A DNA stretch of 64,000 nucleotides from Longimicrobiales bacterium (GCA_965202805.1 OZ241869.1:1792001-1856000), one strand, 5' to 3'; numbered from the stretch's first letter, positions 1 through 64,000 are shown. The notes: generated by a model not told the origin, from the sequence alone. Numbers and translations: made by a program.

Positions 1-273
1 AGTGAAGAAGCCGGTGTGCTCGGCGGCGAAATCCGGATCCAGCCCGGACAGGAAGACGTTGGAGCACAGGATCTTCGCGAAGCCTGCGGTCGAATGCACC
101 ACCGGGTCCCCCGGCGGCAGCTGGTACTCGCCGGGCAGCTCGAATTCGGCGGCGCGGGCGAGGAGTTGCGACTGTGGATCTTCGCCCGCGGGCTCGGACG
201 CGTCGTCCGCGGGGGCGCAGGCGCTGGCAAGAATCGTGAGGACGGCGAGGGACGGGATCAGGCGGTGCAGCAT
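1..273 (-). CDS. N-terminal part of a lipoprotein, probably serine hydrolase/beta-lactamase family (runs off window edge)
   Basis: Manual translation from ATG 273: MLHRLIPSLAVLTILASAC (lipobox)...HSTAGFAKILCSNVFLSGLDP; open to position 1; not in ORF track. Confidence 0.6.
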   Translation of the reverse strand, partial: MLHRLIPSLAVLTILASACAPADDASEPAGEDPQSQLLARAAEFELPGEYQLPPGDPVVHSTAGFAKILCSNVFLSGLDPDFAAEHTGFFT

Positions 274-460
274 CTTCGTGACTCCACTTGCGGGGATGAG
301 GCGGCCGGGGAACTCACCATAAGGAGGGACAGCCGGGGCAACAAGGAGATGCAGAACGCAGACCGGGCACCCTTTCGGTGCAGGTCACGCAATCCTAGTC
401 TGAGCCGTGCCGCCCGAGCTACCCGGCCGCAGGACACTCCAGCCAGCGGAGGCACGCGCG

Positions 461-1171
461 TTGGACCTCTTCTTTTCCTCCGGCGACCCCGTCAACCCGT
501 TCGTGATCTTTGACGGCGCCCATCTGCTCTCGCTGGGAGTGCTTGCCGTTCTGGGCCATGTGACCATCCGCCTGGGGCGTGCGGGAACCGCGGAAACCCG
601 GCGCCGGATCAAGCGGGGCATGTGCGCCGTGCTCCTGATCACCTTCGTGGAAGGACATTTCTGGTACGCGTTCCACGGGGAGTGGGTCTTGGCGGAGCGC
701 CTCCCCCTGCACATGTGCGGAGCCATGGTGTGGGTGAGCATCTACGGGCTGTGGACAGACCGGCCGTGGACCCGCCCGCTCATGTACTATCTGGGGATTG
801 CGGGAGCGATTCAGGGGGTCCTGCAGCCGGACAGTCCCCATGGACCGCCCCACGTGCGCTTCGTGGCAACGATGTTGTCCCATACCACGCTGGTGGTCGC
901 GGGGCTGTGGGTGATCCTGGTGGAGAAGTACACACCGAGTCTGCGCTCGACCTGGCGGACCTTCGCGCTCGTCCACGTCTACGCGGCGGTCATCTTCGCC
1001 TTCAACCTGCTCGTGGGCTCCAACTACCTGTATATCGTGGAAAAACCCGAGTCCGCGTCGCTCATGGACGTCTTCCCGGAATGGCCCTGGTACCTGCTTG
1101 TGCTCGAGGGACTCCTCCTGGCCATCGTTGCCGGCATGTACCTGCCCTTCGCGCGTCCGCGCCGGGCCTGA
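461..1171 (+). CDS. YwaF/TIGR02206-family integral membrane protein
   Basis: LPLHMC, GIAGAIQGVLQPD, NLLVGSNYLYIVEKP, SLMDVFPEWPWY motifs; several TM helices; GGAGG upstream of TTG 461 (ORF track starts at 407). Confidence 0.85.
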   Translation: MDLFFSSGDPVNPFVIFDGAHLLSLGVLAVLGHVTIRLGRAGTAETRRRIKRGMCAVLLITFVEGHFWYAFHGEWVLAERLPLHMCGAMVWVSIYGLWTDRPWTRPLMYYLGIAGAIQGVLQPDSPHGPPHVRFVATMLSHTTLVVAGLWVILVEKYTPSLRSTWRTFALVHVYAAVIFAFNLLVGSNYLYIVEKPESASLMDVFPEWPWYLLVLEGLLLAIVAGMYLPFARPRRA

Positions 1172-1277
1172 GGTCTACTCCGGGTGCAGTGGTCGGCCCC
1201 CTCCAGGCCGATGATGCAGCCGACTCGGCCCCGCGTGCCACGCGCTCGAGCCGCGTCCGCTCTTTCGCCGCCCGACC

Positions 1278-1617
1278 CGCAACGCTAATCTGACCTGTGC
1301 CGCCCGGGCTTCCTTCCTCCCTCGGGAAGCCCGCGCTCTAGGAGGCACATGTTGGATGTTCTTTCCCCTCCGGCACCCCCGCAGTCCCGTTTGTGCTGCT
1401 CGGCAGCGCCGACCCCCCAGCCATGGCCAGCCTCGCGGCTCGCCCTTCTTCAACTTCCCGGCAGGCACCCCTCCACTCCAGGTGGTCGCCACGCCGCATC
1501 GGCGTCGCTGTGGACGCCTCGCCGGGCTGGCCCCGGTACCTGCCGGTCCTCGAAGGACTCGTGATTCCGATCGTTCTCGGCATGTTCCCGCCGTTCGTCC
1601 GCCTGCGCAGGGTGTGA
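1278..1617 (+). pseudogene. Degenerate, internally deleted tandem copy of the YwaF-family gene with its upstream region
   Basis: 1278-1310 resembles 388-420; 1341-1400 resembles the gene start; 3' part encodes VDASPGWPRYLPVLEGLVIPIVLGMFPPFVRLRRV vs MDVFPEWPWYLLVLEGLLLAIVAGMYLPFARPRRA. Confidence 0.8.
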
Positions 1618-1636
1618 CCGCGGTACACCAGTTTCC

Positions 1637-2689
1637 ATGCAAAACCTGGAGATCCGGATGCGCGCAGACGTGAGAAAGGGCTTCGCCGTCGCTGTCTTCC
1701 TCTTCCACGCGCTGGTCCCGTCCTGGGCGTCGCCGGTGATGGCGGCGCAAGACGATGATCCCGACTACCTGGCCACCTATTCCATCATCGCTCGCGACCC
1801 GGGAACCGGTGAGCTCGGGATGGGCGTCCAGTCCAAGGCCTTCGCGGCCGGCAATCGGGCCATGCACGCGAAGGGCGGCGTGGCGGTCATCGCGCACCAG
1901 GCGTCCGCCAATCCCATGTACGGCGCGATCGGCGTCGACCTGATCGAGCGCGGCTACAGCCCGCAGGAGGCGCTCGACATGATGGTGGCGAGCGACGAGG
2001 GGCGCGACCGGCGGCAGGTGGCGATTCTGGACATGGAGGGCCGTACGGCCGCGTGGACGGGCACCGGCGCGAGCGACTGGAAGGGCCATCGGTGTGGGCG
2101 GGACTATTGCGCCCAGGGCAACATCCTGGTTGGTCCAGAAGTGGTCGACGCCATGGCGGCTTCCTTCGAGGCGTCCAGCGGACCGCTGGCGGAGCGGCTC
2201 ATGGACGCGCTCGACGCCGCTGAGGCCGCGGGCGGGGACGCGCGCGGCAAGCAGTCGGGCGCCATCCTGGTGGTGGCTCCAAGGGCGGGGAGCGGAGGCT
2301 TCAGCGACCGGGTGGTTGACATCAGGGTGGACGACCATGCCACGCCGCTGCACGAGCTCCGGCGCGTGCTCAACCTCCTCCGATCGGGTCAGATGGTGCG
2401 GAACGCCAATGCCAGCATGGCGCAAGGGAACCTGGAAGAGGCCCTGGCCGCCGCCACCGCCGCGCGCGACATGTCGCCGGAGAACGACAACGCGTGGGTG
2501 GCACTGGCGGCGGTGCAAGCGCGTATGGGGCGGGACGCGGATGCGCTGGAGTCGCTCCAAAGGGCCGTCGAGCTGAACCCCGGTCGCATGCGCACCCTGC
2601 CCCGTGACCGAAACTTCGAGACTCTCCACGAGCACCCGGGTTTCCGACGCCTGATCGGGGCCGATGATCCCGGTGCAAGTGCTCGTTGA
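1637..2689 (+). CDS. DUF1028 (Ntn-hydrolase-like) secreted protein with C-terminal TPR
   Basis: Signal peptide, TYSIIARDP..GELGMGVQS, QGNILVG, GGDARGKQS, DIRVDDH; TPR-like tail. Confidence 0.9.
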   Translation: MQNLEIRMRADVRKGFAVAVFLFHALVPSWASPVMAAQDDDPDYLATYSIIARDPGTGELGMGVQSKAFAAGNRAMHAKGGVAVIAHQASANPMYGAIGVDLIERGYSPQEALDMMVASDEGRDRRQVAILDMEGRTAAWTGTGASDWKGHRCGRDYCAQGNILVGPEVVDAMAASFEASSGPLAERLMDALDAAEAAGGDARGKQSGAILVVAPRAGSGGFSDRVVDIRVDDHATPLHELRRVLNLLRSGQMVRNANASMAQGNLEEALAAATAARDMSPENDNAWVALAAVQARMGRDADALESLQRAVELNPGRMRTLPRDRNFETLHEHPGFRRLIGADDPGASAR

Positions 2690-2752
2690 TGGATAGATGG
2701 CACAACGTCGCCGCGGGCGATCTGCCCGCTTGAAGTCTCCTTCAGGACCGCC

Positions 2753-5700
2753 ATGTGCGAGGAGGTCATGATGCTCGAATCCTGTCTGCAAAGCGTAGGC
2801 GCCAACTGGACGTCCCTGCGGAGATCCGCGCGATGTATGTCGACACTGGTGGCGTGTCTGCCCCTGCTGGTGCCCGGCATCGCGGCGGCGCAGAACACCG
2901 CAACGGTAACCGGCCTGGTCTCGGACGCGAACACCCTGGTCCCCCTGAGCGGCGTCGAGATCCAGGTACAAGGCACAGACATCAATGGGGCCACAAACAA
3001 CGACGGCAGGTTCATTCTCCTGAACGTCCCGGTTGGGGACGTCGTCCTGACGGCGGCGCTGATCGGACGCCGCACCGTGGAACAGGCGGTCACGGTCACG
3101 GCCGACACCCCGACGGAGGTGAACTTCCTTCTGGTCGAAACGGCCATCAACCTCGATGAGATCGTGGTTACCGGCACGGCAGGGGAGCAGCAGGCCCGTT
3201 CCCTCGGGACCACGGTCGGATCCCTCCCGGTGGCCGAAACGCAGGCAATCGCTCCCCGAGACAACTTCGAGACCATGCTGGGGGGCGCCGTGCCGGGCGT
3301 GAACGTAGCCTACGGCGGCGGCCACGTCGGAGGCGGCAACAACATCCGCATCCGGGGAGCCGGATCCATGGTCCTATCCGGGCAACCGCTCATCTATATA
3401 GATGGTGTCCGTGTGAACAGCGGCGGTCCGGGGGCCGAAGGGTCCCTTGGCGTGGGCACGCAGAGTCCGTCCACGCGGCTGAACGATATCAGCCCGGAAC
3501 TCATCGAGTCCCTGGAGATCATCAAGGGTCCGGCGGCCGCTACGCTCTACGGGACGGAGGCGTCGAACGGGGTCATCAACATCATCACCAAGCGAGGTGC
3601 TCGCGGAGCCCCCGTATTCACCCTGACGTCGAAGGTCGGGCAGAACTGGTATCGGGATCCCAAGGAGCACTGGCCGGGGAGCTTCTACACCTGCACCGGC
3701 CGCGGGACGGACCCGTGCACTCCCGGTGAGATCGTGGAAGTGAACGTCTTCAAGCGCGACTACGAGGTCCACGGCATGGAGCACTTCCAGGTCGGCATGC
3801 CTCTTGGAAGCGTCGGTACCGTCTCGGGAGGCACCGACGCGGTCCGGTATCATTTCACGCTGGGCTGGGATTTTGATGAAGGACCGGTCCCGAACAATAC
3901 CAACGACAGGCTGGACGCACGTGCAAACCTCAACTGGCTGCCCCGCGAGGACCTGACGGTGGATTTCGGCTTCGGGGGGATTCGCTCCGAACTGCACACC
4001 ACGACGGGGCGTCAGCCTGCGCGTGTCACGGGGTTCCACTGGTCCTGCCCCGGCGGTGGATGCGAGATCGGCACCGGGACGCCCAACGCGCTTGATGGCG
4101 CGTTCCGTGGCTATATCGCTTACCTGCCAGACCTTTACGACGAGTTGCTCGATTCGGGGCAGAAGGTCTACCGCACCATCTATTCGATGACGGCGACCCA
4201 TCGCCCGTTCGATTGGCTCACCCACCGGCTGGTCGTGGGCCTGGACCAGGTGGAGACCAACGGTTTCCGGCTCAACCGCCACTCGTCGGGGCGGGTTGGC
4301 ATCAGCGGCCGTCAGGGCGACAAGAGGCTCGAATTTCGCAACACCGACAATTTCAGCTTCGACTACTCCGGTACGTTGACCTACGAGCCTGTAGCCGGGT
4401 TCTCGCTGGCGACATCGTCCGGTGCCCAGTACTACGAGCGGTCCTCGGAGTGGCTCGCGGGACGTGGCTCACGCTTCGCGGTGCCCAGTCTCGAGACGAT
4501 CTCCGCGGGAGAAACCCGAGAGACATCCGATGGCTTTTCCAGCAACAAGACCGTCGGGGTGTATGTACAGGAGCAAGCTTCCTGGCAGAACCGAATCTTC
4601 CTGACGGGTGCTCTCCGAGGGGACGACAACTCCGCCTTCGGGGCGGACTACGACTTCGTCGTCTATCCGAAGCTGAGCGCGAGTTGGGTTGTCTCGGAGG
4701 AGTCCGCGCTGGAGGGTTTGGACTGGATCAACTCGCTGCGGCTCCGGACAGCCTGGGGGAAAGCCGGACAGCAGCCCGATCAGTTCGCAGCGGTGAGGCT
4801 CTACAACCCGGAGCCGGGATACCAGGGCGCGGGCGGCGTGACTCCCTTGACGATCGGAAACTCCGACGTGCAGCCCGAGGTTGGCGTGGAGACCGAGATC
4901 GGCTTCGACGCCGGGCTCTTCAACGACCGGGTCGGTCTCGAGTTTACCTACTACGACCAAAGGCGGACGAATGCCCTGATCAGCGTTCCGGTTAAGCCCT
5001 CGACCGGCTTTCCCGGCTCCCAGCTCAGGAATATCGGAGAGATTCAGAACACGGGAATCGAACTCGGGCTCAACGTGGATGCATACCAGGGTTCGACCTT
5101 GGGGGTCGAGTTCGGCCTCGCGCTCCACATGAACAGGAATGAGGTGCTCGATCTGGGGGGACTGGACCCGATTCCGGTGTTCGGGCGGAACTTTACAACC
5201 GGGTGGACGGGCCAGCGCCACGCAGTGGGCTTCCCGCTTGGGTCCATTTTCCTGCCTGTGGTGGTGTCGTCCGACATCGTGGGCACAGGCTTGCAAGCGC
5301 GCGCGACGAACGTGATGTGCGAAAGCGGTCCGATCGCAGCGCCGGGCACCCGAATCACCCGGGGAGGAGGTCCTCCTGTGCCGTGCACCAGCGGAGAGAC
5401 CGCACCCGAGGTCTACAGGGGCTCGACTGTTCCAACACGCGAAATGGCTTTCAACGCGACCGTGTCGTTCCTGGACAACACACGCTTTTACGTCGACCTG
5501 CAATACGTGGGCGGGCACACCATGGTGGACGGGATCACGGCGGGCTCCCACCTTTTCTTCCGGAACACAAGGGCGATCAACGAGAAGACCGACCCGATCT
5601 TCCTCGGCTACGACGAAATCGGGGAAGTCAACCCTTCGGGCATCTTCGACGCGTCTCAGCTCACCATGCGCAGCGTGTCGCTGAGTCACAATTTTTCAGG

Positions 5701-5929
5701 TGAAATGGCCGCGAGACTCGGTGCCTCCCGGCTCAATCTGACGCTCTCCGGTCAGAACCTCTGGAGGATATGGAGAGCGCAGAGCGAAGCCTTTGGGCAC
5801 CCCATCGTCGATTCGGAGATTCGGGACACCGGCGCAAGGAATACCGACCCCGGAGGGATCTCAGCCTATACGCAGGACGGTTTCCCGATGTTCAAACGTT
5901 TCTTGGCGACCGTGCGGGTGACCTGGTGA
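2753..5929 (+). CDS. SusC/RagA-family TonB-dependent receptor
   Basis: Carboxypeptidase-regulatory-like N-domain, LDEIVVTG, plug IIKGPAAATLYGTEASNGVINIITKRG, C-terminal W; exact start uncertain. Confidence 0.92.
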   Translation: MCEEVMMLESCLQSVGANWTSLRRSARCMSTLVACLPLLVPGIAAAQNTATVTGLVSDANTLVPLSGVEIQVQGTDINGATNNDGRFILLNVPVGDVVLTAALIGRRTVEQAVTVTADTPTEVNFLLVETAINLDEIVVTGTAGEQQARSLGTTVGSLPVAETQAIAPRDNFETMLGGAVPGVNVAYGGGHVGGGNNIRIRGAGSMVLSGQPLIYIDGVRVNSGGPGAEGSLGVGTQSPSTRLNDISPELIESLEIIKGPAAATLYGTEASNGVINIITKRGARGAPVFTLTSKVGQNWYRDPKEHWPGSFYTCTGRGTDPCTPGEIVEVNVFKRDYEVHGMEHFQVGMPLGSVGTVSGGTDAVRYHFTLGWDFDEGPVPNNTNDRLDARANLNWLPREDLTVDFGFGGIRSELHTTTGRQPARVTGFHWSCPGGGCEIGTGTPNALDGAFRGYIAYLPDLYDELLDSGQKVYRTIYSMTATHRPFDWLTHRLVVGLDQVETNGFRLNRHSSGRVGISGRQGDKRLEFRNTDNFSFDYSGTLTYEPVAGFSLATSSGAQYYERSSEWLAGRGSRFAVPSLETISAGETRETSDGFSSNKTVGVYVQEQASWQNRIFLTGALRGDDNSAFGADYDFVVYPKLSASWVVSEESALEGLDWINSLRLRTAWGKAGQQPDQFAAVRLYNPEPGYQGAGGVTPLTIGNSDVQPEVGVETEIGFDAGLFNDRVGLEFTYYDQRRTNALISVPVKPSTGFPGSQLRNIGEIQNTGIELGLNVDAYQGSTLGVEFGLALHMNRNEVLDLGGLDPIPVFGRNFTTGWTGQRHAVGFPLGSIFLPVVVSSDIVGTGLQARATNVMCESGPIAAPGTRITRGGGPPVPCTSGETAPEVYRGSTVPTREMAFNATVSFLDNTRFYVDLQYVGGHTMVDGITAGSHLFFRNTRAINEKTDPIFLGYDEIGEVNPSGIFDASQLTMRSVSLSHNFSGEMAARLGASRLNLTLSGQNLWRIWRAQSEAFGHPIVDSEIRDTGARNTDPGGISAYTQDGFPMFKRFLATVRVTW

Positions 5930-5997
5930 TGCGCGCGAAGGTGGAGGGACCCAGAAACGAATTGTTGATTTCAGACGAAACCACAGAGGGACGTGTC

Positions 5998-7329
5998 ATG
6001 AATAGATTGATTGAGATGGTGCCGTGGTCGCGGAGGCTGTGCGGCATTGTGGCGCTTTCGGTGGCCCTTGGGGTGGCGGGGTGCGACACTGCCGAGCTCC
6101 TCGAGGTGGATCTTCCGGGTAACGTCACGGCCGATGACATCGAGAATCCCAGTTTGGCCGGTACCATGCGGGTATCCGCCATCGGTGACTTCGAGTGGGC
6201 GTGGGATGAGTACGTAGACTTCGCGGCCAAACATTCGGACGAGTACATCCAGTCTTCCGGAAACTTCACCGGACGGCGACTGCAGATCCGGGATATCCCG
6301 GCTAATGAGCCACGGTATCAGGACAACATCTTTGGCCGGCTCCATCGGGCGAGGGTCATGCTCGAGAGCCATTTTGACCGGCTTCAGACCTTTGCCGACG
6401 GTGACGTCCTGAACCGGACCCAGTACCTGGCCGAGATGCGGACGTATGGGGCCTTTATCTACGTGGTCTTCGGCGAGGGCTTCTGCGGAACGCCGCTCAA
6501 CGGAGACGGCGTGGTCCGGACCCCGGAACAGCTCCTGGAGATCGCCGTGGAGCAGTTTACGGAGGCCCTGAGCATCGCCGGGCAGTTGGGGACGAGGCGG
6601 GGTCAGGAACTCGTGCAGGCGGCGCGGATTGGACGCGCCAGGGCGTACCTCAACCTGGATCAGTATTCCAACGCCATCGCCGACGCGCAGTCGATCGTGA
6701 ACGATCCCGACCTCGATTTCTACGCAACTCGGGAGTATGGAGAGAATCGGCGCGAGAACTCGATGGCGAACACGAACGAACTCGATACCAACCAGCAGTC
6801 GACCGTCGCCCCGAGCTACCGTGACGTGCGGTGGAAGGGCGTGCCCGACCCCCGGGTGACGGTCATGGAAACCGGGCTCATCGGCCACGACAACGCCACC
6901 ATCGTCTGGCGCCACAACAAGACGCCCGAGAGTTTCCCCGCGGGCGCGGCCCAGGACGTCATCATCGCTTCGTCGCGTGAGGCCCGCATGATCATTGCCG
7001 AGGCCTCGGCAATGACCGGGGATCTGGCCACGGCGATCAGCATCATGGATGATTTCCACACCGCTGCCGGGATTCCTCCGATCACCGCGGAAGACGTGCC
7101 TACCCAGGACGACGTCATCCGGCAAGTCATCGAGGAGCGCCGTCGGGAGTTCTTCGTCGAAGGCGGTCATCGCCAGAGGGACCATCTGCGGTGGCGGGGT
7201 ACCCAGTTCAACATCCCGTATCTCGGTGAACCCGGCTCCGATCATCCGAACGGGGTCGACCAGTACGGTCAGGTCTACGGCACCACAACTTGCTTCCCAA
7301 TCGCTCAGAACGAGCAGGTGGGAAGCTGA
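5998..7329 (+). CDS. SusD/RagB-family lipoprotein
   Basis: Lipobox VAGC, EERRREFFVEGGHRQRD motif, directly downstream of SusC. Confidence 0.9.
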   Translation: MNRLIEMVPWSRRLCGIVALSVALGVAGCDTAELLEVDLPGNVTADDIENPSLAGTMRVSAIGDFEWAWDEYVDFAAKHSDEYIQSSGNFTGRRLQIRDIPANEPRYQDNIFGRLHRARVMLESHFDRLQTFADGDVLNRTQYLAEMRTYGAFIYVVFGEGFCGTPLNGDGVVRTPEQLLEIAVEQFTEALSIAGQLGTRRGQELVQAARIGRARAYLNLDQYSNAIADAQSIVNDPDLDFYATREYGENRRENSMANTNELDTNQQSTVAPSYRDVRWKGVPDPRVTVMETGLIGHDNATIVWRHNKTPESFPAGAAQDVIIASSREARMIIAEASAMTGDLATAISIMDDFHTAAGIPPITAEDVPTQDDVIRQVIEERRREFFVEGGHRQRDHLRWRGTQFNIPYLGEPGSDHPNGVDQYGQVYGTTTCFPIAQNEQVGS

Positions 7330-7351
7330 TCTCACACCCCGTGGAAGCTGA

Positions 7352-7400
7352 CTCCGGCCTCCCGCTGCGGGAGGTCGGAGGCTTCCGGGGATTTCTTTTT
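7352..7400 (+). terminator. Probable intrinsic terminator between convergent genes
   Basis: Stem ctccggcctccc...gggaggtcggag, then T-rich tract at 7392-7400. Confidence 0.55.
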
Positions 7401-7401
7401 C

Positions 7402-8163
7402 CTAACCGCCCCGGCTCATCGTCTCAACCAGGATGACGCCCGCCGCGGCACCCGGATACCGCGATGTCGATGCGGGCCCGCGCAGTACTCGGATCCGCGT
7501 CACGGACGTGGCTGGTATCTGCTCGAGAGTCAACATCGCCCGATCCTGTCCACCGGCGTCGATCCTGACGCCGTCCAGGTAGATTTGTGGTTCCTCGCTC
7601 AGCAGGAACGAGTTGACGCCTCTGAGTCGAACCCTCACTCCGGTCCCGACTCCCCCCTGGGGTTGCTGGGCCGCGACGCCGGGAACGCCCGTCAGCAGGA
7701 GGTCAGCAGCAGTTCGTGAACTCGCACCGGTTCCGCTGACCTGCGCTTCCGAGTGCCCGCGTCCAAGATCGTCGCGTCGCGGGACCTCCACCAGGAGCTG
7801 ATCGAGCACGACCGAGACGCGGTGGACATGGAAGTGGATCAGCGATTCCTCCAACGGAGTGATCTCCACTGTTTCGACGAGGGTGATGAACCCGTCTCCC
7901 TCGACGCGCACCACCACTTCCCCGGCGGGAACGTTGAGGAGCCGAAACCACCCGTCAGCGTCCGTACGGGTGCGGTAGTGCGTGAATTCCGGGAGCGCCA
8001 CCAAGGCACCGGACACAGGCTCGCGACCCTCCTGATCCAACACCAGACCCATGACCGAGCCGGTGTCCTGCATCGCGGCAGCGGCGTGGGCAAGGGTAAA
8101 GGAGGCCACCAGCGCACACACACCGGAGAGGAGTCTTCGCGCTTGGAGCGCACGCGTTACCAT
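7402..8163 (-). CDS. Carboxypeptidase-regulatory-like plus TonB plug domain protein, no beta-barrel
   Basis: Signal peptide, RLRGVNS, PQIYLDGVRI, IRVLRGPASTSRYPGAAAGVILVET then stop. Confidence 0.8.
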   Translation of the reverse strand: MVTRALQARRLLSGVCALVASFTLAHAAAAMQDTGSVMGLVLDQEGREPVSGALVALPEFTHYRTRTDADGWFRLLNVPAGEVVVRVEGDGFITLVETVEITPLEESLIHFHVHRVSVVLDQLLVEVPRRDDLGRGHSEAQVSGTGASSRTAADLLLTGVPGVAAQQPQGGVGTGVRVRLRGVNSFLLSEEPQIYLDGVRIDAGGQDRAMLTLEQIPATSVTRIRVLRGPASTSRYPGAAAGVILVETMSRGG

Positions 8164-8251
8164 TGGCACTATTCGAAACACTGTTCTACCTCCCGGGACC
8201 TTTCCCGTATCGGTACCCACGCAGACCGAGAAAGCTTCCACCTCCCGACCC

Positions 8252-8938
8252 TCAGTACCCCACCCCGATCGCCTTGCACAGCCACCGCTGGAATGGTGCG
8301 GCGGCGCGGCACAGTCGGGTGAATTCGTCGAGGAATCCCTCGGACGCGACGTCCTCCTCGCTGAGATGCGCGACTCCGATGAAGTCCTTGCGCCGAAGAT
8401 CGACGATGAGAGGATGGTCGATGCTGAAGCCCCGGGGCGCCCGGATCAGGGAATCGCCCGACAGCTCGAACGACGCCCGAAAGCCTTCGTCCCGAGAGGC
8501 CTTCAGCCACGCATCCGGGTCTTCGTCGATGGCTTCGCGGATCTTCCGCAGCGCGGGGCCGCCGGGGCGCCAGCTGCCGCAGCCGACGAAGGCGCTGCCC
8601 GGCTCCAGGTGCAGATAGAAGCCGGGCGCGTGCGCGTCCCTTCCGGCCTCGTGGCGGAACTGGATGCCCGCGTAGGTCTTGTAGGGCCTCTTGTCCCTGG
8701 AGAAGCGCGTGTCCCGGTAGATGCGGAACAGAGAGCCGCCGTTGGCCCTGGGATCCGCGCGAAAGCGGGCGCTGATGCGCGCGAGGCGCGGGGCGAAATC
8801 CGAGATGAACCGGATCGCCGGCGCCTTCACATCTCCCTCGTAGCGAGGCTTGTTCAGCGCGAACCACTCGCGGTTGTTGTTTGCGGCGAGCTCGGTGAGG
8901 AATTCGAAGGTGGCCGGGGTGAAACGGGCGCGGTTCAT
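8252..8938 (-). CDS. DUF2461 / TIGR02453 family protein
   Basis: LAANNNREWF, FRIYRDTRFSRDKRPYKT, PGFYLHL, PRGF..DHP motifs. Confidence 0.92.
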   Translation of the reverse strand: MNRARFTPATFEFLTELAANNNREWFALNKPRYEGDVKAPAIRFISDFAPRLARISARFRADPRANGGSLFRIYRDTRFSRDKRPYKTYAGIQFRHEAGRDAHAPGFYLHLEPGSAFVGCGSWRPGGPALRKIREAIDEDPDAWLKASRDEGFRASFELSGDSLIRAPRGFSIDHPLIVDLRRKDFIGVAHLSEEDVASEGFLDEFTRLCRAAAPFQRWLCKAIGVGY

Positions 8939-9017
8939 GGGCGTGAAGGCGTTGGAGGGTGATCGATGCGGGCACCCAAGCTAACACCGCGGACCGGCGT
9001 GGCGGATCAGCGCACCG

Positions 9018-9902
9018 TCAGGCCCGTCCACCGGAGTGCGTGTCCCAGTAGGCGGCCATCCGTGCGATGAAGCGGCCGGGCTCCTCCGCGTAGACCAGCC
9101 CGCCGACCTCAAGGGCGCGCGCCTCCAGCTCGCGCGACCGGCCTTCCGCCGACGCCAGCACCGATTCACGTGCGCGGCCGCCTCCGGCGAGTCCGGGCGA
9201 TCTCGAAAGCAGGGCGCGCAGCTCGTGAAGATCATGATGATCCCCGAGCAGATCCCCGAGCCGCCGGGCCGTCGCGGCCGCCCCCGCCATGACATCGGGC
9301 CACAGGCGGACCAGCAGCTCCAGATGGTGACGGTGGTACTTGACGTCCTTTCGCCACTCATGCAGTTCGGTTGCGGACGTGCCCCGGAGCGCGCGCCGGA
9401 AGCGCCGTCGCCCCCTTCGGTAGGTCGCGCGCAGGCCGGACTCGACGACCTCGAACCCCTCGCCCGTCAACGGCCATTCCGAGACCCGCTCCCCGGCCTC
9501 CGCCAGATCCGCCACCAGCACCGCCAGCGCATCGGCGTCCCCGGACCGGAGCCCGCGTCGAGCTTCGTAGCGGGCCTCCAGTTCCCGGCGCAGGATGGCG
9601 TCCCGGGCGTCCGCCAGCCGGTCCAGCGTCTCCAGACTCGCCTGGGCCTCGCGCACCCGCGCGAGCTTGCGAGCGGCGTCCCGATACCAGCGGTTCTCCC
9701 GGCGGAAAGCCGACCTCGGTCGGAGCGCCGCGAGCCGAAGCAGCGCGCGAATGGCCTTGAAGCGCTTGCGCGCGTCGTGAACCCCCTTGAACCGCCCGTT
9801 GCGGGCTCCGTCGAGCGCCCTGACGGCCCGGTCGATCTCTTCCCGCGCGACGCGGCGGATTTCCCCGGAAACGTCGCGGTCCAGTCTGATCTCGAAGGCC
9901 AT
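9018..9902 (-). CDS. CHAD-domain protein (polyphosphate binding)
   Basis: VHDARKRFKAIRALLRL, LHEWRKDVK, LGDHHDL motifs. Confidence 0.88.
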   Translation of the reverse strand: MAFEIRLDRDVSGEIRRVAREEIDRAVRALDGARNGRFKGVHDARKRFKAIRALLRLAALRPRSAFRRENRWYRDAARKLARVREAQASLETLDRLADARDAILRRELEARYEARRGLRSGDADALAVLVADLAEAGERVSEWPLTGEGFEVVESGLRATYRRGRRRFRRALRGTSATELHEWRKDVKYHRHHLELLVRLWPDVMAGAAATARRLGDLLGDHHDLHELRALLSRSPGLAGGGRARESVLASAEGRSRELEARALEVGGLVYAEEPGRFIARMAAYWDTHSGGRA

Positions 9903-10184
9903 GCGGATCCCGCCGTTCGTGCGCACTCCCCACGGAGGTGGAGAATGCGGACAGGAGCCCGGATCGGACAACCGGACCCGGCTCGAGAGGGCTCCGGTGA
10001 CACGCTTCCGGAACCCTGGCGCCAAATGCGGGAGGATGCCCGCTGGAACAGGCTCATGAGTCCGTCACAGGAGGGCTTCCCCGTCGTTGACACGCCATCC
10101 GGGGGTCGGCAGATTCGACATCAAGAACCCCGTCCGGCGCGTCTGGACGGCCCTGCCCGCGCATCCCTGCCGAGAGATCAGTCG

Positions 10185-10355
10185 ATGGCCGCTGCTCGTC
10201 ACAATCCCCTCGTTTTCTATGTCCTGCTGATCGCCACCTTCGTGATGTCCGCCGGGGTGATCTGGTTCGTCGTCAGTTCCAGCGCGGCATCCGTCGGCCT
10301 CGCTCTCGTGGGCGGGGCGATCGTATTCCTCACCGGCCGGAAGGTCTGCCAGTGA
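10185..10355 (+). CDS. Small two-helix membrane protein (56 aa)
   Basis: MAAARHNPLVFYVLLIATFVMSAGVIWFVV...LALVGGAIVFLTGRKVCQ; two hydrophobic segments. Confidence 0.5.
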   Translation: MAAARHNPLVFYVLLIATFVMSAGVIWFVVSSSAASVGLALVGGAIVFLTGRKVCQ

Positions 10356-10460
10356 GGCTCGGCGTGCGCAGCTGAGCCAAACCCTCACGTTACGTCAGGC
10401 CGGGGCCGGCACTTCACGTGACCCGCTTCGGCTGCGTGCCGAATCCATCGCCGGAGGAAG

Positions 10461-11123
10461 ATGATGTCGCGACGGACTGGAATGGTGGTCGTGGTGGCCG
10501 TGTTGTTGCTGGGCGGATACTACCTGATGGCCGGTCGCCAGGGCGCCGTCCCGTCGTCGACTGACGGCGCTGCCGAGGCAGTGAACCAGGCGGCGAACCT
10601 GGGCCCCGCCGACGGCCGCGAGCTGCCCGGCCAGGACACCGGCCGGGTCATGGTCGGCAATCCGGCCCCCGACTTCTCGCTCCTCGCCTACTCGGGCGAG
10701 GTCATCACCCTCTCCGACTTCCGCGGCCAGAAGAACGTCGTCCTCGCCTTCTACCGCGGCCACTGGTGACCGTGGTGCGCCGGTCAGCTCGGGGAGCTGA
10801 GCGAAATGCTGGACGCCGACCAGCAGCTGGACGCGGAGATCCTCGCCATCTCCGTGGATGAACGCCCGGAGCAGCAGATGATGATCGACCGGGTCGCCGC
10901 CGAACAGGACCGCACCATCGACTACCACATCCTGGCCGACCCGGACCACGCCGTGATCGACCGCTACGGCCTCTTCAACGCCGACAGCCGGCGTCCGGTG
11001 CCCCACCCCGCCGTCTACGTCATCGACAGGGAGGGCGTGGTGCGCTGGAAGTTCATCGAGGTGGACTACCGCATCCGGCCCGGCAACGACGACGTGATGG
11101 CGGCCCTGGCGGCGATCGGCTGA
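10461..11123 (+). CDS. Peroxiredoxin-like (AhpC/TSA) selenoprotein, UxxC, UGA at 10767-10769
   Basis: ORFs 10461-10769 and 10806-11123 share a frame; read-through gives [44 protein letters not shown] motifs. Confidence 0.88.
10784..10800 (+). promoter_or_regulatory. Candidate bacterial SECIS hairpin
   Basis: TCAGCTC-GGG-GAGCTGA perfect stem with G-rich loop starting 15 nt after the UGA. Confidence 0.6.
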
Positions 11124-11190
11124 GGGATCACCGGGACCGGACTGTGTGTCGTAACACGCCGCTTCCGACGTAATATCCACAATAAATCAC

Positions 11191-11219
11191 TGTTCACGTC
11201 ATATCTGACGTCGTGGACA
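11191..11219. promoter_or_regulatory. Palindromic operator candidate upstream of the hipBA-like operon
   Basis: ACGTCA-TATC-TGACGT (11196-11211) inside a longer imperfect palindrome in an AT-richer intergenic stretch. Confidence 0.5.
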
Positions 11220-11268
11220 ACGTCATGCCCTTGACCTATCTTCGATGTGTTGAAGGGAGGTCAGGATT

Positions 11269-11583
11269 ATGGCTACGATCGTTGCCACGAGCCGCACGCC
11301 CGACGTGCTCCGCGAGATGGGAGCGCGCCTGAAGGCGCTCCGGCTCCAACAGAACCTGCGGGTCCAGGACCTCGCCGCCGACTCGGGGGTGAGCCCGCGC
11401 ACAATCGACCGCGTCGAGGCCGGACACAGCATCGGCACGGACAACCTGGTGCGGGTCATGCGCGGACTGGGTCGTCTCCAGGCCTTCGAGGCGTTTGTTC
11501 CGGTGCCCGAAGTGTCCCCGTACGAGATCGCGAGACTCAGAGGAAAGGTGCGTCAACGAGCTTCGAGGCGGGCCCGTGACTGA
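11269..11583 (+). CDS. XRE-family HTH protein, HipB-like antitoxin
   Basis: RLKALRLQQNLRVQDLAADSGVSPRTIDRVEAG HTH; GGGAGG RBS; overlaps toxin start. Confidence 0.85.
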   Translation: MATIVATSRTPDVLREMGARLKALRLQQNLRVQDLAADSGVSPRTIDRVEAGHSIGTDNLVRVMRGLGRLQAFEAFVPVPEVSPYEIARLRGKVRQRASRRARD

Positions 11584-12865
11584 CTACGCGTTGGTGCGGG
11601 TGCGACTCTGGGGGCGCGATATCGGTATTCTGGGAGAGTCTTCGACGGGGCGCGTGACCTTCGAGTACGATCCGGCCTTTCGTCGATCCGGGCTCGATAT
11701 TTCGCCGCTCCATCTTCCTGTTCGACGACGCGGTCCCGTCTCGTTTCCGGAGCTTGTCCGAAAGCCCGCTTTCCTCGGCCTGCCAGGCGTGTTCGCCGAC
11801 GCTCTGCCGGACCGATTCGGCAACGCCATCATCCGCCGGTATTTCGCGGAACGCGGGCGCTCGGGCGACGACATGTCCCCGCTCCAGCGACTCCTCTACA
11901 TCGGAGCCCGGTCGATGGGAGCCCTTGAATTCCATCCTGCGCTCGATCCGGGGGAGAGCACCGAGGAAGCCATCGAGCTGCGCACCCTGGTCGATCAGGC
12001 GCGGCGCGTCATCGAAGGAGACGTGTCGGTGGCCGTTCCCGAGATCATGCAGATCGGGGGCAGCGCGGGCGGTGCCCGTCCGAAGGCTCTCGTTCTCTGG
12101 AATCGGTCGACCAACCAGATCCGCTCGGGATTCGCTCGTCGCGAACCCGGCGAAGAGCCGTGGCTCATCAAGTTCGATGGGGTAACGCGAGATTCAGCGG
12201 GACAGGGCATGCGCAGCGAAAGGCAGCCCGGCCCCTGGGGACGCATCGAATACGCATACTCGTGCATGGCGAGAAACGCCGGCATCCGCATGGCCGAGAC
12301 TCACCTTCTGCGCGATGGCAACCTCGCTCACTTCATGACCCGTCGCTTCGATCGAGTGGCCGGAGAGGCCGGCGAGTCCAAGCTCCACTTCCACAGCCTG
12401 GGCGGACTTCAGCACATCGACTTCAACGATCAGTATGTGTTCAGCTACGAGGGCTACCTCGATTCCATCCGCGCCCTCGGTCTGGGGCAGCGATCGGTGA
12501 ACGAAGCCTATCGGCGAATGGCCTTCAACGTGGCGACCGTCAACTTCGACGACCACGTGAAGAACTTCGGGTTCCTGATGGAGCCCGGAGGTCGCTGGCG
12601 GCTGGCCCCGGCCTATGACGTGACCTACGCCGAAAACGAGGCGTGGACGCGGCAACATCAGATGTCCGTCAACGCGAAGTTCCGCGGCATCACGCGGAGC
12701 GACCTGCAGCAGGTGGGGAGGAACTACGACTTGCCGGACGACGGCGGCACGATCATCGACGAAGTTGTCGATTCACTGGGCCGCTGGCAGGAATATGCGT
12801 CAGCCGCCGGGGTGCCCGACAGCATGGTGGAACACCTGGAGCGCAGGTTCGAGCGGTTCCGATAG
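11576..12865 (+). CDS. hipA: HipA-family Ser/Thr kinase toxin
   Basis: Couple_hipA N-domain (LPDRFG), SAGGARPKA, DDHVKNFGFL, LAPAYDVT. Confidence 0.9.
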   Translation: MTDYALVRVRLWGRDIGILGESSTGRVTFEYDPAFRRSGLDISPLHLPVRRRGPVSFPELVRKPAFLGLPGVFADALPDRFGNAIIRRYFAERGRSGDDMSPLQRLLYIGARSMGALEFHPALDPGESTEEAIELRTLVDQARRVIEGDVSVAVPEIMQIGGSAGGARPKALVLWNRSTNQIRSGFARREPGEEPWLIKFDGVTRDSAGQGMRSERQPGPWGRIEYAYSCMARNAGIRMAETHLLRDGNLAHFMTRRFDRVAGEAGESKLHFHSLGGLQHIDFNDQYVFSYEGYLDSIRALGLGQRSVNEAYRRMAFNVATVNFDDHVKNFGFLMEPGGRWRLAPAYDVTYAENEAWTRQHQMSVNAKFRGITRSDLQQVGRNYDLPDDGGTIIDEVVDSLGRWQEYASAAGVPDSMVEHLERRFERFR

Positions 12866-12947
12866 GCTCTGGCATTCGTCCACAACCACCGAGGGCATGC
12901 TCGCTGCCCTGGCGGAGATCGGCTGAATCCCGGCAGCCCGCGGACGG

Positions 12948-15257
12948 CTAATCCTCCCCGAGCAGCTCCCGCATCTCCTCTTCCGTGAGCCCGATGCTGT
13001 CGAAGTCGATGTCCTGGTGGGGATCTTCGGCGCCGGGCGGAGGAGGGGGGGCGGCTCCGGGTGCGGCTGCGCCTGATGTCACGCCGGGTACCGTTACTCG
13101 GGGTGTGGTGCCGGATGTGGGCGCTCCGGGTGCGGCCTGAGGCGCCCTGGCCCCGGGCGTAGCCGGAACTTCCACGGCGACGTCTTCGGCTTTCTTCGAC
13201 TTCGTGCGCCGTTTGAGCGGACGCTGCGAGATGGGCCTTCCCCACCACGAACCCAGCACTTCCGCCAGCTCCACAGTGTCCCGGCTGCGGAAAAAGTAGC
13301 TGCGTCCCTTGACCGGGCGGAGGTGGATGCCGGGGCGGATCAGCCCGAACGCGAGCGGAGGGCTTCGCAGGACTGCGCGGCTGAGCCAGGCGCGGGAGCC
13401 GCGCTCCATCGCGATCTCCTCGATGTCGTCGGCCTTGAGGATGCGCGAGCGCCAGGCGCGCGACTTGACGCGGATGTGATCCTCGAAGAGGAGCAGCTTG
13501 CGTGGAGGCCACGCCGCGAGGACCGCCACGCCGGCGAGCAGAACGACGAGGATACCGCCGATGCCGGCGTGCTGAACGACATAGTCGTCGACGGGCGTAA
13601 TCCAGCGGTCCATCCCCCACCCGATGCCCACGGCGGCGATGCGCCCCAGAGCGAGCGCGAGCGCCACAATTCCGAGGGCATACGCCGTCCGCAGGAGGAC
13701 GGGCAGCCGGAAATGCGCGACGTAGCGGATCGCCTTCATCTCGACCGGCCGGGTCAGCGCCAACGCGACCACCTTCAGCGTGATCCAGACCAGCACGGCA
13801 ACCGCCAGCACCGCCATCCCCTGGCTCAGGGGCTGCGTGCGCGTCACCGACAGAACCTGCCGGGGCTCGTCGAATGTGCGGGCCGCGAAGGACGCGACCT
13901 GGCTCTGGGTCAGGTTCTCGAAGAAGGAGAGGATGTCCGGGAAGTCCGTGAAGGTGGCCGGATCGTAGAAGAGCTGCCGGGTCCAGGCGTTGAGGGACTC
14001 CGCGGTCTGGTTGGCGCCGCGAAGACGCTCGATCACCGCGGCGCGATCCGTTTCGAACTCGGCGGTGGCAAGCGAGCCCGACTGCAGGTATTCGATCTCT
14101 TCGGCGATGATCGCCGTGGCGAAGTCATAGTCGTCTTCGTCGATCCGGCTGCTCACCTGCAGGTACGCCGCCGGACCGCGCATCACCAGGCTCGCGCTCG
14201 CGCCGTACACGGCCTTGCGTTCCCCGTAGCGCAGTCGCTGGTTGAGCCTGCGGTTCAGGAGGTCGCGGACGAACAGCGCCGTCAGCAGCTCGTCGGAGTT
14301 CGCATAGAAGAGCTTGTGGCGGGACTGGTACTGCGTCGTGGACTGGAAGCCCCAGCGGTAGGTGGACCTTCCCCGCCCCGGGTCCTCGGCCGTGGTCGCC
14401 CAACGTTCGACCGGACGGGCGGGGAACGAGCCGAAGGTGCGCTGGGCGCGGTCGAGCGCCTCGTCCCGGTCGAGGTCGCCGACGATCGTGACGGTCATGA
14501 CCGCGGGCGAGTAGTACCGGTCGTAGAAGCCGCGCAGATCGTCCGGGGTGATGCCCTGCAGGCTCCGCCACATGTCCGGGAAGGGGGCACGCAGCCGCTC
14601 GATGCCGAACTCGCGCTCCCAGAAGTCGGGGGGCGCGAGCCACCCCGGGTTGAGCGCGGCCACGAGGTGGTCGAAGAACTCGCGCGGCCGGGCGCGGATC
14701 TCGTTCTCGACCGGCTGCCGCCCGCGGTCCACCACGGCCGGATCCATCTCGTGGGGCGACAGGATGCCGGCCAGCCACTCGATCGCAAACAGGCCGTGCT
14801 CCCGGCCGATCGTCACGTAGTACCAGGTGCGGTCGCGATAGGTGAAGCCGTTGCGCCGCCCGCCGATCCCCTCCACGGCCTCCTTGATCTCCTGCTCGGT
14901 GCGGCCGTCGTGGTCGGAGAAGAGCATGTGCTCGGTGAAGTGGGCGAGCTGCTCCTTGCCGGCCGGATCGGCGTCGGAGCCCACGGGCACGCCCGCGCTC
15001 ACCGAGACGTTGGGCGCGCCGGCGAGGTGTTTGAACCAGACCTTGACGCCGTTGGAGAGGAAGTGGGTCTCGAACCCGGCGAAAGGGTTGGAGGGGGCCG
15101 TCTCCCGGGCCGCGACACCGTTCGTGTCCACTGTGGATGCATCCGCGCGCGGCGGGCCGGTCTCACCTGTCTCCTGTCCCCGGGCACGCTCGGCGACGAG
15201 CGGCGACGCTGCGAGCAGGATGGCAACGAGTGCGGCGGGCCGGACGAGCGCGAGCAT
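12948..15257 (-). CDS. M16 (insulinase) zinc peptidase with C-terminal membrane extension
   Basis: LAHFTEHMLF (HxxEH), NGFT, FYDRYYSP..MTVTIVGD; about 3 TM helices and a Pro-rich/acidic tail; alternative start 15338. Confidence 0.85.
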   Translation of the reverse strand: MLALVRPAALVAILLAASPLVAERARGQETGETGPPRADASTVDTNGVAARETAPSNPFAGFETHFLSNGVKVWFKHLAGAPNVSVSAGVPVGSDADPAGKEQLAHFTEHMLFSDHDGRTEQEIKEAVEGIGGRRNGFTYRDRTWYYVTIGREHGLFAIEWLAGILSPHEMDPAVVDRGRQPVENEIRARPREFFDHLVAALNPGWLAPPDFWEREFGIERLRAPFPDMWRSLQGITPDDLRGFYDRYYSPAVMTVTIVGDLDRDEALDRAQRTFGSFPARPVERWATTAEDPGRGRSTYRWGFQSTTQYQSRHKLFYANSDELLTALFVRDLLNRRLNQRLRYGERKAVYGASASLVMRGPAAYLQVSSRIDEDDYDFATAIIAEEIEYLQSGSLATAEFETDRAAVIERLRGANQTAESLNAWTRQLFYDPATFTDFPDILSFFENLTQSQVASFAARTFDEPRQVLSVTRTQPLSQGMAVLAVAVLVWITLKVVALALTRPVEMKAIRYVAHFRLPVLLRTAYALGIVALALALGRIAAVGIGWGMDRWITPVDDYVVQHAGIGGILVVLLAGVAVLAAWPPRKLLLFEDHIRVKSRAWRSRILKADDIEEIAMERGSRAWLSRAVLRSPPLAFGLIRPGIHLRPVKGRSYFFRSRDTVELAEVLGSWWGRPISQRPLKRRTKSKKAEDVAVEVPATPGARAPQAAPGAPTSGTTPRVTVPGVTSGAAAPGAAPPPPPGAEDPHQDIDFDSIGLTEEEMRELLGED

Positions 15258-15350
15258 CGCTGACCGTGCCGATCCGGTTTCCGGTGATCGCCGGGGCGGC
15301 TTCCTCGCCCGCGCCCTTCCGCCGTGCGTACGCGCCATCCCGGTCCGAAA

Positions 15351-16226
15351 TCAGCTCGCGAGCGTGCGCTCGAGGTAGGCCTTGAGCCGCTCCCAGGCGT
15401 CCTGAGCGGGGGCGGTGCGCAACTCGGGATCGTCGTCAACGCGCAGCCAGAAGCCGTGGTTGACCGCGTCGTAGATGTGGACGTCGTTCTCGATGCCCTG
15501 GGCGCGCAGCGCGTCGACGAACTGGTTTACCTGCTCGGGCGGGATGCCGCCGTCCATCTCGGCGAAGGTCCCGTACACCTCGTGGTCGATCCCCGCCAGC
15601 ACCGCCGGGTCGGTCACCAGCCGTCCGTAGAAGATCGCGGTGGCGTCGTGATGCTCGCCCCCCAGCGCGTAGCTGAGCGCGATGCCGCCGCCGAAGCACC
15701 ACCCCATGGTGCCGATCGCCCCGGTCACGTCATCGCGCGCGCGCAGAAAGTTCACCGCCTCGTTCAGGTTTCCGATGATCGCGTCCGGTTCGGCGTTCGC
15801 TTCCGCCATGAGCGCCCGGTTCTCGTCCGGATTCGATCCGGTGCGGCCCTGGAACAGGTCTGCCGCCAGCGCTACGTACCCTTCATCGGCCATGGCGTCC
15901 GCGACCTGCCGCACCCGGTCGACAAGCCCATTCCATTCGTGGATCAGCACAAGTGCCGGAAAGGGGCCTTCCCCTTCGGGCACCGCCAGGTATCCGCGGG
16001 TGGCGTCGTCCCCGGCGAGATATTGGATGTCCTGCCCGCGCGGCGCGGGCGCGGTGCCGAGGATCGCGGCCGGGAGCCCATCATCCGCGGAGCCCATTTC
16101 GATGCGGACTTCCATGCCGCCGGACCCACCGGACTCCTCGCCCCCCTCGGAGGCGGGAGCACAGGCCAGGAGCGGCACGAGGAGACTGGTTCCGAGGATG
16201 CGCGAGAGCTGGGACGTGGATATCAT
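15351..16226 (-). CDS. Dienelactone hydrolase family lipoprotein
   Basis: Lipobox LLAC, LIHEWNGL, GWCFGGG, HGFW. Confidence 0.9.
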   Translation of the reverse strand: MISTSQLSRILGTSLLVPLLACAPASEGGEESGGSGGMEVRIEMGSADDGLPAAILGTAPAPRGQDIQYLAGDDATRGYLAVPEGEGPFPALVLIHEWNGLVDRVRQVADAMADEGYVALAADLFQGRTGSNPDENRALMAEANAEPDAIIGNLNEAVNFLRARDDVTGAIGTMGWCFGGGIALSYALGGEHHDATAIFYGRLVTDPAVLAGIDHEVYGTFAEMDGGIPPEQVNQFVDALRAQGIENDVHIYDAVNHGFWLRVDDDPELRTAPAQDAWERLKAYLERTLAS

Positions 16227-16394
16227 TTTTCCTCCCTGTGCCTGCGGCTTCTGATGGCCGAGAGCCGAATCAGAGCCGGAGTCGGGCCCATTGCCCGTGT
16301 TCTACGGAGGACTGTCGCCGCAGGCTTCACCCCTGCGAGTTCCTCCGGTTCTCCCAGGTCCGGATCGACACCCGCCCCCGCCGCGGCAGCGGCT

Positions 16395-17060
16395 CTATCG
16401 GGGGCCGGCGCGTTCTCCCCGGTACTCGATATGCAGCCTTGGCGTTCGTTCGTTGACCCGGATCCACATGCGTACTTCGTCATACGGGGGATCCGGGTTC
16501 CCGAACCCCATGCGCCATTCCTCGCGGTGATAGTTGTAGACGAAATACTCGCAGTCGGACTCGTAGACGGGCCGATGGGCGTTCCGGCGCGATGGCAGTT
16601 CGCCCTGGCGTTCGAGGTCGGGGTAGGTGCGCTGGATGTCGCGGGCCATCAGGTCCCAGATGGTCTGGCAGCTCTCCAGAGGCATCACCATCACGTAGGC
16701 TCCCTCGACCAGTTCACCGGTATCGGGATGAAAGTAGTAGCCGGCGAGGGCCGGCCGGCCCAGAAGCCGGACTTCAGTCGAGTAGATGCGCAGCCCTTCC
16801 CGTTCGCCCACCTGCTCGTTGCCGGCCAGCTCGGGGATATCCTCTACGCGGCTGCCCCACGTGTGTCCGCGAAAGCCGTCAACGATGGATTCCTGGGCGG
16901 CGGCGGGAGTCGCCTGACCCGTGAGTAACCCGGCAAATGCGACGCACAGCAGCCGCCACGAGCGTGTGCAGTGGACGACGGAGCGGCGATGACCGCGGGG
17001 GCGCAGGCCTTCCGCGCGCCGTCCGGAGGCCTCGCGCGCGCGTTCGATCATGTTCGGCAT
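16395..17060 (-). CDS. Hypothetical exported protein
   Basis: Signal-like segment ending AAA-Q, then GFRGHTWG; host-like codon usage; start uncertain. Confidence 0.6.
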   Translation of the reverse strand: MPNMIERAREASGRRAEGLRPRGHRRSVVHCTRSWRLLCVAFAGLLTGQATPAAAQESIVDGFRGHTWGSRVEDIPELAGNEQVGEREGLRIYSTEVRLLGRPALAGYYFHPDTGELVEGAYVMVMPLESCQTIWDLMARDIQRTYPDLERQGELPSRRNAHRPVYESDCEYFVYNYHREEWRMGFGNPDPPYDEVRMWIRVNERTPRLHIEYRGERAGPR

Positions 17061-17183
17061 GTCCCCAAGCTAGCGCCTCGGCCGATGAGGAGCGACTTCG
17101 CGTGCCTGCGGGATCGTTGCCAACCTGAAGCGGCACCAGGCAATCCCGAATTGCGTCGCGGGGGGGCCTGCGGTCCTTGCGCG

Positions 17184-17939
17184 TCAGTCCGCGTAGTCCT
17201 GGCCCTCGGCGTCCAGCACTTCCTTCATGCCCTCGAGATAGCCCGCTTCGCCCCAGGACTCGATGGACAGTTCGGCGTTTTGCTTCGCGGCCGCGGTTGG
17301 AATCGGCCGGATCTTCCCGCCCGCATGAAGCACAAGCAGTTCGTTCATGCAGGCCCGCTCCAGCTGATAGAGCCAGAGCATGGCCTTCTCGATGGTGTCG
17401 CCGACCACGAGCACTCCGTGGTTCGCGAGAAAAAGCACCCGTTTGTCGCCGAGGGCCTCGGCCATGCGCTCGCCTTCGTCGGACTCGGTGACGAGCCCAT
17501 CGTACCCGAAGTAGGCGCAGTTCCCGTAGAACACGGCCGCGTTCTGGCTTCCGCGCTCATCGAACCTCCATCCGTCGATGGAGGCAAGCGCGGTGCTGTA
17601 TGGGCCGTGGACGTGCAGCGCGCACACGATGTCGGGCCGCGCGCGCTGGATGGGAGCGTGGATGGCCCACGCGCTCACATTGAGCCTCCCTTCCCTGCCG
17701 AACGGTTTCCCGTCCGGCCCGACCTCGACGAGGCTGCTCGCCGTCACGCGCGAGAAATGCGTCTGCCCCGGCGTGATGAGCAGGTGCCCGGGTCGGCCCG
17801 GCACCTTGCAACTGAAGTGGTTCCAGGTGCCCTCGTGCATGTTCTCGTGCACCACGATCCGGTGCACTGCGGCGAAGTCGACGCGGCATGGCCTCGACAA
17901 GCAGGTGTCGCGTGCGACAGGGTCCGTGCCGTCCATCAA
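17184..17939 (-). CDS. Class II aldolase/adducin family protein
   Basis: EGTWNHFS, IHAPI, LHVH, LFLANHGVLVVG, LERAC. Confidence 0.9.
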   Translation of the reverse strand: MMDGTDPVARDTCLSRPCRVDFAAVHRIVVHENMHEGTWNHFSCKVPGRPGHLLITPGQTHFSRVTASSLVEVGPDGKPFGREGRLNVSAWAIHAPIQRARPDIVCALHVHGPYSTALASIDGWRFDERGSQNAAVFYGNCAYFGYDGLVTESDEGERMAEALGDKRVLFLANHGVLVVGDTIEKAMLWLYQLERACMNELLVLHAGGKIRPIPTAAAKQNAELSIESWGEAGYLEGMKEVLDAEGQDYAD

Positions 17940-18370
17940 AACACCAGCGCCTCCAGCGCGACGAGTATTCCAAGCGCCGCGCCCACGATACCACCCAGTT
18001 TGATCGTCATCCGGTGTTCAAGAGCGCGCATATCGGCGCGCAGCGACGCCTCGGTCTTCTCCAGATCGCCGCGCAGCTCGGTGATCTCGGCGCGCAGTGA
18101 CGCCTCGGTCTTCTCCAGGTCACTCCGAAGCGACGCCTCGGTCTTCTCCAGATCGCCACGCCCTGCAGTGATCTCGCCGCGCAGCGATGCTTCCATCTGC
18201 CGCATTTCACGACGGAGCGCGACTTCGGTTTCCTTCACCTGGCGCTTCGTGGCCAGGCTCTCGTCCACACACTGCGCCAAGGTATCCACGAGCACGCGAG
18301 CCTGATCCTCGCTGAAGCCCGCTTCCTGCCGCAGTCTGGTGGCTGCGGTGAGCGTGTCGAAGGCGATCAT
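17936..18370 (-). CDS. DUF1640/CCDC90-like coiled-coil membrane-anchored protein
   Basis: FDTL...GFSEDQA, LATK, three DLEKTEASLR repeats, MTIKLGGIV C-terminal TM. Confidence 0.8.
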   Translation of the reverse strand: MIAFDTLTAATRLRQEAGFSEDQARVLVDTLAQCVDESLATKRQVKETEVALRREMRQMEASLRGEITAGRGDLEKTEASLRSDLEKTEASLRAEITELRGDLEKTEASLRADMRALEHRMTIKLGGIVGAALGILVALEALVF

Positions 18371-18601
18371 GGTTCCCCTAATGTTGCCGCTTGTTACCGT
18401 TATGGCCAGAACGCGGCCCCCGAGGCGGAGCCAGCGAGCAGTGGCGATACCAATCTCGCGGTCGTTTCCGGGCGTGCGAATGGCGACCGGGGACGGTAGG
18501 GAGCCCGATTCGCGGGGTCGGCGCTCTTGCCGGTGCGCCCGCGCGCGCGCACGATCAGGTAAGACCTGCGGAACCGCCCACCAGCCGCTTGGAGATGTCC
18601 C

Positions 18602-19462
18602 ATGAGAACATCGTCGATGTCAATGTTCGCGCTCTCCCTCGCCGTCATTCTCTCAGCAGGCGCCGGAGAGGCTGCCGCCCAGGGAGAAAACATGCTCGAC
18701 ATGATGGAGTTCGAGCGTCCCATCGCGGCCCTGGACAACGTCTGGATCGAGGAGCTGACCATGCTCGAGGTCCGGGACGCGCTGCGCGAGGGCACCAACA
18801 CCGCCCTGATCCTCACCGGAGGGATCGAGGAGAACGGGCCCTACCTCACGACCGGCAAGCACAACCACGTGCTGCGGGTCATGGGCGATGCGATCGCGCG
18901 CCGGCTGGGGAACACCCTGGTCGCTCCCATCGTCACCATCGAACCCGGCAACCCTGAGACGGCAAGCTCGCCGGGCGGCATCCGCTTCTCGCAGGAGACC
19001 TACCAGGCCGTGCTGCGCGACATGGCGGTGAGCCTCAAGGTCCAGGGGTTCACGCGCATCTTCATGCTGGGTGACAGCGGCGGGAACCAGCGCGGCATGG
19101 CGGCCGTGGCCACGGAGCTCTCGGAGAGATGGGCGGCCGAGGACGTCGTCATCGCCCACATCCGCGAGTACTACAACTACGGCGACGTGCTGACGTATCA
19201 GCGCGAGGTGCTCGGGATCGACGAGGATCCCCGGCTGGAGGGCCTTCACGACGACTACTACATCACGTCGATCATCATGAACGACGATCCGCAGCATGTG
19301 AGGCTCCAGCAGCGCATCGCGGCCGACAAGGCGTCGATCAACGGCATCAGCATCCTCCCCGCCGAGCAAACCATCGAGCACGGCCAGAGGCTGATCGAGT
19401 TCCGCACCGATGCAACCGTCGAGGCGATCCACAGGGTGCTGATGGCGGCTCGTGGCGGTTGA
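18602..19462 (+). CDS. Creatininase family protein, exported
   Basis: WIEELT, TGGIEENGPYL..GKHN, GDSGGNQ; signal peptide. Confidence 0.9.
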   Translation: MRTSSMSMFALSLAVILSAGAGEAAAQGENMLDMMEFERPIAALDNVWIEELTMLEVRDALREGTNTALILTGGIEENGPYLTTGKHNHVLRVMGDAIARRLGNTLVAPIVTIEPGNPETASSPGGIRFSQETYQAVLRDMAVSLKVQGFTRIFMLGDSGGNQRGMAAVATELSERWAAEDVVIAHIREYYNYGDVLTYQREVLGIDEDPRLEGLHDDYYITSIIMNDDPQHVRLQQRIAADKASINGISILPAEQTIEHGQRLIEFRTDATVEAIHRVLMAARGG

Positions 19463-19496
19463 TGGAGGACCCGCCGATGGGCGACTCCGGTGACTG

Positions 19497-19571
19497 AAGT
19501 CTGCCATTTTGGCAGAGTTTTCGTCCCAGGGTGACCCAAGGGCCTCCACGTCCTGACATTTTGGCAGACTT
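19497..19571. promoter_or_regulatory. Pair of palindromic operator-like boxes
   Basis: TCTGCCA-TTT-TGGCAGA (19500-19516) and cCTGaCA-TTT-TGGCAGA (19552-19568), 52 bp apart. Confidence 0.55.
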
Positions 19572-19606
19572 TTCGAGTTTCTCGGTGCTTCCAATCCAAT
19601 GGAGCC

Positions 19607-22600
19607 ATGACCATGTCCGCATCCCGCATTAGCCCATTCCTGGCCGCTTTCCGCATGGCCGCGCCCGCCGCCGCGGTTCGCCTCGCGCTGGCCGCAAGCC
19701 TCGCGCTGGCCGCGGGCCTCGCGCTGGTCGCGGGCCTCGCGTTGCCGGCAATCCCGCTTTCCGCCCAAGGGGTCCCGGAGGAGCATCTGAGCGGCCTCCG
19801 CTTCCGCCACATCGGGCCGGTGGGGAACCGGCTCGCGTCCGTCGTCGGAGTGCCCGGCAACCGCAACATCTACTTCGCGGGCGCGGCCAGCGGGGGCATC
19901 TGGCGCACCGAGGATGCGGGGCTCAACTGGGAGCCGGTTTTCGACGACCAGCCCGTGCACTCCATCGGCGCGCTCGCGGTGGCGTCCAGCGACCACGCCA
20001 TGGTGTGGGCCGGCACGGGCGAGTCGTCCATCCGGTCGAACGTCTCCATCGGCAACGGCGCGTGGAAGTCCACCGACGGCGGCGACACCTGGGCGCACAT
20101 GGGGCTCGAGGGGACGGGGCGGGTCGGCCGCATCCTCATCCATCCGGCCGATCCGGACATCGTCTACGTCGCCGCGCTCGGGCACGCGTACCAGCCCTCC
20201 GAGGAGCGGGGCGTCTACCGCACCCTCGACGGGGGCGAGAGCTGGGAGCGGGTGCTCTTCGTGGACCCGGGGGCGGGCGCATACGAGATGGTGATGGACC
20301 CGAACAACCCGCGTAAGATCGTGGCCAGCATGTGGGACCTGGACCTCAAGACCTGGAAGCGGGACAGTGGCGGCCCCGCGAGCGGCATCCACGTGACCAT
20401 GGACGGGGGCGACACCTGGCGCGAGATCGAAGGCAACGGCCTGCCGACGCGCCGCATCGGCAAGATCGGGCTCTGCATGTCGGCGTCCGATTCCGACCGC
20501 ATCTACGCCCTCATCGAGACGGGAGACGGGGTGCCCATCGACGGCGAGGAGACCGACTCGGGCGAGCTCTGGAGCACGAGCGACGGGGGCGGCAGCTGGC
20601 GTCTCGCCTCATACAGCCATGACCTCGCCACGCGCCAGGCCTACTACACGCGCTGCGGCGTGGCGCCCGACGACCGCGACGAGGTCTACTTCCTGTCGTC
20701 CAGCTACAGCGTGAGCCGGAACGGCGGCGAGACCCACGAGACCACCAACTTCCTCTTCGCCGGGGACGCGCCGGGCTGGGACCACCACGACATCTGGAGC
20801 GATCCCCTGAACGCCGACCGGATCGCGGTCGCGCACGACGGAGGATTTTCGGTCAGCGAGAACCGCGGGCGCTCCTGGTTCCGGGTGCAGCTGCCGATCG
20901 CGCAGATGTATCACGTGACCGCCGACAACGCGATCCCCTACAACGTGCTGGGCAACCGCCAGGACGGACCTTCCTTCCGGGGGCCGTCGAATTCGCGGAT
21001 GGGCGGTCTGTTCTCGAACGGGCGCATCCCACGCGGGGAGTGGCGCGGCGTGGGCGGCGGCGAGAGCGGATTCGCAACCCCCGACCCGCGCGATCCCAAC
21101 ATCGTGTGGTCGAGCGCATCCGGGGCCGGCGCCGCGGGCGGGATCGTGGTGCGCCACGATGTCGCCAGGGGACAGTTCCGGGACGTCGAGGTGTGGCCCA
21201 TGTCAACATTGGGATGGCCTGCGGAGGACATGCGCTTCCGCTTCCAGTGGACCTTCCCGCTGCTGCTGTCGCCGCACGACCCCAACACCCTCTACGTCAC
21301 CAGCCAGCACGTGCACCGCACCCGCAACAACGGGCAGAGCTGGGAGGTGATCAGCCCCGACCTCTCCACCAACGACAAGTCCCGCCAGACCATCTCCGGA
21401 GGACTGACCCCGGACAACATCGGCGTGGAGTTCTGCTGCGTGATCTACGCCTTCGACGAGTCGCCGGTGGAGGCCGGCGTCCTGTGGGCCGGCACCAACG
21501 ACGGGCTCATGCAGGTGAGCCGCGACAACGGCGCCATCTGGACCAACGTGACCGAAAACATCCCCGATCTGCCCGCCGACGGTGTTGTGCGGAGCATCGA
21601 CGCCTCGCGCTGGGACGCCGCCCGCGCCTATATCACCATCGAGCATCACCAGGTGGGCGACTTCGAGGCGCGCGCCTACCGCACCGACGACTTCGGCGAG
21701 AGCTGGACCCGGATCACCGACGGGGTCGACAACTATCCCGTCGACTATACGCGGTATCTGCTGGAGGACGCGGTGCGCCCGGGTCTGCTCTATCTGGGAA
21801 CCGAGAGTTCGCTCTACATCAGCTATGACGACGGCGACAGCTGGCAGCGCTTCATGCCTGGCCTCCCGCCCACGCCGTACTACGGCATCTTCCAGCAGGA
21901 GCACTTCAACGACCTGGTGATCGGGACGTACGGGCGCGGCTACTGGATCCTGGACGACCTGGGGCCGGTGCAGCAGCTGACCGACGAGGTGGCCGCATCG
22001 GCCGCGCACCTCTTCGAGCCGCGTGACGCCTACCGCTTCCGCCCGGTGACCGAGCCCGCGACCATGCTCGGCGACTGGTCCGACGGCGAGAACCCGGAGG
22101 GCGACGCCCCGCTGACCTACTGGCTGGGCGAGGGCGCCGGCGCGGTGCAGCTGCGCATAGACGACAGCGCCGGCGAGGAGGTCACGACCCTGGACGGCAC
22201 CAGCAGCGCGGGCTTCAACCGCGTGTGGTGGGACCTGACCGGGGACGGCCCGACCGAGATCCGGCTGCGGACGAAGCCGCTCTACTCGGACTGGTTCCCG
22301 ATGCCGGACGAGGGCTACCGCGTGGGCGGGATGGGGTTCGGCGGCGGCGGCGGGCCGCTCCAGCCGCCGGGCACCTACACGGTGACTCTGCTCGTCGATG
22401 ATGAAGAGATGGGAAGCCAGCCGCTGACCGTGCTGAAGGACCCCAACTCGGAGGGCACACTCGCCGACATCGCCGCGCAGACCGAGCTGGTGCAGGAGAT
22501 TATGGCCGACCGCAACCGGGCCGCGGACATGGTGAACCGCATCGAGCTACTGCGGCGCCAGATCTACGACCTGCGGCCGGTGCTCGAGGAAGAAGAGGGC

Positions 22601-22912
22601 GCGGAGGATCTGATCGAAGCCGGGGAGGCGCTGGATGCGGCGCTGATCGAGGTGGAACACGAGCTGATTCAGCTGATGGACACCGGAAGCGACGGCGTGC
22701 GCTGGCCCTCGATGATCGTGGGGCGGCTGCGTTACCTGCAGGGGGCCGTGGCCACGGCGGACTTCCCACCGACCGACCAGCACCGGGAGGTGTCCCAGGT
22801 GCTGAGGGTGCAGCTGGGGGAGGTGGAGGAGGCGCTGCAGGAGGTGCTGGCGGAGGATCTGGAGAACTTCAACCGGATGCTGCAGCAGAGGATTGGGAGG
22901 GTGATTACGTAG
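19607..22912 (+). CDS. VPS10/BNR-repeat (sialidase-like) secreted glycosyl-hydrolase-like protein
   Basis: LRFRHIGP, many S/T-x-D-G-G-x-S/T-W Asp-boxes, DHHDIW, DLVIGTYGRGYWILD, PGTYTVTL. Confidence 0.88.
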   Translation: MTMSASRISPFLAAFRMAAPAAAVRLALAASLALAAGLALVAGLALPAIPLSAQGVPEEHLSGLRFRHIGPVGNRLASVVGVPGNRNIYFAGAASGGIWRTEDAGLNWEPVFDDQPVHSIGALAVASSDHAMVWAGTGESSIRSNVSIGNGAWKSTDGGDTWAHMGLEGTGRVGRILIHPADPDIVYVAALGHAYQPSEERGVYRTLDGGESWERVLFVDPGAGAYEMVMDPNNPRKIVASMWDLDLKTWKRDSGGPASGIHVTMDGGDTWREIEGNGLPTRRIGKIGLCMSASDSDRIYALIETGDGVPIDGEETDSGELWSTSDGGGSWRLASYSHDLATRQAYYTRCGVAPDDRDEVYFLSSSYSVSRNGGETHETTNFLFAGDAPGWDHHDIWSDPLNADRIAVAHDGGFSVSENRGRSWFRVQLPIAQMYHVTADNAIPYNVLGNRQDGPSFRGPSNSRMGGLFSNGRIPRGEWRGVGGGESGFATPDPRDPNIVWSSASGAGAAGGIVVRHDVARGQFRDVEVWPMSTLGWPAEDMRFRFQWTFPLLLSPHDPNTLYVTSQHVHRTRNNGQSWEVISPDLSTNDKSRQTISGGLTPDNIGVEFCCVIYAFDESPVEAGVLWAGTNDGLMQVSRDNGAIWTNVTENIPDLPADGVVRSIDASRWDAARAYITIEHHQVGDFEARAYRTDDFGESWTRITDGVDNYPVDYTRYLLEDAVRPGLLYLGTESSLYISYDDGDSWQRFMPGLPPTPYYGIFQQEHFNDLVIGTYGRGYWILDDLGPVQQLTDEVAASAAHLFEPRDAYRFRPVTEPATMLGDWSDGENPEGDAPLTYWLGEGAGAVQLRIDDSAGEEVTTLDGTSSAGFNRVWWDLTGDGPTEIRLRTKPLYSDWFPMPDEGYRVGGMGFGGGGGPLQPPGTYTVTLLVDDEEMGSQPLTVLKDPNSEGTLADIAAQTELVQEIMADRNRAADMVNRIELLRRQIYDLRPVLEEEEGAEDLIEAGEALDAALIEVEHELIQLMDTGSDGVRWPSMIVGRLRYLQGAVATADFPPTDQHREVSQVLRVQLGEVEEALQEVLAEDLENFNRMLQQRIGRVIT
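19681..19752 (+). repeat. 18-bp tandem repeat x4 inside signal peptide (LALAAS/LALAAG/LALVAG/LALPAI)
   Basis: cctcgcgctggccgcaag/cctcgcgctggccgcggg/cctcgcgctggtcgcggg/cctcgcgttgccggcaat. Confidence 0.8.
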
Positions 22913-22952
22913 GAGGGCGTCCACGCGTCGCGAGCCTTGATCGCTATTGGGA

Positions 22953-23739
22953 TCAGTTGCTCGGGGAGCGTCGGCCTGCCGCGGCTCCGGGCATACCAGC
23001 GAGCCACTCCTTTCGCGCCAAGACGTCCCGAGCCAGCGCTAGCTGACCCCGGCTGAACATCCTCTTCCTATCGCTCCAAGAGTAGACGAGCCTCTCGATG
23101 TCCTCCCTGGTGGCAGCCTCGCGCTTCTTCGCGACCCAATGAACAGTCGCGAGCAGTTCAAGGCCGAACGGTGATTCGAATCCTTCCACCAAGTCGACCA
23201 CTCGTTGGAGATTGGTGTGCGTAGCTGCTCTTTGTTCGAGAAACGCGTTTGCATCTTCCAGCGCACCAGGCACCAGTTCCAGTTGTTTATGGGGCTCGTC
23301 GCCTCCGTCCGCATAGCCAGTAACCATATATCCCTCAATGGCGTGCAGCACATGACTGAGATTGTCTGCGAACGGGCCATAGGGGCCTGGCTCGAATCGC
23401 AATCGCAACGGCTCTCCGGCTTCCTGCATGAAATAAAGGAGCTTGTGTACCTCCAACAGCGTAACATAGGGTTCCATCATCCCCCGCAGATAGCGATCCA
23501 TCAGCGCGATCAATGCTGCCCGACCTGGCGTCATCCCGGGAACCTTGGGTGATCGAGCAAGACGCCTGGCTCCCGATCGACCGCGCGGCTCAAATACAAC
23601 AACGTCGACCTCCCTTAAGTCACCGAGGGCCTTCTCAATGCGTCGGCGTACAACCGGCCATGCCAAGCCTCCAGTTCACCGTGTTCACAAGAGCATCGGC
23701 GCTCTCGGAGAGGATATCGCCAGTCTTGTATTGAATCAT
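22953..23739 (-). pseudogene. darG: DarG macrodomain antitoxin, macrodomain core deleted with frameshift
   Basis: AGGAGG + ATG 23739 gives MIQYKTGDILSESADALVNTVN, then jumps at ~23673 into another frame GGLAWPVVR...LLEVHKLLYFMQEAGEPLRLRF..GPYGPFADNL...FESPFGLELLATVHWV. Confidence 0.85.
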
Positions 23740-23748
23740 TCGCGCCTC

Positions 23749-23894
23749 CTAGTAGTACCAATGCGGCATGACCTGCACTCAGCCTGCTTGCCCTCCTTCA
23801 GGCGCTGCCAATCGTTAGCCTGTACAGCACGCCAATCGATTTCGTCCAAGTCTGCCAAGTCACAGAAATCCTCGCAGTAAAACGAGGCAGCGTT
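23749..23894 (-). pseudogene. darT: DarT DNA ADP-ribosyltransferase toxin remnant
   Basis: Manual translation NAASFYCEDFCDLADLDEIDWRAVQANDWQRLKEGKQAE, then shifted QVMPHWYY*; N-terminus absent. Confidence 0.8.
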
Positions 23895-23964
23895 TCAACT
23901 CGACCAGCCGTAATCTCTCCCATTCCGGCGTGCGAGAGAATGGCAGAATAGGCCACTCCCTCAC

Positions 23965-24906
23965 TCACCCCCGGAACCGATTCTCGTTGTGCCACTCCAG
24001 GTAGTCCCGCCCAGGCCGGTGTTCCGAGCGGGCAGGCACCCACAGCCCCTTGCCGTGAAGTTTGTAGTAGTTCTCGCCGTCATCGAAGTCCGTGTGGATG
24101 TGCTTGCTAACCTCGAAGTGGTGGTCCGGCGTGACGGTTACGTAACCCGCGTCGAAGAGCCTGTGTACATCGGACCGCAGCAACATCCCGTTCTGCACGT
24201 AGTTCTCCGGGACCTCGCTGAAAGGCTGGATGTGGGCCGCGTCGAGAGCCGGGAGCGCCTTCTCACGAGTTACCGCGCACTGCCGCTCGTATACGTCGGT
24301 GACGACGCTTCGGAAGATTCCCTGTCCCACTCGATGTCTCGCGGGCGTGGGATCTGAATAGCCTCCCGGAAGATCCAGCCCGCCCTCGGGCTTCGGTTCC
24401 GCAACGATGGTCCCGTGGAGGCGATCGGTCACCTGCCTCCACAGATCGCGCCCGATCCCGGCGCGCAAGTCGTATCCCTTCCCGCGCTGAATGCTCGGAG
24501 CCCAATCGGCTGGCTGGCGAAACCAGTCCTTCTCACCCCAGAAGAAGGGCTCCGCCAGGAGGATGCACCCGATCACGTAGTTCGAGGACCGCGGACGATC
24601 CCGGCGGAGATGAGCGGTGCGCTGCCGAACCGCCTCAAGGCTCGGAGCACCGTTCTTCTCCCCGAACGCCTGCCACGCCAAGCCGACCGGGAGTTCGGTG
24701 TAATGCTCGAAGAAGCCGCCGCCCGCAATCACGTTGTGCGGACTCTTCAGCTTGAATAGCAACGGTTGGCCTCGAGTGAGGACGCGGAAGTGACCACCCC
24801 AGGGCTTCGGAGTCCAGAAGTTGACTTCGTCCACCCGCTCGTGACGGGAAAGGCTCCTGAGGTGATCGAACCAGTTCTTGTCCGTGACGGCGGCGTATGC
24901 GTTCAA
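23965..24906 (-). CDS. HNH endonuclease, putative restriction/defence nuclease
   Basis: VTDKNWF..EVNFWTP..LFKLKSP N-domain; RVGQGIFR, YERQCAVT, AAHIQPF, NGMLLRSDVHRLFDAGY, LEWHN. Confidence 0.88.
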   Translation of the reverse strand: MNAYAAVTDKNWFDHLRSLSRHERVDEVNFWTPKPWGGHFRVLTRGQPLLFKLKSPHNVIAGGGFFEHYTELPVGLAWQAFGEKNGAPSLEAVRQRTAHLRRDRPRSSNYVIGCILLAEPFFWGEKDWFRQPADWAPSIQRGKGYDLRAGIGRDLWRQVTDRLHGTIVAEPKPEGGLDLPGGYSDPTPARHRVGQGIFRSVVTDVYERQCAVTREKALPALDAAHIQPFSEVPENYVQNGMLLRSDVHRLFDAGYVTVTPDHHFEVSKHIHTDFDDGENYYKLHGKGLWVPARSEHRPGRDYLEWHNENRFRG

Positions 24907-25146
24907 GGCCGAGTCCTCTGTCCCCGTGGCGAAAGCTCCAGCGGCCTGGATGATGTAATCGCAGCAATCTACGCCTCGCAGGCTCATCGCGCCGCTACCT
25001 CAATACTCGACCTTGCCTTGGCCCACCGAGACCTGGCTTCGTGGCCGCCGCGGTTTGTCCACCCCATCCCCACCGCCGTAAGTTGCCGGTGTCACCGTTG
25101 GATTCCTGCCGGCCTCGATGCCCGGGGCTGGTGAAGGTGCACGCGC

Positions 25147-25977
25147 ATGGCTGAACCGACATCGGCAACGCCCCTCTTCCGACGCGTCCTGCGCGAGCCG
25201 ACGTCCCATTTTGTCCTGTTGGCGGCCGTGTTGTTCGGGGCGAACGCGGCGCTTGAGTCGTGGCGCGGCAACGTCATCACGATCGATCGCGTGCAGATCG
25301 ACGTTCGGATCGCGGAACTGGAAGCGCTGCGCGGCGGGCCGCTGAGCCCGGAGGAGCGGCAGCTCGTCGAGGATGCGTACATCGACGAGCAGGTTCTCGT
25401 GCGCGAGGCCCTCGACATGGGGCTTGAAGCCGATCGCAGGATCGACGACATCCTCGTGCAGAAGATGCTTCACGTTCTGAGCGGAGACGTCATTCAGCCC
25501 ACCGAGGACGAGCTCGGGGAGTTCTACGAGGCGAACCGCGCGGGCTACACGCCGGAGTCGACGCTCACCGTCGAGGAGGTGGTCATCGCCGGGGGCTCGC
25601 CCGCGGCCGGAGACCTGGTGGCGCGGCTGCGGGCCGGCGCATCCACCCAGGAGTTCGCCGGGAACCCCGACGTGCGGGCGTCCGTGTTGCGCGAGGTGAC
25701 GGGCGGTGATCTGAGGAGGTTGTTCGGGCCGGTGACCGCCGAGCTCATCCTCAGCGCGAACACCGAGGGCTGGATCGGGCCGCATGCGACGGTTCGGGGG
25801 CAGCACTGGTTCCGGATCGTCGAGCAGACGACGCCCGAGCTCCCGCCTCTCGACAGCGTGCGCGAGCGGGTCCGCCTCGACTGGGTCGCCGACCAGGAGG
25901 CCGCGAGGCTGGACCTGGCGGTCCGGGGGCTGCGCGAGCACTACAACATCGTCATCCAAGAGCCGGAAGGGCGATGA
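25147..25977 (+). CDS. PpiC-type peptidyl-prolyl isomerase-like protein
   Basis: LREPTSHF, EQVLVREALDMGL, WIGP...RGQHWFRI; coupled to HupE/UreJ gene. Confidence 0.8.
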   Translation: MAEPTSATPLFRRVLREPTSHFVLLAAVLFGANAALESWRGNVITIDRVQIDVRIAELEALRGGPLSPEERQLVEDAYIDEQVLVREALDMGLEADRRIDDILVQKMLHVLSGDVIQPTEDELGEFYEANRAGYTPESTLTVEEVVIAGGSPAAGDLVARLRAGASTQEFAGNPDVRASVLREVTGGDLRRLFGPVTAELILSANTEGWIGPHATVRGQHWFRIVEQTTPELPPLDSVRERVRLDWVADQEAARLDLAVRGLREHYNIVIQEPEGR

Positions 25978-27059
25978 CGACGCAAGCTGCCGGTCTCGCA
26001 GCGGTCCTCGCGCTCGTCGTCGCGTATCCCCCTCCGGCGCCCGGCCATGAGGCGGACGGCACGCGGCCGCCGGTGCCCGGCCGCGCCGCAGCCATCGCCC
26101 CGATCCCCCGTCCCGCCCACGACGTCGACGTCACCTCCGTCGCCCGCGTCTACCTCGACCAGATCGGCGACGCCCGGTACGTGTTCTCGATCGTCGATAC
26201 CCAGGTGTCGCCCATCATCGACCTGCGCGCCGTCCTGCCGGAGCGCTGCACACCGCTTCGCTCGGAGGCCGCGGGGGTGCTCGTGAGCGCGGGCTTCGCG
26301 TTCGAGTGCGCGTCCGAACTGACCTTCGACGACAGCCTGGAGCTGCCCTGGTCGCTGGCCGGGGTGGTCGCGCTGGTGCGCTGGAGCGACGGCACCGAGG
26401 CGTCGGCCTACTTCCGCGGCGACGGGCGCTCGGTCTCCATCCGGCTGGCGGATCTGCGCGCCGGGGGCGGCACGACGGGCCGGCTCGCGGGCACGTACTT
26501 CATTCTCGGCGGGGAGCACATCCTCTTCGGGATCGATCACCTGCTCTTCGTTCTGGGCCTGCTCCTGCTCGTCGGGGGATTCTGGTCGCTGGTCAAGACC
26601 ATCACCTCTTTCACTCTGGCGCACAGCATCACCCTGGGGCTGGCCGTGCTCGGCTACGTGCCCGTGGATCGCGCCCCGGTCGAGGCCGCGATCGCCCTCT
26701 CCATCGTGCTGCTGGCCCGCGAGATCGTGGTCGGGCACCGCGGGCGGAAGTCGCTCGTGCACCGGTATCCGTGGCTGGTCGCGTTCGTCTTCGGGTTGCT
26801 GCACGGGCTCGGGTTCGCCGGCGCCCTCGGCGAGATCGGGCTCAGGTCGAGCGACGTTCCGGTGGCCCTCCTCTTCTTCAATCTGGGCGTCGAGGCGGGG
26901 CAGCTCGCGTTCGTCGTGGCGCTGATCGCGCTGGCGAAGATCGCCGGACGGGCAAGGCAAATGGCGGTGCAGCGGGTCGAGCCAGCCCTCGGCTACGCCC
27001 TGGGCGCCTTCGCCACCTTCTGGTTCCTGGATCGCCTTCCGGCGCTATGGGGCGCGTGA
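25974..27059 (+). CDS. HupE/UreJ family membrane protein
   Basis: HILFGIDHLLF, FTLAHSITL, VEAAIALSI, FGLLHGLGFA, FNLGVEAGQL. Confidence 0.9.
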   Translation: MTTQAAGLAAVLALVVAYPPPAPGHEADGTRPPVPGRAAAIAPIPRPAHDVDVTSVARVYLDQIGDARYVFSIVDTQVSPIIDLRAVLPERCTPLRSEAAGVLVSAGFAFECASELTFDDSLELPWSLAGVVALVRWSDGTEASAYFRGDGRSVSIRLADLRAGGGTTGRLAGTYFILGGEHILFGIDHLLFVLGLLLLVGGFWSLVKTITSFTLAHSITLGLAVLGYVPVDRAPVEAAIALSIVLLAREIVVGHRGRKSLVHRYPWLVAFVFGLLHGLGFAGALGEIGLRSSDVPVALLFFNLGVEAGQLAFVVALIALAKIAGRARQMAVQRVEPALGYALGAFATFWFLDRLPALWGA

Positions 27060-27153
27060 ATGGATGATGCGAAATGCGTGAGAAACCTGGTGTGGTGGCT
27101 GATATCGAGGATTGCCCAGTCAGGCCAGGACCCGTGACCAAGACGGAGGAACC

Positions 27154-28866
27154 ATGCGTCGCTTGCTGATTGGCGCCTTTCTGCTCTCGCTGCTCCTTCC
27201 CGCCGCGCGCGGACACGCTCAAGAGCCCGCCTCATTCGACGTGCTCATCACCGGGGCCCGGGTCCTGGACGGCACCGGAAACCCGTGGATATACGCGGAT
27301 GTGGGCATCCGGGACGGAATGATCGCGGCGGTGGGCGACCTGGCCGACGCCCCGGCCGAGCGGGTCATCGATGCCCGGGGCAAGGTGGTGGCGCCCGGCT
27401 TCATCGACCTTCATTCCCACGGCGCCGGAGGTCTGGCATCGCCGGACAATCGCCGTCGCGCCGCCGCCAACCTGGTCACCCAGGGCGTGACCACCGTCGT
27501 CATCAACCAGGACGGCCGAAGCCCCGTGGACATCGGCGCGCAGCGGTCGCTGCTGCAGGACCTGCGCATCGGTCCCAACGCGATCCTCATGGTGGGCCAC
27601 AACTCGATCCGCGCGGAGGCCATGGGCAACGACTTCCGGCGCCTCGCGACGCCGGCGGAGGTCGAGCGGATGCAGGCCCTCGCGCGCGCGGGCATGGAAG
27701 CGGGCGCATTCGGGCTGTCCGCGGGACTCGAATACGTGCCCGGCCGCTGGAGCAACACCGACGAGGTCGTCGCGGTTGTGGAGGAGATCGTGCCGTATGG
27801 CGGCGTGTTCATCGAGCATGAGCGCAGCAGCGGCACCTCGCCGATGTGGTGGCGGCCGAGCCAGGACGAGCCCGGCCCTCCGACCATGCTCAACTCCATC
27901 CAGGAGACGATCGAGATCGGCGAGCGCACCGGGGCCACCGTCGTGGCGACCCACATCAAGGCCAGGGGCGCCAACTACTGGGGCTCGAGCGGCGCCATCA
28001 TCGCGGCGATCCGCCGGGCGCGGGACCGGGGCGTCGCCATCTTCGCGGACCAATACCCGTACGCGACCAGCGGCAGCGACGGCAACGTGAGCCTGATTCC
28101 GGAATGGGCGGTGGGCGCGGACGAGGGGCCGCCGGGCGGGGGTCCGGGCGCAGCGCCCGATTACGCGGGAGCCTTGCGCACGACACTGGCCGACCCCGAG
28201 GGCGCCCGCATGCTCAGGCAGGACATCGCATACGAGACCGAGTTCCGTGGCGGCGCGGAGAACATCGTGGTCTTCGACTATCCGGACCGCTCGCTGATCG
28301 GCAAGAGCGTCGCCGAGATCGCAGCCGAGCGCGGGATCTCAACCGTCGAGGCCGCAATCCAGCTCCAGTTGGAGGGGATGCGGGACCGGCGCGGCGGCGG
28401 GCGCCTGCGCAGCTTTTCCTTCTCGGAGGAGGACATCGAGAACTTCGCCGCGCAGTCCTGGGTGGCGACGGCCTCGGACGGCGGCATCTCCCTGCCGGAG
28501 GACGGACCCGCCATCCACGCCCGCTACTACGGCACCTTCCCGCGCAAGATCCGGGAGTACGCGCTCGACCGCGGCGTCCTCTCCGTCGAGAACGCGGTTC
28601 GCTCCATGACCACCCTGCCCGCGCAGATCCTGGGGCTCAGGAACCGCGGCCAGGTGCGGGAAGGGTTCGTGGCCGACGTGGTGGTGCTCGACCTGGAGCA
28701 GATCCGCGACATGGCCACCTTCACCGACCCGCACCAGTACGCGACCGGGATCGACTATGTGCTCGTCAATGGCAGCTTCGTCGTGGACGAGGGCACACCG
28801 ACGGGACTGCTCCCCGGCATCGTGATCACGCCCACCGAGGGCAGAAGGCCGCCCGCGACGGATTGA
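27154..28866 (+). CDS. N-acyl-D-amino-acid deacylase-like amidohydrolase, exported
   Basis: APGFIDLHSH, GLEYVPG, ADQYPY, HARYYGTFPR, GFVADVVV; GGAGG RBS. Confidence 0.9.
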   Translation: MRRLLIGAFLLSLLLPAARGHAQEPASFDVLITGARVLDGTGNPWIYADVGIRDGMIAAVGDLADAPAERVIDARGKVVAPGFIDLHSHGAGGLASPDNRRRAAANLVTQGVTTVVINQDGRSPVDIGAQRSLLQDLRIGPNAILMVGHNSIRAEAMGNDFRRLATPAEVERMQALARAGMEAGAFGLSAGLEYVPGRWSNTDEVVAVVEEIVPYGGVFIEHERSSGTSPMWWRPSQDEPGPPTMLNSIQETIEIGERTGATVVATHIKARGANYWGSSGAIIAAIRRARDRGVAIFADQYPYATSGSDGNVSLIPEWAVGADEGPPGGGPGAAPDYAGALRTTLADPEGARMLRQDIAYETEFRGGAENIVVFDYPDRSLIGKSVAEIAAERGISTVEAAIQLQLEGMRDRRGGGRLRSFSFSEEDIENFAAQSWVATASDGGISLPEDGPAIHARYYGTFPRKIREYALDRGVLSVENAVRSMTTLPAQILGLRNRGQVREGFVADVVVLDLEQIRDMATFTDPHQYATGIDYVLVNGSFVVDEGTPTGLLPGIVITPTEGRRPPATD

Positions 28867-28876
28867 GCCATCCGGG

Positions 28877-28923
28877 TTGACCGGATCGAGCGGTGATGAC
28901 TACGATATATCGCAATTGCGATA
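28877..28923 (+). promoter_or_regulatory. Sigma70-like promoter plus palindromic operator of dinJ-yafQ
   Basis: TTGACC (28877)-18 nt-TACGAT (28901); perfect palindrome TATCGCAATTGCGATA 28908-28923; AGGAGG follows. Confidence 0.7.
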
Positions 28924-28936
28924 CAGGAGGCTCCCG

Positions 28937-29218
28937 ATGAAGACTCGTAGTTCGATGCTCCACGTCCGAATGGACACGGAGATGAAGCGGAAAGCCACGG
29001 CGGCGCTCGCGGCCATGGGGCTGACGGCCTCGGAGGCCGTGCGGCTGTTCTTCCACCGAATCGCCGTCGAGCAGGCCTTCCCTCTCGAACTCAAGGTGCC
29101 GAACGCGCAGACCCGCGGGGCTATGGCCGAGTCGGAGGAGATGATGAGACGAGGGGCGGCTCGATTCGCAACCGCGGACGAGATGTTTGCGGAGCTTGAA
29201 GAAGCCGGCGGTCAGTAA
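28937..29218 (+). CDS. dinJ: RelB/DinJ antitoxin
   Basis: LHVRMD.EMK, GLTASEAVRLF, FPLELKVPNAQTR. Confidence 0.9.
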   Translation: MKTRSSMLHVRMDTEMKRKATAALAAMGLTASEAVRLFFHRIAVEQAFPLELKVPNAQTRGAMAESEEMMRRGAARFATADEMFAELEEAGGQ

Positions 29219-29522
29219 GCGGGCGCATCCACCGCGACGCGCGGATTACACCCGCAGCTTCCTCAAGGACTGGAAGCGGCTTTCGCGTTCGGGCAGGTAC
29301 GACATGAATCGGCTCAAGGCGGTCATGCTCCACCTCATCGCCAACGAGGCCCCGCTCGGTCCCGAACACCGCGATCACGCGCTAAGGGGCGCATGGGCGA
29401 ATCACCGGGAATGCCATGTCGGCGGGGACTTCCTGTTGATCTACCAGGTCGAAGATGCGCCAAAGCCGAGCGGTTCGATCAACTTCGTCCGGGCCGGCAC
29501 CCACACGGAACTGTTCGAATAA
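29187..29522 (+). CDS. yafQ: YafQ-family mRNA interferase toxin
   Basis: FLKDWKRL, DHALRGAW, RECHVGGDFLLIY, RAGTHTELF; start uncertain. Confidence 0.9.
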   Translation: MRSLKKPAVSKRAHPPRRADYTRSFLKDWKRLSRSGRYDMNRLKAVMLHLIANEAPLGPEHRDHALRGAWANHRECHVGGDFLLIYQVEDAPKPSGSINFVRAGTHTELFE

Positions 29523-29574
29523 GGCCATTCTCACGGAGAAAGCGCCGACTGTCCCCTTCTCGGCCGCTCTCCCG

Positions 29575-31044
29575 CTAGCGCCGCCTCGACCCGTCCGCCC
29601 GCACCGCCCCCGGCCCGCGGATCACGCCCTCATCCCCGACGACCTCTATACTCGTGCCGAACGGCTCGGAGAGCGCGGCCAGGAGCGTGAGAATCCGCTG
29701 CGCGTCCTCGCCCGAGGCCGCCACCGGCCGGCCACGCTGGGGGCGCGGCAGCCCGTAGCCCAGGACCGTCGGCACCAGCCGGATCTCGTACAGCTCCCCG
29801 TCGCGATAGTCCGAAACCGCAACGACTCCGTCCCACCAATAGTCCGCCGCGGGGCGCCCGCCCCCGGAAGCCACTTCCCGGCCATCATAGAAATCGGACG
29901 GCAGACCCCGGAATTCGTCCACGTCATAGCGGGCATAGTTGTCCCAGGGCTGGAACGGCGGGGTCTCGTTCTGGAATAGAAAGTCGTCCAGGGAATAGAA
30001 GATGGGCTTGTCCTGATAGATCTCGATGCCGCGCAGCACGTGCGGGCCGTGCGCGTAGAAGGCGTCGGCCCCGGCATCGATGGTTGCGCGGGCGAAAGTC
30101 ACCAGCGCGTCCGCGGGCACATAACTGCCCTCGTTGCAATCGTCCTGATAGAGGCCCAGGCAGCCCGGCTCGTCTCCGGCGCGGCTCGGAATATAGTTGT
30201 TGCCGGCCCCCTGGTGGGTGTGGCTGGTCACGACCACCCAGTTGGCCTGCCGGCGCGCGTCGCGGACGGTGGCCAGCAGCTCCTGCAGATCGCCCTCATG
30301 CGGGGTCGTGACGGTCCGGTAGCCGTCGCCCGACTCGAAGTTGCCCTCGATGCCGCCGACTCCCTGAGCGCGCGCTTCCTCCAGGCTCTCGTAGACATCG
30401 CCCGGCACCACGTAGGTCGTCTCGAAGCGTATCGGCGCGAGCCCCGGCCGGCCGCGCATATCCGGACGCTGGTGGCCAGCCCGCATGTGCTCCGAGAAGC
30501 TCGAGGACACGGCGATGAGCGCCACCCGGCCATCCATCGTCTCCAGGTACGCGGGCGCCCGCGCGAGCGCGAGATTCTCGCCCGAGCCCGCGACCTTGAT
30601 CCCGGCCGCGGCGAGCGCACGCTGGGTCGCGCGCATCCCGCCAGCGCCCCAGTCCATGGTGTGGTTGTTGGCGAGCCCCAGCATGTCGAGGCCGATCCAG
30701 GCGAGGTCGTGAGCCAGGTCCGGATGCCCCGCCATGTAGGTGCCGCCGCTCTGGGCCGAGGGGATGATGTCGGGGCCGTACTCGTGCAACAGCATCTCCA
30801 TGTTGCCGAAGCCCACGGTGGCCCCGCCGATCACGTCCCGCAGCTTCAGAAACTCGGGCTCGTCGTAGGGCATCAGCGCCCGCGTGATGATGAGGTCCCC
30901 CACCATGGCCATGGAGATGTCCCCTTCCCCGTCGCGATGCTGCGCCTCGGCCGGCAAGGCCGTGAGCAGCGGAAGAATGAGGAGCGAGGCGCCGAGGACC
31001 CGGCGCGTCAGGATCCCGGTTCGGGCTGAAGTCGATCCGCGCAT
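29575..31044 (-). CDS. CapA/PGA_cap family metallophosphoesterase-like protein
   Basis: VGDLI, GNMEM, LANNHTMDWG, HGPHVLRGIEIY..KPIFYSL. Confidence 0.9.
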   Translation of the reverse strand: MRGSTSARTGILTRRVLGASLLILPLLTALPAEAQHRDGEGDISMAMVGDLIITRALMPYDEPEFLKLRDVIGGATVGFGNMEMLLHEYGPDIIPSAQSGGTYMAGHPDLAHDLAWIGLDMLGLANNHTMDWGAGGMRATQRALAAAGIKVAGSGENLALARAPAYLETMDGRVALIAVSSSFSEHMRAGHQRPDMRGRPGLAPIRFETTYVVPGDVYESLEEARAQGVGGIEGNFESGDGYRTVTTPHEGDLQELLATVRDARRQANWVVVTSHTHQGAGNNYIPSRAGDEPGCLGLYQDDCNEGSYVPADALVTFARATIDAGADAFYAHGPHVLRGIEIYQDKPIFYSLDDFLFQNETPPFQPWDNYARYDVDEFRGLPSDFYDGREVASGGGRPAADYWWDGVVAVSDYRDGELYEIRLVPTVLGYGLPRPQRGRPVAASGEDAQRILTLLAALSEPFGTSIEVVGDEGVIRGPGAVRADGSRRR

Positions 31045-31268
31045 GTTCACCTCCTGCCGCGGGAGAGAGCCGACTTGCAACAGTCAGATTACGCCAGGGC
31101 GGGATGCGGGGGCAAGCGCGTTGGGGGCGGAAGCCATGCCGGCCCGGGAAGCTTCGGGCCGGGCCGCGAGCGTCTGGCGATCACCGTTCCAACACTGCTC
31201 GCAGCATGTCGCTTGCAGGGTCGCATCCGGCTACGTTGAGGAATCTTCCCTCGTCATGGAGGATGCCC

Positions 31269-31652
31269 ATGCGGTACCTCGTCCTCTCCCTCCTCCTCAT
31301 GCTCTCCCTCCAGGGCTGCGCATCCACGGGCAGCGGCCCCGGCGCCTCCCGAAACCTCATCACCCGCGCGCAGATCGAAGAGTCGCAGGCGATCACGGCG
31401 TACGACGTCATCCGCGCGCTGCATCCCCAGTGGCTTCGGGCCCGGGGTCAGACCGTGGGGCTGGCGAATGCGACGCCGGTAACTCCGACGGTTTTCATGG
31501 ATGGCACGCGCATGGGTGAGCTGGATGTTCTGAACGCGTACCAGGTGCGCGACATCGAGGAGATCCGCTATCTCGATCCGGGCCGGGCCGCGAGCCGGTA
31601 CGGGATGGGGTATCCGCGGGGCATCATCGAGATCATCTCGCTCAGACGATGA
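31269..31652 (+). CDS. Small lipoprotein with TonB plug-like domain
   Basis: Lipobox LQGC, NLITRAQI, PTVFMDG, IEEIRYL...YG...GIIEI. Confidence 0.75.
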   Translation: MRYLVLSLLLMLSLQGCASTGSGPGASRNLITRAQIEESQAITAYDVIRALHPQWLRARGQTVGLANATPVTPTVFMDGTRMGELDVLNAYQVRDIEEIRYLDPGRAASRYGMGYPRGIIEIISLRR

Positions 31653-32860
31653 GCTGCCTCGCGACCGAGGGACGACCCGTGCCTGATTCCGGGTCCGCCT
31701 TCCGGGTGGCGAGCGGTCGTGGCCTCCGGCCCGCACGGTCCGGGCGCGCCGCCCTCTGCGCCGTTGCGGGCCTCCTCTCCGCGTGCGGCATCTTCGACAC
31801 CACCTCGCCGTTCGACGGCGACGGCAGCAACATCCCGCCCGTGCCGGACGAGGCCTACTGCAGCATTCCCGAGGAGCTGGTCGTCTCCGGGGGCGTGGGC
31901 CGGGACGGCATCCCGGCTCTCAACAACCCCTCGCTGGTGCCCAGCTACCACGCCGAGGCCACCTACCTCGAGGAGGCCGACCGGGTGATCGGGATCGAGG
32001 CCGACGGGCAGTTCATCGCGGTGCCGCACAACATTCTCTGGTGGCACGAGATCGTGAACTTCGACGACTACGGGAGCCCCATCGCCGTCACCTACTGTCC
32101 CCTCACCGGGTCGAGCATGGTCTTCGACCGGTCTTCGGTGGATGGCGTCGATTTCGGCGTCTCCGGCCTCCTCTTCCACAACAACCTGATGATGTTCAAC
32201 CGTCGCAGCGACGGATCGCAGGAGTCGCTCTTCCCGCAGATGCTGCGGGGTGCGCGATGCGGTCCGCTGGACGGCCAGCCGCTCGATCTGCTTCCGTCGA
32301 TGGAGATCCGGTGGAAGGCCTGGAAGGACCTGCACCCCGAGACCCTGGTCGTTTCGGGCATCCGGGCCCGCGGCGCGGACTACGAGCACTACCCCTACGC
32401 CGACTACGAGGTGGTCGACAACGCCCGCACCCTGTTCCCGCACCCCGAGATGGACACGCGTCGCTCTCCCAAGGAGCGTGTCCTCGGCATCCCGCGCGAC
32501 CACGGGCACGGCATGGCGTATCCGTTCATCGTGCTCGAGAGCAGGGGCGATGTCGCGGTGGTGCACGACGACGTGCAGGGCTCGCAACCGGTGGTGGTGT
32601 TCTGGTCCACCCGGGCGCAGGCGGCAGTGGCTTTCGAGCCGATGGCGAACGGCCAGCCCCTCACCTTCGAGGTCCGCGACGGCAGGTTCTTCGACGTGCA
32701 GACCGGCAGCAGATGGACCCTCGATGGCCGTGCCGCCGATGGGCCCCTGGAGGGCGCGACGCTCGAACCGGTGCCGGACGCCTACGTGGCCTTCTGGTTC
32801 GCGTGGGCGACCTTCCACCCCAACACGGACGTTCTGTCGGGCCCGCTCAGGATCTCCTGA
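31649..32860 (+). CDS. DUF3179 domain lipoprotein
   Basis: DGIPAL, LWWHEIVN, TYCPLTGS, FGVSGLL, TGSRW, FWFAW..FHP. Confidence 0.9.
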   Translation: MSCLATEGRPVPDSGSAFRVASGRGLRPARSGRAALCAVAGLLSACGIFDTTSPFDGDGSNIPPVPDEAYCSIPEELVVSGGVGRDGIPALNNPSLVPSYHAEATYLEEADRVIGIEADGQFIAVPHNILWWHEIVNFDDYGSPIAVTYCPLTGSSMVFDRSSVDGVDFGVSGLLFHNNLMMFNRRSDGSQESLFPQMLRGARCGPLDGQPLDLLPSMEIRWKAWKDLHPETLVVSGIRARGADYEHYPYADYEVVDNARTLFPHPEMDTRRSPKERVLGIPRDHGHGMAYPFIVLESRGDVAVVHDDVQGSQPVVVFWSTRAQAAVAFEPMANGQPLTFEVRDGRFFDVQTGSRWTLDGRAADGPLEGATLEPVPDAYVAFWFAWATFHPNTDVLSGPLRIS

Positions 32861-34390
32861 TCAATTCGGATCCCAGAACAGACGTATGTTCCAGGGCTCC
32901 GATCCCAGCCCCTGGGCCGACTGCGCGGCCGTCAGGTTGGCGTTGTTCACCGACTCCTCGCTCTGCGGATACGGCAGCCGCACCGGGATGAGGTTGTTGT
33001 TCAGGTTGTCGGGGCCCGCCACCAGGCCGGGATAGCCGGCGCGCCGGAAGTAGGCCCACGCCTCCGGGCCCTGATCGTAGAGCGCGAACCACATCTGCTG
33101 GGCGATCTGGGCCAGCTGCGTGTCCATGTCCGAGGCGAACGCCACCATCGGCTGCGCCAGATAGGCGTCGATGTCGTCGGAGGAGACGTCGTAGGTCTCC
33201 ATCGACGCGCGAATCCCGGCCTCGTACAGGGCTCCGGCATCGCCACCGGCATACCCTCTCACCGCGGCCTCCGCCTGGAGCAGCGCCACTTCGGCGTACG
33301 ACTGGATCCAGGTCGGCGTGTTGGGCCGCAGGAACCACTTTCCGACCCGCGACACCTGCTCGAACTCGATCCCGTGGCTGTCGCTCATGCCGTTGGGCAT
33401 GCCGCGGAACTCGCCCGTCTCCCTGGCGGCATCGGCGTAGATGGAGAGCCTGGGGTCGTTGTGCTCGATGAGGGCGTCGACCATCGCCGCGCTGATGCGG
33501 AAGTCGCCCGGACGGGCGATGAACGCGGGGGCCATCGGGTTCTCGTTGGGCGGAGCGCCGATCCACGTCAGCTTCGCCTCGTCGTCCCGGCTCTGGAAGA
33601 CCCCCGACGAGATCGCGCTCGAAGCCTCCGACGCGCTCATGACGCGCATCGCCATGCGCAGCCGCAGCGAGTTGGCGAACCGCTGCCACTTGTACATGTC
33701 GCCCTCGTAGATCAGATCCGGATTGCCGACCGTCCCGCGGAACACATCCGGGAAGAGCCCGCTCATGGGAGCGATCTGGGCACTGGCCGCGGAGAGTTCC
33801 GCGAGCAGCGCGCTGTAGATGGACTGCGCGTCGTCGTAACCGGGCGTGATGTTGTTGGCGGCGAGCCCGCCCAGCGCCTCGGAATAGGGGATGTCTCCCC
33901 AGAGGTCCACCATGTTGTGGAACATCCACGCGCGCAGGATGCGCCCGACCGCCTCCTGGTTCGCCTCGCCTCTCTCGGCGGCCTTCTGCACGACGCCGTC
34001 GAAGTCCACCAGGGCCCCCGTGTAGAGGGTGGCCCAGAGGCCGTCCGAGAAGCTGCCGTCGATCTCGTAGCGATCGATGGAGCCGTACTGGAGGCGCGCG
34101 TAGTGCTGCACCCAGACCGAGGCCGTGCCCCGGTCGAAGCCGGTCCCCAGCAGGCTGGTCACGGCACCGACGATGCCCGCGGGCAGCAGGTACTGAACGC
34201 CCACGTCGGTGGGCGCGTTGGGGTTGGTGTTGATCCCCGTGAAGTCCTCCGTGCAGCCGGAGGCCCCCAGGCCGATCGCCACGATCAGACCGGCCGCGAG
34301 GCTCCTGTGTGTCATTCTCTTCGTATTCATTCCCGGTCTCCCGCTCGATTCAGATGTCTTCGGCATCATCGCTTTTTTCCGTCGAGACAT
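32861..34390 (-). CDS. SusD/RagB-family lipoprotein
   Basis: ASGC lipobox, INTNPNAP, DLWGDIPYSEA, WQRFANSLRLR, EAW...RR.GYP; start may be 34330. Confidence 0.9.
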   Translation of the reverse strand: MSRRKKAMMPKTSESSGRPGMNTKRMTHRSLAAGLIVAIGLGASGCTEDFTGINTNPNAPTDVGVQYLLPAGIVGAVTSLLGTGFDRGTASVWVQHYARLQYGSIDRYEIDGSFSDGLWATLYTGALVDFDGVVQKAAERGEANQEAVGRILRAWMFHNMVDLWGDIPYSEALGGLAANNITPGYDDAQSIYSALLAELSAASAQIAPMSGLFPDVFRGTVGNPDLIYEGDMYKWQRFANSLRLRMAMRVMSASEASSAISSGVFQSRDDEAKLTWIGAPPNENPMAPAFIARPGDFRISAAMVDALIEHNDPRLSIYADAARETGEFRGMPNGMSDSHGIEFEQVSRVGKWFLRPNTPTWIQSYAEVALLQAEAAVRGYAGGDAGALYEAGIRASMETYDVSSDDIDAYLAQPMVAFASDMDTQLAQIAQQMWFALYDQGPEAWAYFRRAGYPGLVAGPDNLNNNLIPVRLPYPQSEESVNNANLTAAQSAQGLGSEPWNIRLFWDPN

Positions 34391-34400
34391 GTTCGCCACC

Positions 34401-37400
34401 TCAGTGCACGACGGAGATGTTGATCCCGAAGGTCCGCGGCGTCGGGAACTGCTTGTCCTCGATGCCGGCGAGGTTCGCTTCGGTGACGCTGCCTTCGATC
34501 GCGGCGGTCTCCGGATCGATGTGGGGGATCGCGGTCCACAGCCACAGGTTGCGGCCCACGAAGGTGATGCGGGCCTGCGACACCGGGAGCGCGTCCAGAT
34601 ACGCGGGCGGCAGATCGAAGGCGATCGCGACCTCGCGCAGCTTGGTGTAGTTGTTGTCGAAGAGCCACTCGGTATCCACGTCGTCCAGGCGCGTGCCCAG
34701 CGTCCGCGGCGACACCGCCACCGTGTTCGCCGATCCACCCTCGGTCACCCCGGGGAACACGACCGGGCCCCGGCCGGTGACGCGGTCCGGATCCCAGTCC
34801 CTGGGGGTCGGGTTGGCCGACTCGTACAGCACGCCGGTGCGGTAGCCGAGCCGGCAGGAGCCGCAGAAGATCTGCCCGCCGCGGCGCGTGTCGACCTGGG
34901 CGCTCACGGTGAAGGAGCCGTAGGAGAGCGTGCTGCGCACGCCGCCGATCCAGTCCGGCTGGTAGGACCCGATGATCTCGGAGGATCCCCGGATCGGCAG
35001 CCCGTTGGAGCCGACGATGATGTTGCCGGCCGTGTCCCGCCTCCACACCGGGCCGAAGAACACCCCGTACGGATGGCCGGGCCGGGCTTCCACCGCGCCC
35101 CGGATGCCGCCGGCGCGCCCGATCACGATCGACTCGAGGCCGGGAGCGAGTTCAAGCACCTCGGAGTCGTTCTTCCCGAAGTTGAACGACATGTCCCACG
35201 CCAGCCCGCCGGGCTGGTTCAGCAGGTCGACCGTCAGCAGCGCCTCGATGCCCTTGTTGCGCACCGAGCCCGCGTTCAGCACCTGGCGGTTGTAGCCGCT
35301 GGCCTCCGACACGTCCACCGCGAGGATCTGGTCGCGCGTGGTCGAGTTGTAGTAGGTCAGGTCGAGCGCGGCGCGGTCGAACCAGAAGCGCAGGTCGGCG
35401 CCGATCTCCCAGGACCTGGTCTCCTCGGGCCTGAGCTCGGCGTTGGGGATGGTGTTGCTCGTCGTGTAGCCGGGGATGTTCCCGAACTTGTCGACCTCGG
35501 AGTAGACCGAGGTGAGCTGGTACGGATCCGCGTCGTTCCCCACCTTCGCCCAGCTCGCCCGCAGCTTCCCGTAGGAGAGGACGTCGGAGTCGAGATTGAG
35601 GGCGTCGGTGAAGACCAGGCTCCCCGAGTAGGACGGGTAGAAGTAGGAGCGGTTGTCCTCGGGGAGGGTCGAGGACCAGTCGTTGCGGGCCGTGACGTCG
35701 ACGAAGGCGAAGTCGCGGTAGCCCACGGTGAACAGGCCGTAGAGGCTGTTCACGTGCTTCCTCTCGATGACGTAGTTGAGCAGCGGTGGCGCCGCCGAGT
35801 TGCTCACGTTGTAGATGTCCGGGACGTTGAGCTTGCGGCTTCCCGCCTCCTGCAGGTCGAAGTCGTTGCGGCGCATGTTGGCCCCGCCGCTGACGTTGAG
35901 CGAGAAGTCCGTGGTCAGCTGCCGGTTCGCGGTGACCAGCGCCTCCAGATTGGTCTCCTGGTGGAACGACGCGGCCTCCACGAAGCCGCCCTCGGGCGTG
36001 TCCTGGGAGTAGAAGGGGTAGACCTCCTTGTTGGACTGCTCGAACCAGTCCGTGCCCAGGCGCACGCGCGCGTTCAGCCAGTCGCCCGCCAGCTGGTAGT
36101 TGCCGGTGATCTGGCCGAGGACGCGGTTGCGCCGGTCGTCGTTGCTCCGGTAGTTCTGGACCCAGTAGACGTTGTCGTGATAGTTGTGGTTCCAGTTCGG
36201 GGTCAGGACGCCGGAGGCCGGATCCCACTCCTCGTTGGCGCGCTCCATGCGCTTCGCGTCGACCTGGCGCTGGAACCAGTTGAAGATGTGGATGGCGTAG
36301 TAGGAGCCGTTCCCCGGCGCGGGCCGGTTGTGCCCCTGGGTCTGGGTGTACTGGAAGGAGCCGTCCAGGTCGAAGCGCTCGGTTACCTGCACCCCGGCGT
36401 TCAACGCCAGCTGGGTGCGCTCGAGTTCGTTGCGCGGGGCCATGCCGGTCGCGTCCATGCGCAGCGCCGAGAAGCGCACGTTGGAGCGGTCGGTGGCGTG
36501 GGAGATGGCGAAGTTGGTCGTGAGGTTGTTCCCGGTCTGGAAGTACTCCCTCACGTTCATCGGCGAGGGCAGCCAGGGCTGCGGCACGCCGTTCGACCAC
36601 CACTGGGGATACAGGCGCCCGTCGAGGGCCGGGCCCCAGCTCTCGTCCACGCCGTCGTTCTCGCCGCCGCCCCGCCCGTCGACCCAGTTGTAGCCGTCGT
36701 CGGTGGCGCCGCCCCCGTAGATGTTCTGGTACTTGACCATGCGCAGCGGCGACTCCACGACGAAGTTGCTGCTCGCCGTGATGGTCGTGACGCCGAGCGC
36801 GCCCCGCCCCGACTTGGTCACGATCTCCACGACCCCGTTGGAGGCGCGCGACCCGTACAGGGCGGCCGCGTTGGCGCCCCGGAGCACCGTGATCGACTCG
36901 ATGTTCGAGGGATCGATGTCCTGGGCCATGTTGCCGTAGTCGATGCCGCTGCGGTTGCGCACCACCGCGCCCCGGGTCCCGCCGTTGGCGGCCGTCTCGC
37001 GCCGGCTGTTGTCGATGGGCACGCCGTCGACCACGATCAGCGGCTCGTTGTTTCCGGAGATGGAGGCGACCCCGCGCAGGATCATCTTCGAGGTGCCGCC
37101 CAGCACCGCCGGGGGCGTCACCACCAGCCCGGCCACCTTGCCGGCCAGGTTGCTGATCACGTTGTTGTCGCGCACCTCGACCAGCTCGTCGCCGTCGATC
37201 CCCTGCACGGAATAGCCCAGGCTGCGCTCTTCACGGGTGATGCCGAGCGCGGTGACCACCACTTCCTCGAGCAGCAGCGCCTCGCTCTCGAGCGCGAAGT
37301 CGGCCACGGCTGCCGCGTCCGCGTTGACCGTAACCACTGCGGTCGCAGTCACATAGCCCAGTCGCTCGGCCTGGATCGTCACCTCCCCCACCGGCACGCC

Positions 37401-37610
37401 GGGGATGAGGTAGCGGCCTTCAGCGTTGGTCGTGCCTCCGATCCCCTGCCCCACGATCGACACCTGGACGGCGTCGAGGGGGCCCAGCGTCCCCGCGTCC
37501 GTGATCACGCCGGTGACGCTGCCGGTCTGCGCCCGGAGGAGCGACGGGGCCGTCAGGAGCGCCATCGCCAGGAAGGCGATCGGCACTGTCCATACCTTGG
37601 AGTGCTTCAT
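34401..37610 (-). CDS. SusC/RagA-family TonB-dependent receptor
   Basis: EEVVVTALGI, VLRGANAAALYGSRASNGV, ARNDWSSTLP, IDPET, PTPRTFG. Confidence 0.95.
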   Translation of the reverse strand: MKHSKVWTVPIAFLAMALLTAPSLLRAQTGSVTGVITDAGTLGPLDAVQVSIVGQGIGGTTNAEGRYLIPGVPVGEVTIQAERLGYVTATAVVTVNADAAAVADFALESEALLLEEVVVTALGITREERSLGYSVQGIDGDELVEVRDNNVISNLAGKVAGLVVTPPAVLGGTSKMILRGVASISGNNEPLIVVDGVPIDNSRRETAANGGTRGAVVRNRSGIDYGNMAQDIDPSNIESITVLRGANAAALYGSRASNGVVEIVTKSGRGALGVTTITASSNFVVESPLRMVKYQNIYGGGATDDGYNWVDGRGGGENDGVDESWGPALDGRLYPQWWSNGVPQPWLPSPMNVREYFQTGNNLTTNFAISHATDRSNVRFSALRMDATGMAPRNELERTQLALNAGVQVTERFDLDGSFQYTQTQGHNRPAPGNGSYYAIHIFNWFQRQVDAKRMERANEEWDPASGVLTPNWNHNYHDNVYWVQNYRSNDDRRNRVLGQITGNYQLAGDWLNARVRLGTDWFEQSNKEVYPFYSQDTPEGGFVEAASFHQETNLEALVTANRQLTTDFSLNVSGGANMRRNDFDLQEAGSRKLNVPDIYNVSNSAAPPLLNYVIERKHVNSLYGLFTVGYRDFAFVDVTARNDWSSTLPEDNRSYFYPSYSGSLVFTDALNLDSDVLSYGKLRASWAKVGNDADPYQLTSVYSEVDKFGNIPGYTTSNTIPNAELRPEETRSWEIGADLRFWFDRAALDLTYYNSTTRDQILAVDVSEASGYNRQVLNAGSVRNKGIEALLTVDLLNQPGGLAWDMSFNFGKNDSEVLELAPGLESIVIGRAGGIRGAVEARPGHPYGVFFGPVWRRDTAGNIIVGSNGLPIRGSSEIIGSYQPDWIGGVRSTLSYGSFTVSAQVDTRRGGQIFCGSCRLGYRTGVLYESANPTPRDWDPDRVTGRGPVVFPGVTEGGSANTVAVSPRTLGTRLDDVDTEWLFDNNYTKLREVAIAFDLPPAYLDALPVSQARITFVGRNLWLWTAIPHIDPETAAIEGSVTEANLAGIEDKQFPTPRTFGINISVVH

Positions 37611-37631
37611 GATTGACCTCCTTGCAAAGTT

Positions 37632-38225
37632 CTAGCCGCCCCAGCGGTAGCCGAATCCCACGCTGAACGAGGTGTCCAGCTGCGACTCGTCCAGGATGTG
37701 GTTCTGGTACGTCCAGGTGGTGGCGTCCGCGAAGACGAACGCGTTCGATTCCAGGAGGAACCGGACGCCCGCGCCGAAGACACCCGTGAACTCGGTGACG
37801 TCGTACGCGTAGCTGTTGATGTCCTGGCCCTGCCGGTCCACGACGACCAGCCCGCCGCCCGCCAGGACGTACGGCTCCATGCTGCCGCCGGTCATGAGCA
37901 GGACTTCGACGCCGCCGCCGTAGTACTGCCGTCCGAGATCGACCGGCTCGTTGATGCCGCCGGTGTTGTCGGTTCCGGACTTGGAGGTGAGGCTGACGTC
38001 TCCGCGGATCGAGATGCGCTCGTAGAGCTGAAGCGCCGCCCCGGCACCGAAGCGGACGCCCATCCCGTACGAGACCGCCCGATCCGCATCGTAGCCCGCG
38101 GGGTTGTTGATGAGCCCGCCGTGGGCGGAGAGGGAGAAGCTGCTGACGGGTTCCTGCGCGTTGGCGGGAAGCGCCGCGAAGGCACCCGCAAGCACTGCGA
38201 GGACAAGTCTCCGTACACCTGACAT
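37632..38225 (-). CDS. Outer-membrane beta-barrel protein (OmpA-like barrel)
   Basis: Signal peptide, PYVLAGGG, FGAGVRF, VGFGYRW; AAGGAGG RBS. Confidence 0.75.
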   Translation of the reverse strand: MSGVRRLVLAVLAGAFAALPANAQEPVSSFSLSAHGGLINNPAGYDADRAVSYGMGVRFGAGAALQLYERISIRGDVSLTSKSGTDNTGGINEPVDLGRQYYGGGVEVLLMTGGSMEPYVLAGGGLVVVDRQGQDINSYAYDVTEFTGVFGAGVRFLLESNAFVFADATTWTYQNHILDESQLDTSFSVGFGYRWGG

Positions 38226-38364
38226 GGAGCCCTCCTTACTGCTGTCGAGGCAGGGACCTGAGAAGCCGGGGGGGCCGGCGGGTCGAGCCTCGGGAAACAT
38301 CGGAAAACCCGTATTATGGGATGATCGCGAGTTCCGCGTCAAGAGCTTTTGGATGTCGCGCCTC

Positions 38365-38442
38365 GCGCGCGCACGCTATGTTTGCACGTGTACGCAGCAT
38401 GCACGCCGTACGTGTACGCCGCACCTGCACGCACACGCCACA
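38365..38442. repeat. Alternating purine-pyrimidine imperfect repeat in divergent promoter region
   Basis: ACGTGTACGC at 38386 and 38410 within a GCAC/GTAC-rich tract. Confidence 0.55.
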
Positions 38443-38516
38443 CTTGTTCCGAGAGCGCGTCTGGATGCGCTCTTCACACCAGCCGGGGACGCGATGCCGC
38501 CCTTCCTCCTGACGCG

Positions 38517-40853
38517 ATGCTGCCCATCCTCCTGAGCGCGCTCAGCGCGGCGCCGGCGATGCAGGAAGCGCAGGCGGCGTATGCCGGGCTCGCAGGCGAG
38601 ACCGAGGTCGCGGTCCCGCGCCTGGAGCAGGACGCCGACATCGACGGGTTCCTGGACGAGCCCGCGTGGCTCGCCGCAGCGGTGCTCACCGGCTTCTCGC
38701 AGTACGAGCCCGTGGACCAGAGGCCGGCCGCCGACACCACCCAGGTCCTGGTCTGGTACTCCCCGACCGGCATCTACTTCGGCATCAGGGCCTTCGACGC
38801 CTCGGGATCGGTCAACGCCACGCTCGCCGACCGCGACCGGATCGAGGGCGACGACTACGTCCAGCTCCTCCTCGACACCTTCGACGACCGGCGCCAGGCC
38901 TTCCTCTTCGGCGTGAACCCGTTCGGCATCCAGCAGGACGGCAACCGCACCGAGGGGGAGCAGGGGCGGGCGAGCCGGGGCGTGGAGGTGAGCGAGACCA
39001 ACCTCACGCCGGATTACGTCTTCGATTCGAGGGGCAGGCTCACCGACTACGGCTACGAGGTCGAGCTCCACATCCCCTTCCAGAGCATCAGCTACCAGGC
39101 CGCCGACGTGCAGAGCTGGGGCATCAACGTCGTCCGCAAGGTGCAGCATTCGGGGTACACCGACACGTGGACGCCCGCGCTGCGGGGCGCCGCATCGTTC
39201 CTCGGCCAGTCGGGGCGGCTGGTGGGCCTGCGCGACCTCACCCGGGGCATGGTGGTCGACTTCACGCCGGCCGTGACCGCGGCGCTGAACGGCGCGCCCG
39301 ACGGGAGCGAGGCCTGGAGCTACGGCTCGGATGCGGAGATGGGGGGCAACCTGCGCTGGGGCGTGAGCGCCAACCTCACGCTCGACGCCACCGTGAATCC
39401 CGACTTCTCCCACGTCGAGGCCGATGTGGGGCAGGTCTCGAGCAACGAGCGCTTCGCCCTCTTCTTCCCCGAGAAGCGGCCCTTCTTCCTCGAGGGCATC
39501 GACCGCTTCGACGCCCCCAACCGGCTCATCTACACGCGCCGGCTGCAGAACCCGGTCACGGGGGTCAAGCTGACCGGGAAGGCGGCCGGGATGAACATCG
39601 GTCTGCTGTCGGGCATCGACGGGGCGGTCCCGACCAGCGCGGGCGCGGACTCGAACCCGTACTTCAACGCGCTCCGGCTGCAGCGCGACATCGGCGGGCA
39701 GTCCACGGTCGGGATGGTGTACACGGACCGCATTCTGGGGGGCGACTTCAACCGGGTGGCGGCGGCCGACACGCGCCTCGTCTTCGGTGGGGTGTACACG
39801 ATGTCCCTCCAGGGGGGCGCGAGCTTCACCCGGTCAGCGGGAACGACCACCGGCGCGCCCATCTGGGAGGCGGTCTTCCAGCGCACCGGGCGCCGGCTGG
39901 TGCTCAACTATCGCATCACCGGCATCCACCCCGACTTCGAGACCCAGGCCGGCTTCGTCAACCGCCCCGGCGTCGTCCACACCCGGACCAGCAACAGCGT
40001 GAACTTCTACGGAGGGCCGGGCGCCCTCATCGAGCGCTGGACACCGGGCTTCAGCACGATGGGCTGGTGGGGATACCACGGGTTCGGGAGCGACGCGCCC
40101 GAGGAGACCAAGACCTTCCTGTCGAGCACCTTCCAGCTTCGCGGGGGATGGTCGATGCGCGTGAGCCACGGATGGGAGAGCTACGCATTCAAGCCCGAGT
40201 GGTACACCAACTACGGGGTAATTCGGCCGGGACCGGCGGGCGCCGACACGGTGTTCTGGGACGCCCCCGACCGAATCACCGACGTGCGCGGCTGGATCAC
40301 CAACGTCACCACGCCCGAGTTCTCATCGTTCTCGGCCAGGGTCGGCGTGAACGTGTGGCAGGACGCGGGCTTCGCCGAGGCGCGCGGCGTCTGGCTCTAC
40401 CGCCCCAACGTGACGGTCAACTGGCGCCCCACGGACCAGTTCCGTCTCAACTTCCTCTACAACCAGCTCACCCTCGACCGCCGCTCCGACGGGTCGAACA
40501 TGTCGACCCAGCGGATTCCCCGGCTCTCGCTCGAGTACCAGATCTCGCGCTTCCTCTTCGTGCGCCTGGTGGGCCAGTACGACTCCTTCCGGCGGGACGC
40601 GCTCCGGGCCGGCGACACCGACGAACCCATCTTCCTCTTCGACCCGGACATGGGCGCGTGGATGCCCTCGCGGGCCACGGAGGAAAACCGGTTCACCGGG
40701 GATGTCCTGCTGTCGTACCGCCCCACGCCCGGAACCGTCGTCTTCCTCGGCTACGGCGCGGCCGCCGACGATCCCGACGCCTTCCGTTTCCGGCGCATGG
40801 CGAGGGGCGAGGACCGGTTCTTCATGAAGCTGAGTTACCTGTTCCGGCGGTAG
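38517..40853 (+). CDS. CBM9-like + DUF5916 domain protein
   Basis: IDGFLDEPAW, LDTFDD, LDATVNPDFSHVEAD, FFPEKRPFFLEG, FFMKLSYLF. Confidence 0.9.
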   Translation: MLPILLSALSAAPAMQEAQAAYAGLAGETEVAVPRLEQDADIDGFLDEPAWLAAAVLTGFSQYEPVDQRPAADTTQVLVWYSPTGIYFGIRAFDASGSVNATLADRDRIEGDDYVQLLLDTFDDRRQAFLFGVNPFGIQQDGNRTEGEQGRASRGVEVSETNLTPDYVFDSRGRLTDYGYEVELHIPFQSISYQAADVQSWGINVVRKVQHSGYTDTWTPALRGAASFLGQSGRLVGLRDLTRGMVVDFTPAVTAALNGAPDGSEAWSYGSDAEMGGNLRWGVSANLTLDATVNPDFSHVEADVGQVSSNERFALFFPEKRPFFLEGIDRFDAPNRLIYTRRLQNPVTGVKLTGKAAGMNIGLLSGIDGAVPTSAGADSNPYFNALRLQRDIGGQSTVGMVYTDRILGGDFNRVAAADTRLVFGGVYTMSLQGGASFTRSAGTTTGAPIWEAVFQRTGRRLVLNYRITGIHPDFETQAGFVNRPGVVHTRTSNSVNFYGGPGALIERWTPGFSTMGWWGYHGFGSDAPEETKTFLSSTFQLRGGWSMRVSHGWESYAFKPEWYTNYGVIRPGPAGADTVFWDAPDRITDVRGWITNVTTPEFSSFSARVGVNVWQDAGFAEARGVWLYRPNVTVNWRPTDQFRLNFLYNQLTLDRRSDGSNMSTQRIPRLSLEYQISRFLFVRLVGQYDSFRRDALRAGDTDEPIFLFDPDMGAWMPSRATEENRFTGDVLLSYRPTPGTVVFLGYGAAADDPDAFRFRRMARGEDRFFMKLSYLFRR

Positions 40854-41112
40854 CGGGATGGCGGGGCCAGGGCTCCCTCGCCCCAACCCCCTAGCGTGCA
40901 ATCGCACGTGGCGTTAGCGTTTTCTCGGGACGCACCTACGCAGCGGTTCGCCGCATGCCGTACTGCCCCCGATCCGAAGCCCGCGCCTCGGCGCGGGCTT
41001 TCGTGTGGCTGCTCCTTGCCGGGAGGGGTTGTTTGGTGTCGACGTTCTTCGCCTACCTCGACGGGTTCGGCCGCATGGGTCCCTACGTCAGCCGCAACCA
41101 TCCTCGCTATAA

Positions 41113-42046
41113 CGGGGGCCGGGAAAGAGCCATCGGCAGGGAATCAGCCTGCTGGATCTGGCTGATATGGTCCCGGACGAGGAAGCGGCGGTCGAGTGGT
41201 TCGAGTACTGGCACTGGCCGGACGGCGAGATGGCGTGCATGCGCTGCGGGAGCCCAAACTGCTACCGCGTCAAGAGCGGCAAGCCGATGCCGTATCGCTG
41301 CCGGGACTGCAAGAAGTACCTTCTCGCTCAAGGCGGGCACGTCGATGGAAGCGAGCAACCTGCCGCTTCGGAAGTGGGTCTACGCCATCTATCTCGAACT
41401 CACGAGCCTCAAGGGCGTGAGCAGCATGAAACTGCACCGCGACCTCAAGATTTCGCAGTCGGCAGCGTGGTTCATGAAGCACCTCATCCGCGAGGGCTTG
41501 GCGGCAGAGACGGAGCGTTTGTTCTACGGTCCGGTCGAGGCGGACGAGTGCTACATCGGCGGGCTGGAGAAGAACAAGGCGAAGCACAAGCGGACGCCAG
41601 GACGCGGGCCATCGAGCAAGCAGCCGGTCGTCGGGATCAAGGACCGCGACTCGAACTCGATAGCAGCGCGCGTGGTGGACCGCCTGGACGCGGAGACGCT
41701 GCAAGGCGTCGTGGACGAGCACGCGGTTCCGGGCGCGCAACTCTACACGGACGACACGAGCGCCTATAAAAGTACAGACCGACCGCATGAGACGGTGAAG
41801 CACTCGGTCGGCGAGTACGTCCGGGGGATGGCGCACACGAACGGAGTCGAGAGCTTTTGGGCGATGCTACGCAGGGGCTACCACGGCGTCTACCACAAGA
41901 TCAGCATCAAGCACTTGCAGAGGCACGTCAACGAGTACGCGGGCCGGCACAACCTGCGCGAGCTTGACACCATCGACCAGATGCACCACGTCGTCGCGGG
42001 CATGGTCGGACGGCGGCTGCTCTACCGGGATCTGGTGGCGGATTAG
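41113..42046 (+). mobile_element. IS1595-family transposase pseudogene (5'-truncated, +1 frameshift near 41320)
   Basis: Zn ribbon CMRC..CRDC in one frame; FSLKAGT...VEADECYIGG, YTDD, VKHSVGEYV, HTNGVESFW in another; upstream GPGKSHRQGISLLDL has no start (TAA 41110). Confidence 0.88.
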
Positions 42047-42122
42047 GGCTTCTTCTTGCGCCTACAGGTCGGCGCTGGGAGGGGTCGCTTGGCCACAAGG
42101 AGGCCAGAGGACTCTCGGGAAG

Positions 42123-42156
42123 GTTCTAATAACTACCTGCCGGTAGTTATTAGAAC
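42123..42156. repeat. Perfect 15-bp AT-rich inverted repeat
   Basis: GTTCTAATAACTACC-tgcc-GGTAGTTATTAGAAC. Confidence 0.85.
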
Positions 42157-42326
42157 ATGTAGTTAACTAAGGGGTGATGTAAGCAGATACACTTAACCCG
42201 GCAAGCTTGCTGGGAGAGAAGATACGTGGCGTTGATGGGTTTGTCAACCTCTTGACGGACACCAGTGCAACTTTTTCGAATCCCTACCAGTAGTAAGGAT
42301 GTCCAAGCAACCCTAGGAGGAGAACC

Positions 42327-42713
42327 ATGACCACAGGAGATCGCCTCGTCGTCGTTGACTGCGACTTGACGATGGCCTACAACGAGAGGGCTGGGCTGTA
42401 CGCAGCTCGGTTCAGGAATCTAGGGCTTACCTCTTTCGGGAGCACGCAGGCACAGGCTGTCGCGCGCCTCAAGAAGCAGTTCAACATCTTCATCCACACG
42501 CACCGAGACATGGGCGTGCTGGAAAAGACCCTGAACGACCTCGGGGCCACCTGGTATTGGGCAGACCAGTACCCGGAGAGCGCTCCACCCTACGAGAACA
42601 CCAACCTCATCCCATCCAAGGACGAACTGGTCCGCAAAGCCCTAGAGCAGGTGCACTGGAGGCCAACAACATCCGCGATGGCGGCGAACAACCATATGGC
42701 GGCGGCCGCCTAG
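42327..42713 (+). CDS. Hypothetical protein, HicB-like N-terminal fold
   Basis: AGGAGG RBS; YAARFRNLGLTSFGSTQAQAVARLK resembles the HicB G-x-T-x-x-E-A pattern. Confidence 0.55.
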   Translation: MTTGDRLVVVDCDLTMAYNERAGLYAARFRNLGLTSFGSTQAQAVARLKKQFNIFIHTHRDMGVLEKTLNDLGATWYWADQYPESAPPYENTNLIPSKDELVRKALEQVHWRPTTSAMAANNHMAAAA

Positions 42714-42718
42714 ACCTG

Positions 42719-42958
42719 ATGCTCATTTCAACACAAGACCTTATTCGAGCGTACACATCGATAGGCTATCACCACAACCGGGTTACCCCCAGGCTGCACA
42801 CGTTCACTAGGGGAGATGTCGCGATCTTGCATGAGGAAGCACAGCTAGGCAGCTTCGATGTCGGAATCCTCTTTGAGGATGCCCGGCAACGTGGCGTCAT
42901 CGACGAACTGGTGGAGGCACTCTTCGCGCAGGATTGGGAGTTGGCGGACTACGTGTAG
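42719..42958 (+). CDS. Hypothetical 79-aa protein, possibly HicA-like
   Basis: ISTQDLIRAYTSIGY..R.TPRLHTF resembles the HicA helix-GF-His pattern; starts 5 nt after previous stop. Confidence 0.45.
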   Translation: MLISTQDLIRAYTSIGYHHNRVTPRLHTFTRGDVAILHEEAQLGSFDVGILFEDARQRGVIDELVEALFAQDWELADYV

Positions 42959-42992
42959 TTGCCTGCGGCACAAACTCCGTGCTGTTGGATTT

Positions 42993-43046
42993 GCCAGAAA
43001 ACCCCGCCAGAACGCCCGTGAGCGCGTTCTGGCGGGGTTTTCTGGC
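42993..43046. terminator. Perfect 23-bp stem, probable bidirectional terminator
   Basis: GCCAGAAAACCCCGCCAGAACGC-8 nt-GCGTTCTGGCGGGGTTTTCTGGC between convergent stops. Confidence 0.7.
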
Positions 43047-43048
43047 CT

Positions 43049-43172
43049 TTAGAACGCAGCGGCCTGTATCTTGACGAAGGCCTTGTGCTTGCCGGTCGCC
43101 ATGAACTTGCGCCCGTCAGCGAGGACCACGATGAAGGTGACGCGCTTCTTGTTTCCGCCCACGAGCGCGCCC
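43049..43172 (-). pseudogene. 3' fragment of a hypothetical gene
   Basis: GALVGGNKKRVTFIVVLADGRKFMATGKHKAFVKIQAAAF*, protein-like, no convincing start/RBS. Confidence 0.45.
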
Positions 43173-43231
43173 GTGTGGGCAAGTAGCGCTTCCGCCCAGT
43201 TCGCGTCAAGCACCCCGTACCGACTGCCGAG

Positions 43232-43444
43232 TCAAGCCAGCGTCAGGCGCTCACCCTTGGGCTCCGGGACGGGTCGTCCCAACTCGCGGGCCCGATCGAT
43301 CCAGAACCGCATCGCATCCTTGATGTTCCTCAAGGCGCTTTCCTGATCGGCCCCGTGTGCGATGCACCCGGGCAGCTCGGGCGCTTCGGCGACGAATGCT
43401 TCATCTTCGTTGCTCCAGTAGAGAATGATCCCGTACTTGTACAT
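43232..43444 (-). CDS. hicB: HicB-family antitoxin (short form), orphan
   Basis: MYKYGIILYWSNEDEAFVAEAPELPGCIAHG...WIDRARELGRPVPEPKG. Confidence 0.9.
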   Translation of the reverse strand: MYKYGIILYWSNEDEAFVAEAPELPGCIAHGADQESALRNIKDAMRFWIDRARELGRPVPEPKGERLTLA

Positions 43445-43741
43445 CAGTCGTCCGCTCCCAGCTTGTACTTGATGCCCTTCCGATGATGCTTGCCAAGTGC
43501 CTGGTACGCCATCGCCACGCCTCCATGCCGAATCGCTATCCGTACATCGAATCTCGCACATCAACGGCGGCGTACCGGGAACGTCGTCTGAAGGCGGCGC
43601 CATGCCATTCGCGATTCCGAGGATGGCGTGAGGCGCGGATCCCGACCTCGCATCTTGAGCGTGTCCGTGGCGGAGCGTGTCCCTGTAGTAGGTGAATTCG
43701 CAGGAATTGGGAGCGCGCGCGCTTCCCGGCTGGAGGATGCC

Positions 43742-44995
43742 ATGAACCGGTCCCGTTTCCCTCGGCTCTCCCGGCACCGGCCGGGAACGATCGCCCTCGC
43801 AGGTTGCGTCGTGCTGGCCGGCGTCGCGGCGCTGACCACCGCCTCAACCCGTCCCTCACCTCCCATGCCGGAGGAAGAGCTTGGGCGGCTGCTCTTCTGG
43901 GACCCGGTCCTGTCGGGTCCCCTGGACGTGTCCTGCGCCACCTGCCATCACCCCGATTTCGCATACGCCGATGGGCGCGCCCTGTCGCTGGGTCCGGGGG
44001 CGGTCGGCCTCGGTCCGGATCGTGTGGACCTGAGCGACGGGGCGGTTCCCGTCGCACAGCGCAACTCGCCCACGCTGCTCAACGTCGCGTACAACGGGCT
44101 CGACCGGCAGCGCAGGCGGCGCCGGGGCGGGCCGCGCTTCACCCCACTGCCGGCGGACCTCGAGGCCGTCAATTCCGAGCGGGCTCCCATGTTCTGGGAC
44201 CGGCGCGCGCGCAGCCTGGAGACGCAGGCGCTGCTCCCGCTCACCATCCGCGAGGAGATGCGGGGCGATGCCTACCCCGAGGAGGTCGCGGTCGACTCGG
44301 TCGTGGCCCGGCTGCGGGTGATCCCCGAGTACGTGAGCCTCTTCCGGGAAGTGTACGGCGAGGAGACCTCCATCGACGCCACGCAGGTTGCGGGCGCCAT
44401 CGCGGCCTTCGAGCGCACCCTGGTTGCGCGCAACAGCCCCTTCGACCGCTTCCTGGCCGGGGATGAGGACGCGCTCACCGTTCAGCAGCGCCGCGGTCTC
44501 GACGAGTTCAACCAGGCCGACTGCTCGGATTGCCACCGGGGCCCGATGCTCTCCGACTTCAACATGCACGCCGAGGGGGTGGCCGAGAACCCGCTGCTTG
44601 CCGAGCCCGACGCGGGAGACGGGCGCTTCCGCTTCCGCACCCCGACCCTTCGCAACGTCGCCGTCACCGCGCCCTACATGCACAACGGGATGATCGGGAC
44701 GCTGGAGGAAGTTCTCGCCTTCTACGACCGCGGGCGCTCCGAGAACCCCAACGTTTCCAACCGGCGCCGGCGGCGCGGCGACGACGACCGCAGGGACGAT
44801 GCTCCGCGCACGCCCGGCAGTCTCTCGGGACGGTTCCGCGGCGTGGACGACATGACGGTGCAGCAGCAGGAGGACATCATCGCGTTCCTCGAAGCGCTGA
44901 CCGATCCCGACTTCGACCGCACGATCCCGGTGCGGGTCCCCAGCGGGCTGACGCCCGGGGGCAACATCTCCATGGCGGAGGTCACGAATCGTTAG
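43742..44995 (+). CDS. Di-heme cytochrome c peroxidase (CCP/MauG family)
   Basis: LGRLLFWDP.LS, CATCH, RNSPT, CSDCH, FRTPTLRNV..TAPYMHNG; GGAGG RBS. Confidence 0.92.
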   Translation: MNRSRFPRLSRHRPGTIALAGCVVLAGVAALTTASTRPSPPMPEEELGRLLFWDPVLSGPLDVSCATCHHPDFAYADGRALSLGPGAVGLGPDRVDLSDGAVPVAQRNSPTLLNVAYNGLDRQRRRRRGGPRFTPLPADLEAVNSERAPMFWDRRARSLETQALLPLTIREEMRGDAYPEEVAVDSVVARLRVIPEYVSLFREVYGEETSIDATQVAGAIAAFERTLVARNSPFDRFLAGDEDALTVQQRRGLDEFNQADCSDCHRGPMLSDFNMHAEGVAENPLLAEPDAGDGRFRFRTPTLRNVAVTAPYMHNGMIGTLEEVLAFYDRGRSENPNVSNRRRRRGDDDRRDDAPRTPGSLSGRFRGVDDMTVQQQEDIIAFLEALTDPDFDRTIPVRVPSGLTPGGNISMAEVTNR

Positions 44996-45184
44996 GCCAG
45001 GAGCGCGCGACCGTCTTGAATGGGACTGGGTCCATGGCCGTTTGGCTACGTGCGAGTCACGTCACCAGGACGGAGCGAGCGCGCACGGACGCTTCGTTGA
45101 GTCGAGTCGTGGCGGGCTTTCGAGGGCGACGGTACCTTACTGGGCATTCCCGCGTCACGAAGCAGCGTCGGAGAGGCCCGCCGA

Positions 45185-46798
45185 ATGAACACCAGTCAAG
45201 TGTACACGGGCCCGGGTCGCACGGATGGCGGCGATTACCGGCTCAGAATCAAGGACTTCGGTTCTATCGAACGCGCCGATGTCGAATTCCGCCCTCTTAC
45301 CGTCTTTGTGGGGCCAAGCAACACGGGGAAGTCGTACCTGGCGACGCTGAGCTACGCCTTGCATCGGTATTTCGCGGCCGAAGCCGATCCGTATCGGTGG
45401 AACTTCCGACGGCTGTTGCTGGCCCATCGTGACCCGGATGGAGGGACGGATGGAGCCCCGACGTCGGAGCCTCCCTACGAACTGGCATCGTGGACCTCAA
45501 CCGTTACCGAGGAAGATGACCTGCCCCGTCTTCCCGGTTCGGTCGTTGAGGCGGTGCGTGCCGAGATTGAGAAAGGCGACCGTGTAGCCGATTCGCTACG
45601 AGCGGAAATCACCCGGTCGTTCGGCACCGATGGCATCAAGGAACTGGTTCGCCGTAAAGGGTCAGGTGCCGCAGAGGTCGTAGTAATCCCGTCCCGACCG
45701 GTGGACGTCGGACTGTTGAGCTATAGCATCCGAATGGTTGGCGATCAGATGGATGTTGAGGGAAGAGCGGCAGACTCAGTCGATCCGCTTGCTGGCACCA
45801 GCCAGTCGCCTGATGCCAAGCGCTGGACGCATATCTTGCGACGCGAGGCCCTACGTTACCAGGCGTTGGAAGCGGGCGGACGGACCGAGGAACGTAGCCG
45901 GACGTTGAATCTCAATCGGGTGTTGCACCAGTTGGCCGAGGCGGCCCGGCAACCGGTGGTTGGCCCGCTGCAGCGACTGGCGTATTACCTCCCCGCAGAC
46001 CGGACGGGGATCATGCACAGCCACAAGATGGTGGTCGCTGCGCTGGTGCAGAGCGCAGCCAGGGCCGGACTGCAGCAAACGCCGGATGTACCGACGCTCT
46101 CCGGGGTGCTGACTGACTTCTTGGAGGAACTCCTTCGCATGGGTGACACGAACGGGCCAAGCCAAAGGCACGGAATCGGCAGACGTGTCGCCTCGCGGCT
46201 CGAAGAGGCCGTCCTGGGGGGCACCGTGCGGGTCGAGTCATCGGACAGCAACTATCCTCAATTCCTTTACCGGCCACAGGGATGGAGCAGCGATTTGGCC
46301 CTGATGAGATCGTCGTCGATGGTTTCCGAGCTTGCTCCTCTTGTCCTCTACCTACGCCATGTTGTGGGACGGGGAGATGTCCTCATCATTGAGGAACCGG
46401 AGTCGCACCTTCATCCCGCCATGCAGGTCGAAGTCATCGGTTGGGTGGCGAGAATAGTACGTGCCGGGGTGCGCGTGATCGTAACCACACACAGTGAGTG
46501 GGTGCTGGACGCACTTGCCAACATGGTGCGCGCGTCGCGCATCAACGGAACAGCCCAACCCACTGACGACCAAGGCCCCGTTCTCCATGCACAGGAGGTG
46601 GGCGCGTGGCGCTTTGTGCCTGCCACGGCCGCACGCGGCGTGGTTGTCGAGGAAATCGAGATCGACGACGATGGGATGTACCCTTCGGGATTCGACGAAG
46701 TCGCGATGAGTCTTCACAACCAGTGGGCGGAACTCGAAAGCCGTGCAAGCCAGTCTGATTTGTGGGCAGAGCCTCGGCAGTGTGTTGGTCGACAGTGA
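45185..46798 (+). CDS. AAA_15/AAA_21-type ABC-fold ATPase, defence-associated
   Basis: IKDFG, GPSNTGKS Walker A, SSSMVSELAP, LIIEEPESHLHP, VTTHS; atypical codon usage. Confidence 0.88.
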   Translation: MNTSQVYTGPGRTDGGDYRLRIKDFGSIERADVEFRPLTVFVGPSNTGKSYLATLSYALHRYFAAEADPYRWNFRRLLLAHRDPDGGTDGAPTSEPPYELASWTSTVTEEDDLPRLPGSVVEAVRAEIEKGDRVADSLRAEITRSFGTDGIKELVRRKGSGAAEVVVIPSRPVDVGLLSYSIRMVGDQMDVEGRAADSVDPLAGTSQSPDAKRWTHILRREALRYQALEAGGRTEERSRTLNLNRVLHQLAEAARQPVVGPLQRLAYYLPADRTGIMHSHKMVVAALVQSAARAGLQQTPDVPTLSGVLTDFLEELLRMGDTNGPSQRHGIGRRVASRLEEAVLGGTVRVESSDSNYPQFLYRPQGWSSDLALMRSSSMVSELAPLVLYLRHVVGRGDVLIIEEPESHLHPAMQVEVIGWVARIVRAGVRVIVTTHSEWVLDALANMVRASRINGTAQPTDDQGPVLHAQEVGAWRFVPATAARGVVVEEIEIDDDGMYPSGFDEVAMSLHNQWAELESRASQSDLWAEPRQCVGRQ

Positions 46799-46859
46799 AG
46801 TCGTCACTACTCAACAGTAAACACCAGTAGACACCAGCATTCTGCGAACGAGAAACCGG
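46791..46859 (+). repeat. Direct repeat copy 1 (degenerate copy of amidohydrolase 5' region)
   Basis: gacagtgaagtcgtcactactcaacagtaaacaccagtagacacca...ctgcgaacgagaaaccgg. Confidence 0.9.
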
Positions 46860-47012
46860 TCCAGTCTACCAGGTCGTCAGCGGGTTGGAGCAACCCGCCT
46901 CGAAGATGACACCCGAGATGCGGCTACCGGATCCGTGATGCTTCTGCTCAACCGGTCGCAGTGAGGCGGACGGGGTGCCGGGGAGCGTTGTAGCCTTGCC
47001 CGCCGAGCAGGC

Positions 47013-47915
47013 TTGCGACATCGTGGGGCCACTTCTGCCACATTACTTCCGGATCGTCGATGCTCCCCAACCCAAGGTAACTCGGTGTCTCCCCCTTCCC
47101 ATGAGTCGCTTCAGGCCACCACGGCCGACCACCGGTACGGTCGCCCTTCAATCCTCAGACGGCTGTTGCGCGCCCTGACCAAGAGCGCCCGCAATCCAGC
47201 TTTGGCCTTCCGCGTGCTCTGGCCCCGCTTGTCCCCGTTTGCCGCGAAATCTCCCGATCCCCAGTTCCGGCGTGCGGTCAGATGGTCCTTCGGTACCCTC
47301 AAGCGGGAACACATGAACGCAGTGTTTCCAGGGATCGAGGCGGTGGATGTCCGCATCGTCCGTTCGTTCGACCGCGAGCCACTGCTGTCGATGTTCCCGA
47401 CCGAGGTTGTCGTGCTGGCCGCGATGGTGCGGAAGCTGAAGCCGCTACGCCTACTGGAAATCGGTACCTTCGAAGGGAATACATCGGTCAACCTGATTGC
47501 CAACGCACCGTCCGACGCTCGCATGGTCACCGTCGATCTTCCGCCCGATTGGGATGGCGAGTATGCGCAAAACGTGCCGAGCATCCACGTGAACGCGGCG
47601 GTCGGGGTTCAGATCGGGAGGCAGTTCCTGGATTCGCCGTACAGGGACCGGGTAACTCAGGTGTTCGAGGATTCCGGGACGTTCGACTGGACGTCACACG
47701 CGCCTTACGACTTCATCCTGATCGATGGCTGCCACACCTATGAGTACGCCCTCTCCGACACCCGAAATGCGCTCGAAGTCCTGCGCCCAGGCGGCGTTAT
47801 CGTGTGGCACGACTATGGGATGCTTGAGGACGTCAGCCGGCTGGTAGACGAGATGTCGCAGCAGATGGTCGTTCGAGCTATTCAGGGCACCCGTATCGCC
47901 GTGGGGTTTCCGTAG
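47013..47915 (+). CDS. Class I SAM-dependent methyltransferase (Methyltransf_24-like)
   Basis: LLEIGTFEG, VTVDL, DFILIDGCH.YE...D, LRPGGVIVWHDY; true start probably downstream. Confidence 0.85.
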   Translation: MRHRGATSATLLPDRRCSPTQGNSVSPPSHESLQATTADHRYGRPSILRRLLRALTKSARNPALAFRVLWPRLSPFAAKSPDPQFRRAVRWSFGTLKREHMNAVFPGIEAVDVRIVRSFDREPLLSMFPTEVVVLAAMVRKLKPLRLLEIGTFEGNTSVNLIANAPSDARMVTVDLPPDWDGEYAQNVPSIHVNAAVGVQIGRQFLDSPYRDRVTQVFEDSGTFDWTSHAPYDFILIDGCHTYEYALSDTRNALEVLRPGGVIVWHDYGMLEDVSRLVDEMSQQMVVRAIQGTRIAVGFP

Positions 47916-47936
47916 GACCAAGCCCTCCCACCAAGG

Positions 47937-48416
47937 TCAGCCGCGGGACTTTGCGGTCTCGTCGGTGTCGGTTGTCCCGGATGATGTATCGTCATCGTGG
48001 GGCCGGACCATCATGACGCGTCCCGGCACGCCGAGGACGATTCCATACGCGGGCACATCGGCCATCACCAGGGTATTGGCTCCCACCGTCGCCATCCGAC
48101 CGATGCGCACACCCGGGAGTATCGTCGCCTTCACCCCGATATAGGCGTCATCTTCGATCACCACCGGCGCCGCCTTCTTGAGGTTGTACGCCTTCTCCAG
48201 CCTGGAGTGAACGGCGGTGACTTCGCCTAGTATCGAGACCGCGTTGCAGATGGTTACGCGGGCGCCGATCTCGATCATGTCGGGCCGAGTAACCTGAAGA
48301 TTGCGATCAATGGTGGTCTGCGGCCCGATTCGCATCCCCGAGAGCCGGTAAAGGGCGGCTCGGCGTCCCTGGGGGAAGGGAAGCAGCGCAGCCAGGTATC
48401 GAATGACTTTATTCAT
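47937..48416 (-). CDS. Hexapeptide-repeat O-acyltransferase
   Basis: VVIEDDAYIG..ATILPGVRIG..ATVGAN..V..DVP....GVPGR. Confidence 0.88.
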   Translation of the reverse strand: MNKVIRYLAALLPFPQGRRAALYRLSGMRIGPQTTIDRNLQVTRPDMIEIGARVTICNAVSILGEVTAVHSRLEKAYNLKKAAPVVIEDDAYIGVKATILPGVRIGRMATVGANTLVMADVPAYGIVLGVPGRVMMVRPHDDDTSSGTTDTDETAKSRG

Positions 48417-48828
48417 CGCTCTCCTGCCCCACCTTGACCGATGCCGAACCGGTCAGGGCCGCTACTCCGTCGTGTTCACGCCGCGCGACGAACTTGACGA
48501 GCATCGATTCGGTCGCAGGAGACACGTGGGCGACGACTGTCTCGAATACCACCGCCTCTCCCACGTATACCGGGGCCTTGAAATCGAACTGGTACGAGAG
48601 GCACAGGGCTCCCGGTCCCGGAAGCTGCGTACCGATGATCCGGCTGATCTCGGCCAGCAGCACACCCGCGTACGCAACGCGCCTGGGGAAACCGAACCGC
48701 TGGGCAGAGCGATCGTCTACATGAATCGGGTTCTGATCCCCGGATAGCTCGGCGAAGCCCCGCATGTTCTCCTCGCCCACGATGATGCGGGAGATGTAGC
48801 GGTCGTTGAGGCGGTAGGTCGCGGCCAT
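48409..48828 (-). CDS. MaoC-family (hot-dog) dehydratase
   Basis: FAELSGDQNPIHVD, IGTQLPGPG, FKAPVYVGE. Confidence 0.9.
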   Translation of the reverse strand: MAATYRLNDRYISRIIVGEENMRGFAELSGDQNPIHVDDRSAQRFGFPRRVAYAGVLLAEISRIIGTQLPGPGALCLSYQFDFKAPVYVGEAVVFETVVAHVSPATESMLVKFVARREHDGVAALTGSASVKVGQESDE

Positions 48829-49053
48829 GTCGTTAGGAGCCGAGGCTGCCGGAAGGGATGTGCTTCGGGGGGGACGGACATCGGAACGTGGCGCGAAAAC
48901 ATACCGGCTTGTTCGAAGGCGGACAACGGAACTCGCCTGACGAGCCACGGGTCGGAGACGGTTGTGTTCCGCGTCGCGGAAGCCCGGTTTCCGAACCCGC
49001 GCCAGAGGGGTTTGAGGGCGCCTTCCCCTCGGCTGCGCGTGACTGCTAGTTTC

Positions 49054-50994
49054 ATGTTCACCGCCCGCCCCTCTTCAGATCTGCGCGACCCCGTGACCGA
49101 CACTTCCTCCAGCCACATCCTGGCCGAGCGTCTCGCACGGGCGGCGGAGACGGAAGACTGGGCCACGTTTGTTTCTGCTGTCCGCGACGCCGGGCCGGGC
49201 CTGATCGCCGATCTGTCGCTCGCGACGATGGTTCAGCGGGTGACGGGTCGCCTCGACATCGAGGCGCTCCCGCAGGGGTTTCGCCCACTGCGGGTTGCCG
49301 TGCTTCGCAACGCGACGCTCGAGCCCGCGTTGCCCGCGGTCACGGTGGCGCTCGTTCAGCGCGGTTTCGTCCCGGAGTTTCGGCTGGGAGACTTCGACGT
49401 CTACGAGCCCTACGCGGAGGGGCTCGGCGAGCGGCGGCGGGAGCACCTGGCGGGGGCCGATGTCGCGTTCGTGTACTGGGATCCGGACCAGCTGGCGGGC
49501 GATGCCCTGTTCGCCCCGCCGGACGACTTCTTCGAGGTACTGCGCGCCCGTATCACGGCGATTCTGGAGGGGCTCGTCGAACGTGTGGACGGTTCCGTCA
49601 TCGTCGCCAACCTCGCACCCGCCATGCACGACGTGTTCGGAGCGCGCGGCGCGCGGGATCCGCACAGTTGGCCACAGGTCGCCCGCCGCCTGAACCTGGC
49701 GCTGGCCGACTTCGCCGCGGCAAGGGACTCGGTCGCCGTGCTCGACCTTGCCCACGCGGTCGCCCGTATTGGCGTGTCGGGCTACCGGGACGCGCGCACC
49801 TACTACCCGTCGAGGGTCGCGTTCAGCGCGGCCTTCGCGCCCCGGTTCGCGACGGCGTTTGCATCCACGGTGGCCGCCGCGTTGTCCCAGCCCCGCAAGT
49901 GCCTCGTGCTCGACTGCGACAACACCCTGTGGGGCGGCGTCCTTGGGGAGGATGGCCCCGAGGGCGTCCACATTGGGACGGAATACCCGGGAAGCCTGTA
50001 CCGCCTCTTTCAGCTTCATCTCAAGGCTCTCCACGGCCAGGGGTTCCTCCTGGCCCTCAACAGCAAGAACGACGAAGCCGAGGTTCTCGCCTTCCTTCGG
50101 TCCTCCCCCGACATGGTGCTCCGCGAGGAGCACATCGCCACCCATCGCATCAACTGGGGCGACAAGGCCGAGAACATCCGCGGCATCGCCGCCGACCTGA
50201 ACATCGGCATCGACTCGCTCATTTTCATCGACGACAGCGACGTTGAGTGCGAGCGGGTGCGTCAGGCTCTGCCCGAGGTGCAGGTTGAGCGGTTTCCGGG
50301 TGTGCCCCTCAAGATCCCCGGCTTCATCGACTCGCTCCGCGGAACCGAGATTCTGCGGGTAACGGAGGACGATCTGCGGCGCTCGGAGTCGCTGCGCGCC
50401 GACATCCACCGCCGCGCGCTGCGCGAGCGGGTGGGCGGCTACCGGGAGTTCCTGGAGAGCCTGGGCATCGAGCTTGCCATCCGGTGTGGTGCGTCGGCTC
50501 ATGTCGAACGGATCAGTCAACTGACGCAGCGGACCAACCAGTTCAACCTCACCACCCGCCGTTATTCGGTGGCCCAGCTACGCGCCATGCTGGAGCGCGA
50601 CCGGGTGTACACCATGGCGATGCGCGACCGGTTTTCCGATTACGGGACCGTCGGGGTCGCCATCGTCAGGGACACGGAACGCCCCGGGGAGGCCGAGATC
50701 GACTCGCTGTTGATGAGTTGCCGTGCCTTTGGTCGCCGCATCGAGGAGACCTTCCTCGGGGTGGTGCTCGACGATCTCGCGGCGGGCGGTGTCCAGCGCG
50801 TGACCGCGGCCTACCGGCCCACCGAGCGAAACGCCATGGTGCGGGACTTCTTCCCGCTTCTCGGGTTCGAGCCCTGTCCCTGTCCGGCGGGCGAGTCCGG
50901 GGACGCCGGGATGTACTATCTTCTGCGGCTGCCACGCGATCCTGCGGCATTCGACGAGCTTCCACACGCGATGACCTTCAGCACGCGATCCTGA
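49054..50994 (+). CDS. FkbH-like HAD-IIIC glyceryl transferase/phosphatase
   Basis: KCLVLDCDNTLWGG, SKND, INW.DK, FIDDS..E, QLTQRTNQFNLTTRRY, DRFSDYG, LMSCRAFGR. Confidence 0.93.
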   Translation: MFTARPSSDLRDPVTDTSSSHILAERLARAAETEDWATFVSAVRDAGPGLIADLSLATMVQRVTGRLDIEALPQGFRPLRVAVLRNATLEPALPAVTVALVQRGFVPEFRLGDFDVYEPYAEGLGERRREHLAGADVAFVYWDPDQLAGDALFAPPDDFFEVLRARITAILEGLVERVDGSVIVANLAPAMHDVFGARGARDPHSWPQVARRLNLALADFAAARDSVAVLDLAHAVARIGVSGYRDARTYYPSRVAFSAAFAPRFATAFASTVAAALSQPRKCLVLDCDNTLWGGVLGEDGPEGVHIGTEYPGSLYRLFQLHLKALHGQGFLLALNSKNDEAEVLAFLRSSPDMVLREEHIATHRINWGDKAENIRGIAADLNIGIDSLIFIDDSDVECERVRQALPEVQVERFPGVPLKIPGFIDSLRGTEILRVTEDDLRRSESLRADIHRRALRERVGGYREFLESLGIELAIRCGASAHVERISQLTQRTNQFNLTTRRYSVAQLRAMLERDRVYTMAMRDRFSDYGTVGVAIVRDTERPGEAEIDSLLMSCRAFGRRIEETFLGVVLDDLAAGGVQRVTAAYRPTERNAMVRDFFPLLGFEPCPCPAGESGDAGMYYLLRLPRDPAAFDELPHAMTFSTRS

Positions 50995-51007
50995 GGAGAG
51001 GAGCCCG

Positions 51008-51250
51008 ATGACGGTACACGATCGATTGGCGCGCATCTTCCAGCTTCAATTCGGCGTACTGGTGCCGCCCGACGGGGACATGGGCGCGGAGACCGATGGC
51101 GCCTGGGATTCGCTCGCGCACATCAATCTGATTCTTGCGGTCGAGCAGGAATTCGCAGTGGTGCTGTCCCCGGAAGAGGCGGGTAGAGCCTCGTCCTTCC
51201 GGGCGATGAGGGCGCTCATCGAGTCCAGAACGCAAGGACGGCCGGCGTGA
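51008..51250 (+). CDS. Acyl carrier protein
   Basis: WDSLAHINLILAVEQEF phosphopantetheine site. Confidence 0.9.
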   Translation: MTVHDRLARIFQLQFGVLVPPDGDMGAETDGAWDSLAHINLILAVEQEFAVVLSPEEAGRASSFRAMRALIESRTQGRPA

Positions 51251-52098
51251 ATACCCTCGCATTCCGCTTCGACGTGGACTCCGTGCGCTGCTGCAGGGTG
51301 GGCATTCCACGTCTGATGGACGCGGCGGACCGGCTGGGCGTACGCTTCACCTTCTTCTTGAACCTGGGCTCAACCTTCAACTGGAGGCATACGCTCAGGC
51401 ACGTGGCGCGCAAACAACTGCGCAGGGTCGCGCCGACTGCGCCCGGCCCGGCTTCGATGCCGACCCTGGCCAAGCTCGGGGCGGTGGGCGTGCTTGAGAC
51501 CATGCTGCTGAATCCCTGGCTGGGAAATCGATTCCGGACCGTCTTCGGACGGCTCTTCGATGCCGGCCACGAACTCGGGCTGCATGGCGGCACCGACCAC
51601 GCGCTCTGGCAGCGCGCCCTGGACGAACTCTCCGACCGACAGCTCGATGCACTGCTGAGGCCCGCGTACGAGAGTTTTCAGAGGGACTACGGCAAGCCGC
51701 ATGGCCTGGCCAGTCCCGGTTTCCGCTACGACGACCGTGTTCTGAGCCTGACCGACAGCTACGGCTTCACCTATGGCTCCGACATGCCCGGGGAAAAGCC
51801 CTTCCGACCCAGCGTAGGGGGCCGTGAGCTGGTCCACTATCAGGTTCCCGTGAATGTGGTCGGCGACGGCACGGTGCCGCTGGTCGAACAAATGCTGGCG
51901 CTGGGGCGAGCCGATGGAGAGATCGTCCGGTCGGCGGCGGATGCCATCCGCAAGCGCGACTTCGCGCTCATGTACGGCCATCCCTTCGTCGAAGGAGTGC
52001 GGGCGGACCTGATCGAGCGCATCGTGGGCGAAGTAAGGGACACGCATGATGTGGTCACGGTTCAGGAGTACCTCGCAAGATGGCGGCGGCGTGCGTGA
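51247..52098 (+). CDS. Polysaccharide deacetylase / ArnD-like deformylase
   Basis: FRFDVD, TFFLNLG, GHELGLHG..H, SPG, YGSD, YGHP. Confidence 0.8.
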   Translation: MNTLAFRFDVDSVRCCRVGIPRLMDAADRLGVRFTFFLNLGSTFNWRHTLRHVARKQLRRVAPTAPGPASMPTLAKLGAVGVLETMLLNPWLGNRFRTVFGRLFDAGHELGLHGGTDHALWQRALDELSDRQLDALLRPAYESFQRDYGKPHGLASPGFRYDDRVLSLTDSYGFTYGSDMPGEKPFRPSVGGRELVHYQVPVNVVGDGTVPLVEQMLALGRADGEIVRSAADAIRKRDFALMYGHPFVEGVRADLIERIVGEVRDTHDVVTVQEYLARWRRRA

Positions 52099-52111
52099 AA
52101 GGAGCCGGGCG

Positions 52112-52184
52112 GACAGTGAAGTCGTCACTACTCACCAGTAAACACCAGTAGACACCATGTCAGCACCTGCGAACGAGAAACCGG
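52112..52184 (+). repeat. Direct repeat copy 2 (contains amidohydrolase ATG 52157)
   Basis: First 46 nt match copy 1 with one mismatch; retains the 'tgtca' missing from copy 1. Confidence 0.9.
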
Positions 52185-53803
52185 CCCCGACATCGCGCGA
52201 CTGCCCCGGCGACAACTCCCGCCCCGGCGACAACTCCCGGCCCGGCAACAACTCCAGCCCCGGCGACATCACCCGCCGTGAGTGGCTGGCCGGAGCCGGA
52301 GCGGGCACCGCCGCCTTCCTGCTCGAGCGCGATCCGCTTGGGGCCGTGGCGCCGTCAGCCGTGGCGCCGTCAGCCGGGAGGTCGCGGGGGCAGCAGGCGA
52401 GGACGGTGGTCTTCACGAACACCACGGTCGCGAACCCGGACGCCGTGCAGGACGACGTGGCGCTGGCGGTCGAGGGCAGCCGCATCGCGGCGATCGGGCC
52501 CACCGACGAGGTGCTTGCGGCATACCCCGGCGCCGAGCGGGTCGAGGGGCGCGGCAAGGCGCTCTTCCCCGGCCTCATCAACTGTCATGCGCACATGCGG
52601 GCGGTCGTCGCGCGCGGATTCAACGAGGACTTCGGCTTTCCCAACACGGCCAACCTGGCCGTCTCGCCCGCGAGCCTCCTCCAGGGCGAGGAAGGCAACC
52701 TCATGGTGCAGGTGGCCGCGCTCGAGGCCATCACCACCGGGACCACCACCATAGTCGAGTTCACCGGGAACGTGCAGCGCCAGGCCGGGGTGCTGGCCGA
52801 CTCCGGCCTCCGTTGCGTCCTCGCCGAGGGGATCCGCGACACCGAGAACGTGCCGGGTCCGGTGTCCACCCGTTCGATGGCCCGGTCGTTCAGCGGGACG
52901 CCCCGCTTCTCCGAAGCGCTCCTCGACGATGGCATGCAGCGCATCAGCGACCTCTTCAGCACCTGGCACGGCGCCGGGGACGGGCGCGTCACGGTCTTCC
53001 CGGCGGCATCGCTCACCGAAACCTCGTCGCCCGAGCTGCTGCGCGCGGTGCGCGACTTCGCCGAGACCCACGACCTCGGCTACACCATCCATCTGAACCA
53101 GAGCCGCGCCGAGTACGAGTTCATGGTCATGCACCATGGCCTGCGCCCGGCGGAGTATCTGGACCGGCACGACTTCCTCGGCCCCCGGCTGTTCGCGGCG
53201 CACGCCCGCTACGTGAACGATGCGGAGGTGGCGCTGCTGGGAAGGTCGGGCACCATCATCTCGCACCAGGCGGGGATGGCGGCGAACCGCGGCATCAGCC
53301 CCCCGATTCCGGCGCTGCGGACGGCCGGCTGCCCCATCGCGCTCGGGACCGACAACAACACCAACGACGTCTTCGAGGTGATGCGCATCGCCCTGCTGAC
53401 CGAGCGCATCCGGCGCAATCGCGACGGCGACGAGGTGCCCGGCCTCGCGCCTCAGCCCGAGGACATCCTGGCCGACTGCACGCAGGGAGGAGCGCTGGCG
53501 GTGCAGCAGCCGGACGACCTCGGAACGCTGGAAGTCGGGAAGAAGGCCGACCTCCTCGTGGTGGACACGCTGCGGCCGCACCTCGTGCCCGCCGGGCGCG
53601 TCATTTCCGCGCTGGTGCACAGCGGCCACCCGGGCGACATCGAGTCGGTCATGGTCGATGGCCGCTTCGTCATGCGCGACCGCGAGGTCCTGACCATGGA
53701 CGAGGAAGCCATCCTGCGCGAAGCCGACGCGGTCGGCCGGAGGATCTGGAGCCGGGTGCTGGAGGCGAGCCCGCTCAACGTGCCCCGGCTGCCGCGCGGC
53801 TGA
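52157..53803 (+). CDS. Tat-exported amidohydrolase (SsnA/MTA-SAH deaminase-like)
   Basis: TRREWL Tat motif, PGLINCHAH, IHL, AAH, LGTDN, LEVGKKADL. Confidence 0.88.
   Translation: MSAPANEKPAPTSRDCPGDNSRPGDNSRPGNNSSPGDITRREWLAGAGAGTAAFLLERDPLGAVAPSAVAPSAGRSRGQQARTVVFTNTTVANPDAVQDDVALAVEGSRIAAIGPTDEVLAAYPGAERVEGRGKALFPGLINCHAHMRAVVARGFNEDFGFPNTANLAVSPASLLQGEEGNLMVQVAALEAITTGTTTIVEFTGNVQRQAGVLADSGLRCVLAEGIRDTENVPGPVSTRSMARSFSGTPRFSEALLDDGMQRISDLFSTWHGAGDGRVTVFPAASLTETSSPELLRAVRDFAETHDLGYTIHLNQSRAEYEFMVMHHGLRPAEYLDRHDFLGPRLFAAHARYVNDAEVALLGRSGTIISHQAGMAANRGISPPIPALRTAGCPIALGTDNNTNDVFEVMRIALLTERIRRNRDGDEVPGLAPQPEDILADCTQGGALAVQQPDDLGTLEVGKKADLLVVDTLRPHLVPAGRVISALVHSGHPGDIESVMVDGRFVMRDREVLTMDEEAILREADAVGRRIWSRVLEASPLNVPRLPRG
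52204..52275 (+). repeat. 18-bp tandem repeat x4 (PGDNSR) before the Tat motif
   Basis: ccccggcgacaactcccg x2 plus two variants; also a 15-bp duplication at 52343-52372 (AVAPS x2). Confidence 0.85.
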
Positions 53804-53920
53804 GAGTGGGGCCGCGCGCGGGCTGAGAACGACAGCCGCGCGGGGGCTGAACGCGACGGGTCTCAGCAGGATGTAGCGCCGGCGCCGTTTCGCGGACCCG
53901 CCCTCAGCCGCGGTGGCCCC

Positions 53921-54820
53921 TCAGCCCCTCAGGTGCTCGTTGAAGAAGGCGATGGTGCGCTCCTGGGCGAGGCCGGCGGCTTCCTGGTCGTAGCGGGGGG
54001 TGGTGTCGTTGTGGAAGCCGTGGTTGGCGCCCTCGTAGACGTGGACCGCGAACTCCTTCCCGTTCGCCTCGAGCGCCTCCTGGTAGGCCGGGTAGGCGGC
54101 GTTGATGCGCTCGTCCAGGCCCGCGAGCTGGATCATGAGGGGCGCCTGTATCGAGGGCACGTCCTCCAAGGCCGGCGCCGATCCGTAGAAGGGCACGCCC
54201 GCGCCCAGATCCGGTAGTCGGACCGCGAGCTGGTTCACCACTCCGCCGCCGTAGCAGAAGCCGACGGCCCCGACTCGCCCGGTGGTCGCCTCGTGGTCCC
54301 GCAGGAACCGGAACGCGGCCACCCAGTCCTCCATCATCACGTCCCTGTCGAGCTGCCGCTGCATCTCCCGGCCCTCGTCGTCGTTGCCGGGATACCCGCC
54401 CAGGGGAGTGAGCGCGTCCGGCCCCAGCGCCACGAAACCGGCCGCGGCGAACCTGCGCACCACGTCTTCGATGTAGGGGTTGAGGCCGCGATTCTCGTGG
54501 ATGACGAGGACCGCGGGCGCGGGCTCCGTCGCCCCGGCGGGCAGGGCCAGATAGCCGCGCATGGTCCCCGAGCCGTCCGGTGACGGATAGGTGACGTACT
54601 CCTGCCGGATGCGGGCGTCGTCGGTCTCCACCTGCCGCGCCCACGCATAGTTGGGACGAAGCGCCTCGAGCACCGCCACGGCAGCCGCACCGCCGCCCAG
54701 CACCTTCCCCGCACCCTCCAGGAAGTCCCGGCGCCGAATGAACCCGTGGACATAGCCGTCGAAGAGGGCCAGCACCTCCTGGGGGAAATCGCTCGCCTGC
54801 TTTCGTGTGCTCATGATCAA
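53921..54820 (-). CDS. Dienelactone hydrolase family protein (YghX-like)
   Basis: FDGYVHG..RRDFL, VIHENRGLNPYIEDV, GFCYGGG, HGFHNDTTPRYD. Confidence 0.93.
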   Translation of the reverse strand: MIMSTRKQASDFPQEVLALFDGYVHGFIRRRDFLEGAGKVLGGGAAAVAVLEALRPNYAWARQVETDDARIRQEYVTYPSPDGSGTMRGYLALPAGATEPAPAVLVIHENRGLNPYIEDVVRRFAAAGFVALGPDALTPLGGYPGNDDEGREMQRQLDRDVMMEDWVAAFRFLRDHEATTGRVGAVGFCYGGGVVNQLAVRLPDLGAGVPFYGSAPALEDVPSIQAPLMIQLAGLDERINAAYPAYQEALEANGKEFAVHVYEGANHGFHNDTTPRYDQEAAGLAQERTIAFFNEHLRG

Positions 54821-55129
54821 TCTCCGAAGGTCGTAGTGGTGTCGTGGCCGAGGTCGTCGGCCAACAGGAACCTGCCTGACTGCGAGTCAGGATAGTGCTC
54901 GGGGCACAGCGAGAACAAGAAGGCGGTTCGGTGGCTCACAGAGCGTTCACGCGGGTGCGGACGTGTCCCCCATGACAGTCGCCGGTGCGCGATGGCACGC
55001 CTCCTGCTTAGCGTGCCGAGGCGTCAGACGTCCAGGTTGCCGCCGACAGTAGCGCGGGATGCCCCTGCGCGACTCGGCCGCGCGCGCGCCGGACAGGGCC
55101 TGCGGGTCGAACGCCACGACGATTTTTCG

Positions 55130-55153
55130 GGACATGATAACGGACAGGATAGC
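55130..55153 (+). promoter_or_regulatory. Tandem 12-bp arm-type integrase site candidate
   Basis: GGACATGATAAC/GGACAGGATAGC just before the integrase ATG; ATAAC-N7-ATAGC recurs at 56330-56346. Confidence 0.5.
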
Positions 55154-55155
55154 AT

Positions 55156-56307
55156 ATGGAACGACCGAGGAAACTAACCGCGGGTTTCGTCAAGGCAGTC
55201 CGGCGGCCCGGCCGATACGGGGACGGACGCGGAGGCTTCGGGCTGTCGCTGCTGGTCAAGCCCACGTCGACCGGACGGATCAGCAAGACGTGGGCGCAGC
55301 GCCTCTACATCAACGGCAGGCCCGTGAACCTGGGGCTGGGGGCGTATCCGCTGGTGACGTTGAAGGAGGCGAGAGTCAAGGCGCTCGAGAACCGGCGCAC
55401 GCTGGAGCGGGGGATGGACCCCAGGAGCGACGGCACACCGACGTTCGCGCGAGCCGCCGAGAAGGTGATCGCGATCCACAGGGCGAACTGGAAGCCGGGC
55501 AGCGACACCGAGCAGCAGTGGAGGCAGAGCCTGCGCGAGTACGTCTACCCGAAGATCGGGGACAAGACGGTGGACGAGATCACGACGACGGACGTGATGG
55601 CCATCCTGCTGCCGATCTGGAACGAGAAGCGGGTGACGGCGACGCGGGTGCGCAACAGGATTTCGGCGGTGATGAGGTGGGCCGTCGCGCAGGAGTACAG
55701 GGAGGGGAATCCGGCCGGCGACACCATCGCGGCCGCACTGCCCAGGAACGAGGTTCGAACGGTCCACCATCGCGCGCTGCCTCACACCCAGGTTGCGCGG
55801 GCGCTGGCGAGAGTGCGTGCGAGCACGTCGCAGCCCATGACCAAGCTGGCATTCGAGTTTCTCGTTCTGACCGCGTCCAGATCGGGCGAGGCCCGGAGTG
55901 CGAGATGGGCCGACATCGACGCCGGGGCCGCCACATGGACCGTGCCCGCCAAACACATGAAGACGGGACGCGAGCACCGGGTGCCGCTGTCCTCACGCGC
56001 GCTCGAAGTGCTCGCCCAGGCGCGCCATCGATGCAGGGGATCCGAGCTGGCGTTCCCCTCCCCGGCCGGCCGCAAGCTGACCGGCAACACGTTCTCCCTG
56101 CTCTGCCGGCGCCTTGAAATCGCCGCCGTTCCGCACGGCTTCCGTTCCTCGTTCCGCGACTGGTGCGCCGAGCGCGGCGTACCCCGCGAGGTCGCCGAAT
56201 CCGCGCTCGCGCACGCGGTCAAGGGCGTCGAGGGCGCTTACCTGCGATCCGATCTCTTCGAGCAACGGCGGGAGATCATGGAAGCATGGGCCGACTACGT
56301 GCGGTAA
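55156..56307 (+). CDS. P4-like tyrosine recombinase/integrase with arm-binding domain
   Basis: GRYGDG..GLSLLVK, LGLGAYPLVTLKEAR; catalytic R(SGE), MK, HGFR, LAH, AY.R all intact. Confidence 0.95.
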   Translation: MERPRKLTAGFVKAVRRPGRYGDGRGGFGLSLLVKPTSTGRISKTWAQRLYINGRPVNLGLGAYPLVTLKEARVKALENRRTLERGMDPRSDGTPTFARAAEKVIAIHRANWKPGSDTEQQWRQSLREYVYPKIGDKTVDEITTTDVMAILLPIWNEKRVTATRVRNRISAVMRWAVAQEYREGNPAGDTIAAALPRNEVRTVHHRALPHTQVARALARVRASTSQPMTKLAFEFLVLTASRSGEARSARWADIDAGAATWTVPAKHMKTGREHRVPLSSRALEVLAQARHRCRGSELAFPSPAGRKLTGNTFSLLCRRLEIAAVPHGFRSSFRDWCAERGVPREVAESALAHAVKGVEGAYLRSDLFEQRREIMEAWADYVR

Positions 56308-56392
56308 CCGCGGGAGATGCATCGCGCGCATAACCCTGATAATAGCGGCATGGTCGTGTAGTCGTATCACATTGTCATGATGTGAGTTAAGG

Positions 56393-59300
56393 ATGGTCGG
56401 TGCCGGTGAGTACATCCGGTCTTCGGCCGTGGTCGGCAACGTAGTTGCCGCGGACGCGATGATGAGCGGCGGCGACGGTCAGCCCGAGACGCTGGCGGGC
56501 GTGACGGTCACGCTCGGCGGCGAGCACGCCATGGGCGAGACCATGGAGACCGACATGAGCGGCGGCTTCGCCTTCACCGGGCTCCGCGCCGGCACCTACA
56601 CGGTCACCATCTCGGACTTCCCGGAGGACGTCTCCTTCGAGGAAGTGAGCCTCGAGATCTCGGTCGAGGTGGGCGAGGTCGGCCAGGCCGACTTCACGGG
56701 CCACTTCATCCGCACGTCCGCGGTCGAGGGCCAGGTGATCATCGAGGGCGAGGGCCTTGCCGGGGTGACGGTCACCCTGAACGGCGGGCCGGCCGACGAG
56801 AGCTACACGATGATGACCGACGCCGACGGCATGTACCGGTTCGAGGAACTGCGCCCCGGCGACTACACGGTCAGCATCAGCGACTTCGACACCCGCGACT
56901 ACGAGTTCGCGGCCACGTCCCAGGACGTGAGCGTGGACCTGGACGAGACCGGAACGGTGTCGTTCACCGGCGTCCTGCTCCGGACTTCGGGCATCGCCGG
57001 CCGGGTGAGCGTCGAAGGCATGGGCCTCGGCGGCATCGAGGTCACGCTGTCGGGCGGAGAGGAAGCCCAGACGGCGATGACCGACGACGGCGGCCAGTAC
57101 AACTTCGCGGGCCTGGCGGCTGGCGACTACACGGTCTCGATCGCGGTCGAGAGCGACGCCTACGTGTTCGAGTCGATGAGCTCGGACGTGACGGTCGGTG
57201 ACGACGAGTCGAAGATCGTCAACTTCGAGGGCATGCACGCGAGGACCGCGAGCGTGTCCGGCATGGTGTTCCTCGACGAGGCGACCAAGAACGACATGCA
57301 CGACGAGGGCGAGCATCCTCTGGCGCACGCCGGCATTCCGGTGGCGCTGGTGGGCCCGGGCGTCAACGAGCAGCGGCTGGGCGCGACCGACGCGACCGGC
57401 GCCTTCTCGTTCTCGGGTCTCCGCTCCGGCCCGTACCAGCTGGTCGTCCTCATCGACGCCACGGTGGCGGCTGCACTCGCGGCCAACGACGTGGCGTACG
57501 GCGGACCGGCGACCGGCTACGAGATCGCTCTCGGTGTCGGCGAGGCCGCATCGCAGGGGATTCCGTTCGACATCACGCACACGACCGTGAACTTCACGGT
57601 GATGCTGAGGCATGGCGACGACATGGGTGCGGCGGTTCCCGGCGCCAGCGTCACGCTCTACTCCGACGCGGACGGCGAGAACAAGGTCGGCAGCGGCGAC
57701 ACCGGCGACGACGGCTCCGTGGCGATCAAGGTCGCGCGTGGCTACACCAGCGGGAACATGGTGCACGCGGGCGTGTCCGCAGACGGTTACACCGGCGAAG
57801 GCATGACGGCCGTGTCGTGGGATCCGCAGATGTTCGCAACCGCGGCCTCCAACAGCCACGACCTCGTCAACCTGAGCGTCGACGCGACGGTCAGCGGCGC
57901 GACGGTCGAGACCGAGTACGGTGGCGGCAAGGCACTCGGCGGCTGGGCGATGAGCGTCATGTCCGGCGACGATGCGGTTGATGGCGCACCCGAGATGCTG
58001 GACGACGAGGGCAACGCGGCGTTCATGACCACCGTCGGAGCCGACGACCTGCCCGCGACCTACACCTTCGCGGTCGCCGACGACCAGGACGACAAGCTGG
58101 ACGGCGGCGAGAAGTACGCCGGGACCTCGGTCGAGTACACGCACACCGGTCTCGCGCTGGCGGGCACGATGGACGCCGGCACGATGGAGGTGGCGTACAC
58201 GACCCAGACCCTAAAGGTCTACGTGCACCACGAGCGCGACCAGGTGATGGGCTACACCGGCAACATCCTGGGCGGTGACGCGAGGGACGATGGCCAAGTC
58301 TCCGTCAGCATCCGCTACATCGATGGCAACGGCCGCTCCCGTGCGTTCGCGACTGCGGACAAGATCTCGAGCCCGGACAACAACGGTAGCAAGGGTGTCT
58401 GGACCTTCAGCAACGTTCCGGCCGACAGGAAAGTCATCGTGCAGGCGGAAGCGGCTACGGGCGTGGAGAACATCAAGCTCCTCGATCCCGACGAGCTCGC
58501 GGCGTACACGATGATGGACGTCAACGGCATCACGGGCGGCGCCTTCGGCGAGATGGGCGGCTTCAACCACACGGTCGAGCTCTGCCCGCTGCAGGCCACC
58601 ACGCCCCAGGACCACGACGAGTGCGCATCGTTCGCCTACGTGACCACGTACACCGTGAGCGGGCAGGTGTGGAAGAACACCGTCAAGATGAAGGGCGACG
58701 ACTTCGACACCGGTGATGACGACGATGGCATCACCACGTTCGTACCCGGGCAGACGGTCAGCCTGTCGCCGGTCGAAGGCGAGAACCTCGCCGGTGAGGA
58801 AGAGTCCCACACCACGACGGAGAAGGCGGTCAAGGGACCGGGTGAGACCTCCAAGGGGAATGAGGTACTCGACGAGACGCACCAGTTCAACTTCGGCGCG
58901 GTGGCCGCGGGCGTTTACGAGCTCAGCGTTCCGTCCGGATGGCGGGCGAAGATGGGCGACATGGATGCCACGGACGATGTCGACGACGCGTTCGACCCGC
59001 TCGAGGGCGAAGTCACGCTCGACGTTACGCCGGCGACGGCTACCCTGTTCGGACGCGTGGACGGCACCGACGGCTTCCCGCTCGACAGCGTGACCGTGAC
59101 CGTGAACGGCCTGTCGGCCATGACCGACGCGTCCGGTCGCTACATCATCGACGGCATCGCTCCGGCGACGCGCAAGATCGGCAGCGCGACGCACAGGAAC
59201 AGCATCTTCGTGGAGGCCTCCCGCAAGGGCTACACCGTCGCAAAACTCGATCCCATCACTTTTGGCACGGGAGCCGAGACCAAAGCGAACAAGACGACGA

Positions 59301-60751
59301 GGCAGGACATCGACCTGGCGGGCGTCCAGTCACGTGCCACGTTCAGCGGCAAGGTCATTGCTTCCAACGGCGGCGCACCGATCGCCGGCGTGGAAATCCT
59401 GGTGGACGATGAGGCACCGCTCAACGCGGCGACGAGCGGCGCGAACAAGGGCAAGCTCGTGACGGGCGCCGACGGCACCTTCACGGCGGAGGCCAAGGCC
59501 AAGACACTGGGCGATATCGCCAACGTGTCGGCGCAGAAGGACGGTTGGACCTTCGTACCCGCCGCGTACCCGGCCGCGGCCCACCCCGGAGCGGAGACGG
59601 CGAGCATCACCTTCTCCGGCTTCGTGAACGCCACGATTATGGGCAGAGTGGCCGCTCCGGGCGGCGGACCCATAAGCGGTGTCATCGTCACGGCGACGCC
59701 GGCAGCCGGCGGCGATGTCGCGGATGCCGACACCACGGGCGTGACGGGAAGCTTCTCGCTCAGCGTGTCGGGGGTCGGCGGCAGCTACAATCTGGCAGCC
59801 ACGCTGGCGAACCACACCTTCGAGCTCCCATCTCAGTACCGACAGGTGGTCAACGTCGCTCCGGGCCAGACCGTGAACATCGGCACCATCCAGGCGATGA
59901 CGTTCGCAGCCAGCGGCGTCGGCGCGTCGCGGTTGCGTGTGCTAGACGATGAGGACACCGACGACGACGAATCCGATCCCTCGCGGTACGTCTCCGCCGG
60001 CGGCGCTGGCAACGTCAGGGTGGCTTGGAAGGCGGGCACCGTGCCTGACGGACACATCGTCAGCTACCAGGCCCAGACCAAGGTCGGCGATGGTAACTGG
60101 GCGGACTTTGGCACCGCTGTCACGTCGGACGCCTTGGCGGGGGCTTCGCCCACAGACTCGACGGCAAGGCGCGGGGATGCCCCAGCCGCCAGCGATGGCG
60201 GGTTCATGGTTCGCGTCGTGTCCACCAGCGACAACGGCACGGCTGGAGACACGACCGACGATCCCGACGCGATCAACAGTGCTGAGGTTGACGTTGCGGC
60301 GATCGATCCGTCGGCCAGCGGTGTGAAGGCGAGGCGTCAGGCGGCAGCAGACTCAGACGAGGGGGCTGCGACCGGCGACTTCATCCAGGCCAGCTGGACC
60401 GCCGTGACGAGTGATGACTCCGACTTCCGGGTCGTTGCCCAGGTCACGCCCGCCGTTCTGCAAGGAAGCACGGTGTGGGTGGTCTTGGTGGCTCCGACTA
60501 CCGGCACTGGCACGGAAAGAGAGCTTGTCTCGGCTGAGATCGACGACACTTACTCCACGGCCCTGACTGTGGCTGAGCCCTCCGGCACGGGGACTCAGAC
60601 GGTCACCGTCACCGCAGCCGACCTCAGAAAGGCCATCAAGGTCGCTGTCGAGTCGGTGCAGGGTACCGCGGATGCCACGGATGACGGCCCGAAGTGGAAG
60701 CGCTCCGGGGCAGTTGATCTCGATGCGAGGGAGGAGTCCAGCGGCAGCTAA
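56393..60751 (+). CDS. Large acidic surface protein with tandem Cna-B/carboxypeptidase-regulatory-like domains; appears 5'-truncated
   Basis: Repeated GVTVTL..TD..G.Y.F..L..G.YTV.I units; no signal peptide; ORF opens at a repeat junction. Confidence 0.8.
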   Translation: MVGAGEYIRSSAVVGNVVAADAMMSGGDGQPETLAGVTVTLGGEHAMGETMETDMSGGFAFTGLRAGTYTVTISDFPEDVSFEEVSLEISVEVGEVGQADFTGHFIRTSAVEGQVIIEGEGLAGVTVTLNGGPADESYTMMTDADGMYRFEELRPGDYTVSISDFDTRDYEFAATSQDVSVDLDETGTVSFTGVLLRTSGIAGRVSVEGMGLGGIEVTLSGGEEAQTAMTDDGGQYNFAGLAAGDYTVSIAVESDAYVFESMSSDVTVGDDESKIVNFEGMHARTASVSGMVFLDEATKNDMHDEGEHPLAHAGIPVALVGPGVNEQRLGATDATGAFSFSGLRSGPYQLVVLIDATVAAALAANDVAYGGPATGYEIALGVGEAASQGIPFDITHTTVNFTVMLRHGDDMGAAVPGASVTLYSDADGENKVGSGDTGDDGSVAIKVARGYTSGNMVHAGVSADGYTGEGMTAVSWDPQMFATAASNSHDLVNLSVDATVSGATVETEYGGGKALGGWAMSVMSGDDAVDGAPEMLDDEGNAAFMTTVGADDLPATYTFAVADDQDDKLDGGEKYAGTSVEYTHTGLALAGTMDAGTMEVAYTTQTLKVYVHHERDQVMGYTGNILGGDARDDGQVSVSIRYIDGNGRSRAFATADKISSPDNNGSKGVWTFSNVPADRKVIVQAEAATGVENIKLLDPDELAAYTMMDVNGITGGAFGEMGGFNHTVELCPLQATTPQDHDECASFAYVTTYTVSGQVWKNTVKMKGDDFDTGDDDDGITTFVPGQTVSLSPVEGENLAGEEESHTTTEKAVKGPGETSKGNEVLDETHQFNFGAVAAGVYELSVPSGWRAKMGDMDATDDVDDAFDPLEGEVTLDVTPATATLFGRVDGTDGFPLDSVTVTVNGLSAMTDASGRYIIDGIAPATRKIGSATHRNSIFVEASRKGYTVAKLDPITFGTGAETKANKTTRQDIDLAGVQSRATFSGKVIASNGGAPIAGVEILVDDEAPLNAATSGANKGKLVTGADGTFTAEAKAKTLGDIANVSAQKDGWTFVPAAYPAAAHPGAETASITFSGFVNATIMGRVAAPGGGPISGVIVTATPAAGGDVADADTTGVTGSFSLSVSGVGGSYNLAATLANHTFELPSQYRQVVNVAPGQTVNIGTIQAMTFAASGVGASRLRVLDDEDTDDDESDPSRYVSAGGAGNVRVAWKAGTVPDGHIVSYQAQTKVGDGNWADFGTAVTSDALAGASPTDSTARRGDAPAASDGGFMVRVVSTSDNGTAGDTTDDPDAINSAEVDVAAIDPSASGVKARRQAAADSDEGAATGDFIQASWTAVTSDDSDFRVVAQVTPAVLQGSTVWVVLVAPTTGTGTERELVSAEIDDTYSTALTVAEPSGTGTQTVTVTAADLRKAIKVAVESVQGTADATDDGPKWKRSGAVDLDAREESSGS

Positions 60752-60765
60752 CAACCCTTCAACCC

Positions 60766-60850
60766 CATCAGTCTGGCTGGCTCGCCACCAGTCAGGCTGA
60801 TGGTCGCAGGACGGCTCACCCCCCGTTCGGGATCCCCGGGCGGGGGGTGA
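60766..60850 (+). terminator. Two adjacent GC-rich hairpins after the surface-protein gene
   Basis: ccatcagtctggctgg...ccagtcaggctgatgg (60766-60803) and tcaccccccg...cggggggtga (60816-60850); no U tract. Confidence 0.5.
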
Positions 60851-60897
60851 CGCCCGTTATGGAGCTACCATCGAATCCCCGATGCGGAGACGGCACG

Positions 60898-63800
60898 ATG
60901 ATTCCGAAGCAGCCTGGCTGGTCCATGCGTTCCCTCTTGGCCGCCGCGGCGATCTGCGCGTTCGCGGCGCCACCGACCGGGGTGCGCGCCGAGGAGCCGT
61001 CCGCGGACGGTTGGGACGAAGTGGTCCGGTCGATCGCGGAACCTCCGGCGGCGCGCGCGGCTGTCCGCCCCTCGACCCATATATCATGGCGCTGGATCGG
61101 GCCGCCCGCACAGGACTCTGCCAGGCTCGATATCCGCTTCGCGGCAAGCGTGACCGGCTTCACGGACGCCGACTTCGTTATCAGTTGCGCGCCCGTGACT
61201 GCGGCGTGCGCGGAGGTTGCGCCGTTCAGCACCGCCAGCGCCGCGCGCTTTTCCGTCACGCTGAGGATGCCGCAGGACTATGATGGCTTTGTGACCGTCC
61301 ATATCCCCGAGAACATGGCGGAGGACGCTGACGGCGATGGGAACCTCCAGTCGAATCAGCCCGTCATCCCCGTGGACACGAGGGCCCCTCGTTTCACCCT
61401 CGCAACGATCAACGGCGACGAAGTCGTCATCGACTTCGACGAAAACCTCAATGAGAGCGCCGTCCCGGCAGTCGGCGACTTTGCCGTTTCCTTCACCAGG
61501 AGCGGTAATTACCGCACAAGGACCGTATCCGCGGTCGAGGTGTCGGCGAGAAAGGTGTTCCTGAGCCTGGAGGGCCCCGTCGAGCAGGGCGATGTGGTTT
61601 CGGTGTTCTATGACGACAGAGGCGACAACGGGCTCCGGGACCGTGTAGGCAATCGAGTGTTCGGCGGCACTTGGCAGGTGGTAAACGTCACCGGGACGAC
61701 GCGCACCGGGCTTCCCGGCGCGCCGCGCAACCTGACCGCCGAGGCCTACGGCCCCACGGCCATCGATCTGGACTGGCTTGCCCCGACCGCGGACGGCGGC
61801 GCCAGGATCACGGCGTACCGGATTGAGGTGTCGGAGAACGGCGGCGATCCCTGGGCGACTCTGGTGCGCAGCACCCCGGACACCGTAACCGCCTACCGTG
61901 ATGAGGACGTTTCGGCGGGCGACACGCGCCACTACAGGGTGTCGGCGATCAACTTCAACGGCACGGGACCCGTCTCCAACGTGGCTCGCGCCACCACGGA
62001 GGAGGTCGCGCCCAGCGCTCCCCGGCGATTAACGGCGCGGGCCAGGGGGACGTCGGCCATCGAGCTGAGATGGAGCGCCCCCTCCTCCAGCGGCTCGTCG
62101 CCGATCACCGGCTACCGCATCGAGTCGTCGCCCACGGGAACCGGCCGCTGGACCGAGCTCGTGGCCAACACCACGGCCACCACCTACACCGACGACGACC
62201 TCAGGCCCAACACGACGCGCCACTACCGCGTCCTGGCCATCAGCCGGGCGGGCCGGAGCGAGTGGTCGAACACCGACCACGCGACCACCGAAGTGGCCTT
62301 GCCGGGCCCGCCCAGGAGCCTGAGTGTGATGCCGAGCGGCTTGAGAGGAAGCGACCAACTCCTCCTCACCTGGTCGCTCCCGGTCGACGACGGCGGGAGC
62401 GAGATCACCGGCTACCTGATCGAGAGGTCCGCCACCCGTGTCGGCGTCTGGCTACCGCTCGTGACCAACACCGGCAACGCGGACCGCATCTACACCGACA
62501 GCAATCTCAGTCCCGCCACCACCTGGTTCTATCGCGTGTCCGCGATCAACAGCAAAGGGGTGGGACGCGCCTCCAGCGTGGCCAGCGGCACCACCAAGGC
62601 CGCGCGTCCCGGGCCACCGCAACGCGTGCGTGCGCTCGCGACCGGACCGAACAGCATCCGCCTCGCCTGGGACCCGCCGGAGACCGATGGCGGGGAGCGC
62701 GTCACCGGCTACGCCATCCAGAGGATTGGGCCCAACGACAACGCCTGGATCACCCACCGTTCCGACACGGGGACGAGGGCAACCACGTTCACGGACACCG
62801 GACTGGAGCCGGTGACCCGGTACCGGTACCGGGTCGCGGCCATCAACGGCGTGGGCCGGGGGGAGTACTCGCCGGCGCCCCCGTTGCCCCCGGCGGCGGC
62901 CATCACGCACGCCGACTTCGCCGGGGTCCCGACCGGGCTGACGGCGCGGGCGGTGGGCACGGCGCGCATCGACCTTGCGTGGAACGCGCCCCGCTACACG
63001 GGCGGCGTCTCGATCATCGGCTACCGCATCGAGGCCTCCGACGACGGGGGCTCGACCTGGAATATCATCCGCCGCAACACGAGCGCGAGGACGACGACGT
63101 ACTCCGACGTGAACCTCCGGCCCGCGACCACGCGGCACTACCGGGTCGCGGCGATCAACCTGGCGGGGGTGGGGAAGTTCTCCAACACGGCGCGGGCGAC
63201 CACCGACGCGACCCTTCCGGGGGTGCCGCGACGTCTCAGCGCCGACGCGGTCGGCACCTCGCAGATCGGCCTCTCCTGGCAGGCGCCCTCGGACGACGGG
63301 GGCGCACGTGTGACCGGCTACCGCATCGAGGTGTCGGCCGACGGGGGCAGGAGCTGGGAGGACCTGGTGGCCAACACGCGCACTACGGCCACCATCCACA
63401 CCCACACCGGCCTCGCGCCGGCCTCGACGCGGCACTACCGCGTCTCGGCGATCAACCGGATCGGCGTGGGCAATGCGTCGCGGGTCGCGGGCTCGACGAC
63501 GGACGCCACCGTGCCGGACGCGCCCACCGGGCTCATGGCCAACGACGTCACGCCCACGCAGATCGACCTCGCGTGGATCGCGCCTGCCTACAACGGCGGA
63601 GCCCGCATCACCGGCTACCGCATCGAGGTCTCGGAGACGGGCGCCGTCTGGGTCGACCTGGAGACCAACACCCAGTCCACGGTCACCGCCTACTCGCATA
63701 CCGGGCTGCTGCCGGGGAGCGTGCGCCACTACCGCGTCTCGGCGATCAACCGGGCGGGCACCGGCGCGCCGTCGGGGAGCGCTTCGGCCGCAACCGACGA

Positions 63801-64000
63801 CCCCGTACAGCGCGCGGGGCGGATGAACACCCACGTCCTGCCGCATGTGGCGGCCGCGATGACGTCGAGCACGGTCTCGGCGATCGCCCGCCGGGTCGAC
63901 CTGGTGGCCAGCGGGATGGGGATGGAGCGGCGCGTGGAGACGAACGGGCTCTCGTCGATGGCCGCGAGCCTGTCCGCACCGGGCGCAGGAGGCCTCGGCC
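60898..64000 (+). CDS. Secreted adhesin: Ig-like + SwmB-like + 7 fibronectin type III repeats (runs off window, possibly autotransporter)
   Basis: Frame open to window end (absent from ORF track); signal peptide; seven P-x-x-P..L.A...I.L.W..P..DGG..ITGYRIE..YRVSAIN units between ~61710 and ~63800. Confidence 0.88.
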   Translation, partial: MIPKQPGWSMRSLLAAAAICAFAAPPTGVRAEEPSADGWDEVVRSIAEPPAARAAVRPSTHISWRWIGPPAQDSARLDIRFAASVTGFTDADFVISCAPVTAACAEVAPFSTASAARFSVTLRMPQDYDGFVTVHIPENMAEDADGDGNLQSNQPVIPVDTRAPRFTLATINGDEVVIDFDENLNESAVPAVGDFAVSFTRSGNYRTRTVSAVEVSARKVFLSLEGPVEQGDVVSVFYDDRGDNGLRDRVGNRVFGGTWQVVNVTGTTRTGLPGAPRNLTAEAYGPTAIDLDWLAPTADGGARITAYRIEVSENGGDPWATLVRSTPDTVTAYRDEDVSAGDTRHYRVSAINFNGTGPVSNVARATTEEVAPSAPRRLTARARGTSAIELRWSAPSSSGSSPITGYRIESSPTGTGRWTELVANTTATTYTDDDLRPNTTRHYRVLAISRAGRSEWSNTDHATTEVALPGPPRSLSVMPSGLRGSDQLLLTWSLPVDDGGSEITGYLIERSATRVGVWLPLVTNTGNADRIYTDSNLSPATTWFYRVSAINSKGVGRASSVASGTTKAARPGPPQRVRALATGPNSIRLAWDPPETDGGERVTGYAIQRIGPNDNAWITHRSDTGTRATTFTDTGLEPVTRYRYRVAAINGVGRGEYSPAPPLPPAAAITHADFAGVPTGLTARAVGTARIDLAWNAPRYTGGVSIIGYRIEASDDGGSTWNIIRRNTSARTTTYSDVNLRPATTRHYRVAAINLAGVGKFSNTARATTDATLPGVPRRLSADAVGTSQIGLSWQAPSDDGGARVTGYRIEVSADGGRSWEDLVANTRTTATIHTHTGLAPASTRHYRVSAINRIGVGNASRVAGSTTDATVPDAPTGLMANDVTPTQIDLAWIAPAYNGGARITGYRIEVSETGAVWVDLETNTQSTVTAYSHTGLLPGSVRHYRVSAINRAGTGAPSGSASAATDDPVQRAGRMNTHVLPHVAAAMTSSTVSAIARRVDLVASGMGMERRVETNGLSSMAASLSAPGAGGLG

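Follow-up and report, generated by a model that had tools for sequence, protein, structure and literature searches.

A candidate site-specific exchange of large surface-lipoprotein bodies by an arm-binding tyrosine integrase in sponge-associated Gemmatimonadota

Why does an intact tyrosine integrase stand directly in front of a long open reading frame that looks like the rear part of a surface protein? The question is raised by a locus in a stretch of 64,000 nucleotides (the window) of a Longimicrobiales bacterium, whose genome (G000) is a single contig of 4.02 Mb; a metagenome search found the stretch in sponge metagenomes. A sequence-only reading of the window had proposed that a cargo-less P4-type integrase recombines near position 56402, so that a silent C-terminal cassette could be fused to an N-terminus expressed from another place, or that a minimal element had simply inserted in the gene. 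The best reading of the data assembled here, and a probable one, is that the integrase drives a site-specific swapping of the bodies of a large surface lipoprotein. The locus contains the following features, all on the plus strand.

55131..55153 (+): left boundary of the integrase unit conserved in orthologs; carries the upstream pair ATAAC-N7-ATAGC over the translation start (putative arm-type sites)
55156..56307 (+): tyrosine integrase of 383 aa, IntSXT/P4-like, with an arm-binding domain (Pfam domains)
56308..56401 (+): AT-rich att arm with ATAAC-N7-ATAGC (56330-56346), TCACAT-N7-ATGTGA (56367-56385) and further conserved blocks
56402..56419 (+): core site; left arm CCGGT 56403-56407, overlap GAGTACA 56408-56414, right arm TCCGG 56415-56419
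56402..60751 (+): silent cassette coding for the headless body of a large surface lipoprotein (homology to paralogs, Pfam)
60847..64000, continuing past the window to genome position 1857199 (+): FN3-repeat protein gene, 1450 aa (seven Pfam fn3 domains)

The order is thus integrase, arm, silent body and FN3 gene. Facing it are a second FN3 gene, a body and a head, the last two belonging to a complete paralog called P2.

Pfam recognizes Arm-DNA-bind_3 (PF13356, E 4.7e-12), Phage_int_M (PF22022) and Phage_integrase (PF00589) in the integrase, so that the arm-binding, core-binding and catalytic domains of the IntSXT/P4 type are all present; PF13356 is, we assume, the family otherwise called DUF4102. 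The catalytic set is complete (R242, K269, H327, R330, H353 and Y362). It is equally intact in all 17 integrases of the group designated clade A, to which the window's enzyme belongs, and in all 23 aligned rows of clades A and B. The clade-A enzymes form one clade in the tree (support 100/100). Compared with 16 orthologs, the window's integrase has a dN/dS of 0.17-0.45, indicating purifying selection, at a dS of 0.18-0.64. The proteins from three species (G005, G018 and G011) are identical or almost so. The upstream neighbor of the integrase differs between species, and hence the integrase unit has also moved between places. At its left edge, blastn matches of orthologous loci stop at genome positions 1847130-1847132, which are window positions 55130-55132. 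Related P4-type integrases number up to 22 per genome in this family (G010, G017, G063 and others).

No tRNA was found in the 64-kb window, and an AlpA-type search of the whole G000 genome gave two matches, at 2020835 and 2027152, about 170 kb away, and none adjoining the integrase. The enzyme is intact and without a neighboring tRNA or AlpA-type excisionase, as had been read from the sequence, but the term 'cargo-less' does not hold, because the cassette and the downstream FN3-repeat gene go with it. Upstream of many orthologs there is a GGTGCAAATCCC-like motif reminiscent of a tRNA T-arm; it is absent in G000, where there is no tRNA at this place. In five loci (L056, L060, L071, L075 and L096) the integrase is immediately preceded by a 430-bp repeat (G000:C1:2046125-2046557) that encodes a small protein of ~115 aa; the repeat is also found downstream of truncated integrases. 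Through homologous recombination it may have carried the unit from one locus to another.

ATAAC-N7-ATAGC flanks the integrase at 55137-55153 and 56330-56346, exactly where it had been noticed before, and has three occurrences in the 4.02-Mb genome. The pair is kept in orthologs as ATAAC-N7-ATA(A/C)C, upstream of the gene in the 15 loci aligned, and sites of this type are the putative targets of the integrase's arm domain. The AT-rich arm is present in all 17 clade-A loci, with a mean GC content of 39% against about 68% around it. The TCACAT-N7-ATGTGA spacer, also pointed out in the sequence-only reading, is indeed present and unique in G000, but orthologs keep only parts of it. The perfect palindrome is peculiar to G000 and was rejected as the key site.

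The core lies within the codons for Ala-Gly-Glu-Tyr-Ile-Arg, where repeats 1 and 2 of the surface protein meet. The pattern CCGGN-GAGTACA-TCCG occurs twice in the genome, in the window cassette and, inverted, in P2, 18.84 kb apart. The exact cut positions within the core are predictions. In three of the 17 loci (L015, L016 and L017; that is, the first copy of G011, G013 and the first copy of G018) the 7-bp overlap is longer by one base. An exchange there would be blocked or frameshifted, and the change, shared by a subclade, is possibly a locked switch.

The cassette consists of conserved Cna-B/carboxypeptidase-regulatory repeats followed by a variable chain of β-sandwich domains. The predicted structure of residues 395-860 (pLDDT 76.9) is a β-sandwich chain with weak matches to pilins, SdrD and Cna-B. 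An atlas search with the protein returned generic Cna-B/carboxypeptidase-regulatory clusters only. From this domain content, it is a fair guess that the protein is an adhesin. The window ORF encodes 1452 aa and has no signal peptide, and its DNA homology to full paralogs begins precisely at 56402, where repeat 1 gives way to repeat 2, in agreement with the view that the gene is cut at a repeat boundary. The ATG at 56393, at which the protein had been taken to start, is incidental, because an in-frame ATG precedes the headless body in one of 17 loci.

G000 also contains P2, a complete paralog of 1545 aa on the minus strand (1867596-1862959), a second complete paralog, P3, on the plus strand (~3414492-3419153), and P4, which is short. 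All of them carry a lipoprotein-like signal (judged by eye) and a proline linker, and have one repeat more than the window copy. The N-terminal half missing from the window thus exists elsewhere, as had been anticipated: P2 is inverted relative to the cassette, 18.8 kb away, and identical to it over the first 41 nt from 56402. P3 has five silent differences from the window copy in the first 30 nt, one of them inside the overlap. The P2 head joined to the window body is in frame and free of stops over 1564 aa. Two marks of a gene-altering programmed inversion, inverted sites within coding sequence and an in-frame alternative C-terminus, are found here.

After the core the paralogs share about 0.9-1.8 kb at 80-100% identity. 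The window body is a mosaic, P2-like for 41 bases, mostly P3-like next and then P2-like again, from which it follows that homologous recombination also acts and adds mosaicism to the bodies. Public contigs near this strain, from two runs, cover the integrase end, arm and core with no differences and fork at 56402 into the shared segment, which has two- to fourfold depth and cannot be phased by these contigs. In two public runs the window tail is unchanged and P2-type letters stand just after the core. The internal joints of the public contigs come from other integrases or paralogs.

A paralog of the FN3-repeat gene sits after each of the three long surface-protein copies in G000. None of the barrel families of Pfam matched the FN3-repeat protein, the C-terminal motif of which suggests that it may be autotransporter-like. 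After a switch, the FN3 gene would come under the promoter of the head.

The facing pair, together with a regulator-like gene, a transposase-like gene and another 1500-aa gene, makes up an insertion of about 29.6 kb (window 54820-55130; G000:C1:1846820-1876400) that adjoins a dienelactone hydrolase gene. The same place is empty in G016, G012 and G010, where the hydrolase gene runs into sequence matching G000 at about 1876.4-1878.4 kb, and holds a full gene alone in G001. Several other observations concern the surroundings. A tRNA-Val-like gene (by eye) is located at G000:C1:3960250-3960330, and its 3' end borders surface-protein islands in G001, G005, G011, G015 and G018. A gene cluster at window 47013-52098 appears by eye to encode a methyltransferase, an acetyltransferase, a MaoC-like dehydratase, an FkbH-like protein, an acyl carrier and a polysaccharide deacetylase; judging by this content, it is likely to serve surface-polysaccharide modification. 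At G000:C1:3048312-3053642 the gene for a large Ig-repeat/LRR surface protein is immediately preceded, in the same frame, by a fragment of a related integrase; LRR genes are also found within several invertible segments. A generic repeat finder gave chance-like pairs only, and neither a scan for sigma-70 promoters and terminators nor an Rfam search gave a match.

The arrangement is not confined to one genome. In 19 genomes of the genus, an integrase at least 80% identical was found in 13, at 16 loci; a metagenome contig raises the number to 17, and a second contig repeats the clade-A locus of the first. All 17 integrases are followed by the arm and by a headless body cut at the dyad, at the junction of repeats 1 and 2 in 13 loci and of repeats 2 and 3 in the other four. 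Two observations had been named in advance as speaking against a recombination site at 56402, namely integrase copies at unrelated sites and homologs that natively begin at MVGAGEY. Neither was made: the orthologs sit at the same site in 17 of 17 cases, and the homologs start further upstream, with heads. The search of relatives for an uninterrupted gene, recommended in the sequence-only reading, was productive as well. In five relatives of one or two contigs that lack clade A, a head precedes every one of the 36 body matches that begin at the core (one of these heads matched over its last 44 residues only). The downstream DNA of 11 ordinary integrase relatives of 48-65% identity was read (L019-L023, two further copies in G000, two in G277, and one each in G112 and G176), and none of them has an arm and headless body there. 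The integrase groups near 60% identity (G277, G112 and G176) were considered as part of the system and dismissed, being unlinked to the surface-protein gene.

The headless bodies are well preserved. All ten fully visible cassettes are open over 1257-1778 codons, at 49-68% identity to the window body. A neutral drift of 5% would, by computation, yield about five stops per body; given the dS values of the integrase, the bodies are under selection or else replaced regularly. No orphan head followed by the element arm was seen among 27 fetched N-terminal loci, all of which run into a body (three of 30 end before the junction), nor was an orphan head found in G000, G001 or G011, where every head is paired. 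The head faces the integrase in G000, G011 and G015, as judged from the flanks. The overlap on the integrase side is also that of a full gene in G000, G001, G015, G011 (second copy), G004 and G008. In G004 and G008 the shared overlap is the rare CATTATA at the next repeat junction, carried by one of the five G008 genes. A matching overlap was not found among the assembled full genes of G003, G005, G012, G013, G016 and G018, all of which are fragmented; G017 offered no overlap for comparison.

N-terminal integrase pieces of about 90-110 aa directly follow the FN3 stop in five of the seven clade-A loci with a partial integrase (L142-L146). Two loci with a body/FN3 gene and a truncated clade-A integrase, L146 (G064) and L144 (G065), are in bins labelled Ca. 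Palauibacter and Chloroflexi, and may represent horizontal transfer or misbinning. Complete surface-protein genes are greatly expanded in G007 (20 copies) and G009 (8-9 copies), both of which lack the integrase; the copies read there have GTGCG instead of the ATCCG right arm. Their gene content suggests that many fixed genes may be an alternative to switching in these two genomes.

The junction itself can be seen in two states in G001, a near-complete relative assembled in three contigs. The final 16,012 bases of contig C3 begin at the core and are an inverse repeat of a stretch 632 kb away, one copy standing after the integrase arm and the other after a head. The copies differ by two substitutions and 19 gap positions, the first substitution being the last base of the left arm. 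On contig C2, the first 13,363 bases, comprising flank and head, match an internal inverse copy at 100% identity through ATCCG; beyond it there are three differences in ten bases, leading into two facing bodies of 53% identity. Together the forks bracket the exchange to the equivalent of 56408-56418, and these alternative junctions inside the core lend support to the proposal that recombination near 56402 joins a silent cassette to an expressed N-terminus. An assembler writes such duplications when reads support two joins, whether these come from one switching clone or from two strains. In G011, an assembly of the same kind, contig ends are repeated for other reasons.

A second group of integrases, clade B, occurs in genus g37. 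These enzymes are 59-60% identical to the window's and form a clade of their own (100/100), but the tree leaves a sister relation of A and B without resolution. Nine of the 13 copies seen have a similar arm followed by a headless body of the same gene family, one of the nine by protein match only. The bodies are cut near residue 44, where full genes read TGACG-GGGTCTC-CGTCA. Of the remaining copies, two are first in integrase tandems, one is arm-less and one (G256) has its arm linked, in reverse orientation, to a secondary TGACG site in the gene, a join that recognition of the dyad would predict. In G061, G313 and G074 a head at one fixed locus, adjoining a gene read by eye as fructose-1,6-bisphosphatase, faces integrase-linked bodies. 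Frame breaks occur in some clade-B copies, both silent and full (G061, G313). In G062:C208 the layout is direct (head-body-integrase-arm-headless body), and two units stand in tandem in G061. A sample of 144 genomes from two other families yielded neither clade.

The reaction proposed here would be as follows. The integrase would recombine its own one-armed site, consisting of arm, core and silent body, with the arm-less core of a complete paralog, in which promoter, lipoprotein signal and first repeat precede the body. The products would keep the forms of the substrates (arm-core-body and head-core-body), and for this reason the reaction could repeat and may need no excisionase. In G000, where P2 faces the cassette, the exchange would invert 18.84 kb and put the window's 1450-residue body and the FN3 gene behind the P2 promoter and head. 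Facing sites would thus switch about nine tenths of the surface protein and the FN3 gene, whereas direct sites would excise or insert a circle composed of core, body, FN3 gene, integrase and arm. This circle is likely to be the ancestral mobile form and the route by which bodies travel between loci and species; the direct-repeat layouts indicate an origin as an integrative cassette. The earlier alternative of a minimal element inserted in the gene fails in its simple form, since there is no orphan head before an element end, but survives in part as an element carrying a replacement 3' gene body, which is probably how the system arose. Direct layouts should be unstable, and what is left of them is mostly truncated relics, while intact enzymes in near-complete genomes seem to stand in facing layouts. 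The integrase is the probable catalyst; it may act independently of an excisionase, circles may form and switching may take place within a clone of this strain. The purpose could be escape from phage or host recognition, or changed attachment.

A more far-reaching version holds that an island integrase has become a self-resetting exchanger, in which a one-armed att site reacts without excisionase with the naked core of any paralog, chromosome-wide (632 kb in G001), circles pass between symbiont species, and the gene family acquired the device twice, each time at a different dyad. As a whole this is tentative, and we would sooner doubt than accept it. Lambda-type integrases recombine a one-armed site with attB poorly, which counts against the body-swapping reaction in general.

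A selfish integrative cassette would use the same chemistry, the sole difference being whether the exchange recurs. Its circle would insert into a full gene and supply a new 3' body, leaving the old body headless behind the integrase; there would be no recurrent switch, and the facing layouts would be later rearrangements, now mostly static. The direct layout in G062:C208, the tandem units in G061, the integrase pieces right after the FN3 stop, the near-identical integrases of G005, G018 and G011 and the varying upstream neighbors are all as expected for such an element. It accounts poorly for a facing layout found repeatedly, at several loci, and fixed in clade B, for displaced bodies that remain open in ten of ten cases, and for the single head on two facing bodies in G001, which is an inversion product. 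We consider it unlikely that the cassette is purely selfish.

It is more improbable still that the integrase made a headless copy once and that the switching is done by RecA-dependent recombination or gene conversion in the shared 5' repeats, as happens among the S-layer genes of Campylobacter fetus. The long similarity after the core, the mosaic paralogs and two public runs in which P2-type letters precede an unchanged window tail are what such a process would leave behind. The bodies on one head in G001, however, differ at three positions within 10 nt of the core, so the break there is not downstream in the shared repeats; moreover, enzyme and arm are kept in 17 of 17 loci, and overlap sequences co-vary with their partners. 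The idea that an assembler misjoined an integrase into the middle of a multi-copy gene can hardly be credited. The gene family is repetitive and several contigs do end within about 250 nt of the core; short-read contig ends of this kind are predicted by multi-copy 5' repeats and were not counted as evidence. But the same junction, with a diverged yet conserved arm, is found at 17 loci in separately assembled genomes, and contigs of two public runs span the integrase end, arm and core without a difference.

If integrase-driven body swapping is correct, it provides a concrete and testable mechanism of surface variation in uncultured sponge-associated Gemmatimonadota, and addresses the open question of how sponge symbionts persist among host cells and phages. 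The surface would be changed by reuse of mobile-element machinery, with nine tenths of a protein swapped onto an expressed head. The transition from mobile-element integrase to phase-variation switch would have been caught at a stage where the mobile, direct layout can still be seen next to the domesticated, inverted one. A reaction of an armed with a naked site that regenerates its substrates on a short in-frame target would be unusual integrase chemistry. It would also account for the assembly breaks at these loci.

Some of its components are known from other systems. Elements such as e14 or phage 21 in icd and SXT in prfC restore their target gene with a carried fragment. The present system likewise carries a part of its target gene, with an intact gene at one junction and a displaced fragment at the other, but the carried part is a variable body of 1250-1800 residues and the displaced part is open and reusable. 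The segments of a shufflon are short tips in a compact array. More than 90% of the protein would be exchanged here, and the partner sites are unlike, one armed and one naked. What would be shared with the R64 shufflon (Rci, PilV), with hsdS and with the Bacteroides SusC shufflons is the in-frame exchange of C-termini with the recombinase adjoining (PMC9881135 and PMC8138268). A strict Rci/sfx shufflon was rejected, as the arm domain is present, only two matching cores exist in the genome and PilV is not the target. Rci, a member of the IntP2 subgroup, lacks an arm domain; enzymes that have the domain are described as phage or ICE integrases, and arm-binding domains are tied to mobility (PMC8138268). 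A literature search limited to an incomplete library and, for most hits, to their listed entries found no description of this system, and the main text of PMC9881135 contains neither 'Gemmatimon' nor 'arm'.

The integrase resembles the IntSXT/P4-type island integrases in its domain set with a DUF4102-type arm domain (PMC8138268) and in its core with a 7-bp overlap; GTGATAAC-like repeat pairs are also found beside ordinary island integrases of the genus. It differs from them in that the target is a repeat junction in a surface-protein ORF and not a tRNA, guaA or prfC flank, and in that the AT-rich arm is downstream of the gene; neither a second armed end nor an adjacent excisionase was found. 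A standard P4-type island was therefore discarded as an explanation, since neither a tRNA in the window, nor a second armed end at the junctions in view, nor an adjacent AlpA-type excisionase was found.

The closest parallel in design is the vsa/HvsR system of Mycoplasma pulmonis, where a promoter and the 5' part of a lipoprotein gene are put before a silent 3' end by site-specific inversion (PMC2268961). As in that system, and in vpma/Xer1 and vsp/Mbr, a tyrosine recombinase would join a 5' gene part to a silent 3' end. Unlike vsa/HvsR, the integrase described here has kept an arm-binding domain, and an AT-rich arm is found on one site only. Each silent body has its own integrase, and the bodies are 4-6 kb long and are followed by an FN3 gene. 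Furthermore, several complete paralogs coexist, the partners are 19 kb to 632 kb apart, and direct, integrative layouts occur beside the inverted ones.
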